Assembly (NCBI GenBank): GCA_037305845.1
Contig: CP147778.1
Location: 1,984,001-2,048,000, forward strand
From: Candidatus Freyarchaeum deiterrae
GTDB lineage: Archaea; Asgardarchaeota; Jordiarchaeia; Jordiarchaeales; Jordiarchaeaceae
DNA: 64,000 nucleotides
Direction of reading: 5' to 3'
In this document: positions 1-64,000 of the stretch, one piece after another
Layout of the letters: every line of letters begins with the position of its first letter
Position numbering within the stretch: the first letter of the stretch is position 1
Program-made: the position numbers and the translations under genes
Notes under the pieces: model-generated
Seen by the model: only the letters and a program-made list of their open reading frames with translations
Told to the model about the DNA's origin: nothing
Databases searched by the model: none

Positions 1-545
1 TCCTCTTTCTTTTCCTCTAACCTGAATTGGCGTATCGCCTCAAGAAAAGGCATCGCTTCAATATCACCAACAGTTCCCCCCACTTCCGTAATCAGTATAT
101 CCGGTTTCTTTTTCACAGCTACGTGTCTTATTCTCCTCTTTATTTCGTCAGTGATGTGAGGTATGATCTGGGTGGTGCGTCCCAGAAACTCTCCCTCTCT
201 CTCCTTGAGAATAACTCTAAGATAGACCTGCCCCGAAGTTATGTTCTGCTCAGGAGACATATTCTCTCCTAGAAAGCGCTCGTAACTTCCAAAATCCTGA
301 TCTATCTCCGATATTTTGAGACTAAAACCCTCTACGGGTTTAAACTCCCAAACTTCCTCAGTTATGTAAACTTCACCATGTTCAATTGGATTAAGAGTAC
401 CCGGGTCAACATTTAGATACGGGTCAATCTTAATCGCCTCTACACTATAACCCCGAAACTGAAACAGTTTACCTACGGAGGCGGTGGTAACGCCCTTTCC
501 AACTCCACTCATCACGCCGCCAGTTACGAAGATGTATTTTACCAT
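1..545 (-). CDS. pyrG: CTP synthase, N-terminal part (runs off the left window edge; missing from the ORF track)
   Basis: Manual translation from ATG at 545: [23 protein letters not shown]...[21 protein letters not shown]...[11 protein letters not shown]...[21 protein letters not shown], the diagnostic CTP synthase motifs. Confidence 0.96.
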
Positions 546-797
546 GTTATCTTCTCCAACCAAATTTACTATTCTGAATAGTGTTAATAAGTATACCTAC
601 ATCCATATTATGAAAAGTAATTTGTCACGAAAAGAGTTTTAAAACTAGTCTTACAAAAATTTCTATGTCTGTGTTTACGGATGTTACGCAAATTTTTTAA
701 GACTCTTAGTCTCAAGGAGTTAACTGTATTTAGTCTGTATTACCAATTCTTATATACTTGCTATTGGTGGTTTCGGAGTAACTTCGGAGGTTAAACC

Positions 798-959
798 TTG
801 CCTTACAGATTAAAGACAGTAAAATGTCCAGAGTGCGGTTACACGTATCAACTGGTTCTTTCTGAAGATGATAACAACTGCGAACATTTATGTGTACGGT
901 GCTTCCAGAAAAAGGAAAAGGCTAAGGAAACGAGGGAAGCTCATATTAAAATACGATAA
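798..959 (+). CDS. Small CPxCG zinc-ribbon protein, 53 aa (below the ORF-track cutoff)
   Basis: GGAGG at 786-790, TTG start at 798. MPYRLKTVKCPECGYTYQLVLSEDDNNCEHLCVRCFQKKEKAKETREAHIKIR has two CxxC pairs and is followed by a T-rich tract. Confidence 0.75.
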   Translation: MPYRLKTVKCPECGYTYQLVLSEDDNNCEHLCVRCFQKKEKAKETREAHIKIR

Positions 960-1075
960 AAAGCTATATTATAACTTCTCTCTTTTTTATTTGATGCGTT
1001 TTATATTCGAAAAGGGTTGTTTACCTTTTTAATTCCACCAAATTTTATGGTTGTAAGTTTTTAGCTCGTTTGAAA

Positions 1076-2080
1076 TTAAGACATTTTAGTTCTTAGTTTA
1101 AGTGGTTTTCCAAGGGATTTGTCGTATACGAAGAGCACTTCCTCGGAATCGAGTCCTATCTCTCCAATTATCGTGTTGTCCTCAATGAACTTGCTTTTGT
1201 AAATCACCCTTATGGGTTCACTTAACCCCAAAGTTACTATAAGGCGGTCTTTGAGTTCCCGTATGGTTTCTTGTTTATCGATCGCGTATTCGATACCTTC
1301 TAGTTTGTATTTGTCGCTACAGATTATGCATTTAGGATTTCTTTCTAGTTTAATTGTTGTAAAGCTTTGGCTCATTCCATCATAAAACAAGTAATTATCA
1401 ATGAGCGGAGATAAGCCAAGTAGTATTTTGATAGTATCTTGTGCTTGGATGCCGCTAAGAACTGCTGTAATAGTTGAGACCGAGGGAAACTTAGACTGTT
1501 CAACTTCAACTTCTAACTTTTCTCTCTTCTTACCTGGTGGTGTGCATGATTTTTGGAATCTCTCACGAGGGAGAAGTGGCTGGCACTCCAGACATGGTGT
1601 TAAATAAGGTATTATGACCTGAATATTACCATACCATCCATACATCCCGCCGTGGACTAAGGGTTTGTTAAGGCTAACACATAAAGAGTTCAGCCAACGT
1701 CTTGCCTCAAAGGTATCAAGTCCGTCAACAATCACATCGCTTTCCTCGTAGTATTTGCGAGGCACGTTAATAATACTCTCATTTCGGTCTATAACTTCAA
1801 CGTTTGGATTAATTTCTTTAAGTTTTTCCGCTGCTACCTTCGCTTTAAATTTGTCAATATCGCTTTCAGTAAATAAAAGCTGACGATTAAGATTAGATAA
1901 TTCAATAGTATCCATGTCTACAAGTATTAGCTTTCCTACTCCAGCTAAAGCCAATAAAGCCGCAACCATTGACCCCAATGCACCGACGCCAGATATGAGG
2001 ACAGTTGATTTCTTAAGTTTGTCCTGATTCCACCCCTCAAGCAGTTCCTGTCGATGATATCTACTGTCAACTTTTTTCAA
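1076..2080 (-). CDS. Ubiquitin-activating enzyme E1 (ThiF/MoeB adenylation fold plus C-terminal ubiquitin-fold-like domain)
   Basis: RYHRQ, GVGALG, DMDTIELSNLNRQLLF, Zn pairs CLEC and CIIC, candidate catalytic SCT, ~70-aa C-terminal extension; downstream of the E2 and ubiquitin genes. Confidence 0.9.
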   Translation of the reverse strand: MKKVDSRYHRQELLEGWNQDKLKKSTVLISGVGALGSMVAALLALAGVGKLILVDMDTIELSNLNRQLLFTESDIDKFKAKVAAEKLKEINPNVEVIDRNESIINVPRKYYEESDVIVDGLDTFEARRWLNSLCVSLNKPLVHGGMYGWYGNIQVIIPYLTPCLECQPLLPRERFQKSCTPPGKKREKLEVEVEQSKFPSVSTITAVLSGIQAQDTIKILLGLSPLIDNYLFYDGMSQSFTTIKLERNPKCIICSDKYKLEGIEYAIDKQETIRELKDRLIVTLGLSEPIRVIYKSKFIEDNTIIGEIGLDSEEVLFVYDKSLGKPLKLRTKMS

Positions 2081-2126
2081 GGCTAAACCCTCTTAAAAGG
2101 TATATAGTATGTAGTGGTTAAAAAAA

Positions 2127-2585
2127 TTACTTTCCAAGATTGTTCCAGGTAGCATATTTTTTGACGTGCTCCTTTGCAGTTTTAGAGAAATCATCCAAAT
2201 TTTTGGTCATTTCTTTAGCTGCTAGTGTGTTTAAGGGGGAATGAGGATTTGGATAATTAAGGAGATTTCTTAGGGTTTCTATTACACCCGTTATGCTCAT
2301 GCTAGGTAGCCAATCCTTGCCCAAAATATTTACACACACGTTTTTTTGAAATATGTTGGGATGCCAGATATCAGTATTCCAAACCACTTTTGGGGGCTCA
2401 TAAGGAAATTTTCTTGGGAGGATTATCTCTATTTCAAATACGCCTGACTCGTATATTCCCGTCCCTATAATAAACCCCGTCCACCTTCTCAAGTCTCCAT
2501 CAACTGGGTGAAAAGACGGTTCTTCTTCTTCCATTTGTTTAGCTTCGTATACAAGTCTTGCTTCGTATTCTTCGTCTGATAGAAT
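2127..2585 (-). CDS. Ubiquitin-conjugating enzyme E2 (start uncertain: first ATG at 2534, but the conserved helix 1 extends to about 2585)
   Basis: FPYEPPKV, WHPNI, catalytic CVNIL, DWLP, PNPHSPLN..AA are all UBC-family motifs. Confidence 0.95.
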   Translation of the reverse strand: MLSDEEYEARLVYEAKQMEEEEPSFHPVDGDLRRWTGFIIGTGIYESGVFEIEIILPRKFPYEPPKVVWNTDIWHPNIFQKNVCVNILGKDWLPSMSITGVIETLRNLLNYPNPHSPLNTLAAKEMTKNLDDFSKTAKEHVKKYATWNNLGK

Positions 2586-3063
2586 CTTGATCCCACCGGG
2601 TGCGCATTATTTAATAACTTCCTGAAAGTGGATACTGTCTCGTATCTATAAATTTTTAATGATTCTTAATTAAGAGAGGGAAGAAAGACTTTATAAACTC
2701 GTAGCCAAAAGGCGGAGTATTTTCTCCTTTTTAAATTGAATAATTTCATATAGCCTTTACTAGTACAGAGAGATTTTGGTTGTTTGAACTACGCGTTTTA
2801 GGAGGCGTCTTTCAGACCCCGGGTTAGTTCTTTCTTCGCTTTTCTCAGCGTAGCCAAAGGCTTATTAAAATATTTTAAGCGCCATGCTTTCAATCTTTTT
2901 TAATTTCTATGCCTTTAGGCAACTTTCTCTCTTATCTTTGAGAGTATCTTACCTGATATTTATATTAATTAGAAATTTAAAAACATATTCGGGAGTCGCA
3001 AACTATAAATAGTTTAAAAAAATGATGGTTTTCTTTGCGTTTCAATGAAAAAAGGTAGCGTTT

Positions 3064-3315
3064 TTAGTAGGGTCCTCCCTCAGTTCGGGTAACAAGGTAT
3101 AATTTGTCGTAGGGCTGAACGCCAGCTTTTTCTAGTGTTGTATCGTTTTCGAGTTGCTGGCCTCTGTACACCAGAATTAGAGTTGAGGCAGGTACTCTTT
3201 TTTTCTTAGCTACCTGAGATTTTATGTTCTCTATTCCCGACTCAGGATCAACATCGAACTCCAAAACCTCTCCGCCAATTGCTGAAACTATTTTTACTAT
3301 CATTTTACTCACCAT
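3064..3315 (-). CDS. Ubiquitin-like modifier, precursor ending GG-PY
   Basis: Beta-grasp pattern IENIKSQV..VP....ILVYRGQQLEND.TL...GV....LYLV.R.EGG, like eukaryotic ubiquitin/NEDD8 rather than SAMP/MoaD. Confidence 0.92.
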   Translation of the reverse strand: MVSKMIVKIVSAIGGEVLEFDVDPESGIENIKSQVAKKKRVPASTLILVYRGQQLENDTTLEKAGVQPYDKLYLVTRTEGGPY

Positions 3316-3569
3316 TTCCTAACTTCTTTAATATCAAGTGGTTTTGAGCAGTTAGGGCAGAAGCCCTTAATCTTTAACCACTCCAATAGATGGTCGCGAT
3401 GTGCCGGGAGTCCACAGAATGGGCAGTAAACTCGTTTCTCATCTTCCCTGATTTTTAGATTACATACTATGCACCTTGCAGGCTTTGAAAAGTCCCATGT
3501 GCCTATAACTTTGACATCGGATACTGTGAATCTTTCAGAGTGGGCTTCCTGCACCTGCATAACCTCCAA
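3309..3569 (-). CDS. Small RING-finger E3 ligase
   Basis: CIVC...CPFC.x4.H.x2.H.LLEW......CPNC; overlaps the ubiquitin start by 7 nt, suggesting translational coupling. Confidence 0.88.
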   Translation of the reverse strand: MEVMQVQEAHSERFTVSDVKVIGTWDFSKPARCIVCNLKIREDEKRVYCPFCGLPAHRDHLLEWLKIKGFCPNCSKPLDIKEVRKW

Positions 3570-3844
3570 TTAGGTGGTATTTAAGTTATACTTAGCATTC
3601 TGTTATTATAATTTTTTTGATTGTGACATTTTTCTACTTTTAAATTCTTTGAGCTTAATTTTTAAAGCAATTTGTGAAATCCTTTTATATTGTAGATTAA
3701 TTTTATTAGAGACATAAGCCTAAATAAAACCAAGAATTACTACTAATCCTCCCATTCGGGAACTTTATTTGGGCAAGTTAAGCTTGTTTGCAAGGCTTAG
3801 ACTGCTTAAACCCTAAAAAAACTTAAGAACCGGTTTCAGGGGCG

Positions 3845-4306
3845 ATGAGTTTGCCAGAACAGAAAGAGAAAGTAAAAATTCAGATAGATGCTATTAAGAC
3901 GCCCGCGGGTGATGTTCCTACTGTGGACTCCTTAAAAAGGGTTGTAGACGGTTTAAACGTCATGAACTCCGATATGGCTAACCTTGGTACGGACGTATCA
4001 AAAAATATGTCCTCTATGGATAAAGAACTCAGAAACATTCGCAAGTTAATCGCTGAAGAAACGGTTTCCTTCGAAGTGATGTCACAGAAACTGGAGAAAG
4101 TTGGTAACCAGTTAGAAGTGTTGGCCAAGAGTGAAAAAGAAAAGTGGGAAGCTCTTCAAGGAATCATGATGGATGTAGGAGAAATTTTAAAAGGCTTTCA
4201 AGCAACTCTCGAGGAGTATGTCTCAAGGGTTGACCGCAGAATAAATGAAACGCTTAAGGCATTAGCGGAAATAATTGCAGTCACCGCTAAAGAAGAGCAA
4301 AAATAA
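3845..4306 (+). CDS. Hypothetical coiled-coil protein
   Basis: 153-aa ORF with continuous heptad pattern and no TM; divergent from the ubiquitin cluster. Confidence 0.7.
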   Translation: MSLPEQKEKVKIQIDAIKTPAGDVPTVDSLKRVVDGLNVMNSDMANLGTDVSKNMSSMDKELRNIRKLIAEETVSFEVMSQKLEKVGNQLEVLAKSEKEKWEALQGIMMDVGEILKGFQATLEEYVSRVDRRINETLKALAEIIAVTAKEEQK

Positions 4307-4434
4307 TATCCTAAAACTTAATTTTTGAATAAGATCAGAAAATAGAACTACCTAGAAGTTTTTATTCTAACAATGGTTTTTCAGATGAGTTCCTTTAAAA
4401 AGGTGATATGAGATAAAAAAAGGAGGAGGGTATT

Positions 4435-6231
4435 TTAACCTATTACTAGTTGGGGTTCCTTTCTAACATATTTTCCTTCGCCTTCAATAGTGTAGGACAA
4501 CGAAATTTCCTGTCCCGGCTCTATTCTCTGGAAGTTCCATGTGAGTATCAACTCGTTAATGTTCTCTGTTACCTTGGGTTGTACTTCTTCTGGTTTCCAC
4601 TCAACCAAATTAAAACCTTGTGGGATAAAGTCTTTTACGGTAACGTTTGTCATGCTTACTTCTCCGGTGTTCACAATAACTAGTGGGACTACGTGTTGCC
4701 CTGCTTTCGCTCCTGGAGATACAGCTTCTTTGTATATCTTAACTGCACGACGAGTGTACTTAATTCCAATTTTTGGAGGTTTGCTTTCCAGCTCCGAGTA
4801 CTCCACGTCAGGACCAGGTTGTGTTGTGTTGCCAGTTGCTCTCAATGGAGTTGGATAACTCTTTTCAGGTTTTGGCTCCCAAGCCATCATTGGGTAAACG
4901 CATTTAACGGTTTGCCCCGGGTTTATCCCTCTCACGAGGCTTTTCATATTCTTGACGAAAACTGTTAATCCATGTCTTACTGTGGAGTTGTCGTCGTTAG
5001 GATTTGTTATAATCTCTATACCTTGAGATAATTCTTTTTCATTCACATAAATTTTTACACGTTCGTGTGCGGGGGGTTTAAAGTCCTCTGGGATAGTATC
5101 GTATATTGTCACCTGATCTAGTGCGGCGCTTCCTATATTTGATATTAAAACCGTTACAGTCATCGGTGTTTTATCATAGGCGTCTACTTGGGCTGGTGTG
5201 AAAGTTTTTTCCGCTAGAATTCTCTCCACTGGAAGCATAGTATCCTCCTTGGTAATCTTAGAATACACGTGGCGGGTTACCTCTTTAACTGCTTTGTAAT
5301 CGATGTTTGTTTCGAAGACGGGCATTGTGGGGCTTTTGACGTTAAACTTGTACTCCCACGATTGTTTTGGAGGAACATCCTTGTTAGGTTCCAAAGAAAG
5401 AAGCTGTTCTTTCTTCTCTCCCTTGATTTGGAAGATTTCCACCTTTAGGAGTCTTTGTAGAAATTCACTCGTGTTCAAAAACTCGATTGTACAATCCCAT
5501 GTTGATGGGTGTGAAGGCGACTCTGATGGTTCTATTGCAAATCTACTATCTGAAATTGCTGTGATGTCCGGGTTTAGCAGTGACCTAGTTCTATCTTTAA
5601 TGTGGTATTCTGCTATAACTTTGCCTGCACCAATTGGTTCTATGGATTCGGCAGTGATTCTTAATTTAACAACCAGAGTGGCGTCGCTTCCTGCTGACAG
5701 TTCAAAATTCTTCCATACGACCTCTCTTGATTCCGATTCAAACTCAGCGGCTCCTGTATTCGGCGGCTCTATTTCTGGATCTCCAAAACCCTTTGGTATA
5801 ACTTTTCGTATTTTTATACTGTCAATATATGTATCAGTTGGGTTGCTGACTGTGATAGTGCAACTTACAGGCATCGGTCTCTTGTACACTAAGGCCCAGT
5901 TAATTTGCTCATCTTCATCACAAGTGTCCACTGTTTCCTTCAATTTGAGAACTGTTTCCTCAACAGGCACATTATACTCTTTCGCCCAATTGTTACCTGC
6001 TAAGACTGCACCAACTGGTATAACGCTCTCTTTCAATGATGTGGTTTCTATGCCTCCGACTCGAATTTCACCGTTCCATATCCTGTTTTTTGAACTCTGG
6101 TTATTAACGGAGATAACTCCTCTTACTTTTAGGCTTTTAATCTCATGTTTCTCGGTTAAAACGCAGTCTTCGTTCTCAGTCACATCCAAGTTTAATTTTA
6201 AACCTTCTGAGCTCACAATTGTTTCCCTCAC
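4435..6231 (-). CDS. All-beta protein: mu-adaptin homology (MHD)-like N-terminal region plus DUF11/Ig-like repeats
   Basis: LNLDVTE..DCVL......LKVRGVI and IPKGFGDPEI....GAAEF..ESREVVWK.FEL resemble MHD strands. C-terminal V.N.G......V.I.D.IP.GF repeats. No signal peptide. Confidence 0.6.
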   Translation of the reverse strand: MRETIVSSEGLKLNLDVTENEDCVLTEKHEIKSLKVRGVISVNNQSSKNRIWNGEIRVGGIETTSLKESVIPVGAVLAGNNWAKEYNVPVEETVLKLKETVDTCDEDEQINWALVYKRPMPVSCTITVSNPTDTYIDSIKIRKVIPKGFGDPEIEPPNTGAAEFESESREVVWKNFELSAGSDATLVVKLRITAESIEPIGAGKVIAEYHIKDRTRSLLNPDITAISDSRFAIEPSESPSHPSTWDCTIEFLNTSEFLQRLLKVEIFQIKGEKKEQLLSLEPNKDVPPKQSWEYKFNVKSPTMPVFETNIDYKAVKEVTRHVYSKITKEDTMLPVERILAEKTFTPAQVDAYDKTPMTVTVLISNIGSAALDQVTIYDTIPEDFKPPAHERVKIYVNEKELSQGIEIITNPNDDNSTVRHGLTVFVKNMKSLVRGINPGQTVKCVYPMMAWEPKPEKSYPTPLRATGNTTQPGPDVEYSELESKPPKIGIKYTRRAVKIYKEAVSPGAKAGQHVVPLVIVNTGEVSMTNVTVKDFIPQGFNLVEWKPEEVQPKVTENINELILTWNFQRIEPGQEISLSYTIEGEGKYVRKEPQLVIG

Positions 6232-6377
6232 TAATTCTTAGACTGAATCAATTTTACTCTTAATTTTTGCTTGTATAAATTATTACACTTCAAGATTCTT
6301 TAACCTTTTTACCCAAATATATGGTAGTAATCTTCTATGATTACAAGTTGGCGCTCAAATTTTACTTATTGAGTTGT

Positions 6378-7067
6378 CTAATCTATCCTAAACTCCGTTC
6401 CCGCTGACCATTTAACACTTATTTCATCACCGGGTTTCATTTTCCTAAACTTGGTGCTTGGTGCTACAGTTTCCGCATGGGTAAAGAAGTATTCTATTTC
6501 AGGGTCTGTTCTAATATGCATAGGTATGGCAAGTTGAGGCTTAATGTCCGCAATAGCAGATAAAGATTGATTACTGTTGAAGGCTTCCGTTTCATCGACT
6601 CCGATTAGTACGACATCGATTGGATACTTTTCTAAAAATCCCTTAGTCATGGCGTCGCCGAGGTGTGCTACGCGTACACCTTCTATCTCCACTATGAAAC
6701 TCAGATTTGGTACTTCAACAGGTGCTACAGAGGGACCGTGTTTAAGATCCAGAGCTGTAATTTTTACATTCGGTCTATCAAAACGTTCTCCGCTTTTCAT
6801 TTTTCTTACGAGCCATTCTGGGGTGCCTTCTTTTAGCGCTATGTTTATGACGTATTCATTTCCGAGTACAAACGCCTTCTGATTTGAAGAAAGCTTGGCT
6901 GTGTTCCCTAAATGATCCTTATGTTCATGTGATACGCAGATAATGTTTGTTTTTTCAGATTCTGGCACACATGCTTTATCACCTAGTATTCCCGGGTCGA
7001 ATACTACGCTGACCTTCGGTGAATAAAATTTGAAGGCTGCGTGTCCAAAGTATTTTAACATCGGCAT
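6378..7067 (-). CDS. Metallo-beta-lactamase-fold hydrolase (UPF0173/UlaG-like)
   Basis: GHAAF, FDP, SHEHKDH, HLGD, IPMH motifs. Confidence 0.88.
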   Translation of the reverse strand: MPMLKYFGHAAFKFYSPKVSVVFDPGILGDKACVPESEKTNIICVSHEHKDHLGNTAKLSSNQKAFVLGNEYVINIALKEGTPEWLVRKMKSGERFDRPNVKITALDLKHGPSVAPVEVPNLSFIVEIEGVRVAHLGDAMTKGFLEKYPIDVVLIGVDETEAFNSNQSLSAIADIKPQLAIPMHIRTDPEIEYFFTHAETVAPSTKFRKMKPGDEISVKWSAGTEFRID

Positions 7068-7388
7068 GTCTAATCCACCATTTCATTATTAGTCATAATA
7101 CAGAATTAGATTACTCATGAAAATCGGTCAAGTAGTGTTTAGTATCTAAGACAATGATTGAGAGTCTCAATAGTTAAAATAGAAGTTTGGTTGTATTTTT
7201 AGTTTTTGGTACTTTATAACAGGATTGTTTAGAAATTTTCTTTTTTTGGAGGAAATAACCCGATTCGCTGTTAACAAATACGAATTAATATGTTTCTTGT
7301 TTCTAGTTTTCTGAGAAAAGATAAATAGCTTTAGGATAACTAATATCACATAGACGAATTATTGAATTACTTTTTGTGGTGAACTGAC

Positions 7389-7964
7389 TTGGAAGAAAAA
7401 TCAAATAAAGACAGCTCCTCGCATCGAGAGCCTGTTGATGACGCGTCTCTGGATAAGCAGTTTGACAAAGTTGAAGAAATAACTGTGATTGAACTAGAAG
7501 AACTAGCCGACGCACTAGAGTTCATTTTGGATTTGCAGCCACATGTTTGTGTAATCCGTGGTATCGACTATCCCTGTATACTATGCGAATTAAAATGTGA
7601 CGTCGGGAAATGTCAAGAGATAAAAATAATGCGGGGAAAAGGATTAAAAACGATTAACAGTTCCACACTCTCCCTAAATTTCGAAAAGAGGGACTCGTTT
7701 GAAGAATACTTGATCAGTAAATTAGTTCGAGAGCTAACTCGGGAGAAGCTTAACATTATTGACCCAGAAGAGGGTTACGATATAACATTCTTTTTCAAGC
7801 ATGAAGACCGATGGAGAAAAAATGAAATTATAGTTTTCATACTCGGGCTATTTGACAGAGTAAAAATACTTATGCCTGAAGCTAAGGCGTTAGTAAATAC
7901 CTGGATAAGAAATAAAGTGAAGGGTTTTGAGAGAGAAGAGACTCTTAAAAAAATGAAAGAGTAA
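7389..7964 (+). CDS. Arp2/3 complex subunit 4 (ARPC4/p20)-like protein
   Basis: INSSTLSL.FEKRDSFEEYL..KL and PEEGYDITFFF match ARPC4 INSVRVSI.VKQADEIEKIL..KF and PVEGYDISFLI; EAKALVNTWIR...GF matches EMKLSVNARAR...EF. Confidence 0.75.
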   Translation: MEEKSNKDSSSHREPVDDASLDKQFDKVEEITVIELEELADALEFILDLQPHVCVIRGIDYPCILCELKCDVGKCQEIKIMRGKGLKTINSSTLSLNFEKRDSFEEYLISKLVRELTREKLNIIDPEEGYDITFFFKHEDRWRKNEIIVFILGLFDRVKILMPEAKALVNTWIRNKVKGFEREETLKKMKE

Positions 7965-8075
7965 AACGCAAAGGATTATTTATTAACGAATTAATGCATT
8001 CACGTATTTAGAACTTAGATGCGTTTGAAACTTCTTTAAATATCTGAAAAAATAAGGGTAAAGAGAGCTTGGTCT

Positions 8076-9344
8076 TTACTCTTCGGGTAGTTTATTCTCA
8101 GAAGCCGAGGCTCCCTCTGTTGCTTTCCCAGTTAGTGCGTTTATTTGCTGCTGTATGGTTCTCATTTCTCCACGAATTCTTGCTCTCTGCGCAGCATACT
8201 CAGCTTTCTGTAAAGCTCCAGCCTGGTACCTTTTAGTAATATAGTCTAACTGGCTCCCAAGAGAGCGCGACCTCGACTCTAAGCTCTCTAACTCTTCGCG
8301 TTTGGCTGCATCAGTCAGTAGAGGTGAGGTTGCTGGTATCGAACGTGTGCTCGTACGAATTGTTTCAGAAATCTTTCCTTGAGAAAGCACCCTCGCTGCA
8401 AAGTCTCTAAATTCATCGAGAAACACATCAAATCTCTTTCTCAGAGTAACAACTTCACTCATTAACTTGTCAATTTCAGGCGTGTAGGCAGCAGCTATTG
8501 ATTGCGTTGTTTTTGCCCTGCCTTGCAAAGGTCTTGTAGCCAGAACTGGTTTAACTCTTTCCTCAACCAACTCCTCCTCTTCCTCCTCCTGTGGAGCACT
8601 TGATTCTGTTACCTCTTCTTCCACTACTTTTTTAGAGGCTGGTTTGGTGGGGGCGACTTTGGGTTTCGAAGGTATAACCACCCATTTAAATATATTTTTT
8701 AACAGAACCATATTTTGTGAAGTATTAAGTCCACCCATTATTCGATCCCTGAACATTTCATACGATCCTAGGGCAACAACTTTTCCGTTCCCATAATTAG
8801 AAACAGCCAAAACAGGGGCATCGGGCGGCTGTGCAGTTCTGCTTGTGATAGCTAATGCTTCTGCTTCTCCCACGAGTTTTATGCTGCAGCCCGCGGAATA
8901 AGCTAATTCTGATAGTCCTTCGGTTACAGGGTGATCCTTAAATTTCGTAATTTTGGGAAGGTTTTCCATACCTAGATTTTGTCTCTCATCAAATAACTGA
9001 TTATTCTGAAATGATACTCCAAAATTCTCGGCTAACTCGTTAAGATTGGTTCTCAGTCCGGGATCACCGCCCGCATGGCTTAATAAAACAACTCCACCAC
9101 CTCTGGAAACAAAATCTAAAACAGTTCTGATTTCTGCGGGTTGTATCTTAGACTGATCTGGACAAGGAAAAACTAACGCATTGAAATCCTTCAATTTATC
9201 CAGGGTGATTGGAAAATCAACAAATCTTATGCTCTGAATACCCTCAGTTTCCAATACTCCTTTGACAGCTGAATAACTAGTAGTGATACGTCCGCGTTCC
9301 TTTTGCGTTTCATCAAAAAGGACACGCCACTTAATTTCAGCCAA
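8076..9344 (-). CDS. GIFT (GldG/IFT52 N-terminal, GATase-like) domain protein with acidic linker, coiled coil and C-terminal helical hairpin
   Basis: VLFDE, ITLDKL, GGGVVLL..AGG....TNLNEL.E.FGV, GKVVALGS.EMF.D, N..LL.NIF.W. GGAGG precedes TTG at 9344/9347. Confidence 0.75.
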   Translation of the reverse strand: MAEIKWRVLFDETQKERGRITTSYSAVKGVLETEGIQSIRFVDFPITLDKLKDFNALVFPCPDQSKIQPAEIRTVLDFVSRGGGVVLLSHAGGDPGLRTNLNELAENFGVSFQNNQLFDERQNLGMENLPKITKFKDHPVTEGLSELAYSAGCSIKLVGEAEALAITSRTAQPPDAPVLAVSNYGNGKVVALGSYEMFRDRIMGGLNTSQNMVLLKNIFKWVVIPSKPKVAPTKPASKKVVEEEVTESSAPQEEEEEELVEERVKPVLATRPLQGRAKTTQSIAAAYTPEIDKLMSEVVTLRKRFDVFLDEFRDFAARVLSQGKISETIRTSTRSIPATSPLLTDAAKREELESLESRSRSLGSQLDYITKRYQAGALQKAEYAAQRARIRGEMRTIQQQINALTGKATEGASASENKLPEE

Positions 9345-9538
9345 CAATAAACCTCCTATCATCGGATGAGTAAACACTTTCAACCTATTTTTCAAAAGGC
9401 TCTAAAAAAATATTTTAGAACTAACCTTTTAACCTTTTTTTCTATTCAGGTATTTAAGAACCTCAAATAATATTTTGTCGCTCATAATTAATAAAATTTT
9501 ACTATTTTTACGCAATATATTTCCATGGTGAATCCCAA

Positions 9539-9961
9539 TCAAAGGTCTATAAGGAAAAGACCTGTAGCTTCATCCTCGCTACGATTAATTTTTCTACTGA
9601 TTTCCATCAAAAATATTTCACAAGTAATAGACACAATACACCCATTTAAAACATGCCCACCTAATGCTCTTCCCTCCCTATCACCAACCACTATGTGGGC
9701 GTGAACTGTGGCTTTCCCCTCGCGATAGGAGATGTTCCCAATACAAGAAACCACTTCCAAATCAGATTTCAATTTTATGGATTTATATTTGTCTTTATCG
9801 AAAAAGCCTATATTAGCTTCGGATAAGGCTCCAATAGCGCTGAAAAATCCGGAAATCAAATCATATTTTTTGGCCAGCGTCTCAAGAGAATCCAGTAAAT
9901 CCTCTCCCTTTTCCAGTTTCGCTACAATAATTCTTTTACTGGAAGATTCTATTGATTTCAT
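9539..9961 (-). CDS. PPC/DUF296 domain protein
   Basis: L..GEDL, AIGAL, EVVSCIGN, HAH, GGH; RBS-supported ATG at 9961. Confidence 0.9.
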   Translation of the reverse strand: MKSIESSSKRIIVAKLEKGEDLLDSLETLAKKYDLISGFFSAIGALSEANIGFFDKDKYKSIKLKSDLEVVSCIGNISYREGKATVHAHIVVGDREGRALGGHVLNGCIVSITCEIFLMEISRKINRSEDEATGLFLIDL

Positions 9962-10172
9962 CTCCTTCACCTTTCGCGACGTAGAGTGCAACTTATTAAT
10001 TTTTAGGCATTTCTTATTTTTTAATTGAATAATTTCTTTACCATTCGGTAGACTTATTTATGTTTTTACACTTGAATAATTTGATTTTATAATTCTGTTT
10101 AAATGGCGCCCTCAAATTAAAACGAATCCTAATAAATAGCACCCGTCAAGAGGTAAAAGCTGGGAGAAAAAC

Positions 10173-12875
10173 ATGTCTGAAAGGGTAGGTCTGCTAAAAT
10201 ATATACCATCTACTCCTGCCCAGAAAACCGAAGACCCCCTAAAAAAAGCAGAAGAAGCAGAGACGGGTCTCGTAGAGACTAACGAAGAAGAAGAGGGCAG
10301 TGAAGAAGAAGAGGAAGAAGCAGAAGAAGTAGAGTTCAAGGGTCTGCCTTACTTCTGCCCAGAAAATTATGAACCTGGATCACTGCTATCAGTAGAATAT
10401 GATGGAAAAAATAACCTTGCCTTCGCACGTTTATACGATTCTAAAAACAAGAGACTCTTTTGTTGGTATGATAACACCAACCATCATCCCTATTGTTATT
10501 CTGATCTCGACGAAGAAAAATTAAGAGCATTCAGAAACGGTCAAGTGGTAAAACACAAAGGTTTTCTAGGCTTAGAAGAAGTTGAGAAAATCGACCTCTT
10601 ATTAGATAAGCCTAAGAAAATGACAAAAATTTTGGCAACAGATCCACTTGCGATAGGTGGCACCAGTAGTTCCATAAGAGAAATCCTGCCCAAAGCCTGG
10701 GAAGCAAAAATCAGATACCATGATAACTTTATATTCGATAAAGACCTGATTCCCGGACTCTTCTACAGAATAGAAAAAGGGAATATAACTCCAGCCCCAT
10801 ATGAAATCCCTACTTCATTAAAAAAAGAATTAGAACTGGCTCTCGGAAACGAAGAAGCACCAGAATTCGAGGATGTGCTAAACGAATTCCTACCCCTGTT
10901 TCTAACACCAGTGCCCGATATTAAAAGAGCCGCCCTAGACATCGAAGTTTACGCACCCATAAGAGACAGGATACCCGACTCAACAGCGGCGGAAAATCAA
11001 GTAATATGCGTGTCTCTAGTTTCCAGCGAAAACGCGAACATAATTTTTCTTCTAAAGAGAAAAGAAGTTGAAACTGGAGATAAACCAAAAGACTTCCCCA
11101 AAGATGCTAGGATAGAGTACTTCGAAAATGAAGCTCAAATGTTAACAAGAGTTTTCAGAGCAATGAGCGATTATCCCATAATCCTCACCTTCAACGGAGA
11201 TAACTTCGACCTGAGATACCTCTACAATAGAGCTCTTAGACTCGGCATCAAGAACGAAGAGATACCCATAGTTCTAACCAAAGAATTCGCCTACATCTCA
11301 ACCTCCATCCACATTGATTTATACCGGTTTTTCCACAACCGTTCCATCCAAGTTTACGCCTTTTCAGACCGCTACAAAGAAGAAACACTGGACGCCATCG
11401 CCAAAGCCCTCTTAAACATCGGAAAAATCAGCCTCGACAAATCAATCCACGAGCTGTCACTACTCGATCTAGCTTACTACTGCTGGGGAGACTCATACAT
11501 TACACTGAAATTAACCCAATTCGACGATAATCTGGTCATGAAACTAATAATCCTACTCATGCGCATCTCCCGCCTCTCAATGGAGGACCTAACAAGACAA
11601 GGCGTCTCCTCATGGATAAAAAACCTCTTCTACTACGAACACCGCAGAAGAAACTACCTCATACCCCTCCCAGAGGAGATAAACCGCATAAAAGGAATAG
11701 GCCAAACAAAAGCAATCATCAAAGACAAAAAATTCAGAGGAGCCATCGTAGTCGAACCAGAAGCCGGAGTCCACTTCGACGTAGCCGTACTCGACTTCGC
11801 CTCCCTATACCCCAGCATCATAAAAGAATACAACTTGAGCTACGAAACCGTAAGATGCCCACACAACGAATGCAGAACAAACATAGTCCCAGAAACAAAC
11901 CACTGGGTATGCACAAAACGAAAAGGGATAACATCCATAATAATCGGCTTCCTAAGAGACATACGCATAAAATGGTTCAAACCAAGATCCAAATCCAGCT
12001 CACTGAAAGAAGAAGAGAGAAAATGGAACGCCATAATCGAAAGAGCCCTAAAAGTCTACCTAAACGCCAGCTACGGCGTCTTCGGCAATGAGCCATTTCC
12101 CTTTTACTGCTTACCAGTAGCCGAAAGCACCGCAGCCATCGGAAGATACGCCATCCAGCAAGCAATAACCAAAGCAAAAAACCTAGGACTACACGTAATC
12201 TACGGCGACACGGACAGCGTCTTCATAAAAAACCCCTCAGAAAAAAATATCACAGAACTAAGAAACTGGACCAAACAAGAACTCAGAGTAGACCTCGACG
12301 TCGATTCACGATATCGCTACCTATGTCTTAGCGAGAGAAAAAAGAACTATCTTGGGGTTTACATGGACGGGTCTGTGAATATTAAGGGTCTCACCGGGAA
12401 AAAGAGGAACACTCCACAATTCGCTCAACAAGCCTTCCTCAAAATGGTGGAAACTCTAAGCCATGTTCAGTCTGTAAACGACTTTGATAAAGCCAAGAAA
12501 GAAATCCAAGAAATTGCAAAAACCTGCTATAACAAAATAAAAAACAGGGAATTCAGCTTAGAAGATTTCGCATTCCACGTTATGCTGAGCAAAAATCTTT
12601 CTTCCTATACCAAGACCACACCGCAGCATGTTAAAGCTGCTAGGCAACTGAGTAAAAACGGGAAAGAGCTCAAACCCGGCGATATAATTTCTTTCGTAAA
12701 AGTCAGGGGTAAGGACGGAGTGCGACCGGTTGAACTTGCCGTTAAGGAGGAGATTGATACCGATAAATATAAAGAATATCTAAAAACTACATTCGACCAA
12801 ATATTAGATAGTCTCGGAATCAGCTTTGATAGAATTGTAGGAATAACAAAACTCGAAAGCTGGATGTCGGGTTAA
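10173..12875 (+). CDS. polB1: Family B DNA polymerase, PolB1 type, with acidic N-terminal extension
   Basis: Exonuclease DIEV and FNGDNFD; polymerase DFASLYPSII, K.YLNASYG, YGDTDS; KGLTGKKRNTP typical of the PolB1 clade; PIP-like C-terminus. Confidence 0.95.
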   Translation: MSERVGLLKYIPSTPAQKTEDPLKKAEEAETGLVETNEEEEGSEEEEEEAEEVEFKGLPYFCPENYEPGSLLSVEYDGKNNLAFARLYDSKNKRLFCWYDNTNHHPYCYSDLDEEKLRAFRNGQVVKHKGFLGLEEVEKIDLLLDKPKKMTKILATDPLAIGGTSSSIREILPKAWEAKIRYHDNFIFDKDLIPGLFYRIEKGNITPAPYEIPTSLKKELELALGNEEAPEFEDVLNEFLPLFLTPVPDIKRAALDIEVYAPIRDRIPDSTAAENQVICVSLVSSENANIIFLLKRKEVETGDKPKDFPKDARIEYFENEAQMLTRVFRAMSDYPIILTFNGDNFDLRYLYNRALRLGIKNEEIPIVLTKEFAYISTSIHIDLYRFFHNRSIQVYAFSDRYKEETLDAIAKALLNIGKISLDKSIHELSLLDLAYYCWGDSYITLKLTQFDDNLVMKLIILLMRISRLSMEDLTRQGVSSWIKNLFYYEHRRRNYLIPLPEEINRIKGIGQTKAIIKDKKFRGAIVVEPEAGVHFDVAVLDFASLYPSIIKEYNLSYETVRCPHNECRTNIVPETNHWVCTKRKGITSIIIGFLRDIRIKWFKPRSKSSSLKEEERKWNAIIERALKVYLNASYGVFGNEPFPFYCLPVAESTAAIGRYAIQQAITKAKNLGLHVIYGDTDSVFIKNPSEKNITELRNWTKQELRVDLDVDSRYRYLCLSERKKNYLGVYMDGSVNIKGLTGKKRNTPQFAQQAFLKMVETLSHVQSVNDFDKAKKEIQEIAKTCYNKIKNREFSLEDFAFHVMLSKNLSSYTKTTPQHVKAARQLSKNGKELKPGDIISFVKVRGKDGVRPVELAVKEEIDTDKYKEYLKTTFDQILDSLGISFDRIVGITKLESWMSG

Positions 12876-12995
12876 AAATGGATAAAACCCGGATAAAGTT
12901 TGTGTTGTTGAGTATACGCAGTCACTAGAAGAGAGGAAATTTTAATCGAGTTATGGATTTGCATATCACTGTTATGAAACATGTGAGATAGTCGG

Positions 12996-13805
12996 GTGAT
13001 CAAAATTAGCGACAATAGGAACCTGTCTGGGGCAAACAAAATCGTGATTAAGATCGGGACGAGTAGCCTGACAGATGAAACGTTTAGGCTTGACCCACGT
13101 ATGGTCAAAAAGTTCACCAAAGAAATAATGGAGTTGAAAAGGCAAAACAAGAAAGTTATTCTAGTAACGTCTGGCGCTATCGGTGCTGGTATCGGGAGAC
13201 TCAATCTAAAGTCTAGGCCCAAAGATATGCAGTTGTTGCAGGCTGCGGCGGCAGTTGGACAGAACATTTTGATGAATACATATGATAGGTATTTCAGCAA
13301 ATACAATCAGACAATTGCTCAGGTACTGTTGACGTACGAAGACTTCTCAAACGGACATAGATATCTAAATCTTCGAAATACATTGATTACCTTGCTTAAC
13401 TCAGGAGTGATACCAATTATTAATGAGAATGACACCACAGCGGTGGACGAGATTAAAGTGGGTGACAACGACATGCTGTCCGCTCTGGTAGCAAGCAATC
13501 TTGGCGCAGATTTGTTGATTATTCTATCTGACATAGATGGTTTTTATACGTGTGATCCTAAGACAAGTAGGGAAGCCAAGCTGATCTCGACAATTGAGGA
13601 GATAACACCAGAACTTGAGCGAATCTGTGGAAATGAATCGTCGAGAGGAACGGGTGGGATGATGACTAAGATTCAGGCAGCCAAGATAACTATGAAGTCT
13701 GGCATTCCAATGATTATTGCGAATGGTGGGGAAAAAGCTGTCATAAGGAGAGTTATGAGCGGCGAATCGATTGGGACGATATTTCTGCCAAAGAAAGAAA
13801 AATGA
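12996..13805 (+). CDS. proB: Glutamate 5-kinase (no PUA domain)
   Basis: VIKIGTSSL, SGAIGAG, QAAAAVGQ, PIINEND, GDND.LSA, GTGGM.TK. Confidence 0.96.
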   Translation: MIKISDNRNLSGANKIVIKIGTSSLTDETFRLDPRMVKKFTKEIMELKRQNKKVILVTSGAIGAGIGRLNLKSRPKDMQLLQAAAAVGQNILMNTYDRYFSKYNQTIAQVLLTYEDFSNGHRYLNLRNTLITLLNSGVIPIINENDTTAVDEIKVGDNDMLSALVASNLGADLLIILSDIDGFYTCDPKTSREAKLISTIEEITPELERICGNESSRGTGGMMTKIQAAKITMKSGIPMIIANGGEKAVIRRVMSGESIGTIFLPKKEK

Positions 13806-13845
13806 AGCCAGAATCAGACCCAGAAATGATTCGGTGGTTATAGAA

Positions 13846-15153
13846 ATGGAACCCCAAAAAATAATGGAAAAAGCTCAAGCAGCGAGAAACGCTGCAATTA
13901 AGCTAGCCAACACTCCAACTAAGGACAAGGATAAAGCTTTACTTAGAATGGCTGAATCGATTAAACAGAACAAGAACAGAATACTTGAAGCCAACAGAAA
14001 GGATGTAGAGAACGCAAATAGAGAGAAGCTGCCAAAAGCACTGGTCGACAGGCTAAAGTTGGATGACTCAAAAATCGATGATATCACAAAAAGCCTAGAA
14101 AGTGTTGCAGGATTAGAAGACCCTGTTGGAAAAACGCTATCCGCCATTGAACTAGACAAAGGATTAGAACTTTTCAAAGTTTCTTGTCCCATCGGTGTGA
14201 TCGGCGCGATATTCGAATCAAGACCAGATGCCTTAGTTCAGATAGCCTCCCTTTGCCTGAAATCGGGCAACGCAGTAATCTTGAAGGGAGGCTCCGAAGC
14301 AAGGAACTCCAACGCAGTTCTGTTTGACATACTCCAATCATCAAGTCAGGGCATTCCAGAAGGCTGGATGCAATTGGCTGAGACAAGGGAAGACGTTAAG
14401 CAGATGCTGGAATTGGACAACTACTTAGACTTACTGGTTCCCAGGGGAAGTAACAAATTCGTGAAGTACATCCAAGAGAATACAAGCATCCCCGTCTTGG
14501 GCCATTCAGAAGGGATATGCCATGTTTACGTTGACAGAGATGCCGACCTAGACATGGCCGTAAACATATGCTATGATGCTAAAGTTCAGTATCCTGCAGC
14601 GTGTAATGCTGTAGAAACTATACTTGTTGATAAACCGATTGCAGGAGTGTTTCTGCCCGAGATTGCTGGTAGACTCACGAAGGCAGGGGTTAAAATCAAA
14701 GGATGCGGAGAGACGATAAAACTGTTGAAAAACTTCAAAATCGATGCAGTGGAAGATTGGCATGTAGAGTATAGCGACCTAATAGTATCAGTGAGAATAG
14801 TTGACGGTGTGGACGAAGCAATCAATCACATCAACAAGTATGGTTCTAAGCATACAGATGCCATAGTCACTGAGAATAGTGGAACAGCCCGTAGATTCTT
14901 GAACTTCGTTGATTCGTCCAGTGTAATGCATAATGCATCAACCCGTTTCAGCGATGGTTTCAGATACGGTAAGGGGGCAGAGGTCGGCATCAGCACAAAC
15001 AAAATACATGCGCGTGGGCCAGTCGGATTGGAAGGTTTAGTCATCTACAAATATCTGCTAGTTGGTAAAGGTAACACAGTAGCTGAATATATCGGACCAA
15101 ACGCCAAGAGATTCACACATAAAACACTGAACATTAAAAAATGGATGAGCTAA
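13846..15153 (+). CDS. proA: Gamma-glutamyl phosphate reductase
   Basis: PIGVIGAIFESRP, KSGNAVILKGG, ACNAVET, NASTRFSDG, GAEVGIST.KIHARGPVGL; likely start is ATG 13846. Confidence 0.96.
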   Translation: MEPQKIMEKAQAARNAAIKLANTPTKDKDKALLRMAESIKQNKNRILEANRKDVENANREKLPKALVDRLKLDDSKIDDITKSLESVAGLEDPVGKTLSAIELDKGLELFKVSCPIGVIGAIFESRPDALVQIASLCLKSGNAVILKGGSEARNSNAVLFDILQSSSQGIPEGWMQLAETREDVKQMLELDNYLDLLVPRGSNKFVKYIQENTSIPVLGHSEGICHVYVDRDADLDMAVNICYDAKVQYPAACNAVETILVDKPIAGVFLPEIAGRLTKAGVKIKGCGETIKLLKNFKIDAVEDWHVEYSDLIVSVRIVDGVDEAINHINKYGSKHTDAIVTENSGTARRFLNFVDSSSVMHNASTRFSDGFRYGKGAEVGISTNKIHARGPVGLEGLVIYKYLLVGKGNTVAEYIGPNAKRFTHKTLNIKKWMS

Positions 15154-15383
15154 TCTTAAACATCCCCTCGTGTTTTAGTCAAAATAACTTTAAATCTCCT
15201 AAAATATACTAAATTTTCCGCATATTATTTAAACCAAACCTATCACCAGAACTCCTTCGTTAGTTGTCTGCTATAAATACTCGTGGATTCTTGTTCCACC
15301 ACAACATTTTGTTTAACGCAAACTATTTATCAAATACTTGTGCTTTAATATAGTAACTATAAAAAATTTTATGAGGCTTAATA

Positions 15384-16388
15384 ATGGAAGTTCGAAACTT
15401 ATTGATTCGAAACGTTCTACCTATATTAGACCCAGTGAGTATTGGACAGTCCGCCGACTCGTTTCTAGCTGATTACGGGGGATACATGAAGCAAATAGCC
15501 GCCGTTGCTAAGCATGACTCTGGATTTGCTTTATACGAAAGTAATGTGGCGCCCATTCATGAAAAGTATGGCGACTTTTTTTCCACGATTGCAAACATCT
15601 CGGAAGCTGCGGGAATCAAGCTTTATGCCGTTCTTTACACGTTTATAGACAGCTACTATGGTGTGGACCCTGCCTATAAGACTTTTAATGCTAATGATGT
15701 CGCTAATGAAAACTTTGTTTGCCCTGCTCGGGAACCATTCTGGTCATACCTTCAAAGCGTTGCCGAAGAAGTGATTAAATATCCTATAGCTGGTGTTATA
15801 CTTTTAGGAAACACTTTTGTGAGGCAGGAATTTTGCTTCTGCGAGAAATGCAAAAAAGAATTCTCAGAAGCTGCACAAATAGATGCTTCGTTCACTTGGG
15901 ATGGACTGAGGGACAACGATCAACTTTTCTCCAAGTGGTTAGATTGGAGAGCTGAAAAAATGTACAACGCTATATCTGGAATCTACAATGTGGTTAAGAA
16001 GAAAGAAGGATTAGACTTCTTAGTCGGCGTTGACATAGACCCCGAGGCAAACTATGAGAAGGGAGCATTCAGGCACTTCGGACAAGACGTAGAGAAACTA
16101 TCCGGAATATCAGGGCACTTATTAATGAGTGTTAACCCATGGTCTCCAATTCTGCCTAGCGCCGGTTCTCAGGAATATAACACCAACCTCGAAAAAATGA
16201 GATTCATCGACAATATAACCGCTCGTAGAAGAAAAGTCTCCTTCAAATACTGGACTCTAGCCGATGAAAACGACTACGACACAATTAAGAGTATAGCTTC
16301 AAGATTCAAAGCCACAAAAATAGTTGCAGACCTGGCCTTTCCAGAAAAATTCAGAATATGGAGAGAAGCACATCTAAGCATGGCCTAA
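15384..16388 (+). CDS. Glycoside-hydrolase-like TIM barrel (GHL10/GH42-like) with Cys cluster
   Basis: K..SG.ALYES, AGIKLYA, FVCPA, CFCEKCKKEF, W.DWR. Confidence 0.6.
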   Translation: MEVRNLLIRNVLPILDPVSIGQSADSFLADYGGYMKQIAAVAKHDSGFALYESNVAPIHEKYGDFFSTIANISEAAGIKLYAVLYTFIDSYYGVDPAYKTFNANDVANENFVCPAREPFWSYLQSVAEEVIKYPIAGVILLGNTFVRQEFCFCEKCKKEFSEAAQIDASFTWDGLRDNDQLFSKWLDWRAEKMYNAISGIYNVVKKKEGLDFLVGVDIDPEANYEKGAFRHFGQDVEKLSGISGHLLMSVNPWSPILPSAGSQEYNTNLEKMRFIDNITARRRKVSFKYWTLADENDYDTIKSIASRFKATKIVADLAFPEKFRIWREAHLSMA

Positions 16389-16515
16389 ACCCTCCCCTCT
16401 TTTTATTAACCTAAGCCCTTTCAACTCACTGTTTTTTATAACTTCCCATAAAAAAGCCTAAATAAATTAATAAAAAGAACTTGAATTATAAACTTTTTTT
16501 GGAAAAGATTTCATT

Positions 16516-17178
16516 TCATCCACCCTTCTCTTCCCTATATTTTGTCAAATACCTTTTTACATCCTCGTCTGTCAAATCAAACCAGTTTTCATAGTAGTCT
16601 GCAACAGCGAACACATGAGCATCACTAACAACGAGGCACACTAGTTCGTCTGAAAATTTTTCCACTATTTTCAAAGAGCTTCTGGGAGAAACCGGAACAG
16701 CCACCACAACCCTTTCAGGTTTCTCCTTCCGTATGGATTTAACTGCTGCGACCATGGTATACCCTGAAGCCAAACCATCATCTACAACTATAACAGTCCG
16801 ATCTCTTATCCTCGGCTGTGGAGCATTTCCCCTAAATTCTCTCGTTCTCCTTTTCATCTCCTCAATAACCCCTTCTGCCAGTTCTTTAATCTCGCCCCTT
16901 TTCAAACCTAGCTGAGCTACTAGGGGTTCGTTTAACACTATTGTGCCGTCAACGGTTACTGCACCAAATCCAGCCTCAGGGTTCCAAGGAATCTGAATCT
17001 TACGGGTAATAATCATATCTAACTCCGAATTAAGCTCTAATGCTGCATAGACGCCAACGGGTACCCCTCCGCGAGGAATGGCGAGGATTATTACGTCTTT
17101 ATCCTTATATTTCTCCGCTAATCGTTTTCCGAGTTCCCTACCGGCGTGTTCCCGGTCTTTGAAAGTTGAGTAAGTCAT
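16516..17178 (-). CDS. Type I phosphoribosyltransferase family protein
   Basis: F.DR..AG..L, AIPRGGVPV, VVDDGLASGYT, VVAVPV. Confidence 0.92.
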   Translation of the reverse strand: MTYSTFKDREHAGRELGKRLAEKYKDKDVIILAIPRGGVPVGVYAALELNSELDMIITRKIQIPWNPEAGFGAVTVDGTIVLNEPLVAQLGLKRGEIKELAEGVIEEMKRRTREFRGNAPQPRIRDRTVIVVDDGLASGYTMVAAVKSIRKEKPERVVVAVPVSPRSSLKIVEKFSDELVCLVVSDAHVFAVADYYENWFDLTDEDVKRYLTKYREEKGG

Positions 17179-17371
17179 CTAAAATCCCATGGTTTAAATT
17201 AATTCACGTTTTTCGGGAAATATTTATAAGGATTTAGTTATTTCAAAATTAGTAGATTAGTTAACAATTGTTAATATAAGTATAGATATAAAAAGCTTTA
17301 TGCTTTTCATTAATATCTGTAGAAAGAGGAAGAGAAATAAAAAATTAAAAACTGATTGAGTATCAGGAGGT

Positions 17372-17647
17372 ATGTTTAATATGCCGAGTTCTAAAAAGAA
17401 GGAAAGTGGAATGGATGTTAAACCTGACCGTACATTAGATGCTATTGGACTTTACTGTCCAGAACCAATATTCAGAACAAAAGAGGAGATTGAAAAAGTA
17501 GAAGTAGGCCAAGTCTTGGAGATTCTAGCCGATGATCCGGCTGCAGAGGAAGACATTACCCGATGGGCCAAAAGAACCGGAAATCAGGTTTTAAAATATG
17601 AAAAGGATGGACGAACACTTCGATTTTTGGTGAAAAGATTAAAATAA
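17372..17647 (+). CDS. tusA: Sulfur carrier TusA/SirA family
   Basis: LDAIGLYCPEP, GQVLEILADDPAA..DI..W. Confidence 0.92.
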   Translation: MFNMPSSKKKESGMDVKPDRTLDAIGLYCPEPIFRTKEEIEKVEVGQVLEILADDPAAEEDITRWAKRTGNQVLKYEKDGRTLRFLVKRLK

Positions 17648-18034
17648 ATTGAATACCTGAAAAACAAATAAAAAAGATCTGACTAGCAAGAAACATTATA
17701 CAGATAAGGCTAAGCTTTCTCTCTAAAATACTATTACACTCTTTACTCAAATATTAGTGAGCTGCATGGACATAACTTTCTATATACATAATCCTTATTT
17801 CAGAGAGCGATAACAGTAAAAGTCAATCGGAAAAGATAATAATTGGAATATAACCATCTCTTGGAAATAATAAATTAAATATTATAGACTTACGCAAGCT
17901 TCTAGGCCGTTTAAAACTTCTGAAACCTGTACACTAGGAAAAACTCGACATGAAATAATTAGTGTGAAGGTACAAGCCACATAATACTAGAAGCAATAAC
18001 AATACTATAAAAAAATTTTTGTGAGGGATAAGCG

Positions 18035-19273
18035 TTGGAGGAAAAAGATGATTCTTGTGAAGTTCCAAATTTGGAATCAATTAAAGAGGAGGAGAAGCCA
18101 ACCCGAACAGTCTTCATAGATTACGTGTCAGGCAAGCCAGTAGACGAGCGAGTATTGGAAGCCATGCAACCGTACCACAGGGAAATTTTTGGTAATCCTT
18201 CTTCTTTACATATTTTTGGTGACCCACCAGTTGAGGCAATGGAGGATGCTAGAAAAAAGGTTGCCGACCTAATAGGCGCCAAAGATCCCAAAGAAATCGT
18301 ATTCACCTCTGGGGCAACAGAGTCCAACAATCTAGCACTAAAAGGAGTAGCCTTCAGAAACCAGAAAAAGGGAACCCACATTATAATATCCGCTCTAGAA
18401 CACATCTCAATCATAAACATAGCCAAAGACCTCGAAAAATTTGGCTTCAAGACCACACAAGTTGGAGTAGACAAATACGGAATCGTGGAATTCGACAAAT
18501 TAGAGAAACAAATCAAACCCGAAACACTCCTCATATCCATAAACTATGCCAACAACGAAATAGGAACCATAGAACCCGTAAAAGAAATCTCGAAAATGGC
18601 CCACGACCATAACGTATACCTGCACATGGACGCCGTAGCAGCCGAAGGACAGATACCCATTGATGTTCAAAAAGACGGAGTAGACCTACTAACACTATCC
18701 TCAAACGACATCTACGGACCACGCGGAATGGGAGCACTCTATATTAAAAACGGTGTCATGATAGAGCCCATAATACAGGGAGGCGGACAAGAAAGAGGGC
18801 TAAGATCAGGAACAGAAGACATACCCAGCATAGTAGGCATGGGGAAAGCCGCAGAAATCGCCAAAAAAGAAATGAAGAAAGACAGCACCAGAATACAAAA
18901 AATGAGAGACAGAATAATAAGCACCGTACTGGACACAATAGACAAATCATACCTTGACGGACACCCCACTCAGAGACTGCCCAACAACGCGCACTTCAGA
19001 TTCGACTACGTAGAAGGGGAAGCGATACTCCTAAGCCTAAACATGAGAGGAATAGCGGTATCAACCGGTTCGGCCTGCGCAGCAAAAAGACTAGAAGCCT
19101 CACACGTACTCTTATCTCTAGGGCTTCTAAAAGAAGAAACACATGGATCCCTAGAGTTAACACTAGGAAAGTACAACACAGAAGAAGACGTGGACTACGT
19201 ATTGGAGGCTCTACCACCAGTGATAGAGCGGCTCAGGAAACTATCCCCACTAACCCCAAAAAACGAAAAATAA
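18035..19273 (+). CDS. iscS: IscS/NifS-family cysteine-desulfurase homologue with the PLP Lys replaced by Asp
   Basis: GNPSSLH, FTSGATESNN, ANNEIGT, GGGQERGLRSGT, STGSAC; SSNDIYGPRG in place of SxHKxYGPKG. Confidence 0.93.
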   Translation: MEEKDDSCEVPNLESIKEEEKPTRTVFIDYVSGKPVDERVLEAMQPYHREIFGNPSSLHIFGDPPVEAMEDARKKVADLIGAKDPKEIVFTSGATESNNLALKGVAFRNQKKGTHIIISALEHISIINIAKDLEKFGFKTTQVGVDKYGIVEFDKLEKQIKPETLLISINYANNEIGTIEPVKEISKMAHDHNVYLHMDAVAAEGQIPIDVQKDGVDLLTLSSNDIYGPRGMGALYIKNGVMIEPIIQGGGQERGLRSGTEDIPSIVGMGKAAEIAKKEMKKDSTRIQKMRDRIISTVLDTIDKSYLDGHPTQRLPNNAHFRFDYVEGEAILLSLNMRGIAVSTGSACAAKRLEASHVLLSLGLLKEETHGSLELTLGKYNTEEDVDYVLEALPPVIERLRKLSPLTPKNEK

Positions 19274-19362
19274 AGCCCAACACAGTGTTCTACTTTCCTC
19301 TTACTTTTTAATCTCATCCTTGCCCCTAACATTTAATAAATTTAATCTTATCTAAATATCGC

Positions 19363-19773
19363 ATGGCAGCAGGCTATTCAATTAAATCATTAATAGAAAA
19401 ACTTGGAATTAGAGAAAGTTACAAAATTATCATTCTTAACCCTCCTAAGAATTACGGCGACACATTAGGAGAATTGCCAAAAAATGTCACTGTAACGAAT
19501 AAGCTAAAAGGGCCATTAAATTTTATTCATTTCTTCACCAAAAAAAGAGAAGAATTAGAAACCAAATTTCCAATCCTAAAACACGAACTTTCACGAACAG
19601 GAGTACTTTGGATTTCCTGGCCAAAGGTCTCATCAAAAATAGAAACTGATCTCAATGAAAATATAGTCAGAGAAATTGGACTGAAAAATGGCTTGGTAGA
19701 TGTAAAAATTATCGCTATAGATGGAGTCTGGTCGGGCCTGAAGTTCGTCTATAGATTGAAAGATAGAAAATAA
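19363..19773 (+). CDS. DUF3052-like protein
   Basis: GYS..SL..KLGI, LWISWPK.SSK..TDL.E..VR...L..GLVDVK..A.D..WSGLKFV.R. Confidence 0.8.
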   Translation: MAAGYSIKSLIEKLGIRESYKIIILNPPKNYGDTLGELPKNVTVTNKLKGPLNFIHFFTKKREELETKFPILKHELSRTGVLWISWPKVSSKIETDLNENIVREIGLKNGLVDVKIIAIDGVWSGLKFVYRLKDRK

Positions 19774-20008
19774 ATTTTTTGGGGTATAACTGGGAGAATA
19801 CGGAAATGAAACGTTTTTTTGAAATTGGCACGATAATGTTTATAAGGAACCTTCTGGTGTTTTAAATTGTGAGTTAACAATTGTAAAGAAAATCAACCAA
19901 AAACGAAAAGAAAAAAAGAAACCAAAAACACATAGAAAGTGGGAGAGGGAAAAAAACAAATTAAGGTAATCACACATAAAAATTGAATAATTATGGGAGG
20001 AATAAAAA

Positions 20009-21355
20009 TTGAAACCGACACAATATACTGAAAAAGTAAAAGAGCACTTTAAAAACCCGAAAAATGTAGGAGAAATACCAGACGCTGACGGCGTGGGAAT
20101 GGTAGGAAACCCCCTGTGCGGCGATATGATGCAGATGAACATAAAAGTCTCAAAAGACGGACGATTGGAAGATATAAAGTTCAAAACGTACGGGTGTGGA
20201 AGTGCAATAGCTACCAGTAGTATGATTACTGAGATGGCTATGGGTATGACTTTGGAGGAAGCTTTGAAGATTACCCGTAAGGATGTTGCGGATGAGTTAG
20301 AAGGTTTGCCTCCGATTAAAATGCATTGCAGTAATCTTGCTGCTGATGCTTTACATGCTGCTATCGAAGATTACATGCAGCGTAAAGAGCGAGGAGAGAC
20401 TGGTCCAAGAGTGAAGGCTGAGGGCACTTTCGATTATGATGTGATTGTCATTGGGGGTGGCCCTGCGGGTCTTACTGCCGCTATTCAGGCTGCTAGCAGG
20501 GGCCTAAGTGTAGTGGTTTTTGAGGGCAAGTCTTTGGGCGGCGTTTTGTCAACTCTGTATCCCAATAAGAAGATTATGAATTTCCCAGGGTTGCCTGAGA
20601 ATACTTTGGGCCGAGACTTTGTGACCTCCATGTTGAAGCAGGCACGCGATTTGGGAGTCGAGTTGAAGAACGAGTTTGTGAGCGATGTTTCTCCAGATAA
20701 GGTTGTTAAGACTACAATGGGCGAGTATCGCGCTATGGCTGTGATTATCGCTACTGGTACTCTTCCTCTGGCATGCGGTATTCCTGGGGAAAACGAGTTC
20801 AGTGATGGTGATAAGGGCATTTATTATTATGTGACTTATCCTGAGAAGTTCATGGGTAAGCGAGTGGTGGTTTATGGTAACGGAGATCAGGCTTTGGAGT
20901 CCGCTCTAGCTCTGGAACATATTGCTGATAAACTCACCTTCATTTACAAAGAGAAGGACCTTGTGGGCTTGGACCAAGATATTAAGACGGTCAAACGGTC
21001 TGATAGGATTAAGCTTTTATCGAATACAGAACTTGTGAAGATTGAGGGCACAGACACCGTGGAGAAAGTGACTCTGCACGATTTGGGTGAAGACGAGGAC
21101 TTCGACCTAGTGGTTGACAAAGTGGTTCTCGCGGTTGGAATGAAACCCAATACCGAAATTTACAGTAAACTGGGCGTTGAACTCGATGATAGAGGCTTCG
21201 TAAAGGTGGATAAGGATCAGAAAACCAACATCGAAGGAATTTATGCCGCCGGTGACTTAACAACCGACTTGCAGCTCTTGGTTGTGGCAATCTCTCAGGG
21301 TGCTGCTGCAGCCCATCGAGTTTCAGAGTACGTAAGGAAGCAAAAGGGTTTATAA
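20009..21355 (+). CDS. iscU: Fusion of IscU/NifU-N Fe-S scaffold with a TrxR-fold FAD/NAD(P)H oxidoreductase (FNR-like)
   Basis: N-term GNPLCGD, GCGSAIA, LPPIKMHCSNLA; C-term GGGPAG, LYP.K.I.NFPG, ATG, GNGDQA, GIYAAGD; no CxxC. Confidence 0.9.
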   Translation: MKPTQYTEKVKEHFKNPKNVGEIPDADGVGMVGNPLCGDMMQMNIKVSKDGRLEDIKFKTYGCGSAIATSSMITEMAMGMTLEEALKITRKDVADELEGLPPIKMHCSNLAADALHAAIEDYMQRKERGETGPRVKAEGTFDYDVIVIGGGPAGLTAAIQAASRGLSVVVFEGKSLGGVLSTLYPNKKIMNFPGLPENTLGRDFVTSMLKQARDLGVELKNEFVSDVSPDKVVKTTMGEYRAMAVIIATGTLPLACGIPGENEFSDGDKGIYYYVTYPEKFMGKRVVVYGNGDQALESALALEHIADKLTFIYKEKDLVGLDQDIKTVKRSDRIKLLSNTELVKIEGTDTVEKVTLHDLGEDEDFDLVVDKVVLAVGMKPNTEIYSKLGVELDDRGFVKVDKDQKTNIEGIYAAGDLTTDLQLLVVAISQGAAAAHRVSEYVRKQKGL

Positions 21356-21563
21356 ACTGGACACACAAATTCTCTAAGGGCACGCCTCCTTTATCTACCT
21401 CCTTCCTTTGGAATCCTCAATTAGTAACACCGCATTTTGAATTGCTGGCGTCTGTGTTATTAATGTTGAGGATTTGTATTGGAGGCGTGTTTCCTTTACC
21501 ATCATATCAGTTTGATGATTTCTAGATTTATTTTTTAGGCGTGACTTTTTTGGGGTTCTTATT

Positions 21564-22160
21564 ATGGTTGATTTCTGGAGTTTGGTTGAGGAAGCCGTGA
21601 ATTTTCATGGGCATATTTGTCCTGGCTTGTTGATTGGTGTTAGAATGGGTGTTGCTGCTATGAATCTCCTAGGCGTAGATCGAGCTTCTGATGAGGAAAT
21701 TTATGCGGTCGTTGAAAATGACAGCTGTGCACTAGACGGATTACAGGTTACTACTGGGGTTACATTTGGGAAAGGTAATTTGTCTTTTAGAGACTATGGC
21801 AAGATGGCTGCTACTTTTTACCTTCGAACAGAGAAGAAAGCAGTTAGGCTCCTTTTTAAACCTGATAGTTTCGGAAAGATTGGGAATGGAGATTTAGGTG
21901 AAGCTATTCATGAAGAGAACAAAGAAATAAAAATGTCAAAGTTTGCTAAGATTGCTAAGCGGTTCGGAGATTTGCCTGACGACGAGGTTTTTGAAATTAG
22001 CAATGTTGACATAGAAGAACCGAAGATGGCAGAAATTAGAAAATCAGTAAAATGCGAGAAGTGCGGAGAGGCGACCATGGAAACAAAGACGGTAATTAAG
22101 AATGGGAAGCGTTTATGTACTCCTTGTGCGGCTGGCAGGAACTATTATCGCGTTAAGTAG
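21564..22160 (+). CDS. fmdE: FmdE-family protein with C-terminal zinc finger
   Basis: FHGHICPG..IG.R, E.DSC..DG.Q..TG.TFGKGNL, CEKCGE...C.PC. Confidence 0.9.
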   Translation: MVDFWSLVEEAVNFHGHICPGLLIGVRMGVAAMNLLGVDRASDEEIYAVVENDSCALDGLQVTTGVTFGKGNLSFRDYGKMAATFYLRTEKKAVRLLFKPDSFGKIGNGDLGEAIHEENKEIKMSKFAKIAKRFGDLPDDEVFEISNVDIEEPKMAEIRKSVKCEKCGEATMETKTVIKNGKRLCTPCAAGRNYYRVK

Positions 22161-22621
22161 TAATTCCGCTCTTTTTTAACAAACGCTGGAGCCTCAGATT
22201 CAGGAATGCAGTCTGAAATCTTGATATAGGGTTTGAGATCTAGAACTGGTGTTCCGTTAAACGCGTCCAAACCTCTAACTTTCAGAACATTGTTTTTTCG
22301 ATTTTCCAGTTTCACTACTGTTAGGCCTATACAGTTTGGACGAATGGGGGATCTAGTGCTAAAAACTCCTCTGATAGTGATGTTCGGGTCGTTCCTAGGA
22401 TGCACTTTTAGTGGGAATGGTATGCCTGAGAGTTTATGTGTCCAGTAAATTACTATTATATGTGTGAAGTCTTCGATTCCTTCGAGTGCTTCTTCGAGTT
22501 CATTTTTGATAATAATTTTTGCCATGACTTCTCTCGGGTTGTAGTTGTGTTCAGGGTCAATGTCTGACTCGACATATCCTATGGGTTCGAAAACCACTTT
22601 TTCATATTTTTCGTCAGCCAT
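22145..22621 (-). CDS. tsaA: tRNA m6t6A37 methyltransferase TsaA/TrmO family
   Basis: PIG.V, GVFSTRSP.RPN.IGL, GLDA..GTPVLDLKPY. Confidence 0.92.
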   Translation of the reverse strand: MADEKYEKVVFEPIGYVESDIDPEHNYNPREVMAKIIIKNELEEALEGIEDFTHIIVIYWTHKLSGIPFPLKVHPRNDPNITIRGVFSTRSPIRPNCIGLTVVKLENRKNNVLKVRGLDAFNGTPVLDLKPYIKISDCIPESEAPAFVKKERNYYLTR

Positions 22622-22774
22622 GATTTTCTCTTTCCGGTCTGACCTTTTTTTATTTGGGGTAGAATACAGAAAAGCCGCCCTTTTTGTTTTTGTAGATTAT
22701 ATTTAGGCAAAGTTATTTATACTAAGCCATACTAAAGTCACTATCTGTTTTAAAACATCATTGGGGTTCTTGAT

Positions 22775-24361
22775 TTGCTGAAGAAGACCTGGTTGATGCT
22801 GATTGGCGTTATTATCTTAATCTTAGGAATGGTTATTGCTGTGGGTGTTTCTTTTACTCCCTATTTCAGGGAGGCGCCAATTAAGGCCCCTATAGTAAAC
22901 GTTGGTACTCCGCCGAATGGGGCTGCATTGGCGTTTCCAGGGGCTTCAATCGGAGATGGATACGGTATTTTCTCTTCGCCTGGCACTTCGCAGGTGCAGC
23001 TTCCCAACTATCCGTACACTATTTCTCCATTTGGGGGTCCTGCTGGAAGCAGTATTTTTATTGGAGGATACTTTTTTGCGAGTAGCCCTATTAACTTCAC
23101 CATAACCTCTCTTCTCCCAGGCAGCCCCGTAATTTTTAGTGCACAAAATGTTCAAGCTATGGGGTTCCTTACGCCTAACGCGTACTTTCCTTGGTTCTTC
23201 CAAATAAAGTGGGAAAATAGTAATAATGAGCCACTTATTGTTGTCGGAGAGAATTTGGCAGTTGATCCAATTTCACCTCTTTTAACATCCTTAAATCCCA
23301 GTTTCATTTTTAGCCTCGGACTAATTGCTGTAGGACTACTGCTCCTTGGTGGCGGCTTTTTTGAACCAAAAACAGAAACTGAGAAGCCCAAATTTCCGGA
23401 ATCTTTTGGCAGCTTCTCCGAGATACTCGGTTCTTCATGGCGAACTTGGAAAGCAGTTTTTTCTAGAGTCACCTTACCCTTCGCTATTCTTACAGCTCTT
23501 CAGATGTTCATTATTTCAATCGCCAGAACCCTTAACCAGCTTGTAACTTTTGACATAAATTCAATAATTAATCCCTTTTACTCATCGGTCCATAGAAACA
23601 ATTTGCTCCTACAGATTACCAGCTTTAGCACACCTATCATTTATTATGTAGTGGTTCTTTTCAGTTTCCTATTACTTCTAATGGCGGAAGGAATGGTAAT
23701 AAAATACGCCCATGATAGCATGACCGAAAGCGGAGCGTCTCTTAAGGGAAGCCTGAAAACTGGGGTCAGATCTTCTGGAAAATTGTTAGGCGCCTCTCTA
23801 CTACTAACGATGCTTCTAGTTGTGGGGTTAGTGGTTTTTGTGGTTCCGGTTGTAGAGTTCGTGCTTTTTGTAGTTCCGGGAATCTACTTAGCGGTAATTC
23901 TGTCTCTAATTCTTCAGGTAATAATAATTGAGAGAATAGACATAACCCGATCGATTTCTAGAAGTATAGAGTTAACCCGTGGAAAAAGGCTAGACACCTT
24001 TAAACTGGTGGTCTTCTGCGGTATAGTAATAATTTCGGTTCTCTTACTCTGTTATCTCATAGCATCTTACATAGCACCAACAGTACCCACAGTAATTAAT
24101 CCAGGAGATTACTTCAACACATCATCCGTAACCCTGTTTGTTAGCTTTTTACCTTCCATAATTGGATTTGGACTAATAGTAGGAGCAATAACCGCTATCA
24201 CTATTCCCTTCGTCAATATAGTGATGACCGTCTGGTACCTCCACCTAAACAAGCAAAAATCACAACAACCACAAATCCCAAAAGAAGAATCAAAAAAATT
24301 AAAAAGAACAAAACAGCGAGAACAACCAAAACAAAATGCAAATCAATTAAAGAATCCTTAA
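22775..24361 (+). CDS. Multi-pass membrane protein: N-terminal anchored exported domain plus C-terminal GPDPase-membrane-like helical bundle
   Basis: Several long hydrophobic segments; VPGIYLAV.LSL......E......SI.RS.ELTRG pattern. Confidence 0.7.
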   Translation: MLKKTWLMLIGVIILILGMVIAVGVSFTPYFREAPIKAPIVNVGTPPNGAALAFPGASIGDGYGIFSSPGTSQVQLPNYPYTISPFGGPAGSSIFIGGYFFASSPINFTITSLLPGSPVIFSAQNVQAMGFLTPNAYFPWFFQIKWENSNNEPLIVVGENLAVDPISPLLTSLNPSFIFSLGLIAVGLLLLGGGFFEPKTETEKPKFPESFGSFSEILGSSWRTWKAVFSRVTLPFAILTALQMFIISIARTLNQLVTFDINSIINPFYSSVHRNNLLLQITSFSTPIIYYVVVLFSFLLLLMAEGMVIKYAHDSMTESGASLKGSLKTGVRSSGKLLGASLLLTMLLVVGLVVFVVPVVEFVLFVVPGIYLAVILSLILQVIIIERIDITRSISRSIELTRGKRLDTFKLVVFCGIVIISVLLLCYLIASYIAPTVPTVINPGDYFNTSSVTLFVSFLPSIIGFGLIVGAITAITIPFVNIVMTVWYLHLNKQKSQQPQIPKEESKKLKRTKQREQPKQNANQLKNP

Positions 24362-24620
24362 AACCCAATTAACGCAAAAATGTTGATTACTTTTCTCTTC
24401 ATCTACAAAAATAAGGGTGATAAAGAAAAGCTAGATCTAGTCTAAATCCGTCTTCATTATTTTTTTTAAAAGAATCAGGAATTTGTGTTATACTGCTTCC
24501 TGGCCGGGGGTCTAGGTCTTTCTAAAGTCAAGAATGAAATTACCTCTCTCAGAGAATACATTCCTTAGCGTCTGACATTGGAAAAACGTTTCGACTGAAT
24601 TGTATTTGATTATTAGAAAT

Positions 24621-24637
24621 ATTTATATAGAAGTGCT
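24621..24637 (+). promoter_or_regulatory. TATA-containing 17-bp element ATTTATATAGAAGTGCT upstream of hsp20-thermosome
   Basis: Exact copy at 46176-46192 on the minus strand, upstream of the second thermosome gene. Confidence 0.7.
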
Positions 24638-24696
24638 GGTACAAGCCGACTAGAATTGAAAGGTGTTCTCCGTAGAAAAATTTGAGAGGGAAAAAA

Positions 24697-25262
24697 ATGA
24701 GTTTCTGGGACAGCCGGAGAAAACGCTATAGAGACATCTTCGATGAAATACGGGATATGTTTGAAGACATGGAAAGAAAATTTTTATCAGATTTCGCATT
24801 CCCTGAAATAGACTTGAGAGAACTGGAAAAACTCCCCAAAAGAAAACTTTCAGACGGAACAGAAATAACCGGGCCATTTGTGTGGGGATGGAGCATGAAT
24901 ATAGGACCCGACGGAAAACCTGAAATCAGGGAATTCGGCAACCTACCGAAAGAAGCTGATCAACGCGAACAAGGCTCCCTACTTGAAGGACTATCAGAGA
25001 CTAGAGAACCTCTCACAGATTTAGTAGAAACGGAGAACGAGGTAATAATTGTAGCTGAAACATCTGGAATAGAAAAGAATGAAATCAAAATAGATAGCAC
25101 AGAAAACGAATTGATATTAAAGCTGGTGATAAATTCTACAAGAACATCAAACTTCCCAGCCTAACTATCCCAGAAGAAGCTAAAGCCAGCTACAAAAATG
25201 GTATACTGGAAATAAAAATCCCTAAGAAAGAGAAAAAAGGAACTGGGATAAATATAGAATAA
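24697..25262 (+). pseudogene. hsp20: Archaeal small heat-shock protein Hsp20 with a single frameshift at about 25120 (pseudogene, recoding or sequence error)
   Basis: GPFVWGWSMNIGPDGKPEIREFGN, REPL.D. The -1 frame from 25122 continues AGDKFYKNIKLP....EEAKASYKNGILEIKIPK...INIE to a stop at 25262. Confidence 0.85.
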
Positions 25263-25318
25263 AAATCAAATCTAAAAGATAAACTGGAAAAATAAATTAA
25301 TAATTTGGAGGAATAAAA

Positions 25319-26983
25319 ATGGCTCAACTCGGAGGAGTCCCCGTATTAATTCTTAAAGAAGGCGCAGAAAGAACTCGCGGAAGAGACGCACAAAGATCAA
25401 ACATTATGGCGGCTCGAGTGATAGCTGAAGCAGTAAGAAGCACCTTGGGACCAAGAGGTATGGACAAAATGCTAGTAGATAGCTTGGGAGATGTAACCAT
25501 CACAAATGATGGTGCAGCAATTCTAAATGAAATAGATGTTCAGCACCCCGCAGCGAAGATGCTGGTCGGAGTAGCTAAAACGCAGGATGACGAAGTTGGA
25601 GACGGAACGACTACCGCTGTGGTTATAGCTGGAGAGCTGCTGAAGCGGGCTGAGGAACTCCTTGATCAAAAAATACATCCAACTCTTATAGTAAGCGGAT
25701 ACAAAAAGGCAGCCGATAAGGCGAAGGAAATCTTGGACGAGATAGCGATTAGTGTTGATCCTAGTGATGAAGAAACTCTTAGAAAGATCGCGGTTACTTC
25801 CATGAATAGCAAATCTGTGCTCGGGGCGAAAGAACATTTTGCCCAAATTTCGGTGGACGCCATGAGACAGATTACCGAAGAAAAGGAAGGTAAACTTGTA
25901 GCTAACAGAGACATGGTTAACGTAATCAAAAAACAGGGAAAAAGCATTCTAGAGACAGAACTGGTACAGGGCATGGTAGTAGATAAAGAATTGGTACACC
26001 CCGCTATGTCCAAAACAATCAAAAACGCAAAAATAGCGCTCTTGGATGCAGCAGTAGAAATTGAAAAAACAGAATTCGACGCAGAAATCCGAATAAGCGA
26101 CCCAAGCCAGATGCAGGCTTTCCTTGATGAAGAACAAAGCTTACTTAAACAAATGGTTGAAAGCATCAAGGAAAGTGGGGCGAACGTCTTATTCTGCCAG
26201 AAGGGTATAGACGACACTGCGCAGAGTTACTTGGCGAAGGCCGGCATAGCCGCAGTTCGCAGAGTTAAGAAGTCTGACATGGAGAAGTTAGCTAAGGCTA
26301 CTGGTGCCACTGTTGTTACAAACTTGAAGGAGCTCAAACCTGAAGACTTGGGTGAAGCTGGTATTGTTGAGGAAGTTAAGCTTGCGAATGATAAAGTGGT
26401 TTATGTTCGTGACTGTAAAAATCCTAAAGCAGTGACCATTGTGGTTCGTGGCGGTACTGAACATGTTGTGGCCGAAGGTGAGCGTGCTCTGAACGATGCC
26501 CTTAGTGTGGTTAGGGATGCAATTGAAGACCAAAAGATGGTTGCCGGAGGCGGCGCACCTGAGGTCGAGCTTGCGAAGCGTTTAAGAGATTACGCTGAGT
26601 CCATCGGTGGTCGTGAGCAACTCGCTATTGAAGCTTTTGCTGAGTCTCTTGAGATCATTCCCAGGACCCTTGCTGAGAACGCTGGTCACGATCAGCTAAA
26701 CCTCCTTATGAAGCTTCGTGCAGCTCATGAGAAAGACGGCCTTTGGATGGGCGTTAACATTATTACTGGTGATGCCTCTGATATGTTAGAGGCGGGTGTT
26801 GTTGAACCGCTGCGTGTTAAGAAGCAGGCTATCGTTTCAGCTAGTGAGGCTGCTGAGATGATTCTCAGGATTGATGATGTCATAGCTTCGAAGTCTCATC
26901 CTGCACCCGAGGCTGGCCCGGGAGGTATGCCCGGTAGGGGCGGTATGCCACCAGGAATGCCACCCGGAATGGGCATGATGTAA
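25319..26983 (+). CDS. ths: Thermosome (group II chaperonin) subunit
   Basis: [32 protein letters not shown]-rich tail. Confidence 0.98.
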
Positions 26984-27119
26984 TTAAGTCTCTTTTTCTC
27001 CTTTTTTTATCTATTTTTTGACTTGTTTTCGATGTTTTTGGATTTTCGGTCCTGTTTTTCGAAAAGTTTTTAGAGGTAATTTACATATCGGAGTACAATT
27101 TCCGAGTTCGGTGGTCTTG

Positions 27120-27512
27120 ATGGACGCGTTTACTGTTTTATTTGATCCGCTTCTGTTTTACTTGAGTTTGTCTTTGATTATAGCGTATGCTGTTCTTAGT
27201 GGCTTGTCGGTAGCGGTTTTTGTTAAGAGGAGAAAAAGAATGCTTATTGCCCTCGCGGCTTCATTTTTGATTTTGATGGTGATTGGACTTGGATCTTTCT
27301 ATTTTGAACCTCCCACACTAAATTGGTCTTATTATTATCTTGTTGAAAATTTTGATTGGTTAAAACTTGGTTTGGATTACACGAATTTCGCTCAGCAAGA
27401 GCTCTGGCTAATATTTCAATCATTCAATTTTCTTGCTATAATCACTTTTGGTGTGGCCATGATTCTTGCGGGTAGGAGTAGAAGTGAGCTGGGTAAGGCG
27501 GAGAAAAAATGA
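27120..27512 (+). CDS. Small hypothetical membrane protein (about 3 TM)
   Basis: Hydrophobic ORF; ATG at 27120; overlaps the next gene (ATGA). Confidence 0.6.
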   Translation: MDAFTVLFDPLLFYLSLSLIIAYAVLSGLSVAVFVKRRKRMLIALAASFLILMVIGLGSFYFEPPTLNWSYYYLVENFDWLKLGLDYTNFAQQELWLIFQSFNFLAIITFGVAMILAGRSRSELGKAEKK

Positions 27513-27868
27513 GTTTCACGTTTGATGTCGCCTCTGTTTTGGCGATTGCTATAGGATGTGGCTACATACTTCTGGCTGGTGTAGCTTATTTCTCGTATGA
27601 GAAATCCGGCTCCAAGACTCTTCTGATATTTATTGGCGCTTTTGTTATGCTATTCTTTATGAATTTATATGGAGGTGTAGCTGGGGCTTATCACCCCTTT
27701 GATAGTACTTTTTCAAGCCTCTTACTTGGTGGGTTTACTTTCAATGGGTTCTCGACTAGTACAATGGTAGAAATATTGTCGGATATCACAATTAAAAACA
27801 CATTTGCGTTTGACATTATGGGTGTATCTGCGATTATTCTGTTTGTAATCGCTCTATTCAAGGCATAA
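27509..27868 (+). CDS. Small hypothetical membrane protein (about 3 TM), possibly paralogous to the upstream gene
   Basis: Similar TM1-loop-TM2 spacing to the preceding ORF; translationally coupled. Confidence 0.65.
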   Translation: MSFTFDVASVLAIAIGCGYILLAGVAYFSYEKSGSKTLLIFIGAFVMLFFMNLYGGVAGAYHPFDSTFSSLLLGGFTFNGFSTSTMVEILSDITIKNTFAFDIMGVSAIILFVIALFKA

Positions 27869-27945
27869 CCCTTTAAAATAAGTATTCAACAATTTTTAAT
27901 TAACACACTGATAACCAATGGATATGAAATGAAATCAGAGCACTA

Positions 27946-28476
27946 TTGATAAAGAAATGGAGTGTTGTGTATTTGATAAAGAAGTTTCGCTCCTACATTA
28001 GCGTTCCCAGCAAGGCCAATTATGCCAGAGGTAAAGAAAGGCCTAATGTGACTTGCATTCTTTGTTCCGTCGCAGCAGGTGATCCAAAGGTTAAACAAAA
28101 AATTGTTTACAGGAATAATGAAAATATGGTGGCTCTGAATATTTACCCATACAATCCCGGTCACCTATTGATATTCCCAATTAAGCATGTTGAAAAATTC
28201 GAGAAACTAAGTGAAGAATCGCTATACAGCTTGTTTCTATTGACACAAAAGTCAGTAAGGTTGCTTGAGGAAGTTTACCATCCTCAAGGTTTTAATATAG
28301 GCGTTAACCAAGGTGAGACTGCTGGTGCTAGTATAAAGCATTTCCACATTCAGGTTGTACCTCGATATAATAGTGAAATCGGCTTCATGGAGACAATCAA
28401 CAGTACTAGGATAATAGTGGAGACCCTAGACGAGACTCTTTTAAAGCTTAAGAGTAAAGCAAGTATCCTTGATTAA
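27946..28476 (+). CDS. HIT-family Ap4A phosphorylase/hydrolase
   Basis: CILC, LNIYPYNPGHL, GFNIG.NQG..AGASI.HFHIQVVPR. Confidence 0.92.
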   Translation: MIKKWSVVYLIKKFRSYISVPSKANYARGKERPNVTCILCSVAAGDPKVKQKIVYRNNENMVALNIYPYNPGHLLIFPIKHVEKFEKLSEESLYSLFLLTQKSVRLLEEVYHPQGFNIGVNQGETAGASIKHFHIQVVPRYNSEIGFMETINSTRIIVETLDETLLKLKSKASILD

Positions 28477-28599
28477 TTCTTATTATTCCATAATCTTTAA
28501 TTTTAAAGGTCATTGCTAAAAAATAATAACAGTATAATGTCTTTATTTAATTCTATGAAAAAAATTGAAGATTTGTTAACTTGCTTGGAGTGATGAGAG

Positions 28600-29142
28600 A
28601 TGGTTAAATATTTTGATGACATAAAAGAGGAAGGAGTGTTGAGCGTTGCGCTCCAAATGATGATTAGCGCAAAAACTGCACCCAAAGGTTTGGGTCAGGA
28701 TTCAGTTATTATAGCGCTTGTTTCTGAAGAGGAAAAGGAAAAAATGGTTCAACAAATGCATCAACTTGCAGATGTTGCCGGAGTGAACTTTCATAGAGAT
28801 GCTAAGGGTGTAGAGCAAGCTTCTACTGTTCTACTATTCGGCATTAAAAACACCGATACACCCCGAATTAATTGTGGTGCTTGCGGTTTTGCAACCTGTG
28901 AGGATTTTCTAAAACAAGAAAAAAAGGGTACGCCTTTTCCGGGACCTTTTTGCAACCTTAAACTTGTTGACCTCGGAATAGCAATGGGATCCGCGGTCAA
29001 AACAGCAGCTCTAATAAGTGTGGATAATCGTATAATGTATCGAATCGGTGTGGTTGCTAAGCTTCTGAATCTAATTGAAGCTGACTATATTCTGGGTATT
29101 CCACTCTCGGCTACTTCTAAGAATATCTTTTTTGACCGTTAA
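28600..29142 (+). CDS. DUF2148 ferredoxin-domain protein
   Basis: SAKTAPKGLG.D, NCGACGF.TC, C....VDLGIA.GSA, DNRIMY.IG, KNIFFDR. Confidence 0.88.
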   Translation: MVKYFDDIKEEGVLSVALQMMISAKTAPKGLGQDSVIIALVSEEEKEKMVQQMHQLADVAGVNFHRDAKGVEQASTVLLFGIKNTDTPRINCGACGFATCEDFLKQEKKGTPFPGPFCNLKLVDLGIAMGSAVKTAALISVDNRIMYRIGVVAKLLNLIEADYILGIPLSATSKNIFFDR

Positions 29143-29224
29143 TCTCTTTATTTGACATATGCATCGATAGAACAGTATTCCAAAAATAGTGTTCCATTTA
29201 CTTCACAAGCTTTAAATATTTTAA

Positions 29225-30400
29225 ATGGTGAGTTTGCCGAGGGTTGCAGTGTCTAAGAATGAATCATTGGAAACGGAAAGAAAGGCGGTACTGGTACTTG
29301 AAGACGGTTCCTATTTCGTAGGCACCGGTTTCGGTGCTACGGGAAAGGTACACGGCGAAGTAGTATTCAACACTGGTATGGTCGGGTATCCTGAAGTTCT
29401 CAGCGACCCATCGTACCACGGTCAAATTCTTACTCTCACATACCCTCTAGTAGGAAATTATGGAGTTCCTTCCTGTGATGCTTTTGATCGCTGGAATATT
29501 CCCAACTTTTTCGAGTCTGATGGCGTTAAGGTAAATGGATTTGTTGTTCATGAGTGTTGTGATAAACCGCATCACTGGGAATCAAAGCAGAATCTAAGTG
29601 AATGGCTCGAAAATGAGAATATTCCCGGCCTGCAGGGAATAGACACCCGTATGCTAACAAAAAAGCTTCGAGTACATGGTGTCATGTTGGGACTTTTAGA
29701 GGTTTTTGATGAAGGTGTAGAACCTAATCTGGATAATTTGATTAAAGCAGCTCGACATGTTCCTGACCCTAATAATTCAGACCTTGTAGCTGAAGTTACC
29801 TGCAAGGAGCCAATCGTTTACGATAATAAAGCGAAGAAAAGAGTCGTAGTTATAGACTGCGGTGTTAAAAATAACATTCTACGTGAACTCTTATCTTATG
29901 GATCCGATGTGATAAGAGTTCCTTATAATTTCTCTGCGGACGAGCTTATGGAGTATAAGCCTTCTGGAGTAGTAATTACGAATGGTCCTGGAGACCCGAA
30001 AAAAGTTCAAGACACAATTGCAACCGTACAAACTTTGATAGAAAGTAATATTCCCATGATGGGTATATGTTTTGGTAACCAGATAATAGCTCTAGCTTGC
30101 GGTGGGGATACCTACAAATTAAAATACGGACACCGCTCACAGAATCAGCCCTGCATTGACTTGAAAACTGGGAGATGTTATATCACAACCCAAAATCATG
30201 GCTACGCGGTTAGTCTGGAGTCACTCAAACACACGAATCTTGAAGAGTGGTTCCTAAATGTAAATGATAAAACCGTTGAAGGCCTCAAGCACAAGAGAAA
30301 CAACGTTTTCTCTGTGCAGTTTCATCCAGAGCATACAGCTGGACCAGTAGATACTAGATATCTTTTTGAAATTTTCTTCAAAATGCTGGAGAGTGCCTAA
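29225..30400 (+). CDS. carA: Carbamoyl-phosphate synthase small subunit
   Basis: GEVVFNTGMVGY, NGPGDP, GICFG.Q, QNHGYAV, QFHPE. Confidence 0.97.
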   Translation: MVSLPRVAVSKNESLETERKAVLVLEDGSYFVGTGFGATGKVHGEVVFNTGMVGYPEVLSDPSYHGQILTLTYPLVGNYGVPSCDAFDRWNIPNFFESDGVKVNGFVVHECCDKPHHWESKQNLSEWLENENIPGLQGIDTRMLTKKLRVHGVMLGLLEVFDEGVEPNLDNLIKAARHVPDPNNSDLVAEVTCKEPIVYDNKAKKRVVVIDCGVKNNILRELLSYGSDVIRVPYNFSADELMEYKPSGVVITNGPGDPKKVQDTIATVQTLIESNIPMMGICFGNQIIALACGGDTYKLKYGHRSQNQPCIDLKTGRCYITTQNHGYAVSLESLKHTNLEEWFLNVNDKTVEGLKHKRNNVFSVQFHPEHTAGPVDTRYLFEIFFKMLESA

Positions 30401-33400
30401 ATGCCTAAACTTGACTGGATAAAAAAAGTCTTAATTCTCGGTAGCGGGGCAGTGAGAATCGGACAAGCTGGAGAATTTGATTATTCTGGAAGTCAAGCTT
30501 TGAAGGCTCTGAAAGAAGAAGGGATTGAAACCGTTCTAATAAATCCTAACATAGCAACCATTCAGACAGATCCCGGATTCGCCGAAAAAGTGTATCTGCT
30601 GCCCATTACCCCCTACTTTGTGGAGGAAGTTATCAAAAAGGAGAAACCGGACGGAATCCTACTAAGTTTCGGGGGCCAGACGGCTCTTAACTGTGGTGTG
30701 GAACTAGCTAAAAGCGGAGTTCTAGAGAAACACAATGTTCAGGTATTGGGAACTCCAATTAAAGCCATCGAGGCTACTGAGGATAGAGAACTTTTCAGAA
30801 GAGCGATGGGAGAGGCAGGAGTTAAAGTCCTTAAGAGCGCCGCTGCCTGCTCAATAGACGAAGCCTTTAAAATAGCTGAAGAAATAGGCTATCCGGTCAT
30901 GGTTAGAGTAGGATACACTCTAGGGGGTCAAGGATCCGGAGTTGCTTATAATAAAGATGATCTGGAAGAGATTGTTAGTAGAGGATTAGCTCAAAGTATG
31001 ATCTCTCAGGTTTTGGTAGAAAGGTATGTGGGTAAATGGAAGGAAATTGAGTATGAGGTTGTCCGTGACTATGAGGATAACTGTATAACTGTTTGTAATA
31101 TGGAGAACTTTGACCCCATGGGAATACACACAGGAGAGTCAATCGTAGTTGCTCCCAGTCAAACTCTTACAAACAAGGAATACCATACTCTGAGAGAGGC
31201 TTCCATTCGTGTCATACGCTACCTAGGAATCGTAGGGGAGTGCAACATTCAGTATGCACTGCATCCAACTTCGTTGGATTTCTATGCCGTTGAGGTTAAC
31301 GCGCGATTATCCCGCTCCTCCGCACTTGCATCAAAGGCCACAGGTTATCCTCTGGCATACATAGCCGCCAAACTGGCTTTAGGGTATACTCTACCAGAAT
31401 TAACCAACAAAGTAACTGGAGTAACCACGGCGTGCTTCGAGCCAGCCTTGGACTATTTGGTGGTTAAGATACCCCGATGGGATCTTCAAAAGTTTATCAA
31501 TGTTAATAGACATATTGGAACTCAGATGAAGAGCGTGGGAGAGGTCATGGCTATTGGTCGTTGCTTTGAAGAAGCGATTCAAAAGGCCATTAGAATGTTG
31601 GATATTGGTGCTGTGGGATTGGTAGGGAATGTAGATGAAATTAAACCAGAACCAGTAGACCACATAAAGTATCTCCTATCCCATCCTACAGATGAGAGAG
31701 TCTTTAAAATAGTTAAGGCTCTAAAAAGAGGAGTATCAATTGATGAGATTTACTCGCTAAGCGGCGTCGATAAGTGGTTTTTGTACAAGATTCAGAATAT
31801 AATTAAAACGGAAGAACATTTGAAAAATGTAAACATTGAGGATTCTGATGAATTTAAAAGGGCTTTAAAAAAGGCTAAGAGACTGGGCTTCTCTGACGAG
31901 CAAATCGCAGATTACTTGAACAAGAGTGAGAATGAGATAAGAACGTTAAGGAAGAAATTTAATGTAATGCCTGTTATAAGTCAGATAGATACTCTAGCGG
32001 CTGAGTGGCCGGCTCAAACAAATTACCTATACACAACCTATGGTGGTGAAGAAGATGATATCACAATTGAGAATAAGAAGAGAAAGGTTATCGTTCTGGG
32101 AGCCGGAACCTACAGAATCGGGAGCTCCGTGGAATTCGACTGGTGTTGCGTGAATACAACTTTAGCACTGAAGAATCATGACGTAGACGAAGCCATAATG
32201 ATTAACTACAACCCCGAAACCGTTTCAACCGATTACGATATGAGCGACAAACTTTATTTTGAAGAATTAAGCTTTGAACGCGTGATGGATATATACGAAA
32301 AAGAAAATCCGCTTGGAATCATCGTTTCCGTGGGAGGGCAAATACCGAACAATATAGCTATGAAACTAGCAAACGCCGGTGCAAAAATTCTAGGCACGAG
32401 AGCAGAGGACATTGATAGAGCTGAGGATAGAGCCAAGTTTAGCGCTCTTCTAGACTCGCTTGGTATCCCTCAACCATCCTGGCAAAAACTTACTTCAATT
32501 GAGGAAGCAAAAAGCTTCGCTGATGAGGTGGGATACCCGGTTCTAGTCAGACCGAGCTACGTTCTCTCAGGAGCCGCTATGAGAGTGGCTTACAATGTTG
32601 AACATTTAGAAGATTTCCTAGTTATGGCAACAAGGGTTTCAAAAGAGCATCCAGTTGTTATTTCAAAATTTATCGAAGAAGCCAGGGAGGTAGAAGTAGA
32701 CGGTATATGCGATGGAGAAGATGTGCTAATCGGAGCGGTCATTGAGCATGTGGAGGACGCTGGTGTTCACTCCGGTGATGCCACAATGAGTATACCTCCT
32801 CACAGCTTACCAGAGAGTATGATACACAAGATAGAAGAGTACAGCAAGAAAATCGCGAGAGCTCTGAACATAAGAGGCCCCTTTAACATTCAATATCTGG
32901 TTAAGGCGGGGGAAGCTTACGTTATTGAGTGCAATTTGAGAGCCTCAAGATCCATGCCCTTTGTAAGTAAAACCAAGGGTATTAACCTTATGGAAAAGGC
33001 AGCGGCAGTTATGTTGGGAAAGAAACTCAAGGATATAAATGCCCTAAACGCTCCAGAAATACATCACATAGGAATTAAGGTTCCTCAATTCTCATTTATG
33101 AGACTCGATGGGGCTGATCCCGTGCTGGGAGTTGAAATGGTGAGCACTGGCGAGGTGGCTTGTTTGGGTGAAAGCTTTCCTGACGCTTTCCTGAAGGCGT
33201 TACTAGCCGCGGAATTCGAAATTCCCTTGAATGGAGGAAATGTGCTGATTAGCGTAGGCGGGAAAGAACTCAAAAAGGATTTGCTGCCTATAGCTAGGAG
33301 ATTTTTAAGTATGGGTTACAAGATATTCGCAACAGAGCATACCGCCGAATCATTCCGAAGAGAAGGCCTAGAAAGTGTTGAAACGGTTTACAAGATGAGA

Positions 33401-33703
33401 GAGTCTCAGAGAAAACCAAACATCCGAGACCTTCTCATTAATCGAGAAATTGATCTAGTAGTAAACATTGTCAGCTCCGGGACTCTCGAAAAATACGCCG
33501 AGATGAAGTCCGACGAGTACATCATAAGAAGAAAAGCCATAGAATACAATATTCCAGTAGTAACAAATCTAAAGATGGCTAAAGCCCTTGTTAAAGCACT
33601 AAGTGCTATGAAAAATAAAACACTAACTGTAAAATCTCTAAACGAATACTTGGAGAGAATCGAAAAACCTCAATTTAGTCCAACTGAAAAACTGTTAACA
33701 TAA
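30401..33703 (+). CDS. carB: Carbamoyl-phosphate synthase large subunit
   Basis: GQAGEFDYSG, duplicated ATP-grasp, NPETVSTDYD, RPSYVLSG, C-terminal MGS domain. Confidence 0.98.
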   Translation: MPKLDWIKKVLILGSGAVRIGQAGEFDYSGSQALKALKEEGIETVLINPNIATIQTDPGFAEKVYLLPITPYFVEEVIKKEKPDGILLSFGGQTALNCGVELAKSGVLEKHNVQVLGTPIKAIEATEDRELFRRAMGEAGVKVLKSAAACSIDEAFKIAEEIGYPVMVRVGYTLGGQGSGVAYNKDDLEEIVSRGLAQSMISQVLVERYVGKWKEIEYEVVRDYEDNCITVCNMENFDPMGIHTGESIVVAPSQTLTNKEYHTLREASIRVIRYLGIVGECNIQYALHPTSLDFYAVEVNARLSRSSALASKATGYPLAYIAAKLALGYTLPELTNKVTGVTTACFEPALDYLVVKIPRWDLQKFINVNRHIGTQMKSVGEVMAIGRCFEEAIQKAIRMLDIGAVGLVGNVDEIKPEPVDHIKYLLSHPTDERVFKIVKALKRGVSIDEIYSLSGVDKWFLYKIQNIIKTEEHLKNVNIEDSDEFKRALKKAKRLGFSDEQIADYLNKSENEIRTLRKKFNVMPVISQIDTLAAEWPAQTNYLYTTYGGEEDDITIENKKRKVIVLGAGTYRIGSSVEFDWCCVNTTLALKNHDVDEAIMINYNPETVSTDYDMSDKLYFEELSFERVMDIYEKENPLGIIVSVGGQIPNNIAMKLANAGAKILGTRAEDIDRAEDRAKFSALLDSLGIPQPSWQKLTSIEEAKSFADEVGYPVLVRPSYVLSGAAMRVAYNVEHLEDFLVMATRVSKEHPVVISKFIEEAREVEVDGICDGEDVLIGAVIEHVEDAGVHSGDATMSIPPHSLPESMIHKIEEYSKKIARALNIRGPFNIQYLVKAGEAYVIECNLRASRSMPFVSKTKGINLMEKAAAVMLGKKLKDINALNAPEIHHIGIKVPQFSFMRLDGADPVLGVEMVSTGEVACLGESFPDAFLKALLAAEFEIPLNGGNVLISVGGKELKKDLLPIARRFLSMGYKIFATEHTAESFRREGLESVETVYKMRESQRKPNIRDLLINREIDLVVNIVSSGTLEKYAEMKSDEYIIRRKAIEYNIPVVTNLKMAKALVKALSAMKNKTLTVKSLNEYLERIEKPQFSPTEKLLT

Positions 33704-33847
33704 ATAGCAGCTTTTCCTCTCGTAAGAATTTTTTATAGTTTAAGTTTGTTTAATAATAAAATATCCAACTCTTATTCACCATCGCCTTTCCGGGCTTGGC
33801 TGTTCATCCTCTTGTCATTAATGATTCCTATCTGAGGTGTTAACGTA

Positions 33848-35233
33848 TTGGAAGAGTCTCTTGTAAAAGTATTGTCTAATATAGTGGGAGAAGAGAACGT
33901 TAAAACGGATATTACTGACAGGTATTGTTACTCTATGGATGCCTCTATTTACCGAGAAATTCCAGACGTGGTTGTGTTTCCACAAACAACTGATCAAATT
34001 TCTGAGATAATGAAGTTCGCTAACGTCAATGAGACCCCTGTAACCCCTAGAGGGGCGGGGACTGGTCTATGTGGGGGCGCTGTGCCTATTGAGGGGGGAA
34101 TAGTAATAGATCTCACAAAAATGAACAAAATCATGGAGATTGATTTGGGTAACTTCTGCGTTAAGGTAGAGCCAGGAGTAGTTCAGAATCAGCTTAACCA
34201 AGTACTGGAAGGACATGGTTTCTTTTTTCCGCCCACCCCGGGCAGCAAAAAAATGTGTACAATCGGTGGTATGATTTCCACCAATGCGGGGGGAATGACT
34301 GCAATAAAATATGGTGTTACCCGGAATTTTGTTCTTGGTCTTCAAGTTGTCTTAGCTTCGGGTGAAGTGCTTAATCTGGGCGGAAAAACTCTAAAGAGAA
34401 GTTTAGGACTGGACTTGATACAACTGTTTGTGGGAACCGAGGGTACACTTGGCATAATTACAGAAGCTCTGCTTAGAATCATGCCGCTCCCGGAAGAAAC
34501 CGCTGTGATAGTAGCTCCATTTGAGAATATTAACGACGCTGCTAAAACAGTTAACTCTATACTCAGTCGAACAATACCCACAGCGATAGAAATAATGGAT
34601 AGCGGCAGTATCAAAGCGGTAAACGCTTACCTACCCGAACTAAATCTACCAGAAGTCGACGCTATACTATACTTTGAAGTTGGAGGAACACAAGAAGAAG
34701 TCAGAAAACAAACCGAACTCATAGTTGAAACATGTAAAAATCACAAATCCAGAAACATCCAATGGACAAGCGATCCTTCAAAGAGGCAAATACTATGGCA
34801 GGGTAGGGAGGCAGCTGGTGGAGCGATTATGACTCTAGACAAAAAACTGGTACGAGTCTTCGAGGCGGAAGATGTATGCGTGCCCATTTCCCAAATACCC
34901 GAAATGGTGAAACACTTTCAAGAAATATCGAAAAAATACGGAATCCTAGTTTGTCTCTATGGACATGCAGGAGACGGCAACATTCACTCAGGGATACTAA
35001 TAGATGTAAAAAACCAAGAAGAATGGCAAAAACTCAAAAATCTAACACGTGAAGTTTATGAAACCGCTATGTCTCTAGGCGGAAACATAAGCGCTGAACA
35101 CGGAATAGGGATACTAAGAGCCGATTGGATGGAAAAGATACAAGGGGCAGGATTAGACTACATTAAAAAGATAAAGAGAATATTTGATCCCAAAGGCATT
35201 CTAAACCCAGGAAAATTGGGGCTGCAAAAATAG
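33848..35233 (+). CDS. glcD: FAD-linked oxidase, GlcD/D-lactate dehydrogenase family
   Basis: PRGAGTGL.GG, NAGG..AIKYGVT, GTEGTLG, GHAGDGNIH, SAEHGIG, LNPGK. Confidence 0.9.
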   Translation: MEESLVKVLSNIVGEENVKTDITDRYCYSMDASIYREIPDVVVFPQTTDQISEIMKFANVNETPVTPRGAGTGLCGGAVPIEGGIVIDLTKMNKIMEIDLGNFCVKVEPGVVQNQLNQVLEGHGFFFPPTPGSKKMCTIGGMISTNAGGMTAIKYGVTRNFVLGLQVVLASGEVLNLGGKTLKRSLGLDLIQLFVGTEGTLGIITEALLRIMPLPEETAVIVAPFENINDAAKTVNSILSRTIPTAIEIMDSGSIKAVNAYLPELNLPEVDAILYFEVGGTQEEVRKQTELIVETCKNHKSRNIQWTSDPSKRQILWQGREAAGGAIMTLDKKLVRVFEAEDVCVPISQIPEMVKHFQEISKKYGILVCLYGHAGDGNIHSGILIDVKNQEEWQKLKNLTREVYETAMSLGGNISAEHGIGILRADWMEKIQGAGLDYIKKIKRIFDPKGILNPGKLGLQK

Positions 35234-35257
35234 AATGCTAAACTCGAATAAAGCATT

Positions 35258-35695
35258 CTAAGCTAATTTCCAAGATTTGGTCTTTTCTCTTTTGACAACC
35301 TTTTTTCCTTCCAACTGTATGAGTAGAGAAAGTACCTCATTCTGATTTAGTTTTCCCTTCAGCATCCTCGTAATAGCCCTTGGTCTTCTGGGCTCGTATC
35401 CTATAATATTCACAATCCGGTTTTCAATTTCAGAAAGATCCTTTCTAACTATAGGTTCTCTTTTTACCCGCTTTTTCTTCTCCTTTTTCTTTTCCTTAAC
35501 CGGTTCTTTCTTTTCTTCTTTGATTTCTTCTTTTTTCTCTTCTTTGATTTCTTCTTTTTTCTCTTCCTTCTTTTCTTCTTTCTTTTTGTCCTTCTTTTCT
35601 TCTACTGCCTCTTTTTCCATTTCTTCAACGATTTGATCTATTTCTTTCTCTTCGATTTCCTCTGGCTCTTCTTTGGCTTTTGCTCGCTTTGACAT
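35258..35695 (-). CDS. Glu/Lys-rich protein with C-terminal winged-helix-like domain
   Basis: GGAGG RBS; about 80-aa E/K low-complexity region, then LSEIE.RI..II......AI...L......V...L..LE.K.VV......WKL. Confidence 0.7.
   Translation of the reverse strand: MSKRAKAKEEPEEIEEKEIDQIVEEMEKEAVEEKKDKKKEEKKEEKKEEIKEEKKEEIKEEKKEPVKEKKKEKKKRVKREPIVRKDLSEIENRIVNIIGYEPRRPRAITRMLKGKLNQNEVLSLLIQLEGKKVVKREKTKSWKLA
35517..35564. repeat. 24-bp tandem repeat, two exact copies (coding EEKKEEIK)
   Basis: tctttgatttcttcttttttctct x2 with degenerate flanking copies. Confidence 0.85.
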
Positions 35696-36053
35696 ATCTT
35701 TTTCCTCCGATGATTCTTAGAAAGACTTTCGTTTGGTTATTCTTAAATTTCTCGATAAACTTTTTTGTTTTTGAAATCAATAGAATTTAAACTTTTAAAC
35801 CTTTACCATCTCTAACCTCAAAAAGCTTGGAAAAGGTTTTTAGAAAGCATTTACATATATGTTTATGCTCTTGTTTCTTAATATTGGTGGTTCAAAATCC
35901 TTGAATTGATACTTCCCTTAATAATTCGCAAATAAACTGTTGTTGATTTATCTGAGCTATTGCAAATGCGTTAATGTAATTACGATACTGGTTAACCTTT
36001 ATCTATTTAATACATCCTCCTCTTCTAATATTTGCTGGTTGAGCTGATGAAAT

Positions 36054-38795
36054 TTGGAAGATGAACAAGTATTCCACACAATGGACGTGGAAAGTGTTGA
36101 GACTGCTTTAAAAACTGGGCGGTCTGGCATCGAGACAGAAGAGGCGAAAATTCGGTTAGAAAAATTTGGCCCAAATATTTTACAGAAAAAAAGGGGTCCC
36201 TCCGCTTTAAGAATTTTCGCGGATCAGTTTAAGAACTATTTAATTCTAGTTCTTGTTGCTGCCGCTGTTATAGCCATCTTCCTTGAAGACATTACTGATA
36301 CTCTTGTAATCACAGCGGTAATAATTTTAAATGCCATATTAGGCTTTTACCAAGAGTATAGAGCTGAAAAATCTATAGAAGCTCTTAAAAGATTAACAGC
36401 CCCCAAAGCGATTGTGATACGTGAGGGGCAGGAGGAGGAGATACCGGCGAGGGAGTTGGTTCCTGGAGATTTGGTACTGATGGAGACAGGGGATAAGGTA
36501 CCTGCAGATATTCGTCTTTCTGAAACTACCAGTTTAGAAATAGATGAATCCCTATTAACCGGGGAATCAACCCCCGTTAAGAAAATGACGGAGCGTTTAG
36601 AAGCTAAAACTCTACCCATTCCTGATAGAACCAATACAGCCTATATGGGCACCTCCATAACCCGAGGAAGAGGAAATGGATATGTTGTGTCCACTGGTAT
36701 GAAAACTGAAATTGGTAGAATCGCGGAGTTGATTCAAACCGTTGAGAGAGAGGAAACCCCTCTGCAGGTAAAACTAGATATTTTGGCTAAAAAGTTGACT
36801 TATGCTATTATCATCATTTGTTTAGTTGTATTCTTTACCGGTATTCTTAGAGAAGGTAACATTTTTGATATGTTCTTGAATGCCGTTGGTTTAGCTGTGG
36901 CGGCGATACCCGAGAGCCTACCCGCAGTAGTTACTATTACTCTTGCACTCGGGGTTCAGAGAATGGCTAAAAGGAACGCTATTGTAAGAAAACTGTCAGC
37001 GGTGGAGACTCTGGGGAGCGCCACTGTTATCTGTTCCGACAAGACTGGAACGTTTACTAGAAACGAAATGACTGTCCGAAAAATATACACAAACAACAAC
37101 ATGTTCGACGTAACAAATGTTGGGTATGAACCTAAAGGTGAATTCTATAATAAAGATTCAAAGATTAATCCTAATGAAATTCCCAGTCTCGGACTGTTAC
37201 TGAAAATTGGCACACTTTGCAACAATGCAAAATTAGAGGAAAATACAAATTGGCGCATAATTGGTGATCCCACTGAAGGTGCTCTTATTGTCGCCGCAGA
37301 GAAGGCGGGAATAAAACATAAAGCACTTAATAAGCAATATCCGCGTATTGGAGAAATACCTTTTGAATCTGAAAGAAAGGCTATGTCCACCGTGCACAAA
37401 ACTCCTGAAGGAACAGAGGTTGCATATGTTAAAGGGGCAGCGGAGATAATACTAAGTTGGAGTAGCAGTATATACTCTGATGGACAGATTAAAAAATTAA
37501 CCAGCAAAGAGAAGAAAGAACTCCTAAAAATTAACCAAGAAATGGCGAGTAACGCTTTACGAGTTTTAGCCGTGGCTTACAAAGAATTACCTGATGAGTG
37601 CTCAGAATGTACATCAGAAAATGTAGAGAATGACCTAATTTTTGTGGGCTTTGCGGGTATGCTTGACCCACCTAGAGAAGAAGCCATATCCGCTGTTCAA
37701 AAGTGCAAAAACGCAGGCATAAAAGTAGTTATGATTACAGGAGACAATGAATTCACCGCCAAGGCTGTAGCAAAGGAATTAGGCCTTCTTAATGGAGAAG
37801 GAAAGACACTAACCGGAGCCGAACTGGAAAACATGAGTGACGCTCAGCTCGATAAGATAGTTCAGAAAGTTACTGTCTATGCACGCGTCTCTCCTGAACA
37901 CAAGCTTAGAATAGTTAACTCGCTAAAAAAGAATAATCATATAGTGGCCATGACCGGCGATGGAGTCAACGACGCGCCAGCCCTCAAGACGGCGGACATC
38001 GGTGTCTCAATGGGAATTACTGGGACTGATGTTGCTAAAGAGGCGTCAGAAATAATTCTTGCCGACGACAACTTCGCGTCCAGTGTCGCTGCAGTAGAAG
38101 AAGGACGCGTAATTTATACTAACATAAAAAAGACAATATTCTACCTCCTCTCTACAAATATTGGCGAAATACTAACTGTATTTTTAGGGTTGATTATCGG
38201 TCTACCAATACCCGTGGTTGCGGTTCAAATTTTGTGGATTAACCTTGTAACTGATGGTTTACCTGCGTTGTCACTTTCGGTGGATCCCCCAGAAGCGGAT
38301 ATTATGCTTCGCCATCCGCGGAATCCTAAAGAAAATATAATAACAAGAGGAATGCTCTATAATATGATTATTGTAGCAATTTTTATGTGCGTATCCACTC
38401 TACTTTTGTACGGCTCTGTTTTAGGGGTGTTTTCTACTTTTGGGATTTCCTATGCTAACTTGGATACTGCAAGAACAATCGCTTTCACAAATCTGGTTTT
38501 TATTCAACTTTTCAACGCGTTTAACGTTCGTTCCAGAAGAGAATCTGCGTTTAAAATCGGATTCTTCTCAAACAAGGCTCTAGTATTAGCCATCGCGATT
38601 TCCGTAGTTCTACAATTATTGGTATTATACTTTCCTCCCCTTCAAGATTTATTTCACACAGTTACATTATCCATTTTTCAATTGGTTATAATAACTCTAG
38701 TTTCCAGTACCTCCCTAATAGGTGCGGAAATCTTGAAGTTTTTTGTGCGGCGAGCTGGCCGCCGCCACCGAAAAGTAAAGAAAACAAAAAGATAA
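36054..38795 (+). CDS. P2A-type (SERCA/SPCA-like) cation-transporting P-type ATPase
   Basis: LTGES, IPESLP, DKTGT, KGA.E, TGDGVNDAPAL, NLVTDGLPA. Confidence 0.95.
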   Translation: MEDEQVFHTMDVESVETALKTGRSGIETEEAKIRLEKFGPNILQKKRGPSALRIFADQFKNYLILVLVAAAVIAIFLEDITDTLVITAVIILNAILGFYQEYRAEKSIEALKRLTAPKAIVIREGQEEEIPARELVPGDLVLMETGDKVPADIRLSETTSLEIDESLLTGESTPVKKMTERLEAKTLPIPDRTNTAYMGTSITRGRGNGYVVSTGMKTEIGRIAELIQTVEREETPLQVKLDILAKKLTYAIIIICLVVFFTGILREGNIFDMFLNAVGLAVAAIPESLPAVVTITLALGVQRMAKRNAIVRKLSAVETLGSATVICSDKTGTFTRNEMTVRKIYTNNNMFDVTNVGYEPKGEFYNKDSKINPNEIPSLGLLLKIGTLCNNAKLEENTNWRIIGDPTEGALIVAAEKAGIKHKALNKQYPRIGEIPFESERKAMSTVHKTPEGTEVAYVKGAAEIILSWSSSIYSDGQIKKLTSKEKKELLKINQEMASNALRVLAVAYKELPDECSECTSENVENDLIFVGFAGMLDPPREEAISAVQKCKNAGIKVVMITGDNEFTAKAVAKELGLLNGEGKTLTGAELENMSDAQLDKIVQKVTVYARVSPEHKLRIVNSLKKNNHIVAMTGDGVNDAPALKTADIGVSMGITGTDVAKEASEIILADDNFASSVAAVEEGRVIYTNIKKTIFYLLSTNIGEILTVFLGLIIGLPIPVVAVQILWINLVTDGLPALSLSVDPPEADIMLRHPRNPKENIITRGMLYNMIIVAIFMCVSTLLLYGSVLGVFSTFGISYANLDTARTIAFTNLVFIQLFNAFNVRSRRESAFKIGFFSNKALVLAIAISVVLQLLVLYFPPLQDLFHTVTLSIFQLVIITLVSSTSLIGAEILKFFVRRAGRRHRKVKKTKR

Positions 38796-38945
38796 AAGGG
38801 CAATACTTGTTAAATTTACTGAGTGCTAAGTTTTAGCCTTTTTTTGTTTATACTCTTATTATTAAAAATTTCTTTTTGAAACGCAATTAATTTAAATCGC
38901 CCTAAAACATAATGGTTATAAATAAATTATATCGGAAGATAAAAA

Positions 38946-41048
38946 ATGGTGGGACTAGATTTCTTATTCAAACCCATTTCTGTTGCTGTGATTGGTGCTT
39001 CAAGACATGAAGGCAAGGTTGGTTACAACGTTCTCAAAAACATTATCTCAAGCAATTTCCAAGGAAAAATTTATCCAATCAACCCCTCAGCAGATAATAT
39101 TTTGGGTCGCAGAGCGTATAAGAGTATACTTAATGTCAATGATAGTATTGACCTTGCGGTAGTAACGGTACCCGCCGAGTTAGTCCCCCAAGTTGCTGAA
39201 GAATGTGGCCAGAAAAAAGTAAAAGGTATGGTCATCATCACAGCGGGATTTAAAGAATCCGGCCACAGAGGCTCGGAGTTGGAGAAGGATATCACTGAGA
39301 AGGCTAAAGAGTACCATTTTCGGGTATTAGGACCAAATTGTCTAGGCTTTATTGATACCTTCACCCCCATAAACGCCTCTTTTACATCCGAGTTTCCTTT
39401 GAGAGGAAATATTGGATTTGCTTCCCAGAGTGGCGCTATTCTGTCAGGAATCCTTGATTGGTCAATAGATGAAGGAGTTGGATTCAGTAAATTCATAAGT
39501 TTGGGAAATAAGAGCGATTTGGACGAAAGCGATACGATTGAAGAGCTGGCCAATGATTCTAATACAAAAGTAATACTGCTATATCTTGAGGGTGTTGAGG
39601 ACGGCTTGAGATTTATCGAAATCGCCAGAAAGGTCTCCCGTACCAAACCCATCGTGGTTCTAAAATCCGGGGTAAGCTCAGCTGGTGCGAGGGCGGCCTC
39701 ATCACATACTGGTGCACTCGCTGGCAGTGATAAAGCTTATTCAACAGCCTTTAAACAGATTGGGGTACTAAGAGCCCATAACATAGAAGAGCTTTTCGGT
39801 TATGGAATAACTTTTTCTTTACAAAATATTCCTAAAACTAGTTCAGTAGCAATAATCACCAATGCAGGAGGACCTAGTATCATTGCAACCGATAAGTGTG
39901 AAGAGGAAGGTCTACCACTGGCTGGATTTGAGGCGGAGACTATTGAAAAGCTTAGAGCCAATCTTCCGAAGGAATCCTCAATTTATAATCCTGTTGATCT
40001 TCTGGGTGACGCCCTTGAAGACCGCTACAAATTCGCTTTGAGTGCAGTCTTATCCGACTCCAATGTAGGCTGTGTTTTGGTTATATTGACTCCACAAGCA
40101 ATGACCAAACCTAAAGAAACTGCGGAGTCTATTATCGAGGCATCTAAAGAATACCAAAATAAGCCAATAGTAGCCTCCTTTATGGGTGGTGAAGGTGTTC
40201 GAGAAGCTTCGAAAAATTTGTTAAGCCACGGTATTCCCTGTTTCGGATTTCCAGAACCCGGTGTGAAATCTCTTGCTGGTTTAGTTAAGTTTGCATCTTT
40301 AGCAAAAGCTGAGTTGGACGGGGAAGTACCTAGGTTCGATGTGGATAAGGATAAAGTACGTGAGATTTTAACTAATGTTTATAATGATGATAGAGTGGTT
40401 TTACTTGGTCACGAGGCAGCTGCTGTGACTGCAGCTTATGGAATAGCGACCCCTAAAGTTGAACTTGCGAGAAGCTCCGAAGAGGCTGTAAAGATAGCTG
40501 AAAAAATAGGCTACCCAGTGGTTATGAAGGTTTCAAGCCCACAGATATTACACAAAACTGATATCGGTGGAGTCATAATGAACCTAGAAAACACAGAAGA
40601 GGTATCTAACGCCTATGACACAATCTCCTCAAATGTCTTTAGACACTTTCCACAAGCACAGATTTATGGAATTTCAGTACAGCAAATGGTTCCGCAAGGA
40701 AGAGAATTAATCATAGGAATGACCAGAGACCTGACCTGGGGACCCATGATTGCAGCAGGCCTCGGTGGGATTTACGTAAACCTTTTTGAGGATGTCTCTT
40801 TCAGAATATCCCCGTTCTCTAGGAAGCAGGCGCTCGGTATGCTCTCTGAAACTAAAGCTTATAGATTACTGAAAGGCGTCCGTGGCGAGAAACCTTCTGA
40901 TATTGATTCCATAGTAGATGCAATATTGCGTGTCTCTCAGCTCTCGCAAGATTTCAAAATAATAGACGAGTTGGATATAAACCCCCTCTTTGCTTACGAG
41001 GAGGGATGCTTGGCACTAGATGTTAAAATTACGCTCGAAAAGAAGTGA
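38946..41048 (+). CDS. acd: ADP-forming acetate/acyl-CoA synthetase, alpha-beta fusion
   Basis: AVIGAS, GPNCLG, SQSGA, SHTGALAG (phospho-His), NPVDL.GDA, ATP-grasp HKTDIGGV, ELDINPL. Confidence 0.93.
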   Translation: MVGLDFLFKPISVAVIGASRHEGKVGYNVLKNIISSNFQGKIYPINPSADNILGRRAYKSILNVNDSIDLAVVTVPAELVPQVAEECGQKKVKGMVIITAGFKESGHRGSELEKDITEKAKEYHFRVLGPNCLGFIDTFTPINASFTSEFPLRGNIGFASQSGAILSGILDWSIDEGVGFSKFISLGNKSDLDESDTIEELANDSNTKVILLYLEGVEDGLRFIEIARKVSRTKPIVVLKSGVSSAGARAASSHTGALAGSDKAYSTAFKQIGVLRAHNIEELFGYGITFSLQNIPKTSSVAIITNAGGPSIIATDKCEEEGLPLAGFEAETIEKLRANLPKESSIYNPVDLLGDALEDRYKFALSAVLSDSNVGCVLVILTPQAMTKPKETAESIIEASKEYQNKPIVASFMGGEGVREASKNLLSHGIPCFGFPEPGVKSLAGLVKFASLAKAELDGEVPRFDVDKDKVREILTNVYNDDRVVLLGHEAAAVTAAYGIATPKVELARSSEEAVKIAEKIGYPVVMKVSSPQILHKTDIGGVIMNLENTEEVSNAYDTISSNVFRHFPQAQIYGISVQQMVPQGRELIIGMTRDLTWGPMIAAGLGGIYVNLFEDVSFRISPFSRKQALGMLSETKAYRLLKGVRGEKPSDIDSIVDAILRVSQLSQDFKIIDELDINPLFAYEEGCLALDVKITLEKK

Positions 41049-41076
41049 AAAATAAAACCAAACAAAAAGAATAAGG

Positions 41077-42189
41077 TTGAAAAAAATGGATAGCCCCAAA
41101 AAATTAATGATTTCGGGTTTTCGCCATAGCGGCAAAACCGCCTTTAGTCTATCCTTGGCACTTTTACTACGAGATCAAGGGCTTAAAGTTGGCTATTTCA
41201 AACCACTAGGATGGCAAACTTTTGTAAAGGAACAGGTCTCATCAGGGAAACAACTCGGATACTTCATGGACGCGGATGCCCATTTAATGAAAGAAGTGCT
41301 CAAGCTCGAGCAACCAATGGAATATATTGTTCCAGTGTTAATCAATTTTAATTATCTAACTTCTATGGCTAAGGAAACCGATAAAGCCCTTGAAAAAAGA
41401 ATCGAAGAAGCCTACCGTAGGGTTTCAGAGGGAGTAGATATACTTCTCATTGAGGGAGGTCATATACCTCAACTTTTTTACAGCAGAAAACTATCAACTT
41501 ATCATCTGGCAAAAAAATTCGATGCCAAGTTTCTTATGGTGGGCAATGTTCGTAGTGATCTTCCAGTTGATGACTTGATTTTCAGGAAAGCCGTACTGGA
41601 CTTGTTAAACATAAATTGCATAGGTACGGTCATAAACAATGTTCCAAGAATTTCTTTGCAAAGAACAAAAGGCGTAATCAAACCGCTTCTTGAAAAAAAC
41701 AGCCTAAAAGTCTGGGGAGTGATTGAAGAAAATAGAGAAATCACCTCTCCCACAGTTGCTGACATACAAGATATAGTTGAAGGCGAAATACTTGAAACCC
41801 CTGAAAAATTAGACTTGGATAGTATCCTAGTGGAGGATTTTCTAATAGGTTCCATGACTTACGAAAGCGCCATCAAGTACTTTAGACGAAGTATAAACAA
41901 AGCGGTTATTATGGGTGGAGACAGAGATGACATAGCTCTGGCAGCGCTTGAAACAAGCGCCTCTGTATTAATCCTAACAGGTAATCTGTACCCAGACGTT
42001 AGAGTTCTATCAAAAGCCAGAGAAAAAAACATTCCAGTGATATTAGTACCTTACGACACCTACACCACAGTAAGCAAGCTTGAAGGACTAACTGGAAAAC
42101 TGAAACCCGGCAACACAGAACGAATTGAAAAACTAAAAAGGATAGTCGAATCAGAAGTTGATTGGAAAGGAATTCTCGAAGCTTTATAG
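41077..42189 (+). CDS. BioD-like P-loop plus DRTGG domain protein (phosphotransacetylase N-terminal family)
   Basis: SGKT, GYFKP, LIEG, GGDRDDI.LAAL, LILTG; the usual neighbour of archaeal ACD. Confidence 0.88.
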   Translation: MKKMDSPKKLMISGFRHSGKTAFSLSLALLLRDQGLKVGYFKPLGWQTFVKEQVSSGKQLGYFMDADAHLMKEVLKLEQPMEYIVPVLINFNYLTSMAKETDKALEKRIEEAYRRVSEGVDILLIEGGHIPQLFYSRKLSTYHLAKKFDAKFLMVGNVRSDLPVDDLIFRKAVLDLLNINCIGTVINNVPRISLQRTKGVIKPLLEKNSLKVWGVIEENREITSPTVADIQDIVEGEILETPEKLDLDSILVEDFLIGSMTYESAIKYFRRSINKAVIMGGDRDDIALAALETSASVLILTGNLYPDVRVLSKAREKNIPVILVPYDTYTTVSKLEGLTGKLKPGNTERIEKLKRIVESEVDWKGILEAL

Positions 42190-42338
42190 GAATCATTTCA
42201 AAAAAGGAAAAATGCTTGAATCCTTTTCCAATAATTCAAAAATCCTGAAAAGCTATAAACAGGCGTCTTTACCATTCTCGTAATCAAAATTACTAATACT
42301 ATCTAAAATTCTATAAAATAATTAATTCATGAGGAGGA

Positions 42339-43064
42339 GTGTCCTTGAAGTATCTCCTTGAAGACATGACTTGGACTGAAATTGAGGAGGAATTGAAGAA
42401 GAAAAGTTTTGTGATAGTTCCTTTCGGCTCAGTTGAGGAACACGGTCCCCATCTTCCAATTTCGACGGACAATGATCTATGTTACGCTGTTGTAAAAAAA
42501 GGAGCAGAAGGTACTGATTTTCTGGTCGCGCCCATGGTAACTTATGGCTTGGAGCGTTCCACGAGAGGATTCGCTGGATCCATTTCTCTTCGATTTGAAA
42601 CCCTTAAGCAGTTGGTGAAAGATATTTTATTCGAATTGGCAAGTCAAGGATTCCAAAAAATTGTGCTCTTCAGTTTTCACGCGAGTTCAACACATCTCGT
42701 AGTATTAAAGGAAGCGGCCTTCGATTTTGCGCAAGAAAATAAAAAGGTGAAGGTGTACCTAGTTTCTAGCATGGACTTAGTGGGGTCAGATTTAGCAAAA
42801 ATTCTCGAAACACCTCCTCAGCATGCCTGTGAACTAGAAACGTCTCTCATGCTCTATCTAAAACCTGAAGCGGTTCAAATGAATAAGGCTGTTGAAGAAC
42901 ATCCTTCCGGCACCCCGTTTCTTGTGTATCCCTCCGGAAGAGAATGGATGAAAACGGGAGTTATGGGTGACCCCCGAAAATCCTCTGCAAAAAAGGGAGA
43001 AAAAATATTCAATTTAATGACCCAAAAGCTTAGAGAAATCCTCACTAATATTCTACACGGATGA
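42339..43064 (+). CDS. Creatininase/amidohydrolase family protein
   Basis: MTW.E, P.GSVEEHGPHLP.STD, HACELETS, GV.GDP..S..KG. Confidence 0.9.
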   Translation: MSLKYLLEDMTWTEIEEELKKKSFVIVPFGSVEEHGPHLPISTDNDLCYAVVKKGAEGTDFLVAPMVTYGLERSTRGFAGSISLRFETLKQLVKDILFELASQGFQKIVLFSFHASSTHLVVLKEAAFDFAQENKKVKVYLVSSMDLVGSDLAKILETPPQHACELETSLMLYLKPEAVQMNKAVEEHPSGTPFLVYPSGREWMKTGVMGDPRKSSAKKGEKIFNLMTQKLREILTNILHG

Positions 43065-43162
43065 TGCTGGAAGGTATCACTTTTAACCTCCTCTATTCGC
43101 TGAATCACTTAAAAAAACAAGTGACAGAAAACTAGATATTGACTTTAATTATAGGTGATAGT

Positions 43163-43498
43163 ATGTCAAAACTGGATCAATGGATGCGTTTCTATAGAGA
43201 ACATGCAGATGACTCATTAAAAGTTGAAGACTACGCTTCGGCTTCCGATTATTTCTCTTTAGCTTCATTCACCGCAATAATCGCTGACGATATTGCCCAA
43301 GCGAAATATTTTGCCGATGAGGCGTTAAAGGCTTGCGAGATGGGAAATTTGGAGGATGACCACCAAGAACTAGCAATGGCAGCTAAGGCGCTTTCTTCTG
43401 GCAAAAGTGAAGAAGCTGAAAAGCATTGGAACAAAATTAAAAACAAATTACAAGAAGAGATAACAAATCTTTACCATGGCGCTCTTGCAAAAATGTAG
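43163..43498 (+). CDS. Hypothetical alpha-helical (TPR-like) protein
   Basis: GGTGA RBS before ATG 43163; Ala-rich helical-repeat pattern. Confidence 0.6.
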   Translation: MSKLDQWMRFYREHADDSLKVEDYASASDYFSLASFTAIIADDIAQAKYFADEALKACEMGNLEDDHQELAMAAKALSSGKSEEAEKHWNKIKNKLQEEITNLYHGALAKM

Positions 43499-43509
43499 TT
43501 TGAAATACA

Positions 43510-44058
43510 TTATCGAGAATTAAGCATTAGATCCATCAGTACCTCATCCTTATATTCCCCTTCCATTTTGAACTGGCGTTTCCTGACTCCGATTATCTGA
43601 AACTTGTGTTTTTCATAAAGCCTTATGGCATTTAGATTAGAGTTAAATGTGCTCAAACAGACTTTTTCAAATCCTTTTTCACGAGCCCTAATGATAGCTT
43701 CCGTTATCAGAGCATTTCCTACTCCCTTCCCCCTCTGCCCAGTGGTAACCATTATCCCCAGGTTGCCCACGTGCTCTGCGGCATCCCAATCATCACGTTC
43801 AATTAGGCTGTGTCCAACGATGTTTCCCTCTGTCTCAGCGACTAGAACGATATTTCCTACGCTCTTATGGTGGGAAAACCAGGATAGGCGTTCAAACTCG
43901 CCTTCCTCCACAAAAAGTACTGGAATCCACTTTTTCTCCTCGACAACTGAACGAAAAATTCTCCATATGTCAACCAAATCTTTGGGGGTAGCATCTCGTA
44001 TATTAACAGTTGAACCATCTTTAAGAGGGTAAGCTTTAGTCGTTTCATGCACCGCCAA
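43510..44058 (-). CDS. GNAT acetyltransferase
   Basis: QRGKGVG, N.NAI.LYEK..F..IG. Confidence 0.9.
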   Translation of the reverse strand: MAVHETTKAYPLKDGSTVNIRDATPKDLVDIWRIFRSVVEEKKWIPVLFVEEGEFERLSWFSHHKSVGNIVLVAETEGNIVGHSLIERDDWDAAEHVGNLGIMVTTGQRGKGVGNALITEAIIRAREKGFEKVCLSTFNSNLNAIRLYEKHKFQIIGVRKRQFKMEGEYKDEVLMDLMLNSR

Positions 44059-44103
44059 TTAAATCAAAATAAAAAGAGAAGATCTGGAAAGATATCAATC
44101 CTT

Positions 44104-44340
44104 CTACAAGAGCGATTTAATAGGAATGTCTTGGAACTGGCCGTTCGGTAAAGTGCGGCGAATAACTAATGGTAAACTGCCCGACCATAATTCAGCAGTT
44201 GCAATAACGATGGGGTCACTTACTTTATCAGTAAGGTCAATCAATATCGGCGCACCCATAGTAATCTGTAAAGCCCTAGTGCTTATTATTCTTGATTTCT
44301 CATATTTGGTAAGCTTAGGCGGTCCGATTTTGATGTCCAT
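44104..44340 (-). CDS. rpoK: RNA polymerase subunit Rpo6/K
   Basis: LTKYEKSRIISTRALQITMGAP, DP..IA..EL....LPL.IRR.LP.G. Confidence 0.96.
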   Translation of the reverse strand: MDIKIGPPKLTKYEKSRIISTRALQITMGAPILIDLTDKVSDPIVIATAELWSGSLPLVIRRTLPNGQFQDIPIKSLL

Positions 44341-44454
44341 CTCTATCGTGATAGCCCCCAGGTGTTTGATGAAGAAAAGGGAAAGGAGTATAGTGTAAAC
44401 TGAATTACACCTTATCCTTTTAAGTCTTTTCCGTTATTTTGGGGGCAAATTGTT

Positions 44455-46107
44455 TTAATCTTCGCCCATTCCGCCTTCTTCACCGCCGCCCGGAGGTACG
44501 CCAGGGCCTCCGCCTCCACCTTTAGTGGATCCAGCGATTACATCGTCAATCTTAAGAATCATCTGAGCTGCTTCACTAGCCGACTTAATCGCCTGTCTCT
44601 TAACTGCAGCGGGTTCCCAAACATTCAACTTGGTCATGTCTTCGATTTTACCCGTATAAACATCGAGGCCATACACGTAGTCTTTTGGCTTAACATGTTT
44701 TGCTCTCAATTCAACCATAATGTCCAACTGATCCAAACCAGCGTTCTCAGCAAGAGTCCTAGGAATCACCTCAAGAGACTCGGCGAACTGTTTCACAGCG
44801 AGTTGCTCACGACCGCTAAGAGTATTTGCGTATTCTTTAAGTCTCTTTGAAACCTCAATCTCGGGAGCGCCGCCACCAGGCACAACCTTGCCATCCTCAA
44901 TTACATCACGAACCACACACAGTGCGTCGTGAATTGCACGCTCTGCTTCATCAACAATAAGTTCAGTACCACCCCGGACTAGGATACTAATTGACTTGGG
45001 ATTCTTGCAGCCCTCAACGAATACCATGTCATCGTCGCCGATCTTCTTTCCGTAAACTACTTCGGCATGACCTAGATCCTCTTCAGTCAAATCATCTATG
45101 TTAGTGACTATTTCAGCACCAGTGGCTTTAGCAAGCTTCTCCATATCTGACTTCTTAATACGTCTAACAGCGAGAACACCTGCCTTAGCAAGATAGTGCT
45201 GGGCAATATCATCGACGCCTTTCTGAAGGAGAACCACGTTGGCGCCCACGTTGATGATTTTTTCAGTCATGTTCCTAATCATTCTTTCCTCCTGATCGAG
45301 AAAAGCTTTCATCTGGTCTGGATTTGTGATGTTTATTTTTGCATCAAACTCTGTCTTCTCAATTTCCAACGGGGCAGCTACCAGTGCAATCTTCGCATTC
45401 TCCACTCTCTTAGGCATCCCGGGATGAACTATCTCCTTATCTAAAATAATACCATTGACCAAAATAGTGTTCTCTAAGCTTTCTCCTTCCTTCTTGTCGA
45501 CCTTTACGTTTTCGATGTCGGCAGTCCACTTACCACCAATCTTTTCTGCAACCATTGTCACTGCTTTTACGGCAATATCGCTTAGATACTCACGAGAACC
45601 AGCAACCACTTTACTACTCATCGAAACCACTGCAACTTTTTTCAGCATCTCCTCATCATCAATAGAAGTCTTAGTTGAAATATCCTCAATAGCCTCCAAA
45701 GCCTTCTCAGTAGCCTTGCGGTATCCCTCAATAATTATTGTGGGATGAATCTCTTGATCTAGCAAAGTCTCTGCATTTTTGAGAAACTCACCACCAAGCA
45801 CGACCGCGGTGGTTGTTCCATCTCCAACTTCGTCATCCTGAGTTTTTGCTACATTAACCATCATCTTCGCTGCGGGATGCTGTACATCAATCTCCTTTAG
45901 AATCGTGGCGCCATCATTCGTTATAACCACATCGCCGAAGCTATCAACCAACATCTTATCCATTCCTAAAGGACCTAGAGATGTTCGAACCGCCTCAGCG
46001 ATTACTTTGGCTGCCATAATATTCGTTCTCTGAGCATCCCTTCCTTGACTTCTTTCTGAACCTTCTTTCAATATTAGTACGGGTGTTCCGCCTAATTGTG
46101 CTGACAT
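44455..46107 (-). CDS. ths: Thermosome (group II chaperonin) subunit, second paralogue
   Basis: [29 protein letters not shown]; acidic Gly-rich tail. Confidence 0.98.
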
Positions 46108-46175
46108 GTTTATCCTCCTCAGCTTTTTATTTTTAAGCGTTAAATTTGCTTGTTATTATTGCGGGACAATGTTAT

Positions 46176-46192
46176 AGCACTTCTATATAAAT
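46176..46192 (-). promoter_or_regulatory. Second copy of ATTTATATAGAAGTGCT, upstream of the second thermosome gene
   Basis: Plus-strand agcacttctatataaat is the reverse complement of 24621-24637. Confidence 0.7.
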
Positions 46193-46350
46193 TTTACGAA
46201 TTCATAAGTTAACCTATATCTCTACCTACTTCTTTAAAATATGATCTGATAAAATCAGACAAAACTCCTCGCAATCAACAGGATTAGCACTCCTCTACAA
46301 AATAAGAAGTTGAATCTCTTTTCCTAGATGTTTTCTTTTTGGGATTTTGT

Positions 46351-47508
46351 TTATTGTTCTGAGAGTAGGTGGATGTTTCCTATTTTGACGTTTTTTAATC
46401 CTACTTTTTTGGCGGCTTCCAAGCTTTCGAATGCTAGTTTTTTACTTGTGGTTGGCAGGTCGTTCATTATGTAACTTGGGTAGAATCCTAGGAGGGAGTA
46501 GGGTATTTCAGGATTAATGCTTACTATAAATTCTGCTATTTTTTCTACTTCTTTGACTTCTACGTATCCTGGTATTAGTAGTGTGCTTGCCACGAGTAGT
46601 GGATTTTGGGGTCTTTCGTCGAAAAGTTTTCCGAGTTTTTTGAAGTTTTCTAGAGTTCTTTGGTTGCTTGCTCCGCATAGGGCTATGTTTAGCTGTTCAC
46701 TCCATGTTTTGATGTCGAACTTGATGTTTCCCCCGGATTCTAGTGCTATTTGTGCCGCTTTTTCAAGTAGGGGCCAGCTCATGGTTCCGTTTGTCTCCCA
46801 ACATATTCGAATCAGCCCATTCCATTCGGTCTTCGCCTTTTCTATCGCTAGTTCAGCTGTTTTTAAGCTGTGCGGCATTTGAACCGCGGGGTCTCCTCCA
46901 AAGTAGCATATGCAGGACACCTTCTTTGTACATTTTTCTGCAAGTTTTTTGGCGCTCATAACTGGGTCAATTTTCCTCGTGTTTTCTCTATAGTGCCAGT
47001 TTTGGCAGAATAAACAATCGAAGGAGCAAGCTCCATAAAAAACAGCTAGATTTACCTGCCCATATTCCGGTCCTCGCGTTTTAGTGTACTTCGGGAAGCC
47101 TACGCTTGTGCATCCTGGACATACCCATGAAGCTACACAGTTGGTGGGTAGTGGATCATAGTACCATTCCAATAGACCTTTTTCAGGGGTGCCTGCGAGT
47201 CGGACTAGTTTTCCTTCCTCGTTTGCTACTAGCCCACAGTATCCTATTTCGGCGGATGGTATTTTACAGTCGTTTACGCACATTCCACAGAGTATTCCGT
47301 TCTTATCGCTTGGAGGTGTTTCTGGAAGGTTGAATTTGACTCTACTCAACCTGTGGGCTTTGAGAGTGTAAGGAAGTGACGCTTCGGGATTCTCAACTAT
47401 ACATTCTCCGCATACACCAAGTTTTTCTGAAATAAGTGGATTTGTTTTACCGCAAACTTTACACTTTGACACAGTTGATTTAGAGTTTTCAAATACTCGA
47501 AGGCTCAT
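46351..47508 (-). CDS. Radical SAM protein (PflA-like/AmmeMemoRadiSam-related) with N-terminal Cys motifs
   Basis: GACSFDCLFCQN (CxxxCxxC), FGGDP, WETNG, extra CxxC clusters. Confidence 0.9.
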   Translation of the reverse strand: MSLRVFENSKSTVSKCKVCGKTNPLISEKLGVCGECIVENPEASLPYTLKAHRLSRVKFNLPETPPSDKNGILCGMCVNDCKIPSAEIGYCGLVANEEGKLVRLAGTPEKGLLEWYYDPLPTNCVASWVCPGCTSVGFPKYTKTRGPEYGQVNLAVFYGACSFDCLFCQNWHYRENTRKIDPVMSAKKLAEKCTKKVSCICYFGGDPAVQMPHSLKTAELAIEKAKTEWNGLIRICWETNGTMSWPLLEKAAQIALESGGNIKFDIKTWSEQLNIALCGASNQRTLENFKKLGKLFDERPQNPLLVASTLLIPGYVEVKEVEKIAEFIVSINPEIPYSLLGFYPSYIMNDLPTTSKKLAFESLEAAKKVGLKNVKIGNIHLLSEQ

Positions 47509-47627
47509 AGATTACTCTTCCCTCTCCTTGTTACCTATAAATACTAGTTGCAAATAACTAATAAATAATACTGCCCTCCACACATTAGGAGGAGAATTTT
47601 CGGGAGGTTGAATTACCTTTAAGAATT

Positions 47628-48122
47628 TTACATGTTATCAGCTTTTCTAGACATCAGGTATGCGCTTTCCCCGTCATGGTAGTATCCCCTCAGTTCCCTA
47701 ACCACGGTGAATCCTAAACTCTTATACATAGTTAAAGCGGAGTCGTTGGTAATTCTGCATTCCAAAACGAATTCATCGGCACCGTACTCCTTCATTGCCT
47801 TCATGCCTTCCATCATGAGTTTTTTACCTACCCCTTTTCTACGGTGCTCAGGCAAAACTGCTATAGAAACTACATGTCCTTTGTTAATCCGGTGTAAGGT
47901 GGGAGTAAAAACACCCGACATTCCTTTTTCAATCCTGTTCATCATATAGCCCACTACTCCTCCATCCTTTTCAGCAACAACAAACGATTTAGGATACCTC
48001 CTCAGAATCTCCACGAAAAAGGGATAAGGATAATTTTCTGGAAGAGTTGTGTGGTTAATTCTCATTATTTCATTAATATCTTCAATGTCAGCATATCTAA
48101 TAGTATAGTCCTGATTCGCCAA
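47628..48122 (-). CDS. ard1: N-terminal protein acetyltransferase Ard1/RimI
   Basis: LPENY, GHVVSIAVL..HRRKG.G, YY.DGE.AYLM. Confidence 0.92.
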   Translation of the reverse strand: MANQDYTIRYADIEDINEIMRINHTTLPENYPYPFFVEILRRYPKSFVVAEKDGGVVGYMMNRIEKGMSGVFTPTLHRINKGHVVSIAVLPEHRRKGVGKKLMMEGMKAMKEYGADEFVLECRITNDSALTMYKSLGFTVVRELRGYYHDGESAYLMSRKADNM

Positions 48123-48380
48123 GAAATCACCATGAATAGTGCTTTTAATTTAAATCTGTGAAAGATAGTATATCTCTTACCAAATACCCGATTTAATCTT
48201 TACGCACAATAAAACAACAATTTTTCCTCCAGCAAAAAATCTTTAACCAAAAATGAAAAAGCCACATTAAAAAATAGGCGAACATTCATTGAAAGGATTC
48301 TTTAAAAGTCTTAGTCAGAGTCATTAATTTCATCTAGTTGGAAAGATTTTTAACTCACTATTCTTTAAGGAAGAACATAA

Positions 48381-49739
48381 TTGGAAAAGGAAGGAAGAAA
48401 AACGGGAGACCAAGGACAACTACCCTTAAACTTGGAAGAATTACGTAGAATTGTTGAGAAACATTTCATAGTTTTCGAGGCATACACAGAACTAGACGGC
48501 AGCCCAACATTTATTTTACCCTCAGCTCAAGAAACCAAGGTTCCATTTCAAAAACTCATAGAAGACCTGAGAAGATATAACCTGCTCGCCTTGCTGAGAA
48601 AGGCAGAAAGGGTTCCCCAAAGATACCAGATATTCGCTAATTATGGTCCTCTAGAAAAGGGAGAAGCTGAACTAGTTCTAAGAATATTCCCAAACCTCGA
48701 ACCCCAAAAAACCAGATCTGTACTAATAAACGTTGCCCTATTAATCGCAACCACAATCACCATCTCCTACCTAGGCTTTTCAATAGCGCAGAGTTACGAT
48801 TACACCATACTTTTTTATCAGAACTTCATACTCTATATGTGGAATCTTTACGGCAATCCTCTCATACTAATAAGTAGCTTCATTGGTAACGTATGGAATG
48901 GGTACATTGACCCAACTCTACTAATGGTAACCTTTACTGTAAGTCTACTAGCAATTGTAGGATTGCACGAAATGGGGCACTACGTTACAACTAGACTTAG
49001 AGGGCAAAAGGCCTCGCTACCCTACTTTATACCTATGCCACCCCTACCTGGGTTCATAAACATTGGAACTTTCGGAGCAGTGATTGTCCAAAGAACCCCG
49101 ATTATTAACCGTGATAGGCTTTTTGAATTAGGCTTAATGGGACCACTAACAGGTTTCATAGTAACACTCATAGCTTTAGTGGCCTCCATAAATCTATACC
49201 CCCTCATCTATCCCCCAATTATATATTACCTCGCTAGCACCGATTTACATATCATATCCACATACGGGTATATTTTCTATTATGGGATCACATATTATGG
49301 TTATCCTAGCGTACTCCCCTTATTATTGAGTGGAAACTCCTCACAGTTTCCTCTTCTCTTTGTAACCTTAATGTCATTATTCAGACAAACTCCACCTTTA
49401 ACTATCATGCCTCTATACCCGCTGAGCTGGGCAGTGTGGATAGGTATGTTGTTAACCTCGCTAAACATGTTTCCCATAGGCATGCTGGACGGGGGTCACA
49501 TGGCTCGCGCTTTCCTGAGTCAGCGACAAAGTCGTATCGCATCTTTTATAGCTGCTCTAGCTATGATAATTATCAGCCCGAACTATTTACCGATGGCCAT
49601 TTTGTTTCTGCTTCTGACTGGGAGAGGCCATCCTGGAGCACTCGATGATGCCTCACCAATCGCGAGATGGAAAATAGCTGTTTGGGCAAGTATGATAATA
49701 ATTGCCGCACTTACAATACCCCTGCTGGGATGGGGCTAA
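48381..49739 (+). CDS. Site-2 protease (M50) family
   Basis: HEMGH, LPYFIP, GTFGAVI, GPL.GF, LNMFP.G.LDGGH. Confidence 0.93.
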   Translation: MEKEGRKTGDQGQLPLNLEELRRIVEKHFIVFEAYTELDGSPTFILPSAQETKVPFQKLIEDLRRYNLLALLRKAERVPQRYQIFANYGPLEKGEAELVLRIFPNLEPQKTRSVLINVALLIATTITISYLGFSIAQSYDYTILFYQNFILYMWNLYGNPLILISSFIGNVWNGYIDPTLLMVTFTVSLLAIVGLHEMGHYVTTRLRGQKASLPYFIPMPPLPGFINIGTFGAVIVQRTPIINRDRLFELGLMGPLTGFIVTLIALVASINLYPLIYPPIIYYLASTDLHIISTYGYIFYYGITYYGYPSVLPLLLSGNSSQFPLLFVTLMSLFRQTPPLTIMPLYPLSWAVWIGMLLTSLNMFPIGMLDGGHMARAFLSQRQSRIASFIAALAMIIISPNYLPMAILFLLLTGRGHPGALDDASPIARWKIAVWASMIIIAALTIPLLGWG

Positions 49740-49880
49740 CCCTTCTAAAGCTCGGCTTCTCATTTCTACAAACTTTTTCACACTTTTTAAGAAACTTTTT
49801 TAAAGAAAATCAACCTTACGGACATCTAAATCTTTTAGGTCGGAACAGCGACGGCGGACAGCGAAGAACTACCATTAAGC

Positions 49881-51182
49881 ATGGAAGAATTAAGACAAAT
49901 AATTGAAACAGAATTTACAGTTTCAGATTACTACATGGATGTTGATGGAACACCAGTATTTCTCCTACCCCCGAACCAGGAAACAAAGGTTCCATTCCAG
50001 AGACTAATAGAAAAGTTGAAAACATACAAAATCATGGCGATTCTACGCCACTCATCCCAGCTCAAACGAGAATATAATTTGTCTCCTGCTCTAGAAGCTA
50101 AAAACGAAAAACAAATGCTCGCCTTAAAAGTTATTCCAAAGAGTGTGGAGGGTAAACGGAAAGGACCTGTATGGAATCTTGCTTTTCTAATTGCTACAAT
50201 TTGCACGGTAGCTTTAGCTGGATATTTTTGGGCAAACCAGTACAATCCCACAGGTATACTCATAAGCTTAATATCTGGGCCTTTGTATGGATGGTATACT
50301 GACCCTCTTTTATTAACTATTGGTTTTACAGCGATTTTGCTTTCAATACTTGGAACCCATGAGTTGGGACACTACATTACTTCAAAGAAAAAAGGAATAG
50401 AGGCTTCTCTACCATTTTTCATACCATTTCCTCCTTATATTTTCGGCATTCCTACTTTGGGAACTATGGGTGCTGTGATATTTCAGCGAAGTCCTTCCAT
50501 TAATAGAGACCACTTATTCGATCTAGGTCTAATGGGTCCCTTAACCGGTTTTATAATTGCTCTCTTTATGGCTGTTTTATCAATTAAGCTTAGTCCACTA
50601 ATTTACCCAAACGTACTCTACACCTTATACCAATTGGAGTACCAGCTTTCTTCGGTCGAGTATAATTTTGTGATAAACGTTTACAATACTTATTCCCCAG
50701 CAATAGCATTAGTACTCGGTCAGTACTTGGTGAGTTCTGGAAGTTGGCCTGTGCTTTTTATTGGCCCAAGCATATTTCCAGACTCATTAATTCTTACATT
50801 CCTTGTTTCTCTACTGAGGCCTGAAACAGCGTTTAGCTCTATTTTTCTAAGTCCTTTGTATTTTGCTGTTTGGGTAGGTTTTGCTGTTACAGCTCTAAAT
50901 TTGGCTCCATCTGGCATGCTTGATGGCGGGCACATGTTACGAGCGATTCTGAGTAGGCGTGCGCACTATATCGCTTCCATAATTATAGCAATTATACTGG
51001 TAACTATAAGCTGGATAGGTATCCCCATAGCTGCAATGGCGTTAATTTCAATTAGAAGAACAGGACATCCTGGTGCTTTGGATGAGGTTTCTCCCTTAAA
51101 AACTTCTAGAAAAATAATATTCATAGTTATGATGTTTATACTTGTAATATCTATTCCACCCATATCTTGGTTTTATCTATAA
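49881..51182 (+). CDS. Site-2 protease (M50) family, tandem paralogue
   Basis: HELGH, LPFFIP, GTMGAVI, LN..P.G.LDGGH; shares the N-terminal DG.P.F.LP..QETKVPFQ motif with the upstream gene. Confidence 0.93.
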   Translation: MEELRQIIETEFTVSDYYMDVDGTPVFLLPPNQETKVPFQRLIEKLKTYKIMAILRHSSQLKREYNLSPALEAKNEKQMLALKVIPKSVEGKRKGPVWNLAFLIATICTVALAGYFWANQYNPTGILISLISGPLYGWYTDPLLLTIGFTAILLSILGTHELGHYITSKKKGIEASLPFFIPFPPYIFGIPTLGTMGAVIFQRSPSINRDHLFDLGLMGPLTGFIIALFMAVLSIKLSPLIYPNVLYTLYQLEYQLSSVEYNFVINVYNTYSPAIALVLGQYLVSSGSWPVLFIGPSIFPDSLILTFLVSLLRPETAFSSIFLSPLYFAVWVGFAVTALNLAPSGMLDGGHMLRAILSRRAHYIASIIIAIILVTISWIGIPIAAMALISIRRTGHPGALDEVSPLKTSRKIIFIVMMFILVISIPPISWFYL

Positions 51183-51545
51183 TTTTCAATATATTAGCTT
51201 ATAACTAAAAATTCACTCTCAAAAGGATGCAGATGCAAAGCTTCTTTCGTACATTAGCTGTGGATAGAATAAAATATTCCAAAAAGTTAAAATGCTAGAA
51301 CTGAGACGCCACAGGGTATTCTCCTTATTAAATCGTCTTTTTTAATTGTGTTGAACGCGTCTTCGAAGGATTCCACTACGGATTTTACTGGGATTATTCT
51401 GTAAACTTTTTCCAAATATTTTGTAGGCGTTTCTATAATCATGTATATTTTCGTTTTCTAAAGGCTCCTAGGCGAATATGAATTTTTAAAATTAAAAATT
51501 TCTTTTAAAAAAGCGCATAAAACCACTATGCATAGTTTAAATTTT

Positions 51546-52793
51546 TTAGAGATAGTCGTCTATAATCTTTTGAGCGTTGAGGAACTTTAAAAGTTGGCTA
51601 CTCTTTTCCCATTCCTTCCACGGTATTTCTAAGTTATTTTTAATATATTGGATAGATTCTTCCAAGCTGGTAAATTTTAAGGGGGTTTTTCTCATGGCGC
51701 TTCTTACCGTTTCTCGAATAACCCAGACTCCTAGTGGTACTATGTATCCTGGATGGACTTCTCTAAAAACCACTGTTGCGGCTTGTCGTCTAATTCGTGA
51801 AAGGTACTCTGCAACAGCTAGACGTGCAGCGTAGTAAGCACCTGTAACTCTGGACGCGTAACTCTTTCTACCAGTGTAGAATTCGTGATCCTGTACAATA
51901 ACCGGCTCGTATCCCTTTGCCAGCCACGCGCTTCCCGGATACCATGCCTCCAACTGTTCGAAACTCCAGACTCTAGGCGTCATCAGTATTAAGAAATGAT
52001 TGTCGAGATAACTCTCCTTAAAAACTAGGTATTCCCCTAACTCAGGGTAATCTTTTATTTCTTCGACCAGTACTTTGCTTGATATATCGTCTGTCGCTGT
52101 TATGGACCATCTTGTCGGTACTAGTTTTCTGCTCTTTAAATCCCCTAACAGACCAGACGACAGAAGTCTATGAATATAGTTTACCGAAAAACCGTTAGAA
52201 TAAAGTTCAGCTACCGCATCCACGGTTTTCAGTTCAGTATCCGATACTATGGAATCAACTCTTCTGGGGACGAAGGGTTCACTCGCTAAAGATATGTTCT
52301 TAACAGGTGCTGTGGGACCCATGGGTTGAGAGTGGCTGTCAAACTCTATTCTTATTTTGGGTTCCTTTTCTAGAACCGCTTCCGCGTCAACGGGTTTAGC
52401 AGCCATAGCTATCTCCTGACCCGTCGCCAAAAGTCGGTTTCCATAATTTTTCTTCACATTTACTCTAAAGGACGTTCTAACCAACATCATCCTAAAGTTC
52501 ACTATCTCCTCTATGGTTTTTCCGAACCATTGCTGATCCACATCATCAAGAATTGCACTATCTTCCCCGGTTATCGGAGGAATCATTGGCCCCGCGAGTA
52601 CATTAGGATACTTTTGATGACCGACAAAAAAGGACGGAGGAGACGAACCCGATATTTCTTTAGAGAACGTGAGACGTTTAATCGGTATAGCCGCGTACTG
52701 TTTTAACAGGATTGGACACTTCGGCTTGCCGCATAATAGCCTCGACCCCTTACAAATTACACATAATTCCTTACTAAAATTGGGTCTTACCAT
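51546..52793 (-). CDS. nreA: Nre-family PCNA-interacting DNA repair protein
   Basis: C..CKG..LLCG...CP, GSSPPS.FVG, LVPTRWSITA.D, GAYYAARL, P.GVW..RE; C-terminal PIP-like QKIIDDYL. Confidence 0.93.
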   Translation of the reverse strand: MVRPNFSKELCVICKGSRLLCGKPKCPILLKQYAAIPIKRLTFSKEISGSSPPSFFVGHQKYPNVLAGPMIPPITGEDSAILDDVDQQWFGKTIEEIVNFRMMLVRTSFRVNVKKNYGNRLLATGQEIAMAAKPVDAEAVLEKEPKIRIEFDSHSQPMGPTAPVKNISLASEPFVPRRVDSIVSDTELKTVDAVAELYSNGFSVNYIHRLLSSGLLGDLKSRKLVPTRWSITATDDISSKVLVEEIKDYPELGEYLVFKESYLDNHFLILMTPRVWSFEQLEAWYPGSAWLAKGYEPVIVQDHEFYTGRKSYASRVTGAYYAARLAVAEYLSRIRRQAATVVFREVHPGYIVPLGVWVIRETVRSAMRKTPLKFTSLEESIQYIKNNLEIPWKEWEKSSQLLKFLNAQKIIDDYL

Positions 52794-53216
52794 CTATCTC
52801 TTATCCCTAAAAAGCCTATTTAGAGATTCACTTAACAAACAGAGCTTTTAATTAAAACCTGTCAAGCTCATATTTAACTTCAGTAAGTACAACACTAATT
52901 AATATTTTGAAATCATAATGAATTACACCGGTTTTGCCATCCAAAATTATCTGCTGCTCGTCTTAACAAAGCAATGGGAAAAAACCAAACGAAATCAGTT
53001 TTAATCTAATAAAACCGATTAAAAATCTGGATTAAATATAGATACTCTTGTCCGGCAGGTTAGCTAAGTGCTTTCTATCAAATAACTATGCTACTTTAGC
53101 ATGTAGTTTGAAAAACCTAGAAAAAATACTTGCGTACTAAAGTGGATTTATTTTTCCGGTGATGTTATGGACTGCTGTTTGTTTAGTATACACTTTAGAA
53201 AAAATAAAGGGGAAAT

Positions 53217-53540
53217 TTAGATCTCAGGAACAATTCCGCCTAGAGCAAAGATTCTCTGCTTCTTGCTTGTTATTTCTCTATTCAGCTTCATTGCTTGGCT
53301 CATAAATTGGACATAGTTTCTGTCTCTGTCTTCTGGAGTAATTTTACCGTACATAAAATCAGAATCCATTTGTTGGAGTTGCTCCTGTATCTTATCTTTC
53401 TCCTTTTTCAATTGGTCTATCTCTGTCTTAAGTGAACCTATCTCATTTGCTTCCTTGGATGTAACTTTCACAGGTTCAATGGTTGGTCCGCCGCCGAAAA
53501 GGTTTCTGAAGAACGCTACTACTCTATCCATTATACCCAT
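53217..53540 (-). CDS. Small protein with N-terminal amphipathic helix and helical hairpin
   Basis: GGAGG before ATG 53540; MGIMDRVVAFFRNLFGGG, then a coiled coil with F.YGKITPED. Confidence 0.75.
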   Translation of the reverse strand: MGIMDRVVAFFRNLFGGGPTIEPVKVTSKEANEIGSLKTEIDQLKKEKDKIQEQLQQMDSDFMYGKITPEDRDRNYVQFMSQAMKLNREITSKKQRIFALGGIVPEI

Positions 53541-53561
53541 TCTATACAACCTCCAGTTATT

Positions 53562-54410
53562 TTACATGCCCATAACGGCTTTCCTAATTAATTCATAAAG
53601 CTTCATACGGTTCATAGGATCTATAGCGACAATACCCTGCGTTTCAGCTTCCAGAATTTGGCTTACTTTCTCCGGAGGCAAAGCGTTAGGTAAGTCTTGT
53701 TTATTAGCGATACTTAAAATATTAGCCTCAGGTTCAACCTCTCTAATTAAACGAACGAAGTACCGTGATTTTACGACGTTTTCCAAGGTGGAGTCTGTTA
53801 CTATAATGATTAGAGATGAGTCCCGAATAAACTTGTCCCACGTTAACTCGAATCTTTCTTGCCCCGCGAGATCCCAGCATATCAAAGATGTGTTTCCGAT
53901 TTTTGCTCCTTTAACACCCTTTATCCCAACCCCAATTGTGGGAATATGGTCTTTGGGGATTTCTTCCTCCCTTAAGAGCTTCAGAATGGTTGTTTTCCCT
54001 ACACCGCTGTAGCCTATCAGAGATATCTTTAGATATGTTATAGTTATGTCGTCGACAAGGGGTTCGAATGTTTGGAAATGTGAAGAATCACCTTTCCATT
54101 GTGGTATCTCCTTTTGAAAGTTTTTTAAGAAGGTGTCTTTTAGTGATTGTAGTTTTTCTTTCATTTCTTGTATTGTGTCACGTTTATCTGCTTCTAGAGT
54201 GAATACGATTCCATCTGAGTTGGAGTAGTATATTCTCGTGTTTTTCAGGTTCATAAATTCTATGTTTCCGTTTAGTCCCAGTTTTGGCACGAGTATTGCT
54301 AAGGCACTTACGAATATAGTTAGAATATCTGCTGCTATGTTAGTTTGTCCGTATCTTTTATGGAACATGGGATCTCCATTGGAATTTAGAATAGACACCT
54401 CTCTAATCAT
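53562..54410 (-). CDS. Longin domain fused to an Arf/Ras-superfamily small GTPase
   Basis: Longin MI..V.ILN..G..MF...Y ... F..F...VD.I; GTPase GYSGVGKTT, PTIG, WDLAGQERF, ANKQDLPNAL. Confidence 0.9.
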   Translation of the reverse strand: MIREVSILNSNGDPMFHKRYGQTNIAADILTIFVSALAILVPKLGLNGNIEFMNLKNTRIYYSNSDGIVFTLEADKRDTIQEMKEKLQSLKDTFLKNFQKEIPQWKGDSSHFQTFEPLVDDITITYLKISLIGYSGVGKTTILKLLREEEIPKDHIPTIGVGIKGVKGAKIGNTSLICWDLAGQERFELTWDKFIRDSSLIIIVTDSTLENVVKSRYFVRLIREVEPEANILSIANKQDLPNALPPEKVSQILEAETQGIVAIDPMNRMKLYELIRKAVMGM

Positions 54411-54424
54411 TTCCTTTTTTTCCT

Positions 54425-55501
54425 CTACATTGGGTAACTATCTCTTAGAGCTTTTAAATGCCATAATAACATTCTGGGAGGCTTAACCTGATCGTTATAC
54501 TGTTGACCTATCTGTTCCACTAGGTATTCCGGGAAGAATGTCATGATCTTGACATCAGTTTTCAGTGCTACATGCGACTTTTTCTCGACTTTGACATCCA
54601 TCGTGAAGCCTGCCTTATCGAAGGCATCCAGAATACTGTCTACCACTGATTTCTTTTTATCAAGTAATTTGTGAATCTCACCTTTGGGAAGAATGTTCTC
54701 TCTAAGTGCAACTAAGACATCGTAAGCGTCTGGATCCGCAAGTATCTTGGTTATTGTTTCTGTATCCTCAGGCGAAACAACATAGTCCCTAAAAAAGTTT
54801 TTAACTTCATCTAGATAATCAGAAGCAACCTCAGGACCCAGCTCTCCTGATTTAGCCTTTTTCACTATTCCTCTAGCGGGAACTCTAGCTATAAAAACAT
54901 CCCTTATTAGAAAGACGCATTGACTAGGTAGTCCTTCAACCCATTGTGTGGTGACAAGACCATTCTTGATAAGAGGCGCTAGGAACGAGTAGAGCTCTAT
55001 CGCTTTGACGTCTAGCTTGTGTTTCAGCCAGATTTCCAGATCTGACATAGTTGTGTTTCCTTCCTCTATTAATCGTTCGATTATATTCAATCTAACAGGA
55101 TCCGATAGAATCACAGACATTTTTTGTTCTTCACTCAGAGTTGGGAATCTGGTCAGTTTATTATACAAATCTTCTAATTCTGCCTTGTACGCCTCATTCT
55201 CTAACTTTGAGAATATGTGAGCTGCTATCTCAGCCAATCCGTCTTCATAATCATCCGCGTTCTCTTCCAATGTGAGAAGAAGCGCGACATAGTAGTTTAG
55301 TTCCCATCCTCCGTAATACGATGCGACGTTCAAGTTTCCGAGTCTCATTGACATAAATCCTGCGGCAGCCTCACCCATAGCGTGGGCTGTGTATATTTTC
55401 ATTATCTGGTCATCTGTTGTTCGTATGTGTTCAGGAAATCTCGCTTCTAGAACTGCTCCGAGACGGTTGTCCCATTTTACAACTATAATTCCGAAAGGCA
55501 T
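54425..55501 (-). CDS. uDENN/longin-like domain plus two winged-helix-like repeats
   Basis: GIIVVKWD..LGA.L...FP N-terminus typical of uDENN/NPR2-type longins; two D..(R/A)..I/V...L.E repeats with wHTH spacing. Confidence 0.65.
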   Translation of the reverse strand: MPFGIIVVKWDNRLGAVLEARFPEHIRTTDDQIMKIYTAHAMGEAAAGFMSMRLGNLNVASYYGGWELNYYVALLLTLEENADDYEDGLAEIAAHIFSKLENEAYKAELEDLYNKLTRFPTLSEEQKMSVILSDPVRLNIIERLIEEGNTTMSDLEIWLKHKLDVKAIELYSFLAPLIKNGLVTTQWVEGLPSQCVFLIRDVFIARVPARGIVKKAKSGELGPEVASDYLDEVKNFFRDYVVSPEDTETITKILADPDAYDVLVALRENILPKGEIHKLLDKKKSVVDSILDAFDKAGFTMDVKVEKKSHVALKTDVKIMTFFPEYLVEQIGQQYNDQVKPPRMLLWHLKALRDSYPM

Positions 55502-55797
55502 AATCAAACATCCTCTCTAGAGTTTTTTACATTAAGATTATTATGGTTACCTTTACGTATTTAAAATTTTAATACTTTTCTAAGCGTTTTGTACTAATCT
55601 CTTATTTTCATATGATTCGCTTTCCCGCAAAAGGTGGTAAAAAATTTGCGAAGTTTGTCTAATAATTTTTAGGGTAATGAGAATATAAGAACTTTTTCGT
55701 GCTTTTAAGTTGAATTTCAACAGAGTTCAGATGCATAGAGAGAAATAAAAACGATAACACAGTTCGCTATAACACATCTATAATCATTAATCAAAAA

Positions 55798-56436
55798 TCA
55801 ATTTACTGAGCTTTTTTCTTCTCTAATATACTCTTTTGCCAGATTATAATCCGCTTCATCTACATATCCCAAATTCCGAAGTATTTCCAGAAGTTGACTA
55901 ATAGAAACAACTGTGTGCAATTCAATTCTCTCCCTGTCTAAATTTTCTCTGCCACCTTGTTCCCTATCTAGCAACGCGACAGCATGTTTCACTATTCCTC
56001 CACTCTCCCGTATCGCCCCAGCAGCACTAATTAGACTTTTCCCCGAGGTAACCAAATCATCCACAAGCACTACATTATCATTAGGATTCAGAACTCCCTC
56101 AATCATTCGGGCTTTTCCGTGAGGTTTAGGTTCCTTTCTTACGTAAATCAATGGCAAACGAAGTTTATGACTAGTAAGAGTAGCTATAGGCAAACCAGCA
56201 GTCGGAACACCCGCAATCTTGTCTACTTCTGAAATTTCTTTCTGAATTATTCTGGCATAGATTTCGCATAACTTGTCGAAAATATCAGGGTACGAAATAA
56301 AAAGCCGCATATCAATATAGAAGGGCGATTTTTTACCAGAGGTTAGCAAGAATTCGCCGAATTTTAGAGCATCTGTCTGCTTAATAAACTCGCTAGCCAT
56401 CTTCATATACTTCTGCTTCTGTTTTTCCCAGGACAA
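55798..56436 (-). CDS. pyrE: Orotate phosphoribosyltransferase
   Basis: KFGEF.LTSG.KSP.YID.R, YVRKE.K.HG, VDDLVTSG.S. Confidence 0.96.
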   Translation of the reverse strand: MSWEKQKQKYMKMASEFIKQTDALKFGEFLLTSGKKSPFYIDMRLFISYPDIFDKLCEIYARIIQKEISEVDKIAGVPTAGLPIATLTSHKLRLPLIYVRKEPKPHGKARMIEGVLNPNDNVVLVDDLVTSGKSLISAAGAIRESGGIVKHAVALLDREQGGRENLDRERIELHTVVSISQLLEILRNLGYVDEADYNLAKEYIREEKSSVN

Positions 56437-56638
56437 ATTACTAGCTCCTTATACTTTATTATTGAGAGAAAGATAAGAAATTATTTAATATTTTCTAAGC
56501 CACAAAATTATAGGTTAAATTTTTAGATACATGATATCTGTGTAGAGATGTTAATCAAAATAAAATGGGTTAATATATTGAAAATTGGATATTAAAACGT
56601 AAAAGGTTATTCATTGTTACGGTCTGGGAATTGAATGC

Positions 56639-57229
56639 TTGGAGGCAATATTCTTGAGCAAAAAGAGCCAGAAGAGAGAAGCAATTGTGACTTTAGTTTG
56701 GATCATAGTAATCGCTGGTCTACTATTGGGAGGATTTCAATTGTTAAGAGTATATCTTAACACGGACGCGCCCTTTAGAATAATCAGCGATCAACCTTCC
56801 AGTATGGCACCAAATATGTACTATGGTGATGTTGGCGTAATACAAAATGTTCCTCCATATCAAATTGGTATCGGCGATGTTATAGTATTTAATGCATACA
56901 ACTGGTATCTTTACAACTACACAATTCCTCCTGCGCCCGTAATGCATAGGGTGATTGATGTGAAGTTTGAAGATGGCCAATTTTGGTACAAAACTTGGGG
57001 TGATAATCGATTAACAAATCCTACTCCTGATCCCGGTTGGACTCCTGACTGGCTGGTTTACGGTAAAGTTATACTAACGTTGCCCCGTATAGGTTTGGTT
57101 TCAATCTGGTTCAATGAAGGAGGCTACATTCTTGTAGTAGTTATTCTCGCTATTTTCGCAGTGGTTTACGGTATATGGGAGTCAGAAAAAGAAGTACCAC
57201 TTTCGGATCAGTCTGACAAGTCAGATTGA
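56639..57229 (+). CDS. sec11: Signal peptidase I, Sec11/S26B type
   Basis: N-terminal TM, SM.P...GD, GDVIVF, VMHRV, T.GDN, GKV...P.IG, C-terminal TM. Confidence 0.9.
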   Translation: MEAIFLSKKSQKREAIVTLVWIIVIAGLLLGGFQLLRVYLNTDAPFRIISDQPSSMAPNMYYGDVGVIQNVPPYQIGIGDVIVFNAYNWYLYNYTIPPAPVMHRVIDVKFEDGQFWYKTWGDNRLTNPTPDPGWTPDWLVYGKVILTLPRIGLVSIWFNEGGYILVVVILAIFAVVYGIWESEKEVPLSDQSDKSD

Positions 57230-57413
57230 GCAAAAATATTTTTATTAATTTTATTTTATTCCTAATTATATTTAAAATATATAATACATGATTTTATTTA
57301 TTATTTATTTTTAATTCATATATTTAATTAACAGTATTTTATTTATTATTAACATAATTATTCTCTTAACTACTTTTCATGTGTTAAAAATAACAATTTA
57401 CTTTTAAGAGATA

Positions 57414-57427
57414 TTGCATATATGCAA
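57414..57427. promoter_or_regulatory. Perfect 14-bp palindrome TTGCATATATGCAA in an AT-rich spacer; possible operator
   Basis: Exact dyad about 150 nt upstream of the 57577 ORF. Confidence 0.35.
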
Positions 57428-57576
57428 GTTTTAGTTAAACATAATATTAAATAGTTATTATAAATCTTGTTTTTTTTCACTTATAAGTTAATAAAAAGCT
57501 TTAAAAATGGGTATGATAATATCTTTCGGTAGCTAAAAGAGGGAATTGACCTAATTGAGAGCGAGGTGAACCCCAA

Positions 57577-58284
57577 ATGGTCAAGATCTCGCACTTAAAA
57601 CAGATGTGGATTTTTCTAACAGTTGGTTTAATTATACAGTTCTTCGGAATATTCTTAGCTGGTAGAATCGCTTACGTGCCAGTTGCTGGGTCAGTCCTGT
57701 CTATTATCGGTCTAAGCTATACCTTCAAAAAAGCAAGTTTTTACGCTTTCATTGATTTACTAATATACGGCTTAATAACGCTGGTAATAGCAGTTGCCAT
57801 AGGCATCGTATGGTGGAATATATTTCTCACAATACCTAGCATCAGCGCGGCAGCTATGGCGTGTTACATCTCTATATCCTCCAAGTTTGAAGGAAAACCT
57901 GTAACAACCACCTATAATCCCAAAGAACAATTACTGTATCAGTTTACTCGATTTCAATTATATAAATTAGCAAAACAAAATGATATATCACCGGTCTCTA
58001 TGAAATGGAGAAAAGAAAAAATCGTAAAAACTATTTCCAGTAATTTGAATTTAAAGAGAATTGAACTTCAGGCCCTAACAACACTCAACTTAGCAAACGA
58101 AGAAGAAGAAAAAAAAGAGGTTAAAGGAGCCCATGTAACCCCAACAATAGGGGGAGCACTGTTAACTATTAGTTCATACATGACCCTTGCGGCAATAGCT
58201 TCACTCATACCTATGGCTTTTCTTGGAGGCGCCATGCTTATCGAAGGAATAATGGCGCACGCAGGTTTAATTCGCTCCATTTAA
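57577..58284 (+). CDS. Membrane protein with a central HeH/Rho-N-like motif
   Basis: About 4 N-terminal TMs, soluble FTRFQLYKLAKQNDI......RKEKIVKTI, hydrophobic C-terminus. Confidence 0.6.
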   Translation: MVKISHLKQMWIFLTVGLIIQFFGIFLAGRIAYVPVAGSVLSIIGLSYTFKKASFYAFIDLLIYGLITLVIAVAIGIVWWNIFLTIPSISAAAMACYISISSKFEGKPVTTTYNPKEQLLYQFTRFQLYKLAKQNDISPVSMKWRKEKIVKTISSNLNLKRIELQALTTLNLANEEEEKKEVKGAHVTPTIGGALLTISSYMTLAAIASLIPMAFLGGAMLIEGIMAHAGLIRSI

Positions 58285-58342
58285 AAAAAGTTATTAGACA
58301 AAAGAAACTAAGGCTCAGTTACAACTTGAAGGTTGAAAAATC

Positions 58343-58543
58343 ATGTTCATTGAACCATGGACTTTGAACCCTAATCTAGGATACTTACTATTCTTACTCG
58401 GAATTATAGCCCTTATCTGGCTGGTCTTAACAGTAGAATATAGCCCCAGATATTCCAAATTTCAAATTGCTGTAGCAATTATTTTACTATCCTTCTTTTT
58501 CGCATTCGGAATACAAATTATACTTATTTCATCTGGATTATAA
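58343..58543 (+). CDS. Ost5/TMEM258-like two-TM protein (oligosaccharyltransferase accessory subunit)
   Basis: NP....L..LG.....W......S.RY.....  ..SFF.AFG..I.L...GL follows the TMEM258 pattern. Confidence 0.65.
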   Translation: MFIEPWTLNPNLGYLLFLLGIIALIWLVLTVEYSPRYSKFQIAVAIILLSFFFAFGIQIILISSGL

Positions 58544-58662
58544 CGTACCCCTACCCCAAGGGTTGGAAATTTGGGGCCCCAATCTTTCTTTAAGTAAACA
58601 ATCAAGATTAATCTTTTTGTTTATTCGAGGAAAACAGCACCGAATTAGTCGTTGATGTTTTT

Positions 58663-59754
58663 CTATGAGTTGGAATTCGTTTTTTTATCTAAAATGCTCT
58701 CTAATTTGTTTTTGAATTCAGAGAGTCCATTTAATGTGTCTTCTTTTGAAGCTATCAAGAAATCTTCGATGTTTGAAATCATTATATTTGTTTCTCTAGA
58801 CTTTGCGGCCTCGCCAGTTGTGATTATTGCCTTAACTATTTTTCTAGGCTTTTCATTTCTTTTCTGGTAGGCTTTTAAAATAGTTTCTTCTATTAAAGCC
58901 ATTTTACCTATACTCTTTATCGCATCATCGTATACCACCAGGTTGTAAGGCGCCAAATGTTTGCACTCAATAATTAGATAATTATCATCCTTTTCTGCAA
59001 TAACGTCAACTTCATGCCTTCCCCCTTCTACCCCATGAACTTCAACACTGAATAATGCATTCCACCCACTCTCCATAAGAGCTTTTGAGGCGTAGCCCTC
59101 TAACATAATTCCTTCCTCCCAAGCGATTAGGAAAACCTCATTTAACTTGTACACTGCAGTTTTAACAAGACGATGATCTTTTCCAAAACAGGGGCTCATT
59201 AGGTCTGATTTATTAGGACTTATAGCATAGCTTCCGCAATCTATACAAAATACTCCATATTCTATAGGTTTTAAAACGTCCTCCCCCATGTTTTCCGCAA
59301 CTTCTGCTACTTCTCTAGCCGCTTGGTAAATCGTCAAGTCTCGTCCATAAAGTTTAGATAGCCCCTGCCGGATGCTTTTAATTACTGCGAGATAATTGTT
59401 TAGAATACGACTGCCCGAGGGTGAAAATTTTTTCATTTCGCTCATTAACTCTTGCTCGGTAAACGATGATTCTAGACTTACTAGTAATCCCGACTCTATC
59501 GGGTACATGGAGAAGTCCTCGGGATTTACCTCTCCCTTTTTTATCAGGGACCTAGGTTCGGCAACTGATATTTGCTTTGGGTTCATAAGAAAGAATATTC
59601 TACATTTTTCGTTTGTAATCATAATTCGGAAAACTTTCTGAAATAATTCTTTTAGTGACTCATTACTGAACTTGGTGATAAGATTCGAAAACTTACCATT
59701 TTCCACTCTTAAAATCTCTTTTTTCTCTGGAAATAAAAACTCAGACAAGGCCAA
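58663..59754 (-). CDS. Protein with C-terminal PD-(D/E)xK restriction-endonuclease-like domain and central Cys motif
   Basis: LEGY, G..G.RHEVDV.A......IIECK; CIDC...PC. Confidence 0.7.
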   Translation of the reverse strand: MALSEFLFPEKKEILRVENGKFSNLITKFSNESLKELFQKVFRIMITNEKCRIFFLMNPKQISVAEPRSLIKKGEVNPEDFSMYPIESGLLVSLESSFTEQELMSEMKKFSPSGSRILNNYLAVIKSIRQGLSKLYGRDLTIYQAAREVAEVAENMGEDVLKPIEYGVFCIDCGSYAISPNKSDLMSPCFGKDHRLVKTAVYKLNEVFLIAWEEGIMLEGYASKALMESGWNALFSVEVHGVEGGRHEVDVIAEKDDNYLIIECKHLAPYNLVVYDDAIKSIGKMALIEETILKAYQKRNEKPRKIVKAIITTGEAAKSRETNIMISNIEDFLIASKEDTLNGLSEFKNKLESILDKKTNSNS

Positions 59755-60271
59755 ATCCTCGGTGACAGTACTTGATTTAAGATAACTATGAAAAATATCA
59801 TTGGCGCCTTAAATATATATATCGAGGAATAAGAGTATGATCTCTCCATTATTTTTTTTGTAAACGGCAAATATTGCTCAATACATTCCTTCTTTACTTT
59901 TCTTATTTTTCTCTCAATAGCTTTTGTAAGGGTGTATTCTTTTATATTATTGGGTAATTTGAAAACTCCCTTGTTATTTCTCAAAAAATAAAGCGTATAG
60001 CGTTTGATGGCAAATGGCGGGAGTGCAAGATAAATAATTAGTTATCGAAAAGTTGAGGCGCGTTTTATAAGTAATTTATTAATACTTTTTCTGATTTTTA
60101 AATTACGTACTAAATATATATTATACTTGAAATTAATTTTTGTAGCATTAGCACGAAATCCTTTAATATGTAAATTTCTCTTTTATTACTAAAGTGAGAA
60201 TCATATTTTTGGAAAGCCTTATCCGAGAATTAAAAATTATTTAAATTTCCAATAATAAGTGGTGAAGTAAT

Positions 60272-61525
60272 ATGCATTGGCTCCGCAGAACCAAAGATGC
60301 TAGCAGAGGGGTTAGGGACGAATTCGAAATTACCTATAAAGATTTGAGTGAGAGAGCTAGTAGACTGCCCGATGATAAACCGGCTGAGTTGGCAAAGATT
60401 TTCAATTGCCCAATTAGTTTATGTAAAGTTGCTTATCTACTAGAACTAGATGGTGTTATGCGTGCCGAAAAGGCATTAGAACTAATTTTATGGGAATACG
60501 ATAGAAGAAAACAGATAGGTAACCCCGTTGTACCAGTAGTATCCTATGAATATGACTTCGCTGCACAAGAAGGCAGATGGATAGAATACCTCTACAGCGA
60601 CATATTTAGGAAATTACAAAACACTAGGGAGCTCTATAATTTAGAAAAGGTTATAGAAGGAGAGACCAGTATCCCGGTTGAGAACGTAATGTACATTTTA
60701 CAAGAGAGAAGAAAGCTCGCGGAGACTTACCTGGTACCTGTAATAATGAAATGGAAAAAAACACACGAAGCATCTAATAATAATGATGCAGCTATTAATT
60801 TCTGCGCTGCAGCCCTTAAATGCACCCACTCGGAGGCAATTCTTGCTTTACAGCAAGCAAAAAGAAGGTTAATAAGAGTACTCAGAAAATTTTCAGAATC
60901 CTTTGAGCATTCTCCGGATAAAAGCCTTTTCGATGCTGATGCTAAACTTCAACAGCCTTCACTAAGCAGAGTAAAGAAATCTGAGGAAGTTGTTAGCCCC
61001 TTAGAAAAAATTTACGAACTTATAGATGATTTGGAAAAGTCTTTACCGGCAATGTCTACATACGCAGTTGCTGAGATAATTTTGGAAGTTACTCCCAAAC
61101 CCATCGGTGTGGAGTCGACAGTTGGAGTTTCAGACTATCTGATTGTGACCCCTCCCATAATGCGAGACGGTATGGTGGGTCCTGATCTCAAAGAGCCAAG
61201 TGATTTTCTAGAAAGAGATATTGTTTTTGCGAAGAGAAGAGTATTAGCGGTCAGAGACAACTACTTACGAGAGCGGGTAAGAAAAGTGCATAAGGCGTTA
61301 CTAAATAAGGGTCAAGGAATAGAGGAAAGTGGCGCCTGGATTTTGTATAAAGTAGCTCAAGACTTTAATCTGCCTCCAATATCAGCTGAAGATGCTTTAA
61401 AATACGTAAAGAAGGAACTGGAAAACAAGGAGGGAGACCTCTCCGAATTGGTAGAGAAAATAATTACCGATTACCTGTGGGATAAAATAGTTTTGCCAAT
61501 ACAAATACAGGAGAAGGAGCAATAA
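60272..61525 (+). CDS. Hypothetical alpha-helical protein
   Basis: 417-aa ORF with GGTGA RBS; no motif recognised. Confidence 0.75.
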   Translation: MHWLRRTKDASRGVRDEFEITYKDLSERASRLPDDKPAELAKIFNCPISLCKVAYLLELDGVMRAEKALELILWEYDRRKQIGNPVVPVVSYEYDFAAQEGRWIEYLYSDIFRKLQNTRELYNLEKVIEGETSIPVENVMYILQERRKLAETYLVPVIMKWKKTHEASNNNDAAINFCAAALKCTHSEAILALQQAKRRLIRVLRKFSESFEHSPDKSLFDADAKLQQPSLSRVKKSEEVVSPLEKIYELIDDLEKSLPAMSTYAVAEIILEVTPKPIGVESTVGVSDYLIVTPPIMRDGMVGPDLKEPSDFLERDIVFAKRRVLAVRDNYLRERVRKVHKALLNKGQGIEESGAWILYKVAQDFNLPPISAEDALKYVKKELENKEGDLSELVEKIITDYLWDKIVLPIQIQEKEQ

Positions 61526-61526
61526 T

Positions 61527-62294
61527 TTGGAAGAACATGTGTTATTCTGGCTCATGGATATGGAGATTCCAGATTTGAACTTTGAATTTGGGAGAGCGAA
61601 TTTTCAGGGCAATGTACTAATAACCTCAAGACAGCTCTGGTCTCTGCTGAAGGACTCCACAGTAAGATCCTGCCTTATAGGGCCTGGAATAGTTTTAGGT
61701 GATGCTGAGGTTTTAGGTAAACCGGTGCGTGTGGAAGAGCGGATAGGAATAATAATCTTCGACCCCACAGAAATGAGATTGGATAATCCAACTCCACTTG
61801 TTAATATAATAAGCCCCGAAGTGTTTGATCCTTTGGAATCCTCAAACAGTAAAGAGATAGAAAGAATAATAGAGAATATCTCAGTTCAAAAAGGGAAAAT
61901 ACTAGTCCCAGAGGAGTTAACCAAGGTTAAACACCGAGCAGCTATACCCATCACTATGGGGCGTGAAATAAGTCTCATCAAAGCAAAAGTAAACCTCGTT
62001 ACTGGTGTAGACAAAGCGAGGTTTGTTCTTGGAGGAAAGGAGAGAGCAATATACGGTCCCCTCGCAAAAGGACTAAAAGAACATAAATTTCACGAATATG
62101 AACGTGCTAAGATTCTTAAAGCCGATGCTCGAAAATTCGAGAAATTTAGTAGAAAAAACATAGAACCAGACTGGACCATCATAGAACAGTACCCAAAAAT
62201 CTCATCAAAAAGCGATGCTTTCGACCAGTTCCTAAAAGAATACCAAACAGTACTCGATACGTTGTACAAACACCCAGAATCGTTCATATACTAG
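61527..62294 (+). CDS. Hypothetical protein
   Basis: 255-aa ORF starting 1 nt after the previous stop. Confidence 0.7.
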   Translation: MEEHVLFWLMDMEIPDLNFEFGRANFQGNVLITSRQLWSLLKDSTVRSCLIGPGIVLGDAEVLGKPVRVEERIGIIIFDPTEMRLDNPTPLVNIISPEVFDPLESSNSKEIERIIENISVQKGKILVPEELTKVKHRAAIPITMGREISLIKAKVNLVTGVDKARFVLGGKERAIYGPLAKGLKEHKFHEYERAKILKADARKFEKFSRKNIEPDWTIIEQYPKISSKSDAFDQFLKEYQTVLDTLYKHPESFIY

Positions 62295-62424
62295 TTTCTC
62301 AAGCAAAAAAAGAATCCTAGTTCATTATGTATAAGATAATTTTCTAGCTAAACCTTTCCTGAATAGAAACTTTTTTTACTTCGAAGAACACGATTAAACA
62401 AAACGAATTTACGAGGAAGACTAA

Positions 62425-63087
62425 ATGAGGGTGGTAATTTATCCCTCAGCATTATCAAAAATTATAGATTTCGCCGGGATTAACACAAGAAGAGAAGCCG
62501 CCGGTTTTCTAATAGGGAAATATGCTGAAGACCAACTCATAATAACCGATAGCACAATGACCAAACACTCGGGCACTGCGGGCCACGTAGTTGTGGAAGA
62601 TACGGAGATGGCGGAAGTAGCAGATGAATTAAGCAGTAGTGGAGGTAACGAAATTATAGTCGGATGGTGGCACAGTCACCCTGGATTAGGCGCCAAATTC
62701 ATGTCCGGAACAGATGTGGCCACCCAACAAAAATACCAAAAAATGTTCCCCCACGCCCTGGCTCTCGTAATCGACCCTGTTAAATTCTTACAAACAGGAA
62801 AAATTGAAGATTTAGATTATAAATGCTACACCCTAGTCGATAAAAATTATGAGTCACTGGAAGCAAAAATCGCCGACGACCAGAACGAAATCCTGATAAC
62901 TACATTCAAATCAATAAAAAGTCTCAGAAAAGATCTTCAAAGAGTTATCGAAAAAACCCACGAAATAAGAAATGCTTTCGAAGTCCCAGAAAAAATCAGA
63001 AACACTAACGAAGCCCACATAATAATACTCGCCCTATGGACAATAGCATTTGCAATAACCCTCACTCTAATCATCCTCAGTCTATAA
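62425..63087 (+). CDS. JAB1/MPN+ (JAMM) metallo-isopeptidase with coiled coil and C-terminal TM anchor
   Basis: E..GFLIG, IVGWWHSHPG, MSGTD..TQ..YQ, ALVIDP; terminal IIILALWTIAFAITLTLIILSL. Confidence 0.92.
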   Translation: MRVVIYPSALSKIIDFAGINTRREAAGFLIGKYAEDQLIITDSTMTKHSGTAGHVVVEDTEMAEVADELSSSGGNEIIVGWWHSHPGLGAKFMSGTDVATQQKYQKMFPHALALVIDPVKFLQTGKIEDLDYKCYTLVDKNYESLEAKIADDQNEILITTFKSIKSLRKDLQRVIEKTHEIRNAFEVPEKIRNTNEAHIIILALWTIAFAITLTLIILSL

Positions 63088-63176
63088 ACTACTTAGACTT
63101 TTTAAGGAATGGTTTGCTCCACTGCTCTTTGCCGCTCTAATAATCTTTATTAGCCGCCGCTTTTATATGGCATTAC

Positions 63177-63800
63177 ATGCCATATAGATTCAATTTTGAC
63201 TTCACGGAGATATCCGAACCATTATTTGATGAAATAGCAAAACTTTTTGAGGGCGACGAGCACGAAGGAATCGGAAGTAAAGCAAGATACCTAGTTGAAA
63301 AATTTAAGGTGCCCGAACTTACTGGACTGCCAATCCCCGCTGCTGTCAAAGTTGTTAAAGATATTATGAACAACTATGTCGAAAATATCTCGCATAGAGA
63401 TGAATTCCTAAGAGCTAAAAAGAGAGCTTTATTCCTCCCGCACTGTTCCAGAAAATACATGGACAGCAGATGCAAAGCCATATTCGATAAGGGAACAGCC
63501 TCATATAGGTGCATGCACTGCTCTCCTGATTGCAAAGTCAACAATGCAACAACCCTCGGCGAGAAAAAGGGTTACGCTGTCTACGTCTTGCCAGGAGGTT
63601 CGTGTATAGCGAAGATAATGAAGGGTAAAGCGCACGATGGCATTGTTGGAGTAGCTTGCTGCGATGAAATAAAACTAGGCCGTAACTACTTAAAAACAAT
63701 GGATGTGCCATCCCAAGGCGTCCCCCTGATGAAGAATGGATGCTGCGAAACAAATTTCAGTTTGAAAATATTGAAACGCGTCTTGGAAAAAGGAACATAA
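63177..63800 (+). CDS. DUF116 family Cys-rich protein
   Basis: LFLPHC.R...C, C.HC...C, VLPGGS, IVGVAC..E, L..NGC..T. Confidence 0.85.
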   Translation: MPYRFNFDFTEISEPLFDEIAKLFEGDEHEGIGSKARYLVEKFKVPELTGLPIPAAVKVVKDIMNNYVENISHRDEFLRAKKRALFLPHCSRKYMDSRCKAIFDKGTASYRCMHCSPDCKVNNATTLGEKKGYAVYVLPGGSCIAKIMKGKAHDGIVGVACCDEIKLGRNYLKTMDVPSQGVPLMKNGCCETNFSLKILKRVLEKGT

Positions 63801-64000
63801 CCTAACAAGGGATCTCTTCACGAAATCTATAATAAAATTTTGAACGTTTTAAACTATCATAATCTCATGCCACTTTTCCATTAAACAAATGGAATTTACA
63901 TACGATATACTTGTTATTCAACATTCAATATTTTCCTAGCGGTATCTAACTGTTTCTCCTTCTTCCTTCTATGATTCTTTATCCATGAAAATATTAAGTC

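Follow-up and report, generated by a model that had tools for sequence, protein, structure and literature searches.

The gene at positions 7389-7964 (+) of the window, the 64,000-nucleotide stretch of the Candidatus Freyarchaeum deiterrae genome analyzed here, encodes a protein of 191 residues that is almost certainly a homologue of ARPC4. It is tentatively interpreted as a metal-stabilized homodimeric clamp that would bind the sides of actin filaments as an anchor or cross-linker. Crawling and phagocytosis are powered by branched actin, and the protein bears on the question of how the eukaryotic branching machinery, the seven-subunit Arp2/3 complex of which ARPC4 is one piece, arose. The Asgard actin regulators named in recent work are mainly profilins and gelsolins (PMC13716822). 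The existence of the gene is already on record: one ARPC4 (asCOG cog.002971) is counted for Ca. Freyarchaeum deiterrae in Supplementary Data 5 of PMC11291895, and an Asgard homologue of ARPC4 is mentioned in PMC7444086 and in bioRxiv 10.64898/2026.10.28.762692. Four tRNA coordinates listed in the supplement of PMC11291895 fall on tRNA genes of the contig analyzed here, which identifies it as the genome of that table, and the one ARPC4 match in it should thus be the cog.002971 member counted there. The identification is therefore already known and the family already catalogued, and the first-pass annotation, made from the sequence alone, was right in stating that ARPC4 homologues had been reported in some Asgard genomes. 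The finding itself will accordingly not surprise a specialist. Within the literature searched, whose coverage was incomplete, no cysteine motif, oligomeric state, or functional or structural study of Asgard ARPC4 was found; nor were the four-cysteine motif, the predicted homodimer, the residue mapping (R174 = human R158), the acidic N-terminal motif and the distribution by family that are described below.

The open reading frame lies at exactly the positions given above, with a TTG start and a TAA stop. A GGTGA sequence at 7378-7382 (+), 6 nt 5' of the TTG, is similar to a Shine-Dalgarno sequence and may act as one, and the in-frame TGA that it contains (7380-7382) sets the earliest possible start. 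Close homologues of 188-194 residues begin at the same position. As both flanking genes are located on the other strand, one coding for a metallo-beta-lactamase fold (divergent) and one for a GIFT domain (convergent), the ARPC4-like gene is probably a transcription unit of its own. An operon link to the nearby ubiquitin cluster or to the GIFT-domain gene was considered and rejected, since the flanking genes are encoded on the opposite strand and the neighborhood is conserved only within the order Jordiarchaeales.

A number of other genes were noted in the window. The convergent neighbor (8076-9395, -) codes for a 439-residue protein in which an IFT52-type GIFT domain (51.3 bits against a cut-off of 27.2) is accompanied by an acidic linker and a terminal coiled coil; its convergence with the ARPC4 gene, with PolB beyond, is seen in both families of the order Jordiarchaeales. 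The ubiquitin-system cluster (1076-3569, -) contains genes for a RING-like protein (3309-3569), ubiquitin (3064-3315), an E2 (2127-2534) and a ThiF/E1 protein (1076-2080) with a C-terminal ubiquitin-like fold. The ubiquitin reading frame terminates in GGPY, so that its product would need C-terminal trimming. An RNA-library contig of 159 nt matches positions 3172-3330 exactly; four sequencing runs checked for expression gave no coverage of the ARPC4-like gene, which speaks neither for nor against its transcription. The gene at 4435-6231 (-), whose 598-residue product is Ig-like (DUF11) and gives a weak adaptin mu-homology match under the cut-off (23.6 bits), is placed just upstream of a 153-residue coiled-coil gene of the opposite strand and of the ubiquitin cluster.

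The assignment to ARPC4 was obtained from both profile and structure comparisons. The Pfam ARPC4 profile (PF05856), whose use had been suggested in the first-pass annotation, matches above its gathering cut-off (30.5 versus 22.2 bits, E 3.4e-7), and a profile constructed from 35 relatives retrieves the ARPC4 chains of solved structures with E values of 3e-14 to 6e-13. The AlphaFold2 model of the protein (pLDDT 83.6) displays the full ARPC4 fold including the long C-terminal helix. Upon structural alignment, residues 29-183 (7473-7937, +) correspond to residues 2-167 of bovine ARPC4, with 154 residues aligned at Z 17.5 and an rmsd of 2.0 Å, the second-best fold reaching Z 5.1. The collinear match of about 150 residues initially claimed is thus valid in structural terms, whereas the sequence profile covers residues 88-177 only. 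Profile and structure both bear out the original description of a stand-alone ARPC4-like protein, and a spurious match is already excluded. In Foldseek, the model matched ARPC4 at E 4.6e-9 with ARPC2 chains ranking next, the TM scores by query being 0.62-0.69 for ARPC4 versus 0.27-0.43 for ARPC2. The Asgard profile is likewise closer to ARPC4 (49-53 bits) than to ARPC2 (12-19 bits). Weak matches of this profile extend to each of the two repeats of S. pombe ARPC2 (whole-chain E 0.006), which would be expected if the two subunits of the clamp descend from a single domain of this kind. Feature searches of the ESM Atlas produced top scores of 0.85 and 0.78, which are to be taken as leads only.

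The most conserved columns of the ARPC4-like family are four cysteines arranged as C54-x7-P-C63-x2-C66-x3-C70 (7548-7598, +), a motif missing from the first-pass annotation. Among 36 Asgard relatives of less than 70% identity, C54 and C70 are present in all, C63 in 35 and C66 in 34. Such a pattern of conservation makes a metal site very likely; zinc is the simplest reading and a probable one, Fe, Fe-S or disulfides being also possible. Sequence alignments to eukaryotic ARPC4 start just after this region, and the fold runs on through it in the model. The equivalent stretch of the human and other eukaryotic ARPC4 proteins is not known to contain these four cysteines. A variant of the motif, C...EPIC, is found in the ARPC4-like members of one family (loci L051, L053, L054, L066 and L069).

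The acidic N-terminal extension mentioned in the first-pass annotation is real. Residues 1-30 (7389-7478, +) include 10 D/E versus 5 K/R, and residues 14-45 include 12 versus 2; the pLDDT is below 50 for residues 1-17 and 19-27. Within this tail, D17-x3-L21-x3-F25-D26-x2-E29-E30 is nearly invariant across two families whose members are 39-50% identical, and was seen only in these two families of the order Jordiarchaeales. Its conservation suggests a probable linear motif and, more speculatively, the tail could act for example as an autoinhibitory polyanion. Other relatives are fused to additional domains. Odinarchaeal-type members (L016-L020, L056) are composed of an ATC-hydrolase/V4R-like domain, the ARPC4-like domain and a C-terminal CPxC...HxDH (CxxC) module. 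The Atabeyarchaeial fusions (L060:2941-4074 and L055:2480-3619) consist of the ARPC4-like domain, a linker and a helical module of about 90 residues that bears no Pfam name and is generic among Asgard proteins. The same module caps at least three unrelated Freyarchaeum proteins (G000 1118975, 1493017 and 566409) as well as proteins of about 470 residues from another family. Its interpretation as a gelsolin X domain, and hence as a link to actin, was rejected, as unrelated Asgard proteins carry it and no gelsolin reading frame of five genomes or of Freyarchaeum does. Single-sequence folding of an Atabeyarchaeial fusion resulted in a pLDDT of 43.5, too low to be used.

The homodimer modeling proposed in the first-pass annotation was performed with two copies of residues 28-191 and two Zn, the latter being carried along and not scored. 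A prediction score of 0.55 was obtained versus 0.00 for the best control; among structures already solved, 20 of 30 homodimers attain the mark set for such scores, compared with 1 of 23 single chains. The contacts agree to at least 94% between runs, the pLDDT is at least 84, and the predicted self-interface is symmetric and reproducible. In full-length numbering, it involves helix 102-119 (7692-7745, +), where D102 is conserved and E105 covaries with K166, and helix 150-184, with a crossing at L168/V169 and the inclusion of W172. The latter segment belongs to the long C-terminal helix (7809-7958, +), equivalent to the ARPC4 alphaD or hinge helix, which contains the predicted dyad (L168/V169) and carries K166, N170 and R174. 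Conservation is not significantly higher for the interface columns than for the rest (p = 0.14). In the eukaryotic clamp, the two long helices of ARPC2 and ARPC4 intertwine (PMC9295785); since the predicted dimer resembles this clamp, its score may originate from a memory of the solved ARPC2/ARPC4 structures. The protein is considered rather likely to form a homodimer.

Three residues of the long helix, K166, N170 and R174, align to ARPC4 K150, N154 and R158. In eukaryotes, the alphaD helix of ARPC4 touches the mother filament (PMC9295785), R158 is described as engaged in a salt bridge with F-actin and as causing disease when substituted (PMC8756495), and the alphaD face carrying K150/N154/R158 is bound by Dip1 (PMC9168731). 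Among the 36 relatives, the equivalent of R174 is an arginine in 26, with no constant acidic partner at position 115; position 166 is K or R in 35, and position 170 is N in 21 and K or R in 11. K166 and E105 covary (D-R 13, E-K 13, D-K 6 and E-R 2; p = 0.002 with a statistic that ignores kinship) and probably form an internal salt bridge. R174 and N170 are also situated within the predicted dimer interface, R174 touching the other chain in the model. Given these two observations, the conservation of N170, R174 and K166 may be structural. The mapping of R174 to human R158 lends modest support to actin binding, which is a genuine possibility for this protein without being the expected outcome.

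The genome of Ca. Freyarchaeum deiterrae, a soil archaeon, is complete and consists of one contig of 3,576,204 bases (3.58 Mb). Profile searches returned a single ARPC4 match, and no second ARPC4-fold gene was found in the complete genome by an unfiltered profile search, the next match having an E value of 0.07. Searches conducted without a positive control gave no match to ARPC2 (PF04045), ARPC3 or ARPC5 in this genome, and no ARPC2 in 301 Asgard genomes. Profilin and a two-domain gelsolin are encoded. The genome contains one actin-family gene, located about 208 kb from the ARPC4-like gene, and no Arp2 or Arp3 paralogue. With Arp2 and Arp3 absent, the Freyarchaeum protein does not belong to a canonical seven-subunit Arp2/3 complex. 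The statement that no actin or other Arp2/3 subunit is adjacent was confirmed over the 20 kb scanned around the gene. In none of the neighborhoods seen is actin encoded within a few kb of the ARPC4-like gene; these neighborhoods differ between families, and their comparison revealed no neighbor conserved across families. In a single case, a 2.1-Mb genome of the same order (L070, G006:C1), actin and the ARPC4-like gene are separated by only about 20 kb, versus 208 kb in Freyarchaeum. In the family with the C...EPIC variant, the ARPC4-like gene is directly downstream of a roadblock-like gene and near a CDC48-like gene at all loci seen, as annotated by eye.

The ARPC4-like family was detected in 93 of 301 Asgard genomes, nearly always in single copy, versus 286 of 301 for actin, which is present in every Asgard family searched. 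When the count is restricted to the 189 genomes that are at least 90% complete, presence is almost all-or-none by family: 39/39 genomes in ten families and 0/150 in thirteen, although a genome of lower completeness does encode a member in one of these thirteen. In the two families of greatest size, both of which possess actin, the gene was found in 0/89 and 0/40 near-complete genomes. We infer that the families without it are mainly Lokiarchaeia and Thorarchaeia. According to source names, the members belong to Freyarchaeia, Wukongarchaeia, Heimdallarchaeia, Njordarchaeales, Hermodarchaeia and Atabeyarchaeia. When 1.84 billion representatives were searched, 19 matches were obtained, all from the ARPC4-like family with the exception of one repeat protein of 4044 residues; those labeled Korarchaeota or Thermoproteota match a genome placed by GTDB in Asgardarchaeota. 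In a tree of 26 Asgard members, the families group together. As its deep branches are weak and no eukaryotic rows are included, no claim is made on the order of events.

The mechanism tentatively preferred would operate as follows. The Asgard counterpart of ARPC4 would probably reflect a single-domain precursor of both ARPC4 and the two-repeat ARPC2. Two copies are predicted to pair via crossed long helices, as ARPC2 does with ARPC4, the four cysteines of each would coordinate a single Zn and so stabilize the loop at the N-terminus, and the dimer would offer the helix face with N170/R174 (N154/R158 in the human protein) to an actin filament's side. The protein would then function as a side-binding anchor or cross-linker and not as a regulated branching nucleator. 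The fold match to ARPC4, the homodimer prediction in a genome where no second ARPC4-fold gene was found, the retention of the R158 equivalent in most relatives and the joint presence of actin, profilin and gelsolin all argue for such a clamp. The possible memory effect in the dimer score, the unexceptional conservation of the interface, the structural explanation available for the three helix residues and the lack of actin linkage in the neighborhoods seen argue against it, as does a distribution far narrower than that of actin, with two large families devoid of the gene. Furthermore, the eukaryotic filament interface is formed largely by ARPC2 and Arp3 (PMC9295785), neither of which was found in Freyarchaeum. 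Many of the same observations would fit an adaptor or chaperone that is homodimeric, sensitive to metal or redox state and without a role in actin, the eukaryotic stem having acquired actin binding afterwards. No feature of the family is under stronger constraint than the cysteines, Odinarchaeal-type members contain an ATC-hydrolase/V4R-like domain and a CxxC module as fusion partners, Atabeyarchaeial members end in a generic module, and neither gene linkage nor distribution follows actin. Type III secretion chaperones, which are homodimers, are the next folds at Z about 5, a value that may reflect only a common arrangement. Such an adaptor is nevertheless somewhat doubtful, considering that the R158 equivalent is kept in 26/36 relatives and that an actin partner is always at hand, actin being found in every Asgard family searched.

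A more ambitious alternative to the side-binding clamp is a surviving minimal proto-Arp2/3, in which a zinc-braced two-fold clamp would bind the mother filament, hold two copies of the only actin at the Arp2 and Arp3 places and seed filaments. The presence of one actin and no Arp paralogue is consistent with it, as are the clamp-like dimer predicted, the two-fold arrangement, which we infer to be near the short-pitch rotation of actin, and the twisting of the eukaryotic clamp that shifts the Arps to a filament-like geometry (PMC9295785, PMC9168731). It is unlikely, however, as ARPC3 and ARPC5 were not found (in searches without a positive control) and as the family presumed to hold the cultured Lokiarchaeia has the gene in 0/5 genomes, although branched protrusions driven by actin are formed by Lokiarchaeia in culture (PMC13716822). 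If true, branching or side-anchored nucleation would be accomplished by two gene products, and the ARPC2/ARPC4 and Arp2/Arp3 duplications as well as the loss of the zinc site would have come later. The protein could also pair with some other subunit, ARPC2-like but diverged or of a different kind, that is invisible to sequence searches, the homodimer being then a modeling echo. A diverged ARPC2 could indeed be missed, since ARPC2 scores no more than 12-19 bits with the Asgard profile and was searched for without a positive control; the unfiltered search of a complete genome revealed no paralogue, however, no neighbor is conserved across families and the self-interface is symmetric and reproducible, which makes a hidden partner distinctly improbable. 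Finally, whole Asgard families repeatedly lack the gene, as would be the case for a monomeric relic of minor role or a spurious match. The former is very unlikely and the latter excluded in view of an intact, nearly always single-copy gene whose conservation extends over at least ten families and includes near-invariant residues, and of the clear structural match to ARPC4.

The value of the analysis lies in making a catalogued annotation, and with it the origin of Arp2/3, testable at low cost, as the protein is small and soluble, is predicted to homodimerize, carries a candidate metal site and a named filament-contact residue, and comes from a complete genome with one actin. Should actin binding be true, the symmetric ancestor of the clamp would be seen at work; should it be false, ARPC4 would have been recruited to actin from another job.

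In comparison with known systems, the published sources on asCOG cog.002971 (PMC11291895, PMC7444086 and bioRxiv 10.64898/2026.10.28.762692) list presence only, and the table of PMC11291895 scores Atabeyarchaeia as 0 whereas a fused member (P0106) is encoded nonetheless. The type III secretion chaperones (CesT/SycE type) present a loose fold likeness (Z 4-5, TM 0.39) far below the ARPC4 match, at less than 12% identity. Eukaryotic ARPC2 (p34-Arc, PF04045) has the fold family in common with the Asgard protein, with a Foldseek probability of up to 0.99 and weak profile matches in both of its repeats, but is far more distant than ARPC4 by profile score. Eukaryotic ARPC4 (p20-Arc, PF05856; chain F of 1K8K, 6DEC and 3DWL) is alike over the whole fold at about 20% identity, and shares the motifs NS, D-x2-E and P-x-EGYD as well as the long helix with the K150/N154/R158 equivalents. 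The Asgard protein differs from it by the four-cysteine motif, located where the sequence alignments break off, by the acidic N-terminal extension, and by a genome in which no ARPC2, ARPC3, ARPC5 or Arp partner was found. In its predicted dimeric form, it recalls the pair of long helices that intertwine in the ARPC2/ARPC4 clamp.

Follow-up and report, generated by a model that had tools for sequence, protein, structure and literature searches.

The gene and the architecture of its product

The window, by which we mean the whole stretch of 64,000 nucleotides that was analysed, carries on its minus strand the gene of a protein that joins an N-terminal GIFT domain to a C-terminal helical hairpin. 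The longest frame, 8076-9395(-), opens with TTG and corresponds to 439 aa; the database copy of the protein (P0002, 422 aa) and all close relatives start at residue 18 of this frame (M/L-AEIKWRVLFDE), which is a TTG at 9344 and gives a protein of 422 aa. The coordinates proposed in the preliminary description, 8076-9344, are those of a real gene, in agreement with the starts of the database copies and with a GGAGG upstream of the start. All residue numbers used below refer to the 439-aa frame. The features of the locus are the following:

8076 to 9344 (-): gene of the GIFT-hairpin protein; the TTG at 9344 gives 422 aa, and the frame is open on to 9395; relatives and P0002 start at residue 18
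9352 to 9356 (-): GGAGG, likely ribosome-binding site as read from the sequence, 7 nt upstream of the TTG start
8661 to 9329 (-): GIFT domain, residues 23-245, class I glutamine-amidotransferase-like / flavodoxin-like fold (Pfam; AF2 pLDDT >90; Foldseek; VIA)
8499 to 8660 (-): acidic/Pro-rich disordered linker, residues 246-299 (AF2 pLDDT <50 over 257-298)
8382 to 8498 (-): long 'stalk' helix, residues 300-338 (AF2, whole-protein and tail-only models)
8313 to 8381 (-): second short disordered stretch, residues 339-361, between stalk helix and hairpin (AF2 pLDDT <50)
8130 to 8312 (-): C-terminal helical hairpin, residues 362-422, of the steadiness-box/CdvA-like/SHOCT-like class (AF2 pLDDT 90-98; hhalign)
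8076 to 8129 (-): short disordered C-terminal end, residues 423-439, and stop codon (AF2 pLDDT <50 over 430-439; not conserved)

The protein is soluble and cytosolic and is built of five parts: the GIFT domain, the acidic/Pro linker, the long helix, the short disordered stretch and the C-terminal helical hairpin. The whole-protein AF2 model, which was based on an alignment of 78 sequences, has a mean pLDDT of 82. The two helices of the hairpin cover residues 362-391 and 397-422 (pLDDT 90-97 in the whole-protein model), and the disordered stretch before them falls under 50 both in this model (340-357) and in the tail-only model (its residues 46-64). The linker varies in length and sequence among family members. 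Two further statements of the preliminary description were borne out: there is no signal peptide or transmembrane segment, the top 19-residue Kyte-Doolittle mean being 0.98, and an acidic/Pro linker (257-298 in the AF2 model) followed by a helical segment (300-338) separates the GIFT head from the tail. The string that had been singled out in the tail comprises residues 378-406 (8178-8264), inside the hairpin.

The family to which the protein belongs was surveyed in several ways. A word-indexed search retrieved 88 homologues, and all the organism-named ones are Asgard (with Frey/Jord, Loki, Thor, Hel and Hod labels); the nearest named relatives are Freyarchaeota/Jordarchaeia. Orthologues occur in the cultured Lokiarchaeum ossiferum (NEF87_003477) and in Prometheoarchaeum. 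With an exhaustive profile search, 5055 GIFT proteins pass E<=0.001 and 118 pass E<=1e-30. Of the 151 sampled Asgard genomes, 87 carry the family at E<=1e-35, as do 61 of the 72 high-quality ones. It is not universal in Asgard: among the 27 sampled families with at least three genomes, eight show no copy (f12-f17, f21 and mostly f19; f12 has none in 19 genomes). Nearly all top-scoring members of full length have both the GIFT head and the hairpin, and since this architecture is kept across the family the combination of head and tail is far beyond chance. One lineage has a Ras-like GTPase in place of the tail (P0087 and P0131, 67% identical; 5 contigs), a swap in keeping with a head that works as a module and with partner-recruiting tails that can be exchanged. 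Both GIFT domains and steadiness-box hairpins were known before; our literature search found no paper describing their combination in a cytosolic Asgard protein. The Asgard protein, in which linker and stalk connect a GIFT head to a hairpin of the SB/CdvA class, is real, conserved and apparently undescribed.

The source genome consists of one 3.58-Mb contig and is rated 100% complete. It also encodes a GIFT paralogue that is weaker and bears a Zn ribbon. A lookup of sequencing runs listed no RNA run; it listed DNA runs only, from freshwater-sediment and wetland metagenomes.

The hairpin tail and its relatives

Hairpins of the steadiness-box (SB) class hold ESCRT-I together, and the preliminary description saw a hairpin of this kind, as in Vps23 and Vps28, at the end of the protein. 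Using hhalign and our own Asgard alignments, we obtained for the tail 94.7% (score 42.8) with the Vps23 SB, 93.9% (40.1) with the Vps28-N hairpin and 95.5% (45.8) with an SB family of ~500 aa. The yardstick for these values is the comparison of Vps23-SB with Vps28-N, which gave 95.6% (46.0), and the nulls scored 11-22 for reversed templates and 7-15 for column shuffles, with probabilities of at most 21%. When full-length Asgard SB alignments were offered, exactly the SB columns were chosen (93.3% and 83.9%). The terminal hairpin of Zn-ribbon/CdvA-like proteins, at 96.1% and a score of 51.0, stands above all SB matches, and bona fide Asgard SHOCT reached 91.1% and 36.0. The steadiness-box-like character of the tail thus stands, as a helical hairpin matching Asgard SBs at 94-95%, but its specificity does not.

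In the comparison with Vps23 that had been proposed as a check, hhalign matched the tail to the Asgard Vps23 SB, and Pfam Vps23_core was silent on it. Pfam VPS28 and Mod_r gave no match there, nor did Pfam SHOCT (PF09851), which five of 19 relatives reached below threshold (best E 9e-4). Tail matches to Pfam IFT57 and SMC, at 15-16 bits against cut-offs of at least 40, were set aside as coiled-coil noise. The best natural PDB sequence matches of the tail profile are to the yeast Vps28 hairpin (E 0.04-0.07). In a VIA search of the tail-only AF2 model against 48,161 chains, the yeast Vps23 SB ranked first (Z 9.4, rmsd 2.4 over 65 residues), the cytoplasmic hairpin of Prometheoarchaeum OST1 third and the CdvA filament of S. 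islandicus fourth (Z 9.2, rmsd 1.1 A over 63 residues), and dozens of unrelated hairpins lie level with these top matches at Z 8-9; a Foldseek search with the same model returned nothing at E<=0.001. Within the source genome (9004 ORFs), the tail HMM placed Vps28 ninth and Vps23 eleventh. Eight other proteins match it better than either, including two beta-helix+RING proteins, a CdvA-like Zn-ribbon protein (second-best) and two 960-aa paralogues. The protein encoded at 53217-53549 of the window scored E=1.

Asgard steadiness-box proteins (UEV-Vps23, Vps28 and the ~500-aa SB family) resemble our protein in having a helix and then a terminal hairpin with the pattern L..L...(F/Y)..G.(I/L)....Y; they differ in that their heads are UEV, PH or Zn ribbon and not GIFT, and in that the Pfam SB models do not respond to our tail. 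The ~500-aa SB family is probably Znr_CC_PH_SB, cog.011556, of Makarova et al. 2024 (PMC10936438). Vps23_core, searched over 151 Asgard genomes, matches UEV-Vps23 and this family; eight of the ~500-aa frames (~490-580 aa) were checked as candidate GIFT proteins and none has a GIFT domain. The best profile match to the tail is the terminal hairpin of Asgard Zn-ribbon and CdvA-like coiled-coil proteins (PF18822; e.g. G000:C1:1098813-1099604), whose heads, unlike that of the GIFT-hairpin protein, are Zn ribbons and whose hairpins come in tandem; Pfam CdvA is silent on the GIFT tail.

Judged by its profiles, the tail is detectably related to Asgard ESCRT-I steadiness boxes, at a level as high as that between Vps23 and Vps28, and the relation is not specific to ESCRT. 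The tail belongs to a broad class of hairpins; it bridges SB, CdvA-like and SHOCT hairpins and joins these and the hairpins of RING proteins into one continuum. Because CdvA-like hairpins match it at least as well as SBs do, SHOCT resembles it too, and hairpins of RING and other proteins of the source genome match it better than Vps23 or Vps28, the tail is not evidence for an ESCRT-I module, and the coupling to an ESCRT-I-like assembly that had been proposed on its account is not supported. We regard it as a generic assembly module, since the tail HMM finds the same motif in CdvA-like, RING and other proteins ahead of Vps28 and Vps23; most plausibly the hairpin is an oligomerisation module.

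On balance, the protein is probably a soluble, cytosolic scaffold or adaptor with a GIFT head, wide in Asgard, which oligomerises through its hairpin. The head would bind a ligand or partner by way of a pocket at the C-terminal ends of its strands, and the flexible acidic/Pro linker of ~50 residues would tether it to a helical base formed by the long helix and the terminal antiparallel hairpin. The hairpin would most likely drive self- or hetero-association, and several GIFT heads would be displayed on the resulting oligomeric helical core. If partners are found, the protein would be a new adaptor for the Asgard set of eukaryote-like assembly modules.

It is unlikely, although the similarities of the tail invite the idea, that the protein serves an ESCRT-I-like or CdvA-like assembly as an accessory subunit, with its stalk and hairpin lying beside the Vps23/Vps28 hairpins or on Zn-ribbon/CdvA-like proteins and its head brought to membrane-remodelling sites. 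The docking place so proposed is the position of Vps37 in eukaryotes. Mod_r/Vps37 was not found in the 100%-complete genome, the profile similarity of tail and SB equals that of Vps23 and Vps28, and the yeast Vps28 hairpin, the yeast Vps23 SB and the CdvA filament are among the top sequence and structural matches; these observations would suit such a subunit, but the silent Pfam models, the eight better-scoring proteins, the unrelated hairpins with level Z values and the eight checked Vps23_core matches, all free of GIFT, argue against it. Gene order is similarly split. In f2/Jordarchaeales, Vps28 and UEV-Vps23 lie four genes upstream of the GIFT gene, but this linkage to ESCRT is found in only one of ~13 family-level contexts, and in the source genome ESCRT-I is ~97 kb away from the GIFT gene. 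A co-fold of the tail (295-439) with Vps23 150-265 and Vps28 1-100 scored 0.02, where the mark is 0.32, and gives no verdict either way. Nothing shows membership of the GIFT-hairpin protein in ESCRT-I.

The GIFT head and its distance from IFT52

Pfam IFT52_GIFT matches the protein at 51-54 bits (cut-off 27.2) and DUF4350 (PF14258) at 32.8-34.9 bits, above its gathering score of 30.4; ABC_transp_aux gave 29.6 bits, under the cut-off of 34.7. The motifs which the preliminary description had ascribed to IFT52 are indeed present (ITLDKL, GGGV..GGD..TNLNELAENFG, PPDAPVLA, GKVVALGSYEMFRD and N..IFKW), and an HMM alignment matches them to Chlamydomonas IFT52; one spacer of the quoted pattern is off by one residue. 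By VIA the nearest solved structure is IFT52N, with Z 29.4 and 28.4 (rmsd 2.0 A over 217 residues and 24% identity at Z 29.4), a ranking drawn from the PDB, in which the GldG/DUF4350-type GIFT clades of our comparison are not represented. OST48 follows at Z 20-22, STM3548 and S1P at ~19 and the true amidotransferases Pdx2 and TrpG at ~14. Foldseek gives IFT52N at E 4e-19 and TM 0.80-0.88, and STM3548 and OST48/Wbp1 at 5e-10. The profile of the Asgard clade finds IFT52 in the PDB at E 8e-21 and 77.6 bits.

Because the PDB has no structures of those clades, we built outgroup controls. Whether the family is closer to IFT52 than other GIFT clades was judged by three proxies, namely outgroup profile bits, Pfam scores and Atlas TM values. 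A tree of 200 GIFT domains sets the cytosolic Asgard clade apart from three outgroup clades: X1, PKD/transglutaminase giants; X2, multi-GIFT proteins, one of them with TIR; and X3, small 'GldG family' proteins. By hydropathy, most X1 and X2 proteins are exported or membrane-anchored, and most X3 proteins have no hydrophobic segments. The 'IFT52' motifs also occur in the consensus sequences of all three clades, whose profiles reach PDB IFT52 at 76.7, 87.6 and 76.7 bits against 77.6 for the Asgard clade. Pfam IFT52_GIFT also passes on T9SS-tagged, PKD and TIR proteins at 34-73 bits, a range that overlaps the 47-70 bits of the Asgard clade, and in the ESM Atlas Actinomycetota DUF4350 proteins, at TM 0.92-0.93, are no farther away than eukaryotic IFT52, at 0.88-0.89. 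Among the 150 matches listed from the exhaustive profile search, which lie above the scores of eukaryotic IFT52, no protein identifiable as IFT52 turned up in the ones examined; all 12 that bear an organism name are Asgard, and one of the 150 has a bacterial-type T9SS sorting tail.

The head is a GIFT domain of the IFT52-like kind, but no measure marks the family as the closest prokaryotic relative of IFT52. The earlier characterisation of the head as IFT52-like survives insofar as this is a cytosolic GIFT protein with IFT52 as its nearest solved structure; the quoted motifs, however, are general to GIFT, and other clades match IFT52 equally. The preliminary description had named as evidence against its reading a head that branches with generic DUF4350 proteins and a tail that is a plain SHOCT: by the three proxies the head does group with generic prokaryotic GIFT/DUF4350 proteins, but 'plain SHOCT' does not do justice to the tail. 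Where Pfam labels an Asgard protein 'IFT52 GIFT', this should not be counted as evidence for an archaeal IFT component. DUF4350 and GldG/ABC_transp_aux proteins share domain and motifs with the GIFT-hairpin protein, which differs from them in having no signal peptide or transmembrane segment and in having a helical tail. DUF4350 corresponds to arCOG01314, and the GIFT proteins of these two groups are exported or membrane-anchored (PMC5898192).

With IFT52 itself (OSM-6/BLD1; PF23355; PDB 5FMR, 5FMS, 8BD7) the protein has in common the fold, a cytosolic location, an N-terminal GIFT domain with a disordered linker after it and the motifs GG...S.GG(D/E)...TN.N...FG...ND and G(K/R)...GS..F.D. The differences lie behind the head and within it. 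In IFT52 the central region binds IFT70/IFT88 and the C-terminal domain binds IFT46 (IFT-B1). Neither the IFT52 central domain (PF23352) nor the C-terminal Itf52_C (PF21178) was found on the protein or anywhere in the genome, IFT46 (PF12317) was likewise missing from the 100%-complete genome at E<=1, and by Pfam and Foldseek the tail has no similarity to the C-terminal regions of IFT52. In the HMM alignment, IFT52 does not have the clade-invariant C78, H107 and C170 that our protein keeps.

We consider it quite unlikely that the protein is a direct archaeal ancestor (orthologue) of eukaryotic IFT52, its head, linker and helical dimerisation module making up a pre-ciliary IFT-B1 core subunit. 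Such an origin would account for IFT52N being the nearest solved structure by far (OST48 reaches only Z 22), for the strong profile match and the similar length and layout, and the host lineage is Asgard; the GIFT-Ras fusions and one neighbouring Arf-like GTPase also recall the GTPases of IFT-B. It does not sit well with three other GIFT clades that equal or exceed ours against IFT52, with the overlapping Pfam scores, with Actinomycetota DUF4350 proteins that are as near in the Atlas as eukaryotic IFT52, with the Cys and His residues that IFT52 does not have, with the missing IFT52_central, Itf52_C and IFT46, with the dissimilar tail or with the Asgard families in which the family was not found. 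The protein is not an IFT52 family member in the strict sense, and its proposal as the precursor of an intraflagellar-transport subunit is not supported: neither IFT46 nor the other IFT52 domains are there, and outgroup GIFT clades match IFT52 equally.

The outgroup and hairpin-class controls are what led us to lower the IFT- and ESCRT-specific claims. The idea of a precursor of IFT52 with an ESCRT-I module coupled to it is only partly supported: the domain identities hold, and the specific evolutionary and functional links, on the evidence so far, do not. It seems highly doubtful to us that the family is a direct pre-ciliary ancestor of IFT52 plugged into ESCRT-I or CdvA-type assemblies by its hairpin or, in one lineage, by a fused Ras-like GTPase; if this were true, the IFT-B core and ESCRT-type scaffolds would share an archaeal assembly logic.

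Gene neighbourhoods and conserved residues of the head

The neighbours of the GIFT gene vary by lineage across 46 loci. In the family of the source genome (f1), and in f2 and f7, the order is Zn-ribbon, a gene of unknown function and a divergent PolB, sometimes PCC and HIT, and then GIFT, which places the divergent PolB one or two genes from the GIFT gene; f1 and f2 also have an ARPC4-like gene downstream of it. A HerA-Mre11-Rad50 operon is convergent with the GIFT gene in f7 and f26. In f4, f5, f18 and f27 the GIFT gene lies directly upstream of a co-directional ATP-dependent DNA ligase, with a median gap of 28 nt, and in the GTPase-fusion lineage the gene is convergent with PolB. In Loki-like families the order is GPN-loop GTPase, GCD1-like nucleotidyltransferase and GIFT.

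The conserved neighbours PolB, DNA ligase and HerA-Mre11-Rad50 suggest a role more specific than the scaffold reading covers. They could be taken to mean that the protein acts with these enzymes in replication or repair, for example as a scaffold, and their arrangements do recur over the 46 loci. We nevertheless find this improbable, since gene order is shared by descent and the recurrences therefore amount to few independent events, the Loki-like families have the GPN-loop GTPase and the GCD1-like nucleotidyltransferase instead, and no domain of the protein is suggestive of DNA binding.

Sequence conservation in the head bears on the binding function that the scaffold reading would give it. 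Residues invariant in the family include F27, D28, R34, G35, C78, G109-G110-D111, N117, D136, N140, G210-S211, F215 and G221-G222, and P79-D80, S106-H107-A108, G169-C170-S171, E213, R216 and D217 are near-invariant. Several strands end, on their C-terminal side, in polar residues conserved in the clade: beta1 is followed by FD(E), beta3 by CPD and beta4 by SHAGGD, and GCS is placed likewise. From the topology of the fold, and not from coordinates, we infer that these residues should line one pocket, and the GIFT domain is for this reason seen as a binding head for a ligand or partner. That the head is instead an enzyme of GATase1-like type, using Cys, His and Asp for catalysis or metal while the tail only sets the oligomeric state, is very unlikely: the (near-)invariant C78, H107, D111, C170, S171, E213 and D217 at strand C-termini and the fold common to true glutamine amidotransferases (Z ~14, Pdx2 and TrpG) would allow it, but the canonical nucleophile elbow has no Cys (by sequence and AF2 secondary structure), the nearest solved relatives (IFT52, OST48, STM3548 and ThuA-like proteins) are not known amidotransferases and the neighbouring genes give no clue to a substrate.

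A supplement to PMC10936438 lists arCOG03639 as a 'predicted glutamine amidotransferase' adjoining GCD1 and CdvB in Ignicoccus, and a link between the GIFT family and arCOG03639 is possible. At one of our loci a divergent Arf-like GTPase lies beside the GIFT gene.

Genomic neighborhood of the GIFT gene

The genes considered around the GIFT gene (8076-9344, minus strand), together with a more distant cluster in the same window, were as follows.

Genes of the window considered with the GIFT gene
4435-6231, minus strand: DUF11 protein, near the ARPC4-like gene; weak mu-homology match
7389-7964, plus strand: ARPC4-like protein, convergent with the GIFT gene
9539-9991, minus strand: PCC/DUF296-domain protein, immediately 5' of the GIFT gene and co-oriented with it
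10173-12875, plus strand: family-B DNA polymerase (PolB), divergent, past the PCC/DUF296 gene
53217-55507, minus strand: cluster of three genes encoding a coiled-coil protein, an Arf/Roc-type GTPase and a 360-aa protein

The gene order PolB-(PCC)-GIFT was seen in three Asgard families. The ARPC4-like protein passes the Pfam cut-off (30.5 bits against 22.2), and the pairing of its gene with the GIFT gene is conserved in Jordarchaeales too. In other Asgard genomes (loci L108-L110, L112, L121, L123 and L126) the neighbors include an ATP-dependent DNA ligase gene, which lies 3' of the GIFT gene, co-directional and separated by a gap of about 28 nt, in four families, and the end of a HerA-Mre11-Rad50 operon, which adjoins the GIFT gene in two further families. 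The GIFT gene is repeatedly adjacent to replication and repair genes across Asgard families.

Hairpins resembling the GIFT tail

When the profile of the C-terminal hairpin (the tail) was run against the 9004 ORFs of the source genome, the best and eighth-best matches were two large beta-helix (NosD-like) proteins (G000:C1:345941-351013, locus L057, and 3413988-3415961, locus L064), whose C-terminal part consists of a G-K-L-T..EY hairpin as in the GIFT tail, then a Zn ribbon and finally a RING finger. The same genome encodes a Zn-ribbon protein with tandem hairpins (G000:C1:1098813-1099604, L058), which passed Pfam CdvA at 36 bits and gave weak SHOCT matches. Using hhalign, the hairpin of this protein's family scored 96% to SHOCT and 96% to the GIFT tail, and at the level of sequence profiles it links the two.

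Among structures, the third-best match to the AF2 model of the tail alone, m80ac9b7a4aa3, was Prometheoarchaeum OST1/ribophorin I (8whn), through its cytoplasmic hairpin (Z 9.3, 19% identity). Foldseek with the tail-only model placed human ribophorin I first in the list at a non-significant E value.

In the cluster at 53217-55507, the coiled-coil protein is 110 aa long and has a hairpin-like G-K-I-T motif; the adjoining GTPase carries an N-terminal extension of 125 aa, and a Pfam search with the 360-aa protein gave no match.

Steadiness boxes and GIFT domains in other arrangements

A family of ~500-aa proteins with a C-terminal steadiness box (Vps23_core at up to 31 bits; L048, L049 and L051-L056, other Asgard genomes) was found in Asgard families mostly without the GIFT-hairpin protein; in family f12, for example, it is present and the GIFT-hairpin protein occurs in 0 of 19 genomes. 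GIFT domains also occur with a C-terminal Ras-family GTPase instead of the helical tail, in P0087 (L019 6001-7416) and P0131, two proteins from independent samples that share 67% identity. The source genome has a second, weaker GIFT-like protein (G000:C1:1716607-1717398; L002 1051-1842, minus strand), matching IFT52_GIFT at 21.7 bits and bearing a Zn ribbon at its C-terminus.

Follow-up and report, generated by a model that had tools for sequence, protein, structure and literature searches.

How does an iron–sulfur (Fe–S) scaffold obtain sulfur and electrons when the IscS encoded beside it lacks the catalytic lysine? The question is raised by a locus of Candidatus Freyarchaeum deiterrae (contig CP147778.1), which lies in the 64,000-nucleotide stretch of DNA that we analysed (hereafter the window). 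It bears on MIS (minimal iron–sulfur; MisS–MisU), described in a 2026 review as the least studied Fe–S system, with unknown electron donors and no accessory carriers (PMC13066941). A preliminary description of the window had proposed an atypical, self-contained Fe–S assembly locus made of TusA, an IscS without its lysine and a fusion of IscU to a reductase. All three features are real according to Pfam matches and motifs, and their genes are co-oriented on the plus strand:

17372–17647, plus strand: TusA-family sulfur carrier, 91 aa (Pfam PF01206, E 1.5e-25)
17648–18034, no strand: non-coding, AT-rich spacer between tusA and iscS, with stops in all three frames
18035–19273, plus strand: IscS without the lysine (MisS), of the same type as Archaeoglobus fulgidus IscS2; 412 aa, from a TTG start (Aminotran_5, E 3.4e-77)
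19363–19773, plus strand: DUF3052-like protein, 136 aa (nearest ESM Atlas clusters DUF3052, score 0.96)
20009–20389, plus strand: IscU (MisU) scaffold domain, fusion residues 1–127 (NifU_N, E 9.9e-48)
20390–20434, plus strand: flexible linker, fusion residues 128–142 (AlphaFold pLDDT <50 at residues 131–139)
20435–21355, plus strand: CxxC-less flavoprotein domain of thioredoxin-reductase fold, fusion residues 143–448 (Pyr_redox_2, E 3e-44)
21564–22160, plus strand: protein combining an FmdE domain and a zinc finger of DksA/TraR type (Pfam PF02663, E 6e-39, and PF01258)

The IscS reads SSND at residues 222–225, where canonical IscS has SGHK: Asp225 (codon 18707–18709) occupies the position of the PLP lysine and Asn replaces the preceding His. 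The Cys loop STGSAC is retained (residues 343–348; 19061–19078), including the mobile Cys348, and the protein reaches none of the NCBIfam equivalog thresholds set for IscS or NifS. Its best solved relative is A. fulgidus IscS2 (PDB 4EB5/4EB7/4HVK, E 1.2e-140), which has an identical SSNDIYGP; PDB 4R5F is an Asp-to-Lys variant of that protein (D199K). IscS of the A. fulgidus type is reported to lack desulfurase activity, yet provides the cluster on IscU with a Cys ligand (PMC7585200, citing Marinoni 2012, Yamanaka 2013 and Pagnier 2014). These likenesses support placing the window IscS in this predicted catalytically inactive class, for which activity loss is reported for the A. fulgidus protein only, and agree with the earlier proposal that it probably performs no standard PLP desulfuration while keeping its mobile Cys. 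The label 'atypical', by contrast, does not suit it. SSND occurs in 120 of 120 closest database homologs, and the ND-type sequences form one clade (56 rows, SH-aLRT 99) that includes the window IscS and stands apart from Lys-bearing IscS. Likewise, S[SA]ND and STGSAC are present in all 23 IscS genes adjoining a long fusion (22 Methanosarcinia loci and one sister-species locus, L096). Lysine-less IscS is thus an already known, large and common clade; a second, separate lysine-less clade, from Chloroflexota and Elusimicrobiota, is nested among Lys-bearing bacterial IscS.

The TusA (PF01206 score 89.2 bits, cut-off 28.6) has its active-site Cys29 in a CPEP motif (residues 29–32; 17456–17467) and does not reach the NCBIfam equivalog thresholds for E. 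coli TusA and YedF. In ANME-2 its ortholog (57% identity) heads a tusA–dsrE–iscS–iscU operon with lysine-less IscS; the ANME-2 protein matches three other TusA copies in the genome at 34–37% identity. The operon-type DsrE also has an ortholog (62% identity), encoded 1.29 Mb from the locus at genome position 3292236–3292619, where it adjoins a PP-loop tRNA-thiolase-like gene and methionine-synthesis genes. The preliminary description had suggested a survey of co-occurrence, for which we sampled 88 IscS–IscU loci (67 lysine-less, 21 Lys-bearing) and the neighbourhood within 5 kb. TusA and/or DsrE lay within 5 kb of IscS in 61 of 67 lysine-less loci and in 2 of 21 Lys-bearing ones, and extended IscU forms (16 medium, 24 long) occurred only with lysine-less IscS. 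TusA was also nearby in five of six loci of the Chloroflexota/Elusimicrobiota lysine-less clade. Conservation of this neighbourhood across great phylogenetic distances supports a putative functional tie between TusA and lysine-less IscS, as had been proposed.

Relatives hold an intact tusA–dsrE–iscS–iscU cassette; this locus does not, since dsrE is absent and an insert parts iscS from iscU. In the 387-nt tusA–iscS spacer, tblastn with DsrE (E<=10) and a comparison with Rfam (E<=1) found nothing. The spacer is poorly conserved relative to sister species except directly 5′ of the IscS start, which is preceded at about 25 nt by a TATA-like run (TATAAAAAAA). The DUF3052-like gene has no Pfam or NCBIfam match and no tblastn match in any of five sister-species loci. 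Of these loci only L096 covers the whole interval from IscS to the fusion, and there a membrane-protein gene on the opposite strand occupies the position. We conclude that the DUF3052-like gene is an insert unrelated to the Fe–S system. With a non-conserved spacer and a variable insert between them, tusA, iscS and the fusion are here probably separate transcription units, whereas iscS and iscU are adjacent in 22 of 22 Methanosarcinia loci. As in MIS, there are no genes for HscAB, Fdx or IscA, in this case between 13.7 and 25 kb along the window. Downstream, the FmdE–zinc-finger gene is a constant neighbour of the fusion in all five sister-species loci; it had no match beside the fusions in Methanosarcinia loci. 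The locus can be read as a loosened copy of tusA–(dsrE)–iscS–iscU, a cassette widespread in anaerobes, forming a MIS-type unit with lysine-less IscS. We rate this reading jointly with the mechanism proposed below, and give the two together about an even chance. 'Self-contained' was too strong a term, given the distant DsrE, the divided locus, a canonical Lys-bearing IscS with IscU 66 kb upstream and a SufB homolog elsewhere in the genome; what stands of the overall interpretation is the IscS type, the TusA tie and the intact flavoprotein.

The fusion (20009–21355) encodes 448 aa from a TTG start 8 nt after GGGAGG. Misassembly does not account for the fused frame: a contig from run X7, which was not marked among the potential source runs but shares its study with two that were (X1/X2), spans 19989–21823 without differences, and other genomes of the genus have orthologs of equal length (see below). 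An RNA-library contig covers 20870–21335. NifU_N covers residues 5–127, and TIGR03419 scores 191.7 bits against a cut-off of 187.9. The scaffold domain has the ligands C37, D39, C63, H106 and C107 and an LPPIK motif (100–104), all invariant in 21 aligned fusion proteins. Among solved structures, 7C8M (E 5e-54) and A. fulgidus IscU (4EB5_C, E 1.9e-48) come nearest to it.

The second domain (Pyr_redox_2, residues 143–431) has the FAD motifs GGGPAG (149–154), ATG (248–250) and GD (415–416) and an NAD-type GxGxxA, GNGDQA (290–295; GGGDSA in TrxR). These are invariant in the 21 fusions, except that ANME-2 has GN for the FAD GD motif. Its top Foldseek matches are thioredoxin reductases (TrxRs) and TrxR-type FNRs (E about 1e-32 to 1e-28), and it shares with TrxB and these FNRs (2ZBW, 3LZW, 6GAS) the two-domain TrxR fold, FAD GxGxxG, ATG, GD and GxGxxA. 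Nevertheless, we rejected its assignment as thioredoxin reductase (TrxB). The TrxR CxxC is replaced by Y..Y (YYYVTYPE 272–279, CATC aligning with Y-V-T-Y) and is absent from all 21 aligned fusions, and TIGR01292 scores 226.4 bits against a cut-off of 343.45. The HRRxxxR position reads YKEKDLVG (YKEKD 313–317), so that the NADPH 2′-phosphate motif HR..R is missing. Assignment as an FNR gained no support either. TrxR-type FNRs likewise lack a redox-active CxxC, but TrxRs match better (150 bits versus 105–122 for FNRs), and both HR..R and the C-terminal aromatic tail are absent: the protein ends in VRKQKGL without the PYW that, like HR..R, is kept by standalone relatives (L099–L101) and by Methanoperedens fusions, the only fusions with HR..R. 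Its LYPxK motif is one that we take to resemble FNRs. The fusion reductase domains form one CxxC-less clade (SH-aLRT 99) with no solved member. The AlphaFold model of the fusion (pTM 0.59) gives no reliable placement of IscU relative to the flavin.

On this basis we propose a mechanism in which the lysine-less IscS would break down no cysteine and would form an (IscS–IscU)2 complex as in A. fulgidus. TusA-persulfide would pass sulfane sulfur to Cys348, which would act as both sulfur relay and cluster ligand; DsrE encoded elsewhere may aid delivery, and the ultimate source may be the genome's normal IscS or environmental sulfur. Reduction of S0 to sulfide takes two electrons, and coupling of two [2Fe–2S] clusters into one [4Fe–4S] takes two more. 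The flavoprotein, on its flexible linker of about 15 residues, would supply electrons for both, filling the role that ferredoxin has in the bacterial ISC system. The earlier proposal that these electrons come from NAD(P)H is weakened here. GxGxxA is present and the Methanoperedens orthologs have an NADPH-type look, but with the NADPH arginine motif absent, NADH, ferredoxin or another donor may equally possibly serve in this genus. As said of its joint reading with the loosened cassette, the mechanism as a whole, a TusA-fed inactive IscS with electrons from an IscU-tethered flavoprotein, may as readily be wrong as right. Missing HR..R and PYW, split genes, cassettes without the FAD domain, the unreliable placement of IscU in the AlphaFold model and the reconstitution considered next count against it.

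The A. fulgidus IscS–IscU was reportedly reconstituted in vitro with free sulfide, and hence required no S0 reduction. Free sulfide might then be the sulfur source here too, with the flavoprotein serving only reductive cluster coupling or scaffold protection, and TusA and DsrE being nearby for tRNA thiolation, molybdopterin synthesis or reactive-sulfur buffering. MIS and SMS can use sulfide (PMC13066941), and the anoxic sediment habitat fits such a source. The genome has five TusA-like places by Pfam, four of them besides the window TusA, and eight DsrE-like places beyond the operon-type DsrE, which implies further functions for the two kinds of carrier; the tRNA-thiolase-like and methionine-synthesis genes beside the operon-type DsrE point the same way. 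We consider this explanation unlikely, however, as the very strong TusA/DsrE tie holds for lysine-less and not Lys-bearing IscS and recurs in a second clade, which makes direct cooperation between these carriers and the lysine-less IscS hard to avoid.

We next consider whether the flavoprotein passes electrons at all. We detected the full-length fusion in 23 of 251 genomes of the Methanoperedens class and, among Asgard archaea, in a single genus (6 of 6 genomes). Medium IscU forms (257–278 aa) occur in Promethearchaeota, Thorarchaeota, Bathyarchaeia and several bacterial phyla. They bear an extension homologous with fusion residues 258–376 (Pfam Pyr_redox; 35% identity, E 3e-15), and the IscS proteins paired with them group as sister to the IscS of this genus (SH-aLRT 98). 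The 260–270-aa IscU of Loki- and Thorarchaeota and several bacteria thus retains only the NAD-binding subdomain of the same flavoprotein. As both FAD halves are absent and the first glycine of GxGxxA is lost (DSGDNS), the medium forms are probably redox-dead. Most lineages hold only this degenerate subdomain and no FAD domain, so the cassette works without a tethered reductase. The domain could accordingly be a structural or regulatory appendage heading to loss that delivers no electrons to the scaffold, a notion to which the HR..R and PYW losses in this genus and the ANME-2 GN also lend themselves. We find it quite unlikely. In sister-species orthologs dN/dS was 0.04–0.10 in IscU and in every reductase subdomain (FAD-N, NAD and FAD-C), at saturated synonymous divergence, and 0.1–0.7 in the linker. 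Indels are absent, every FAD motif is preserved and GxGxxA does not vary. All five same-genus genomes carry 448-codon orthologs with a TTG start, four of them intact and one (L098) with an in-frame TAG. We conclude that the full-length flavoprotein is under strong purifying selection, as strong as that on the IscU domain; of the earlier statement that the scaffold has its own flavin reductase, the flavoprotein part is borne out.

It also seems rather improbable that the unit, in place of general cluster assembly, acts in sulfur trafficking as a persulfide or polysulfide reductase, supplying sulfide for homocysteine or thio-cofactor synthesis, or matures a single client such as the FmdE–zinc-finger protein. 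In favour of such a role, the genome already has a Lys-bearing IscS–IscU pair and a SufB homolog, the FmdE gene lies downstream of the fusion throughout the genus, and the three IscSU pairs of M. acetivorans may have different roles (PMC7585200). Against it, the IscU cluster ligands and LPPIK are all invariant, no redox cysteine is conserved in the flavoprotein (at the position of Tyr184, all aligned Methanosarcinia forms have Cys) and FmdE is unmatched beside Methanosarcinia fusions.

Beyond the TusA-fed, flavoprotein-assisted mechanism at this locus, a wider reading is possible, though we hold it only tentatively and think it rather less probable than its opposite. The minimal archaeal Fe–S system would be a cysteine-independent line with its own electrons, in which TusA and DsrE pass persulfide to a dead IscS, and a flavoprotein that began as a portion of IscU reduces this sulfur on the scaffold. 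This genus and Methanoperedens/ANME-2 would have kept the complete ancestral machine, of which the IscU of Loki- and Thorarchaeota and several bacteria would hold a relic; the shorter IscU extensions in Asgard archaea and bacteria could then be read as remnants of the full flavoprotein. If so, the fusion would be the long-sought MIS electron donor. At the level of the locus and its relatives, TusA and DsrE are candidates for the sulfur feed of the inactive A. fulgidus-type IscS, a gap since 2012, and the flavoprotein covalently tied to the scaffold is a testable candidate for the electron feed of MIS.

The distinctive feature of this locus is the full-length flavoprotein joined to IscU and not the lysine-less IscS; our literature search found no paper on an IscU–flavoprotein fusion. 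A. fulgidus IscS2–IscU (AF0564/AF0565) shares SSNDIYGP, STGSAC and all IscU ligands, but its IscU is a free 153-aa protein, whereas here a 306-aa flavoprotein is attached to the scaffold and iscS does not lie next to iscU. MIS as described has in common the IscS-like and IscU-like pair and has no carriers, whereas TusA and DsrE are found here and in relatives, and the tethered flavoprotein here as well. In Methanosarcina acetivorans, IscS1–IscU1 (MA0808/MA0807) combines an IscS1 without the lysine with a longer IscU1 (24.2 kDa), clustered with four uncharacterised genes (PMC7585200). IscU proteins with the NAD subdomain share the operon and a homologous extension, which in the window protein is complete. 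NifU of nitrogen fixers also joins an IscU-type scaffold to a redox module, thought to aid reductive steps, on one chain (PMC13066941); that module is a ferredoxin-like [2Fe–2S] domain followed by an Nfu domain, and is not homologous to the FAD protein with a dinucleotide site found here. The fusion should prove useful for experiments, since spectroscopy can track flavin, cluster and partner IscS within a single complex. The archaea that carry it live in anoxic freshwater and wetland sediments.

The window spans positions 1984001-2048000 of a complete, single-contig, 3.58-Mb Asgard archaeal genome whose closest relatives bear the database names Candidatus Jordarchaeaceae, Jordarchaeum and Freyrarchaeum, and freshwater-sediment and wetland metagenomes contain DNA near-identical to it. 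We found four ORFs, all co-oriented, between 17372 and 21355:

17372-17647, + strand: TusA, 91 aa, first of the four ORFs (PF01206, E 1.5e-25; CPEP at residues 29-32)
18035-19273, + strand: lysine-less IscS homolog (IscS*), 412 aa, second ORF, TTG start, Asp225 at the PLP-lysine position
between iscS and the fusion, + strand: DUF3052-like protein, 136 aa, without a Pfam match and placed with DUF3052 by ESM Atlas
20009-21355, + strand: IscU-flavoprotein fusion, 448 aa (NifU_N, residues 5-127; Pyr_redox_2, residues 143-431)

The TusA, the lysine-less IscS and the IscU-reductase fusion noted in the preliminary description were confirmed. The fusion ORF starts with TTG, 8 nt after GGGAGG, and a contig of sequencing run X7, which is not flagged as a possible source of the window DNA but belongs to the same study as runs that are, covers 19989-21823 with zero differences. 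Orthologs in five sister-species genomes comprise 448 codons with the same TTG start and are intact in four of the five; the fifth (locus L098, G004:C208) has a single in-frame TAG, with the 448 codons otherwise conserved, which could reflect a sequencing error, recent pseudogenisation or codon recoding. Gene calls for the window gene and two relatives (proteins P0012-P0014, the relatives' being NCBI annotations) begin at an internal Met, so that each appears as a 318-326-aa 'NAD(P)/FAD-dependent oxidoreductase' and the IscU domain behind the TTG goes unannotated. In one metatranscriptome library a single 466-nt contig, possibly from DNA carry-over, matches 20870-21335.

The IscU domain of the fusion has the full ligand set (C37, D39, C63, H106 and C107) and LPPIK. 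Its second domain has the thioredoxin-reductase (TrxR) fold (Foldseek E about 1e-32) with intact FAD motifs, but differs from TrxR in holding Y..Y at the CxxC position, GNGDQA for GGGDSA, which preserves GxGxxA, and YKEKDLVG for HRRxxxR. Since the TIGR01292 score is below the cut-off, we conclude that the reductase domain is not a thioredoxin reductase. We did not assign the domain to the TrxR-type FNRs either, as sequence and fold searches gave no preference for FNR over TrxR and its sequence scores were higher to TrxRs. Within the genus, dN/dS was 0.04-0.10 in the IscU, FAD-N, NAD and FAD-C parts, at saturated dS, indicating that selection maintains the flavoprotein. The linker, with dN/dS of 0.1-0.7 within the genus, is disordered in the AlphaFold model; given this disorder and a pTM of 0.59, we discarded the modelled domain docking, from which the flavin-to-cluster distance is unreadable.

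A tree of 78 TrxR-fold proteins placed those lacking CxxC in one clade (SH-aLRT 99), which is without a solved structure; inside it the fusion reductase domains formed one clade (SH-aLRT 99), with the window's genus sister to the Methanosarcinia forms. Other Asgard archaea have free CxxC-less relatives, as does the window's own genome, where such a protein (1415470-1416396; GGGETA, HRRESFRA and a PYW tail) adjoins a canonical TrxR (CATC) in divergent orientation at C1:1414319-1416396 (C1 being the genome's own contig). Since this genome has both, tethered and free reductases of the CxxC-less type are not distributed in a complementary way. The HR..R motif and PYW tail are present in Methanoperedens orthologs and in the free Asgard proteins of loci L099-L101, and are lost in the window's genus and ANME-2. 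Within the phylum (40 relatives from 25 genera searched), the full-length fusion was confined to the window's genus, in 6/6 genomes including the window's own; in the class holding Methanoperedens, 23 of 251 genomes had it as well. At least 100 clusters (90% identity) in the protein collection have the IscU-flavoprotein architecture, annotated as NifU, IscU 2 or thioredoxin reductase. Full-text literature searches turned up no publication on the fusion or on the tusA-dsrE-iscS*-iscU operon.

A medium IscU of 257-278 aa is encoded in the same operon by many Asgard archaea (Promethearchaeota, Thorarchaeota), some Bathyarchaeia and several bacterial phyla. The extension of this IscU can be aligned with residues 279-373 of the window fusion (35% identity, E 3e-15), exceeds the Pfam Pyr_redox cut-off and coincides exactly with the NAD-binding subdomain; it has lost the first glycine of GxGxxA and comes without the FAD domain. 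A tree of NAD subdomains grouped 16 of 17 medium forms with the long fusions, away from free TrxR-fold proteins (SH-aLRT 96), and placing the medium forms and the window's genus in one clade was not rejected and fitted better than the free-search tree (p-AU 0.885). The IscS tree likewise placed the IscS of the window's genus as sister to all medium-form partners (SH-aLRT 98), and a single clade for all IscS proteins that partner an extended IscU fitted better than the free tree (p-AU 0.65). In the TrxR fold, the NAD subdomain is inserted into the FAD domain, and most simply the medium forms would therefore have derived from the full-length fusion by losing both FAD halves, the window's genus keeping the complete state. 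We found no support for the whole locus having been transferred recently from Methanoperedens-like archaea into the window's genus: the reductase domain is sister to, and not nested in, the Methanosarcinia clade, and the IscS groups with Asgard and bacterial medium-form partners (SH-aLRT 98). A tree holding all long forms in one clade was 19 log-likelihood units worse but was not rejected (p-AU 0.24).

The best solved relative of the window IscS is A. fulgidus IscS2 (4EB5; E 1.2e-140), with SSNDIYGP common to both; 4R5F is an engineered Asp-to-Lys variant of the same protein. A. fulgidus IscS2 is reported to be without desulfurase activity and to provide its loop cysteine as a ligand of the [2Fe-2S] cluster on IscU, and the same substitution is reported for M. 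acetivorans IscS1 (PMC7585200). SSND was found in 120/120 best homologs of the window IscS (90%-cluster representatives from a collection of 5.8 billion proteins); most of those named among these 120 come from Asgard archaea, Hadarchaea, Bathyarchaeia and 'Thaumarchaeota', and one is a Desulfosporosinus bacterium. The locus had been described as atypical, which does not hold for its IscS, a type that is already known and not rare. What the window adds is the IscU-flavoprotein fusion in its complete form and how this relates to the medium forms.

We detected an association of lysine-less IscS with TusA and DsrE. All 22 Methanosarcinia loci have an IscS with S[SA]ND and STGSAC directly upstream of the fusion; a DsrE-family protein (117-121 aa, PF02635 E 3e-20) lies upstream of that IscS in 21/22, and TusA lies upstream of DsrE in 7/7 ANME-2-type loci. 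The window TusA is the ortholog of this ANME-2-type operon TusA (57% identity, compared with 34-37% for the three other own-genome TusA copies matched by the same query). In a sample of 88 loci with IscS upstream of IscU, drawn by IscU similarity together with chosen fusions and including kin that are not independent, TusA and/or DsrE occurred within 5 kb of 61/67 lysine-less IscS genes, compared with 2/21 Lys-bearing ones; one of these two exceptions, L063, carries a lysine-less cluster as well. Another IscS group without the lysine, from Chloroflexota and Elusimicrobiota (loci L039, L043, L044, L067, L069 and L079), has GNQ, GNT, GSA, GSQ or SSV at the HK position, and in five of these six loci TusA follows IscU at a distance of about 1 kb. 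This group is nested among Lys-bearing bacterial IscS and so arose separately, again with TusA as partner. The literature searched contained no paper on the link of TusA and DsrE to lysine-less IscS, save for an operon drawing for M. acetivorans that goes unexplained. Contigs L020 ('Candidatus Nanopelagicaceae bacterium') and L018 (Promethearchaeota) have almost identical IscS genes, on branches of length 0.013 and 0.029, and the L020 locus is Asgard-like; this 'actinobacterial' contig is probably mis-binned.

The window's genome has an operon-type DsrE (127 aa, sharing 62% identity with its counterpart in the ANME-2 operon) away from the locus, at 3292236-3292619, in surroundings (C1:3291000-3296000) that include a PP-loop tRNA-thiolase-like gene, MetW, MetX and O-acetylhomoserine sulfhydrylase. 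Adjoining this DsrE is a TusA-like fragment interrupted by an in-frame TAG. We found neither a hidden dsrE nor an RNA element in the 387-nt spacer between tusA and iscS, which has stops in all frames, no dsrE match by tblastn at E ≤ 10 and no Rfam match, and is poorly conserved relative to sister species. The gene between iscS and the fusion varies among sister species. With a spacer that holds no gene, a variable insert and dsrE elsewhere, the window's genome therefore has a loosened version of the tusA-dsrE-iscS*-iscU cassette. AT-rich, TATA-like stretches precede each start, and the genes probably have separate promoters. Throughout the genus, the fusion is followed by a gene for a protein combining an FmdE domain and a DksA/TraR zinc finger and then by a TrmO-like gene (21564-22621 in the window), convergent ORFs whose 3′ ends overlap by 16 nt.

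A second IscS-IscU pair lies outside the window, 66 kb upstream of the locus (C1:1934984-1937153; locus L081, 2985-5154), with an HTH_3 regulator bearing a C-terminal Cys-rich tail just upstream of its IscS. This IscS is canonical (SGHK), whereas in the 122-aa IscU that follows it the first cluster cysteine is replaced by Asp (GNPADGD) and the His preceding the third by Glu (NECSN); the genome thus pairs a normal desulfurase with an odd scaffold at one site and a dead desulfurase with a normal scaffold at the other. There is also one SufB homolog, and Pfam searches of the whole genome identified five TusA-like and nine DsrE-like places, including the locus TusA and the operon-type DsrE. With these other Fe-S and sulfur-relay units, and the operon-type DsrE at a distance, the locus is one of several and, contrary to the earlier proposal, not self-contained. 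The earlier interpretation is thus partly supported: the TusA link and a maintained flavoprotein stand, and the terms atypical and self-contained do not.

From the parts, their conservation and their associations, which are what we observed, we infer a mechanism. By homology to the A. fulgidus complex, IscS* would be a partner without catalytic activity, its Cys348 passing on sulfur and serving as a cluster ligand. Persulfide sulfur requires two electrons, which makes a reductase beside such a relay chemically sensible, and the tethered flavoprotein would take the role that ferredoxin has in the bacterial ISC system; the central domain of NifU is possibly in the same role. Persulfide sulfur would be delivered to IscS* by TusA with DsrE, the flow being toward IscS*. 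E. coli TusA is an established partner of IscS (PMC13066941). Many lineages have only a dead NAD subdomain, which shows that the cassette does not require a reductase tethered to it; these lineages presumably use a donor in trans or sulfide instead. Tyr184 of the window fusion (LYPNK, nt 20555-20569) is Cys in 16/16 Methanoperedens and ANME-2 fusions of our fusion alignment (LCP/FCP), and Tyr occupies this column throughout the window's genus and in the free Asgard relatives L099-L101; the flavin-side cysteine of the methanotroph fusions might be relevant to sulfur chemistry.
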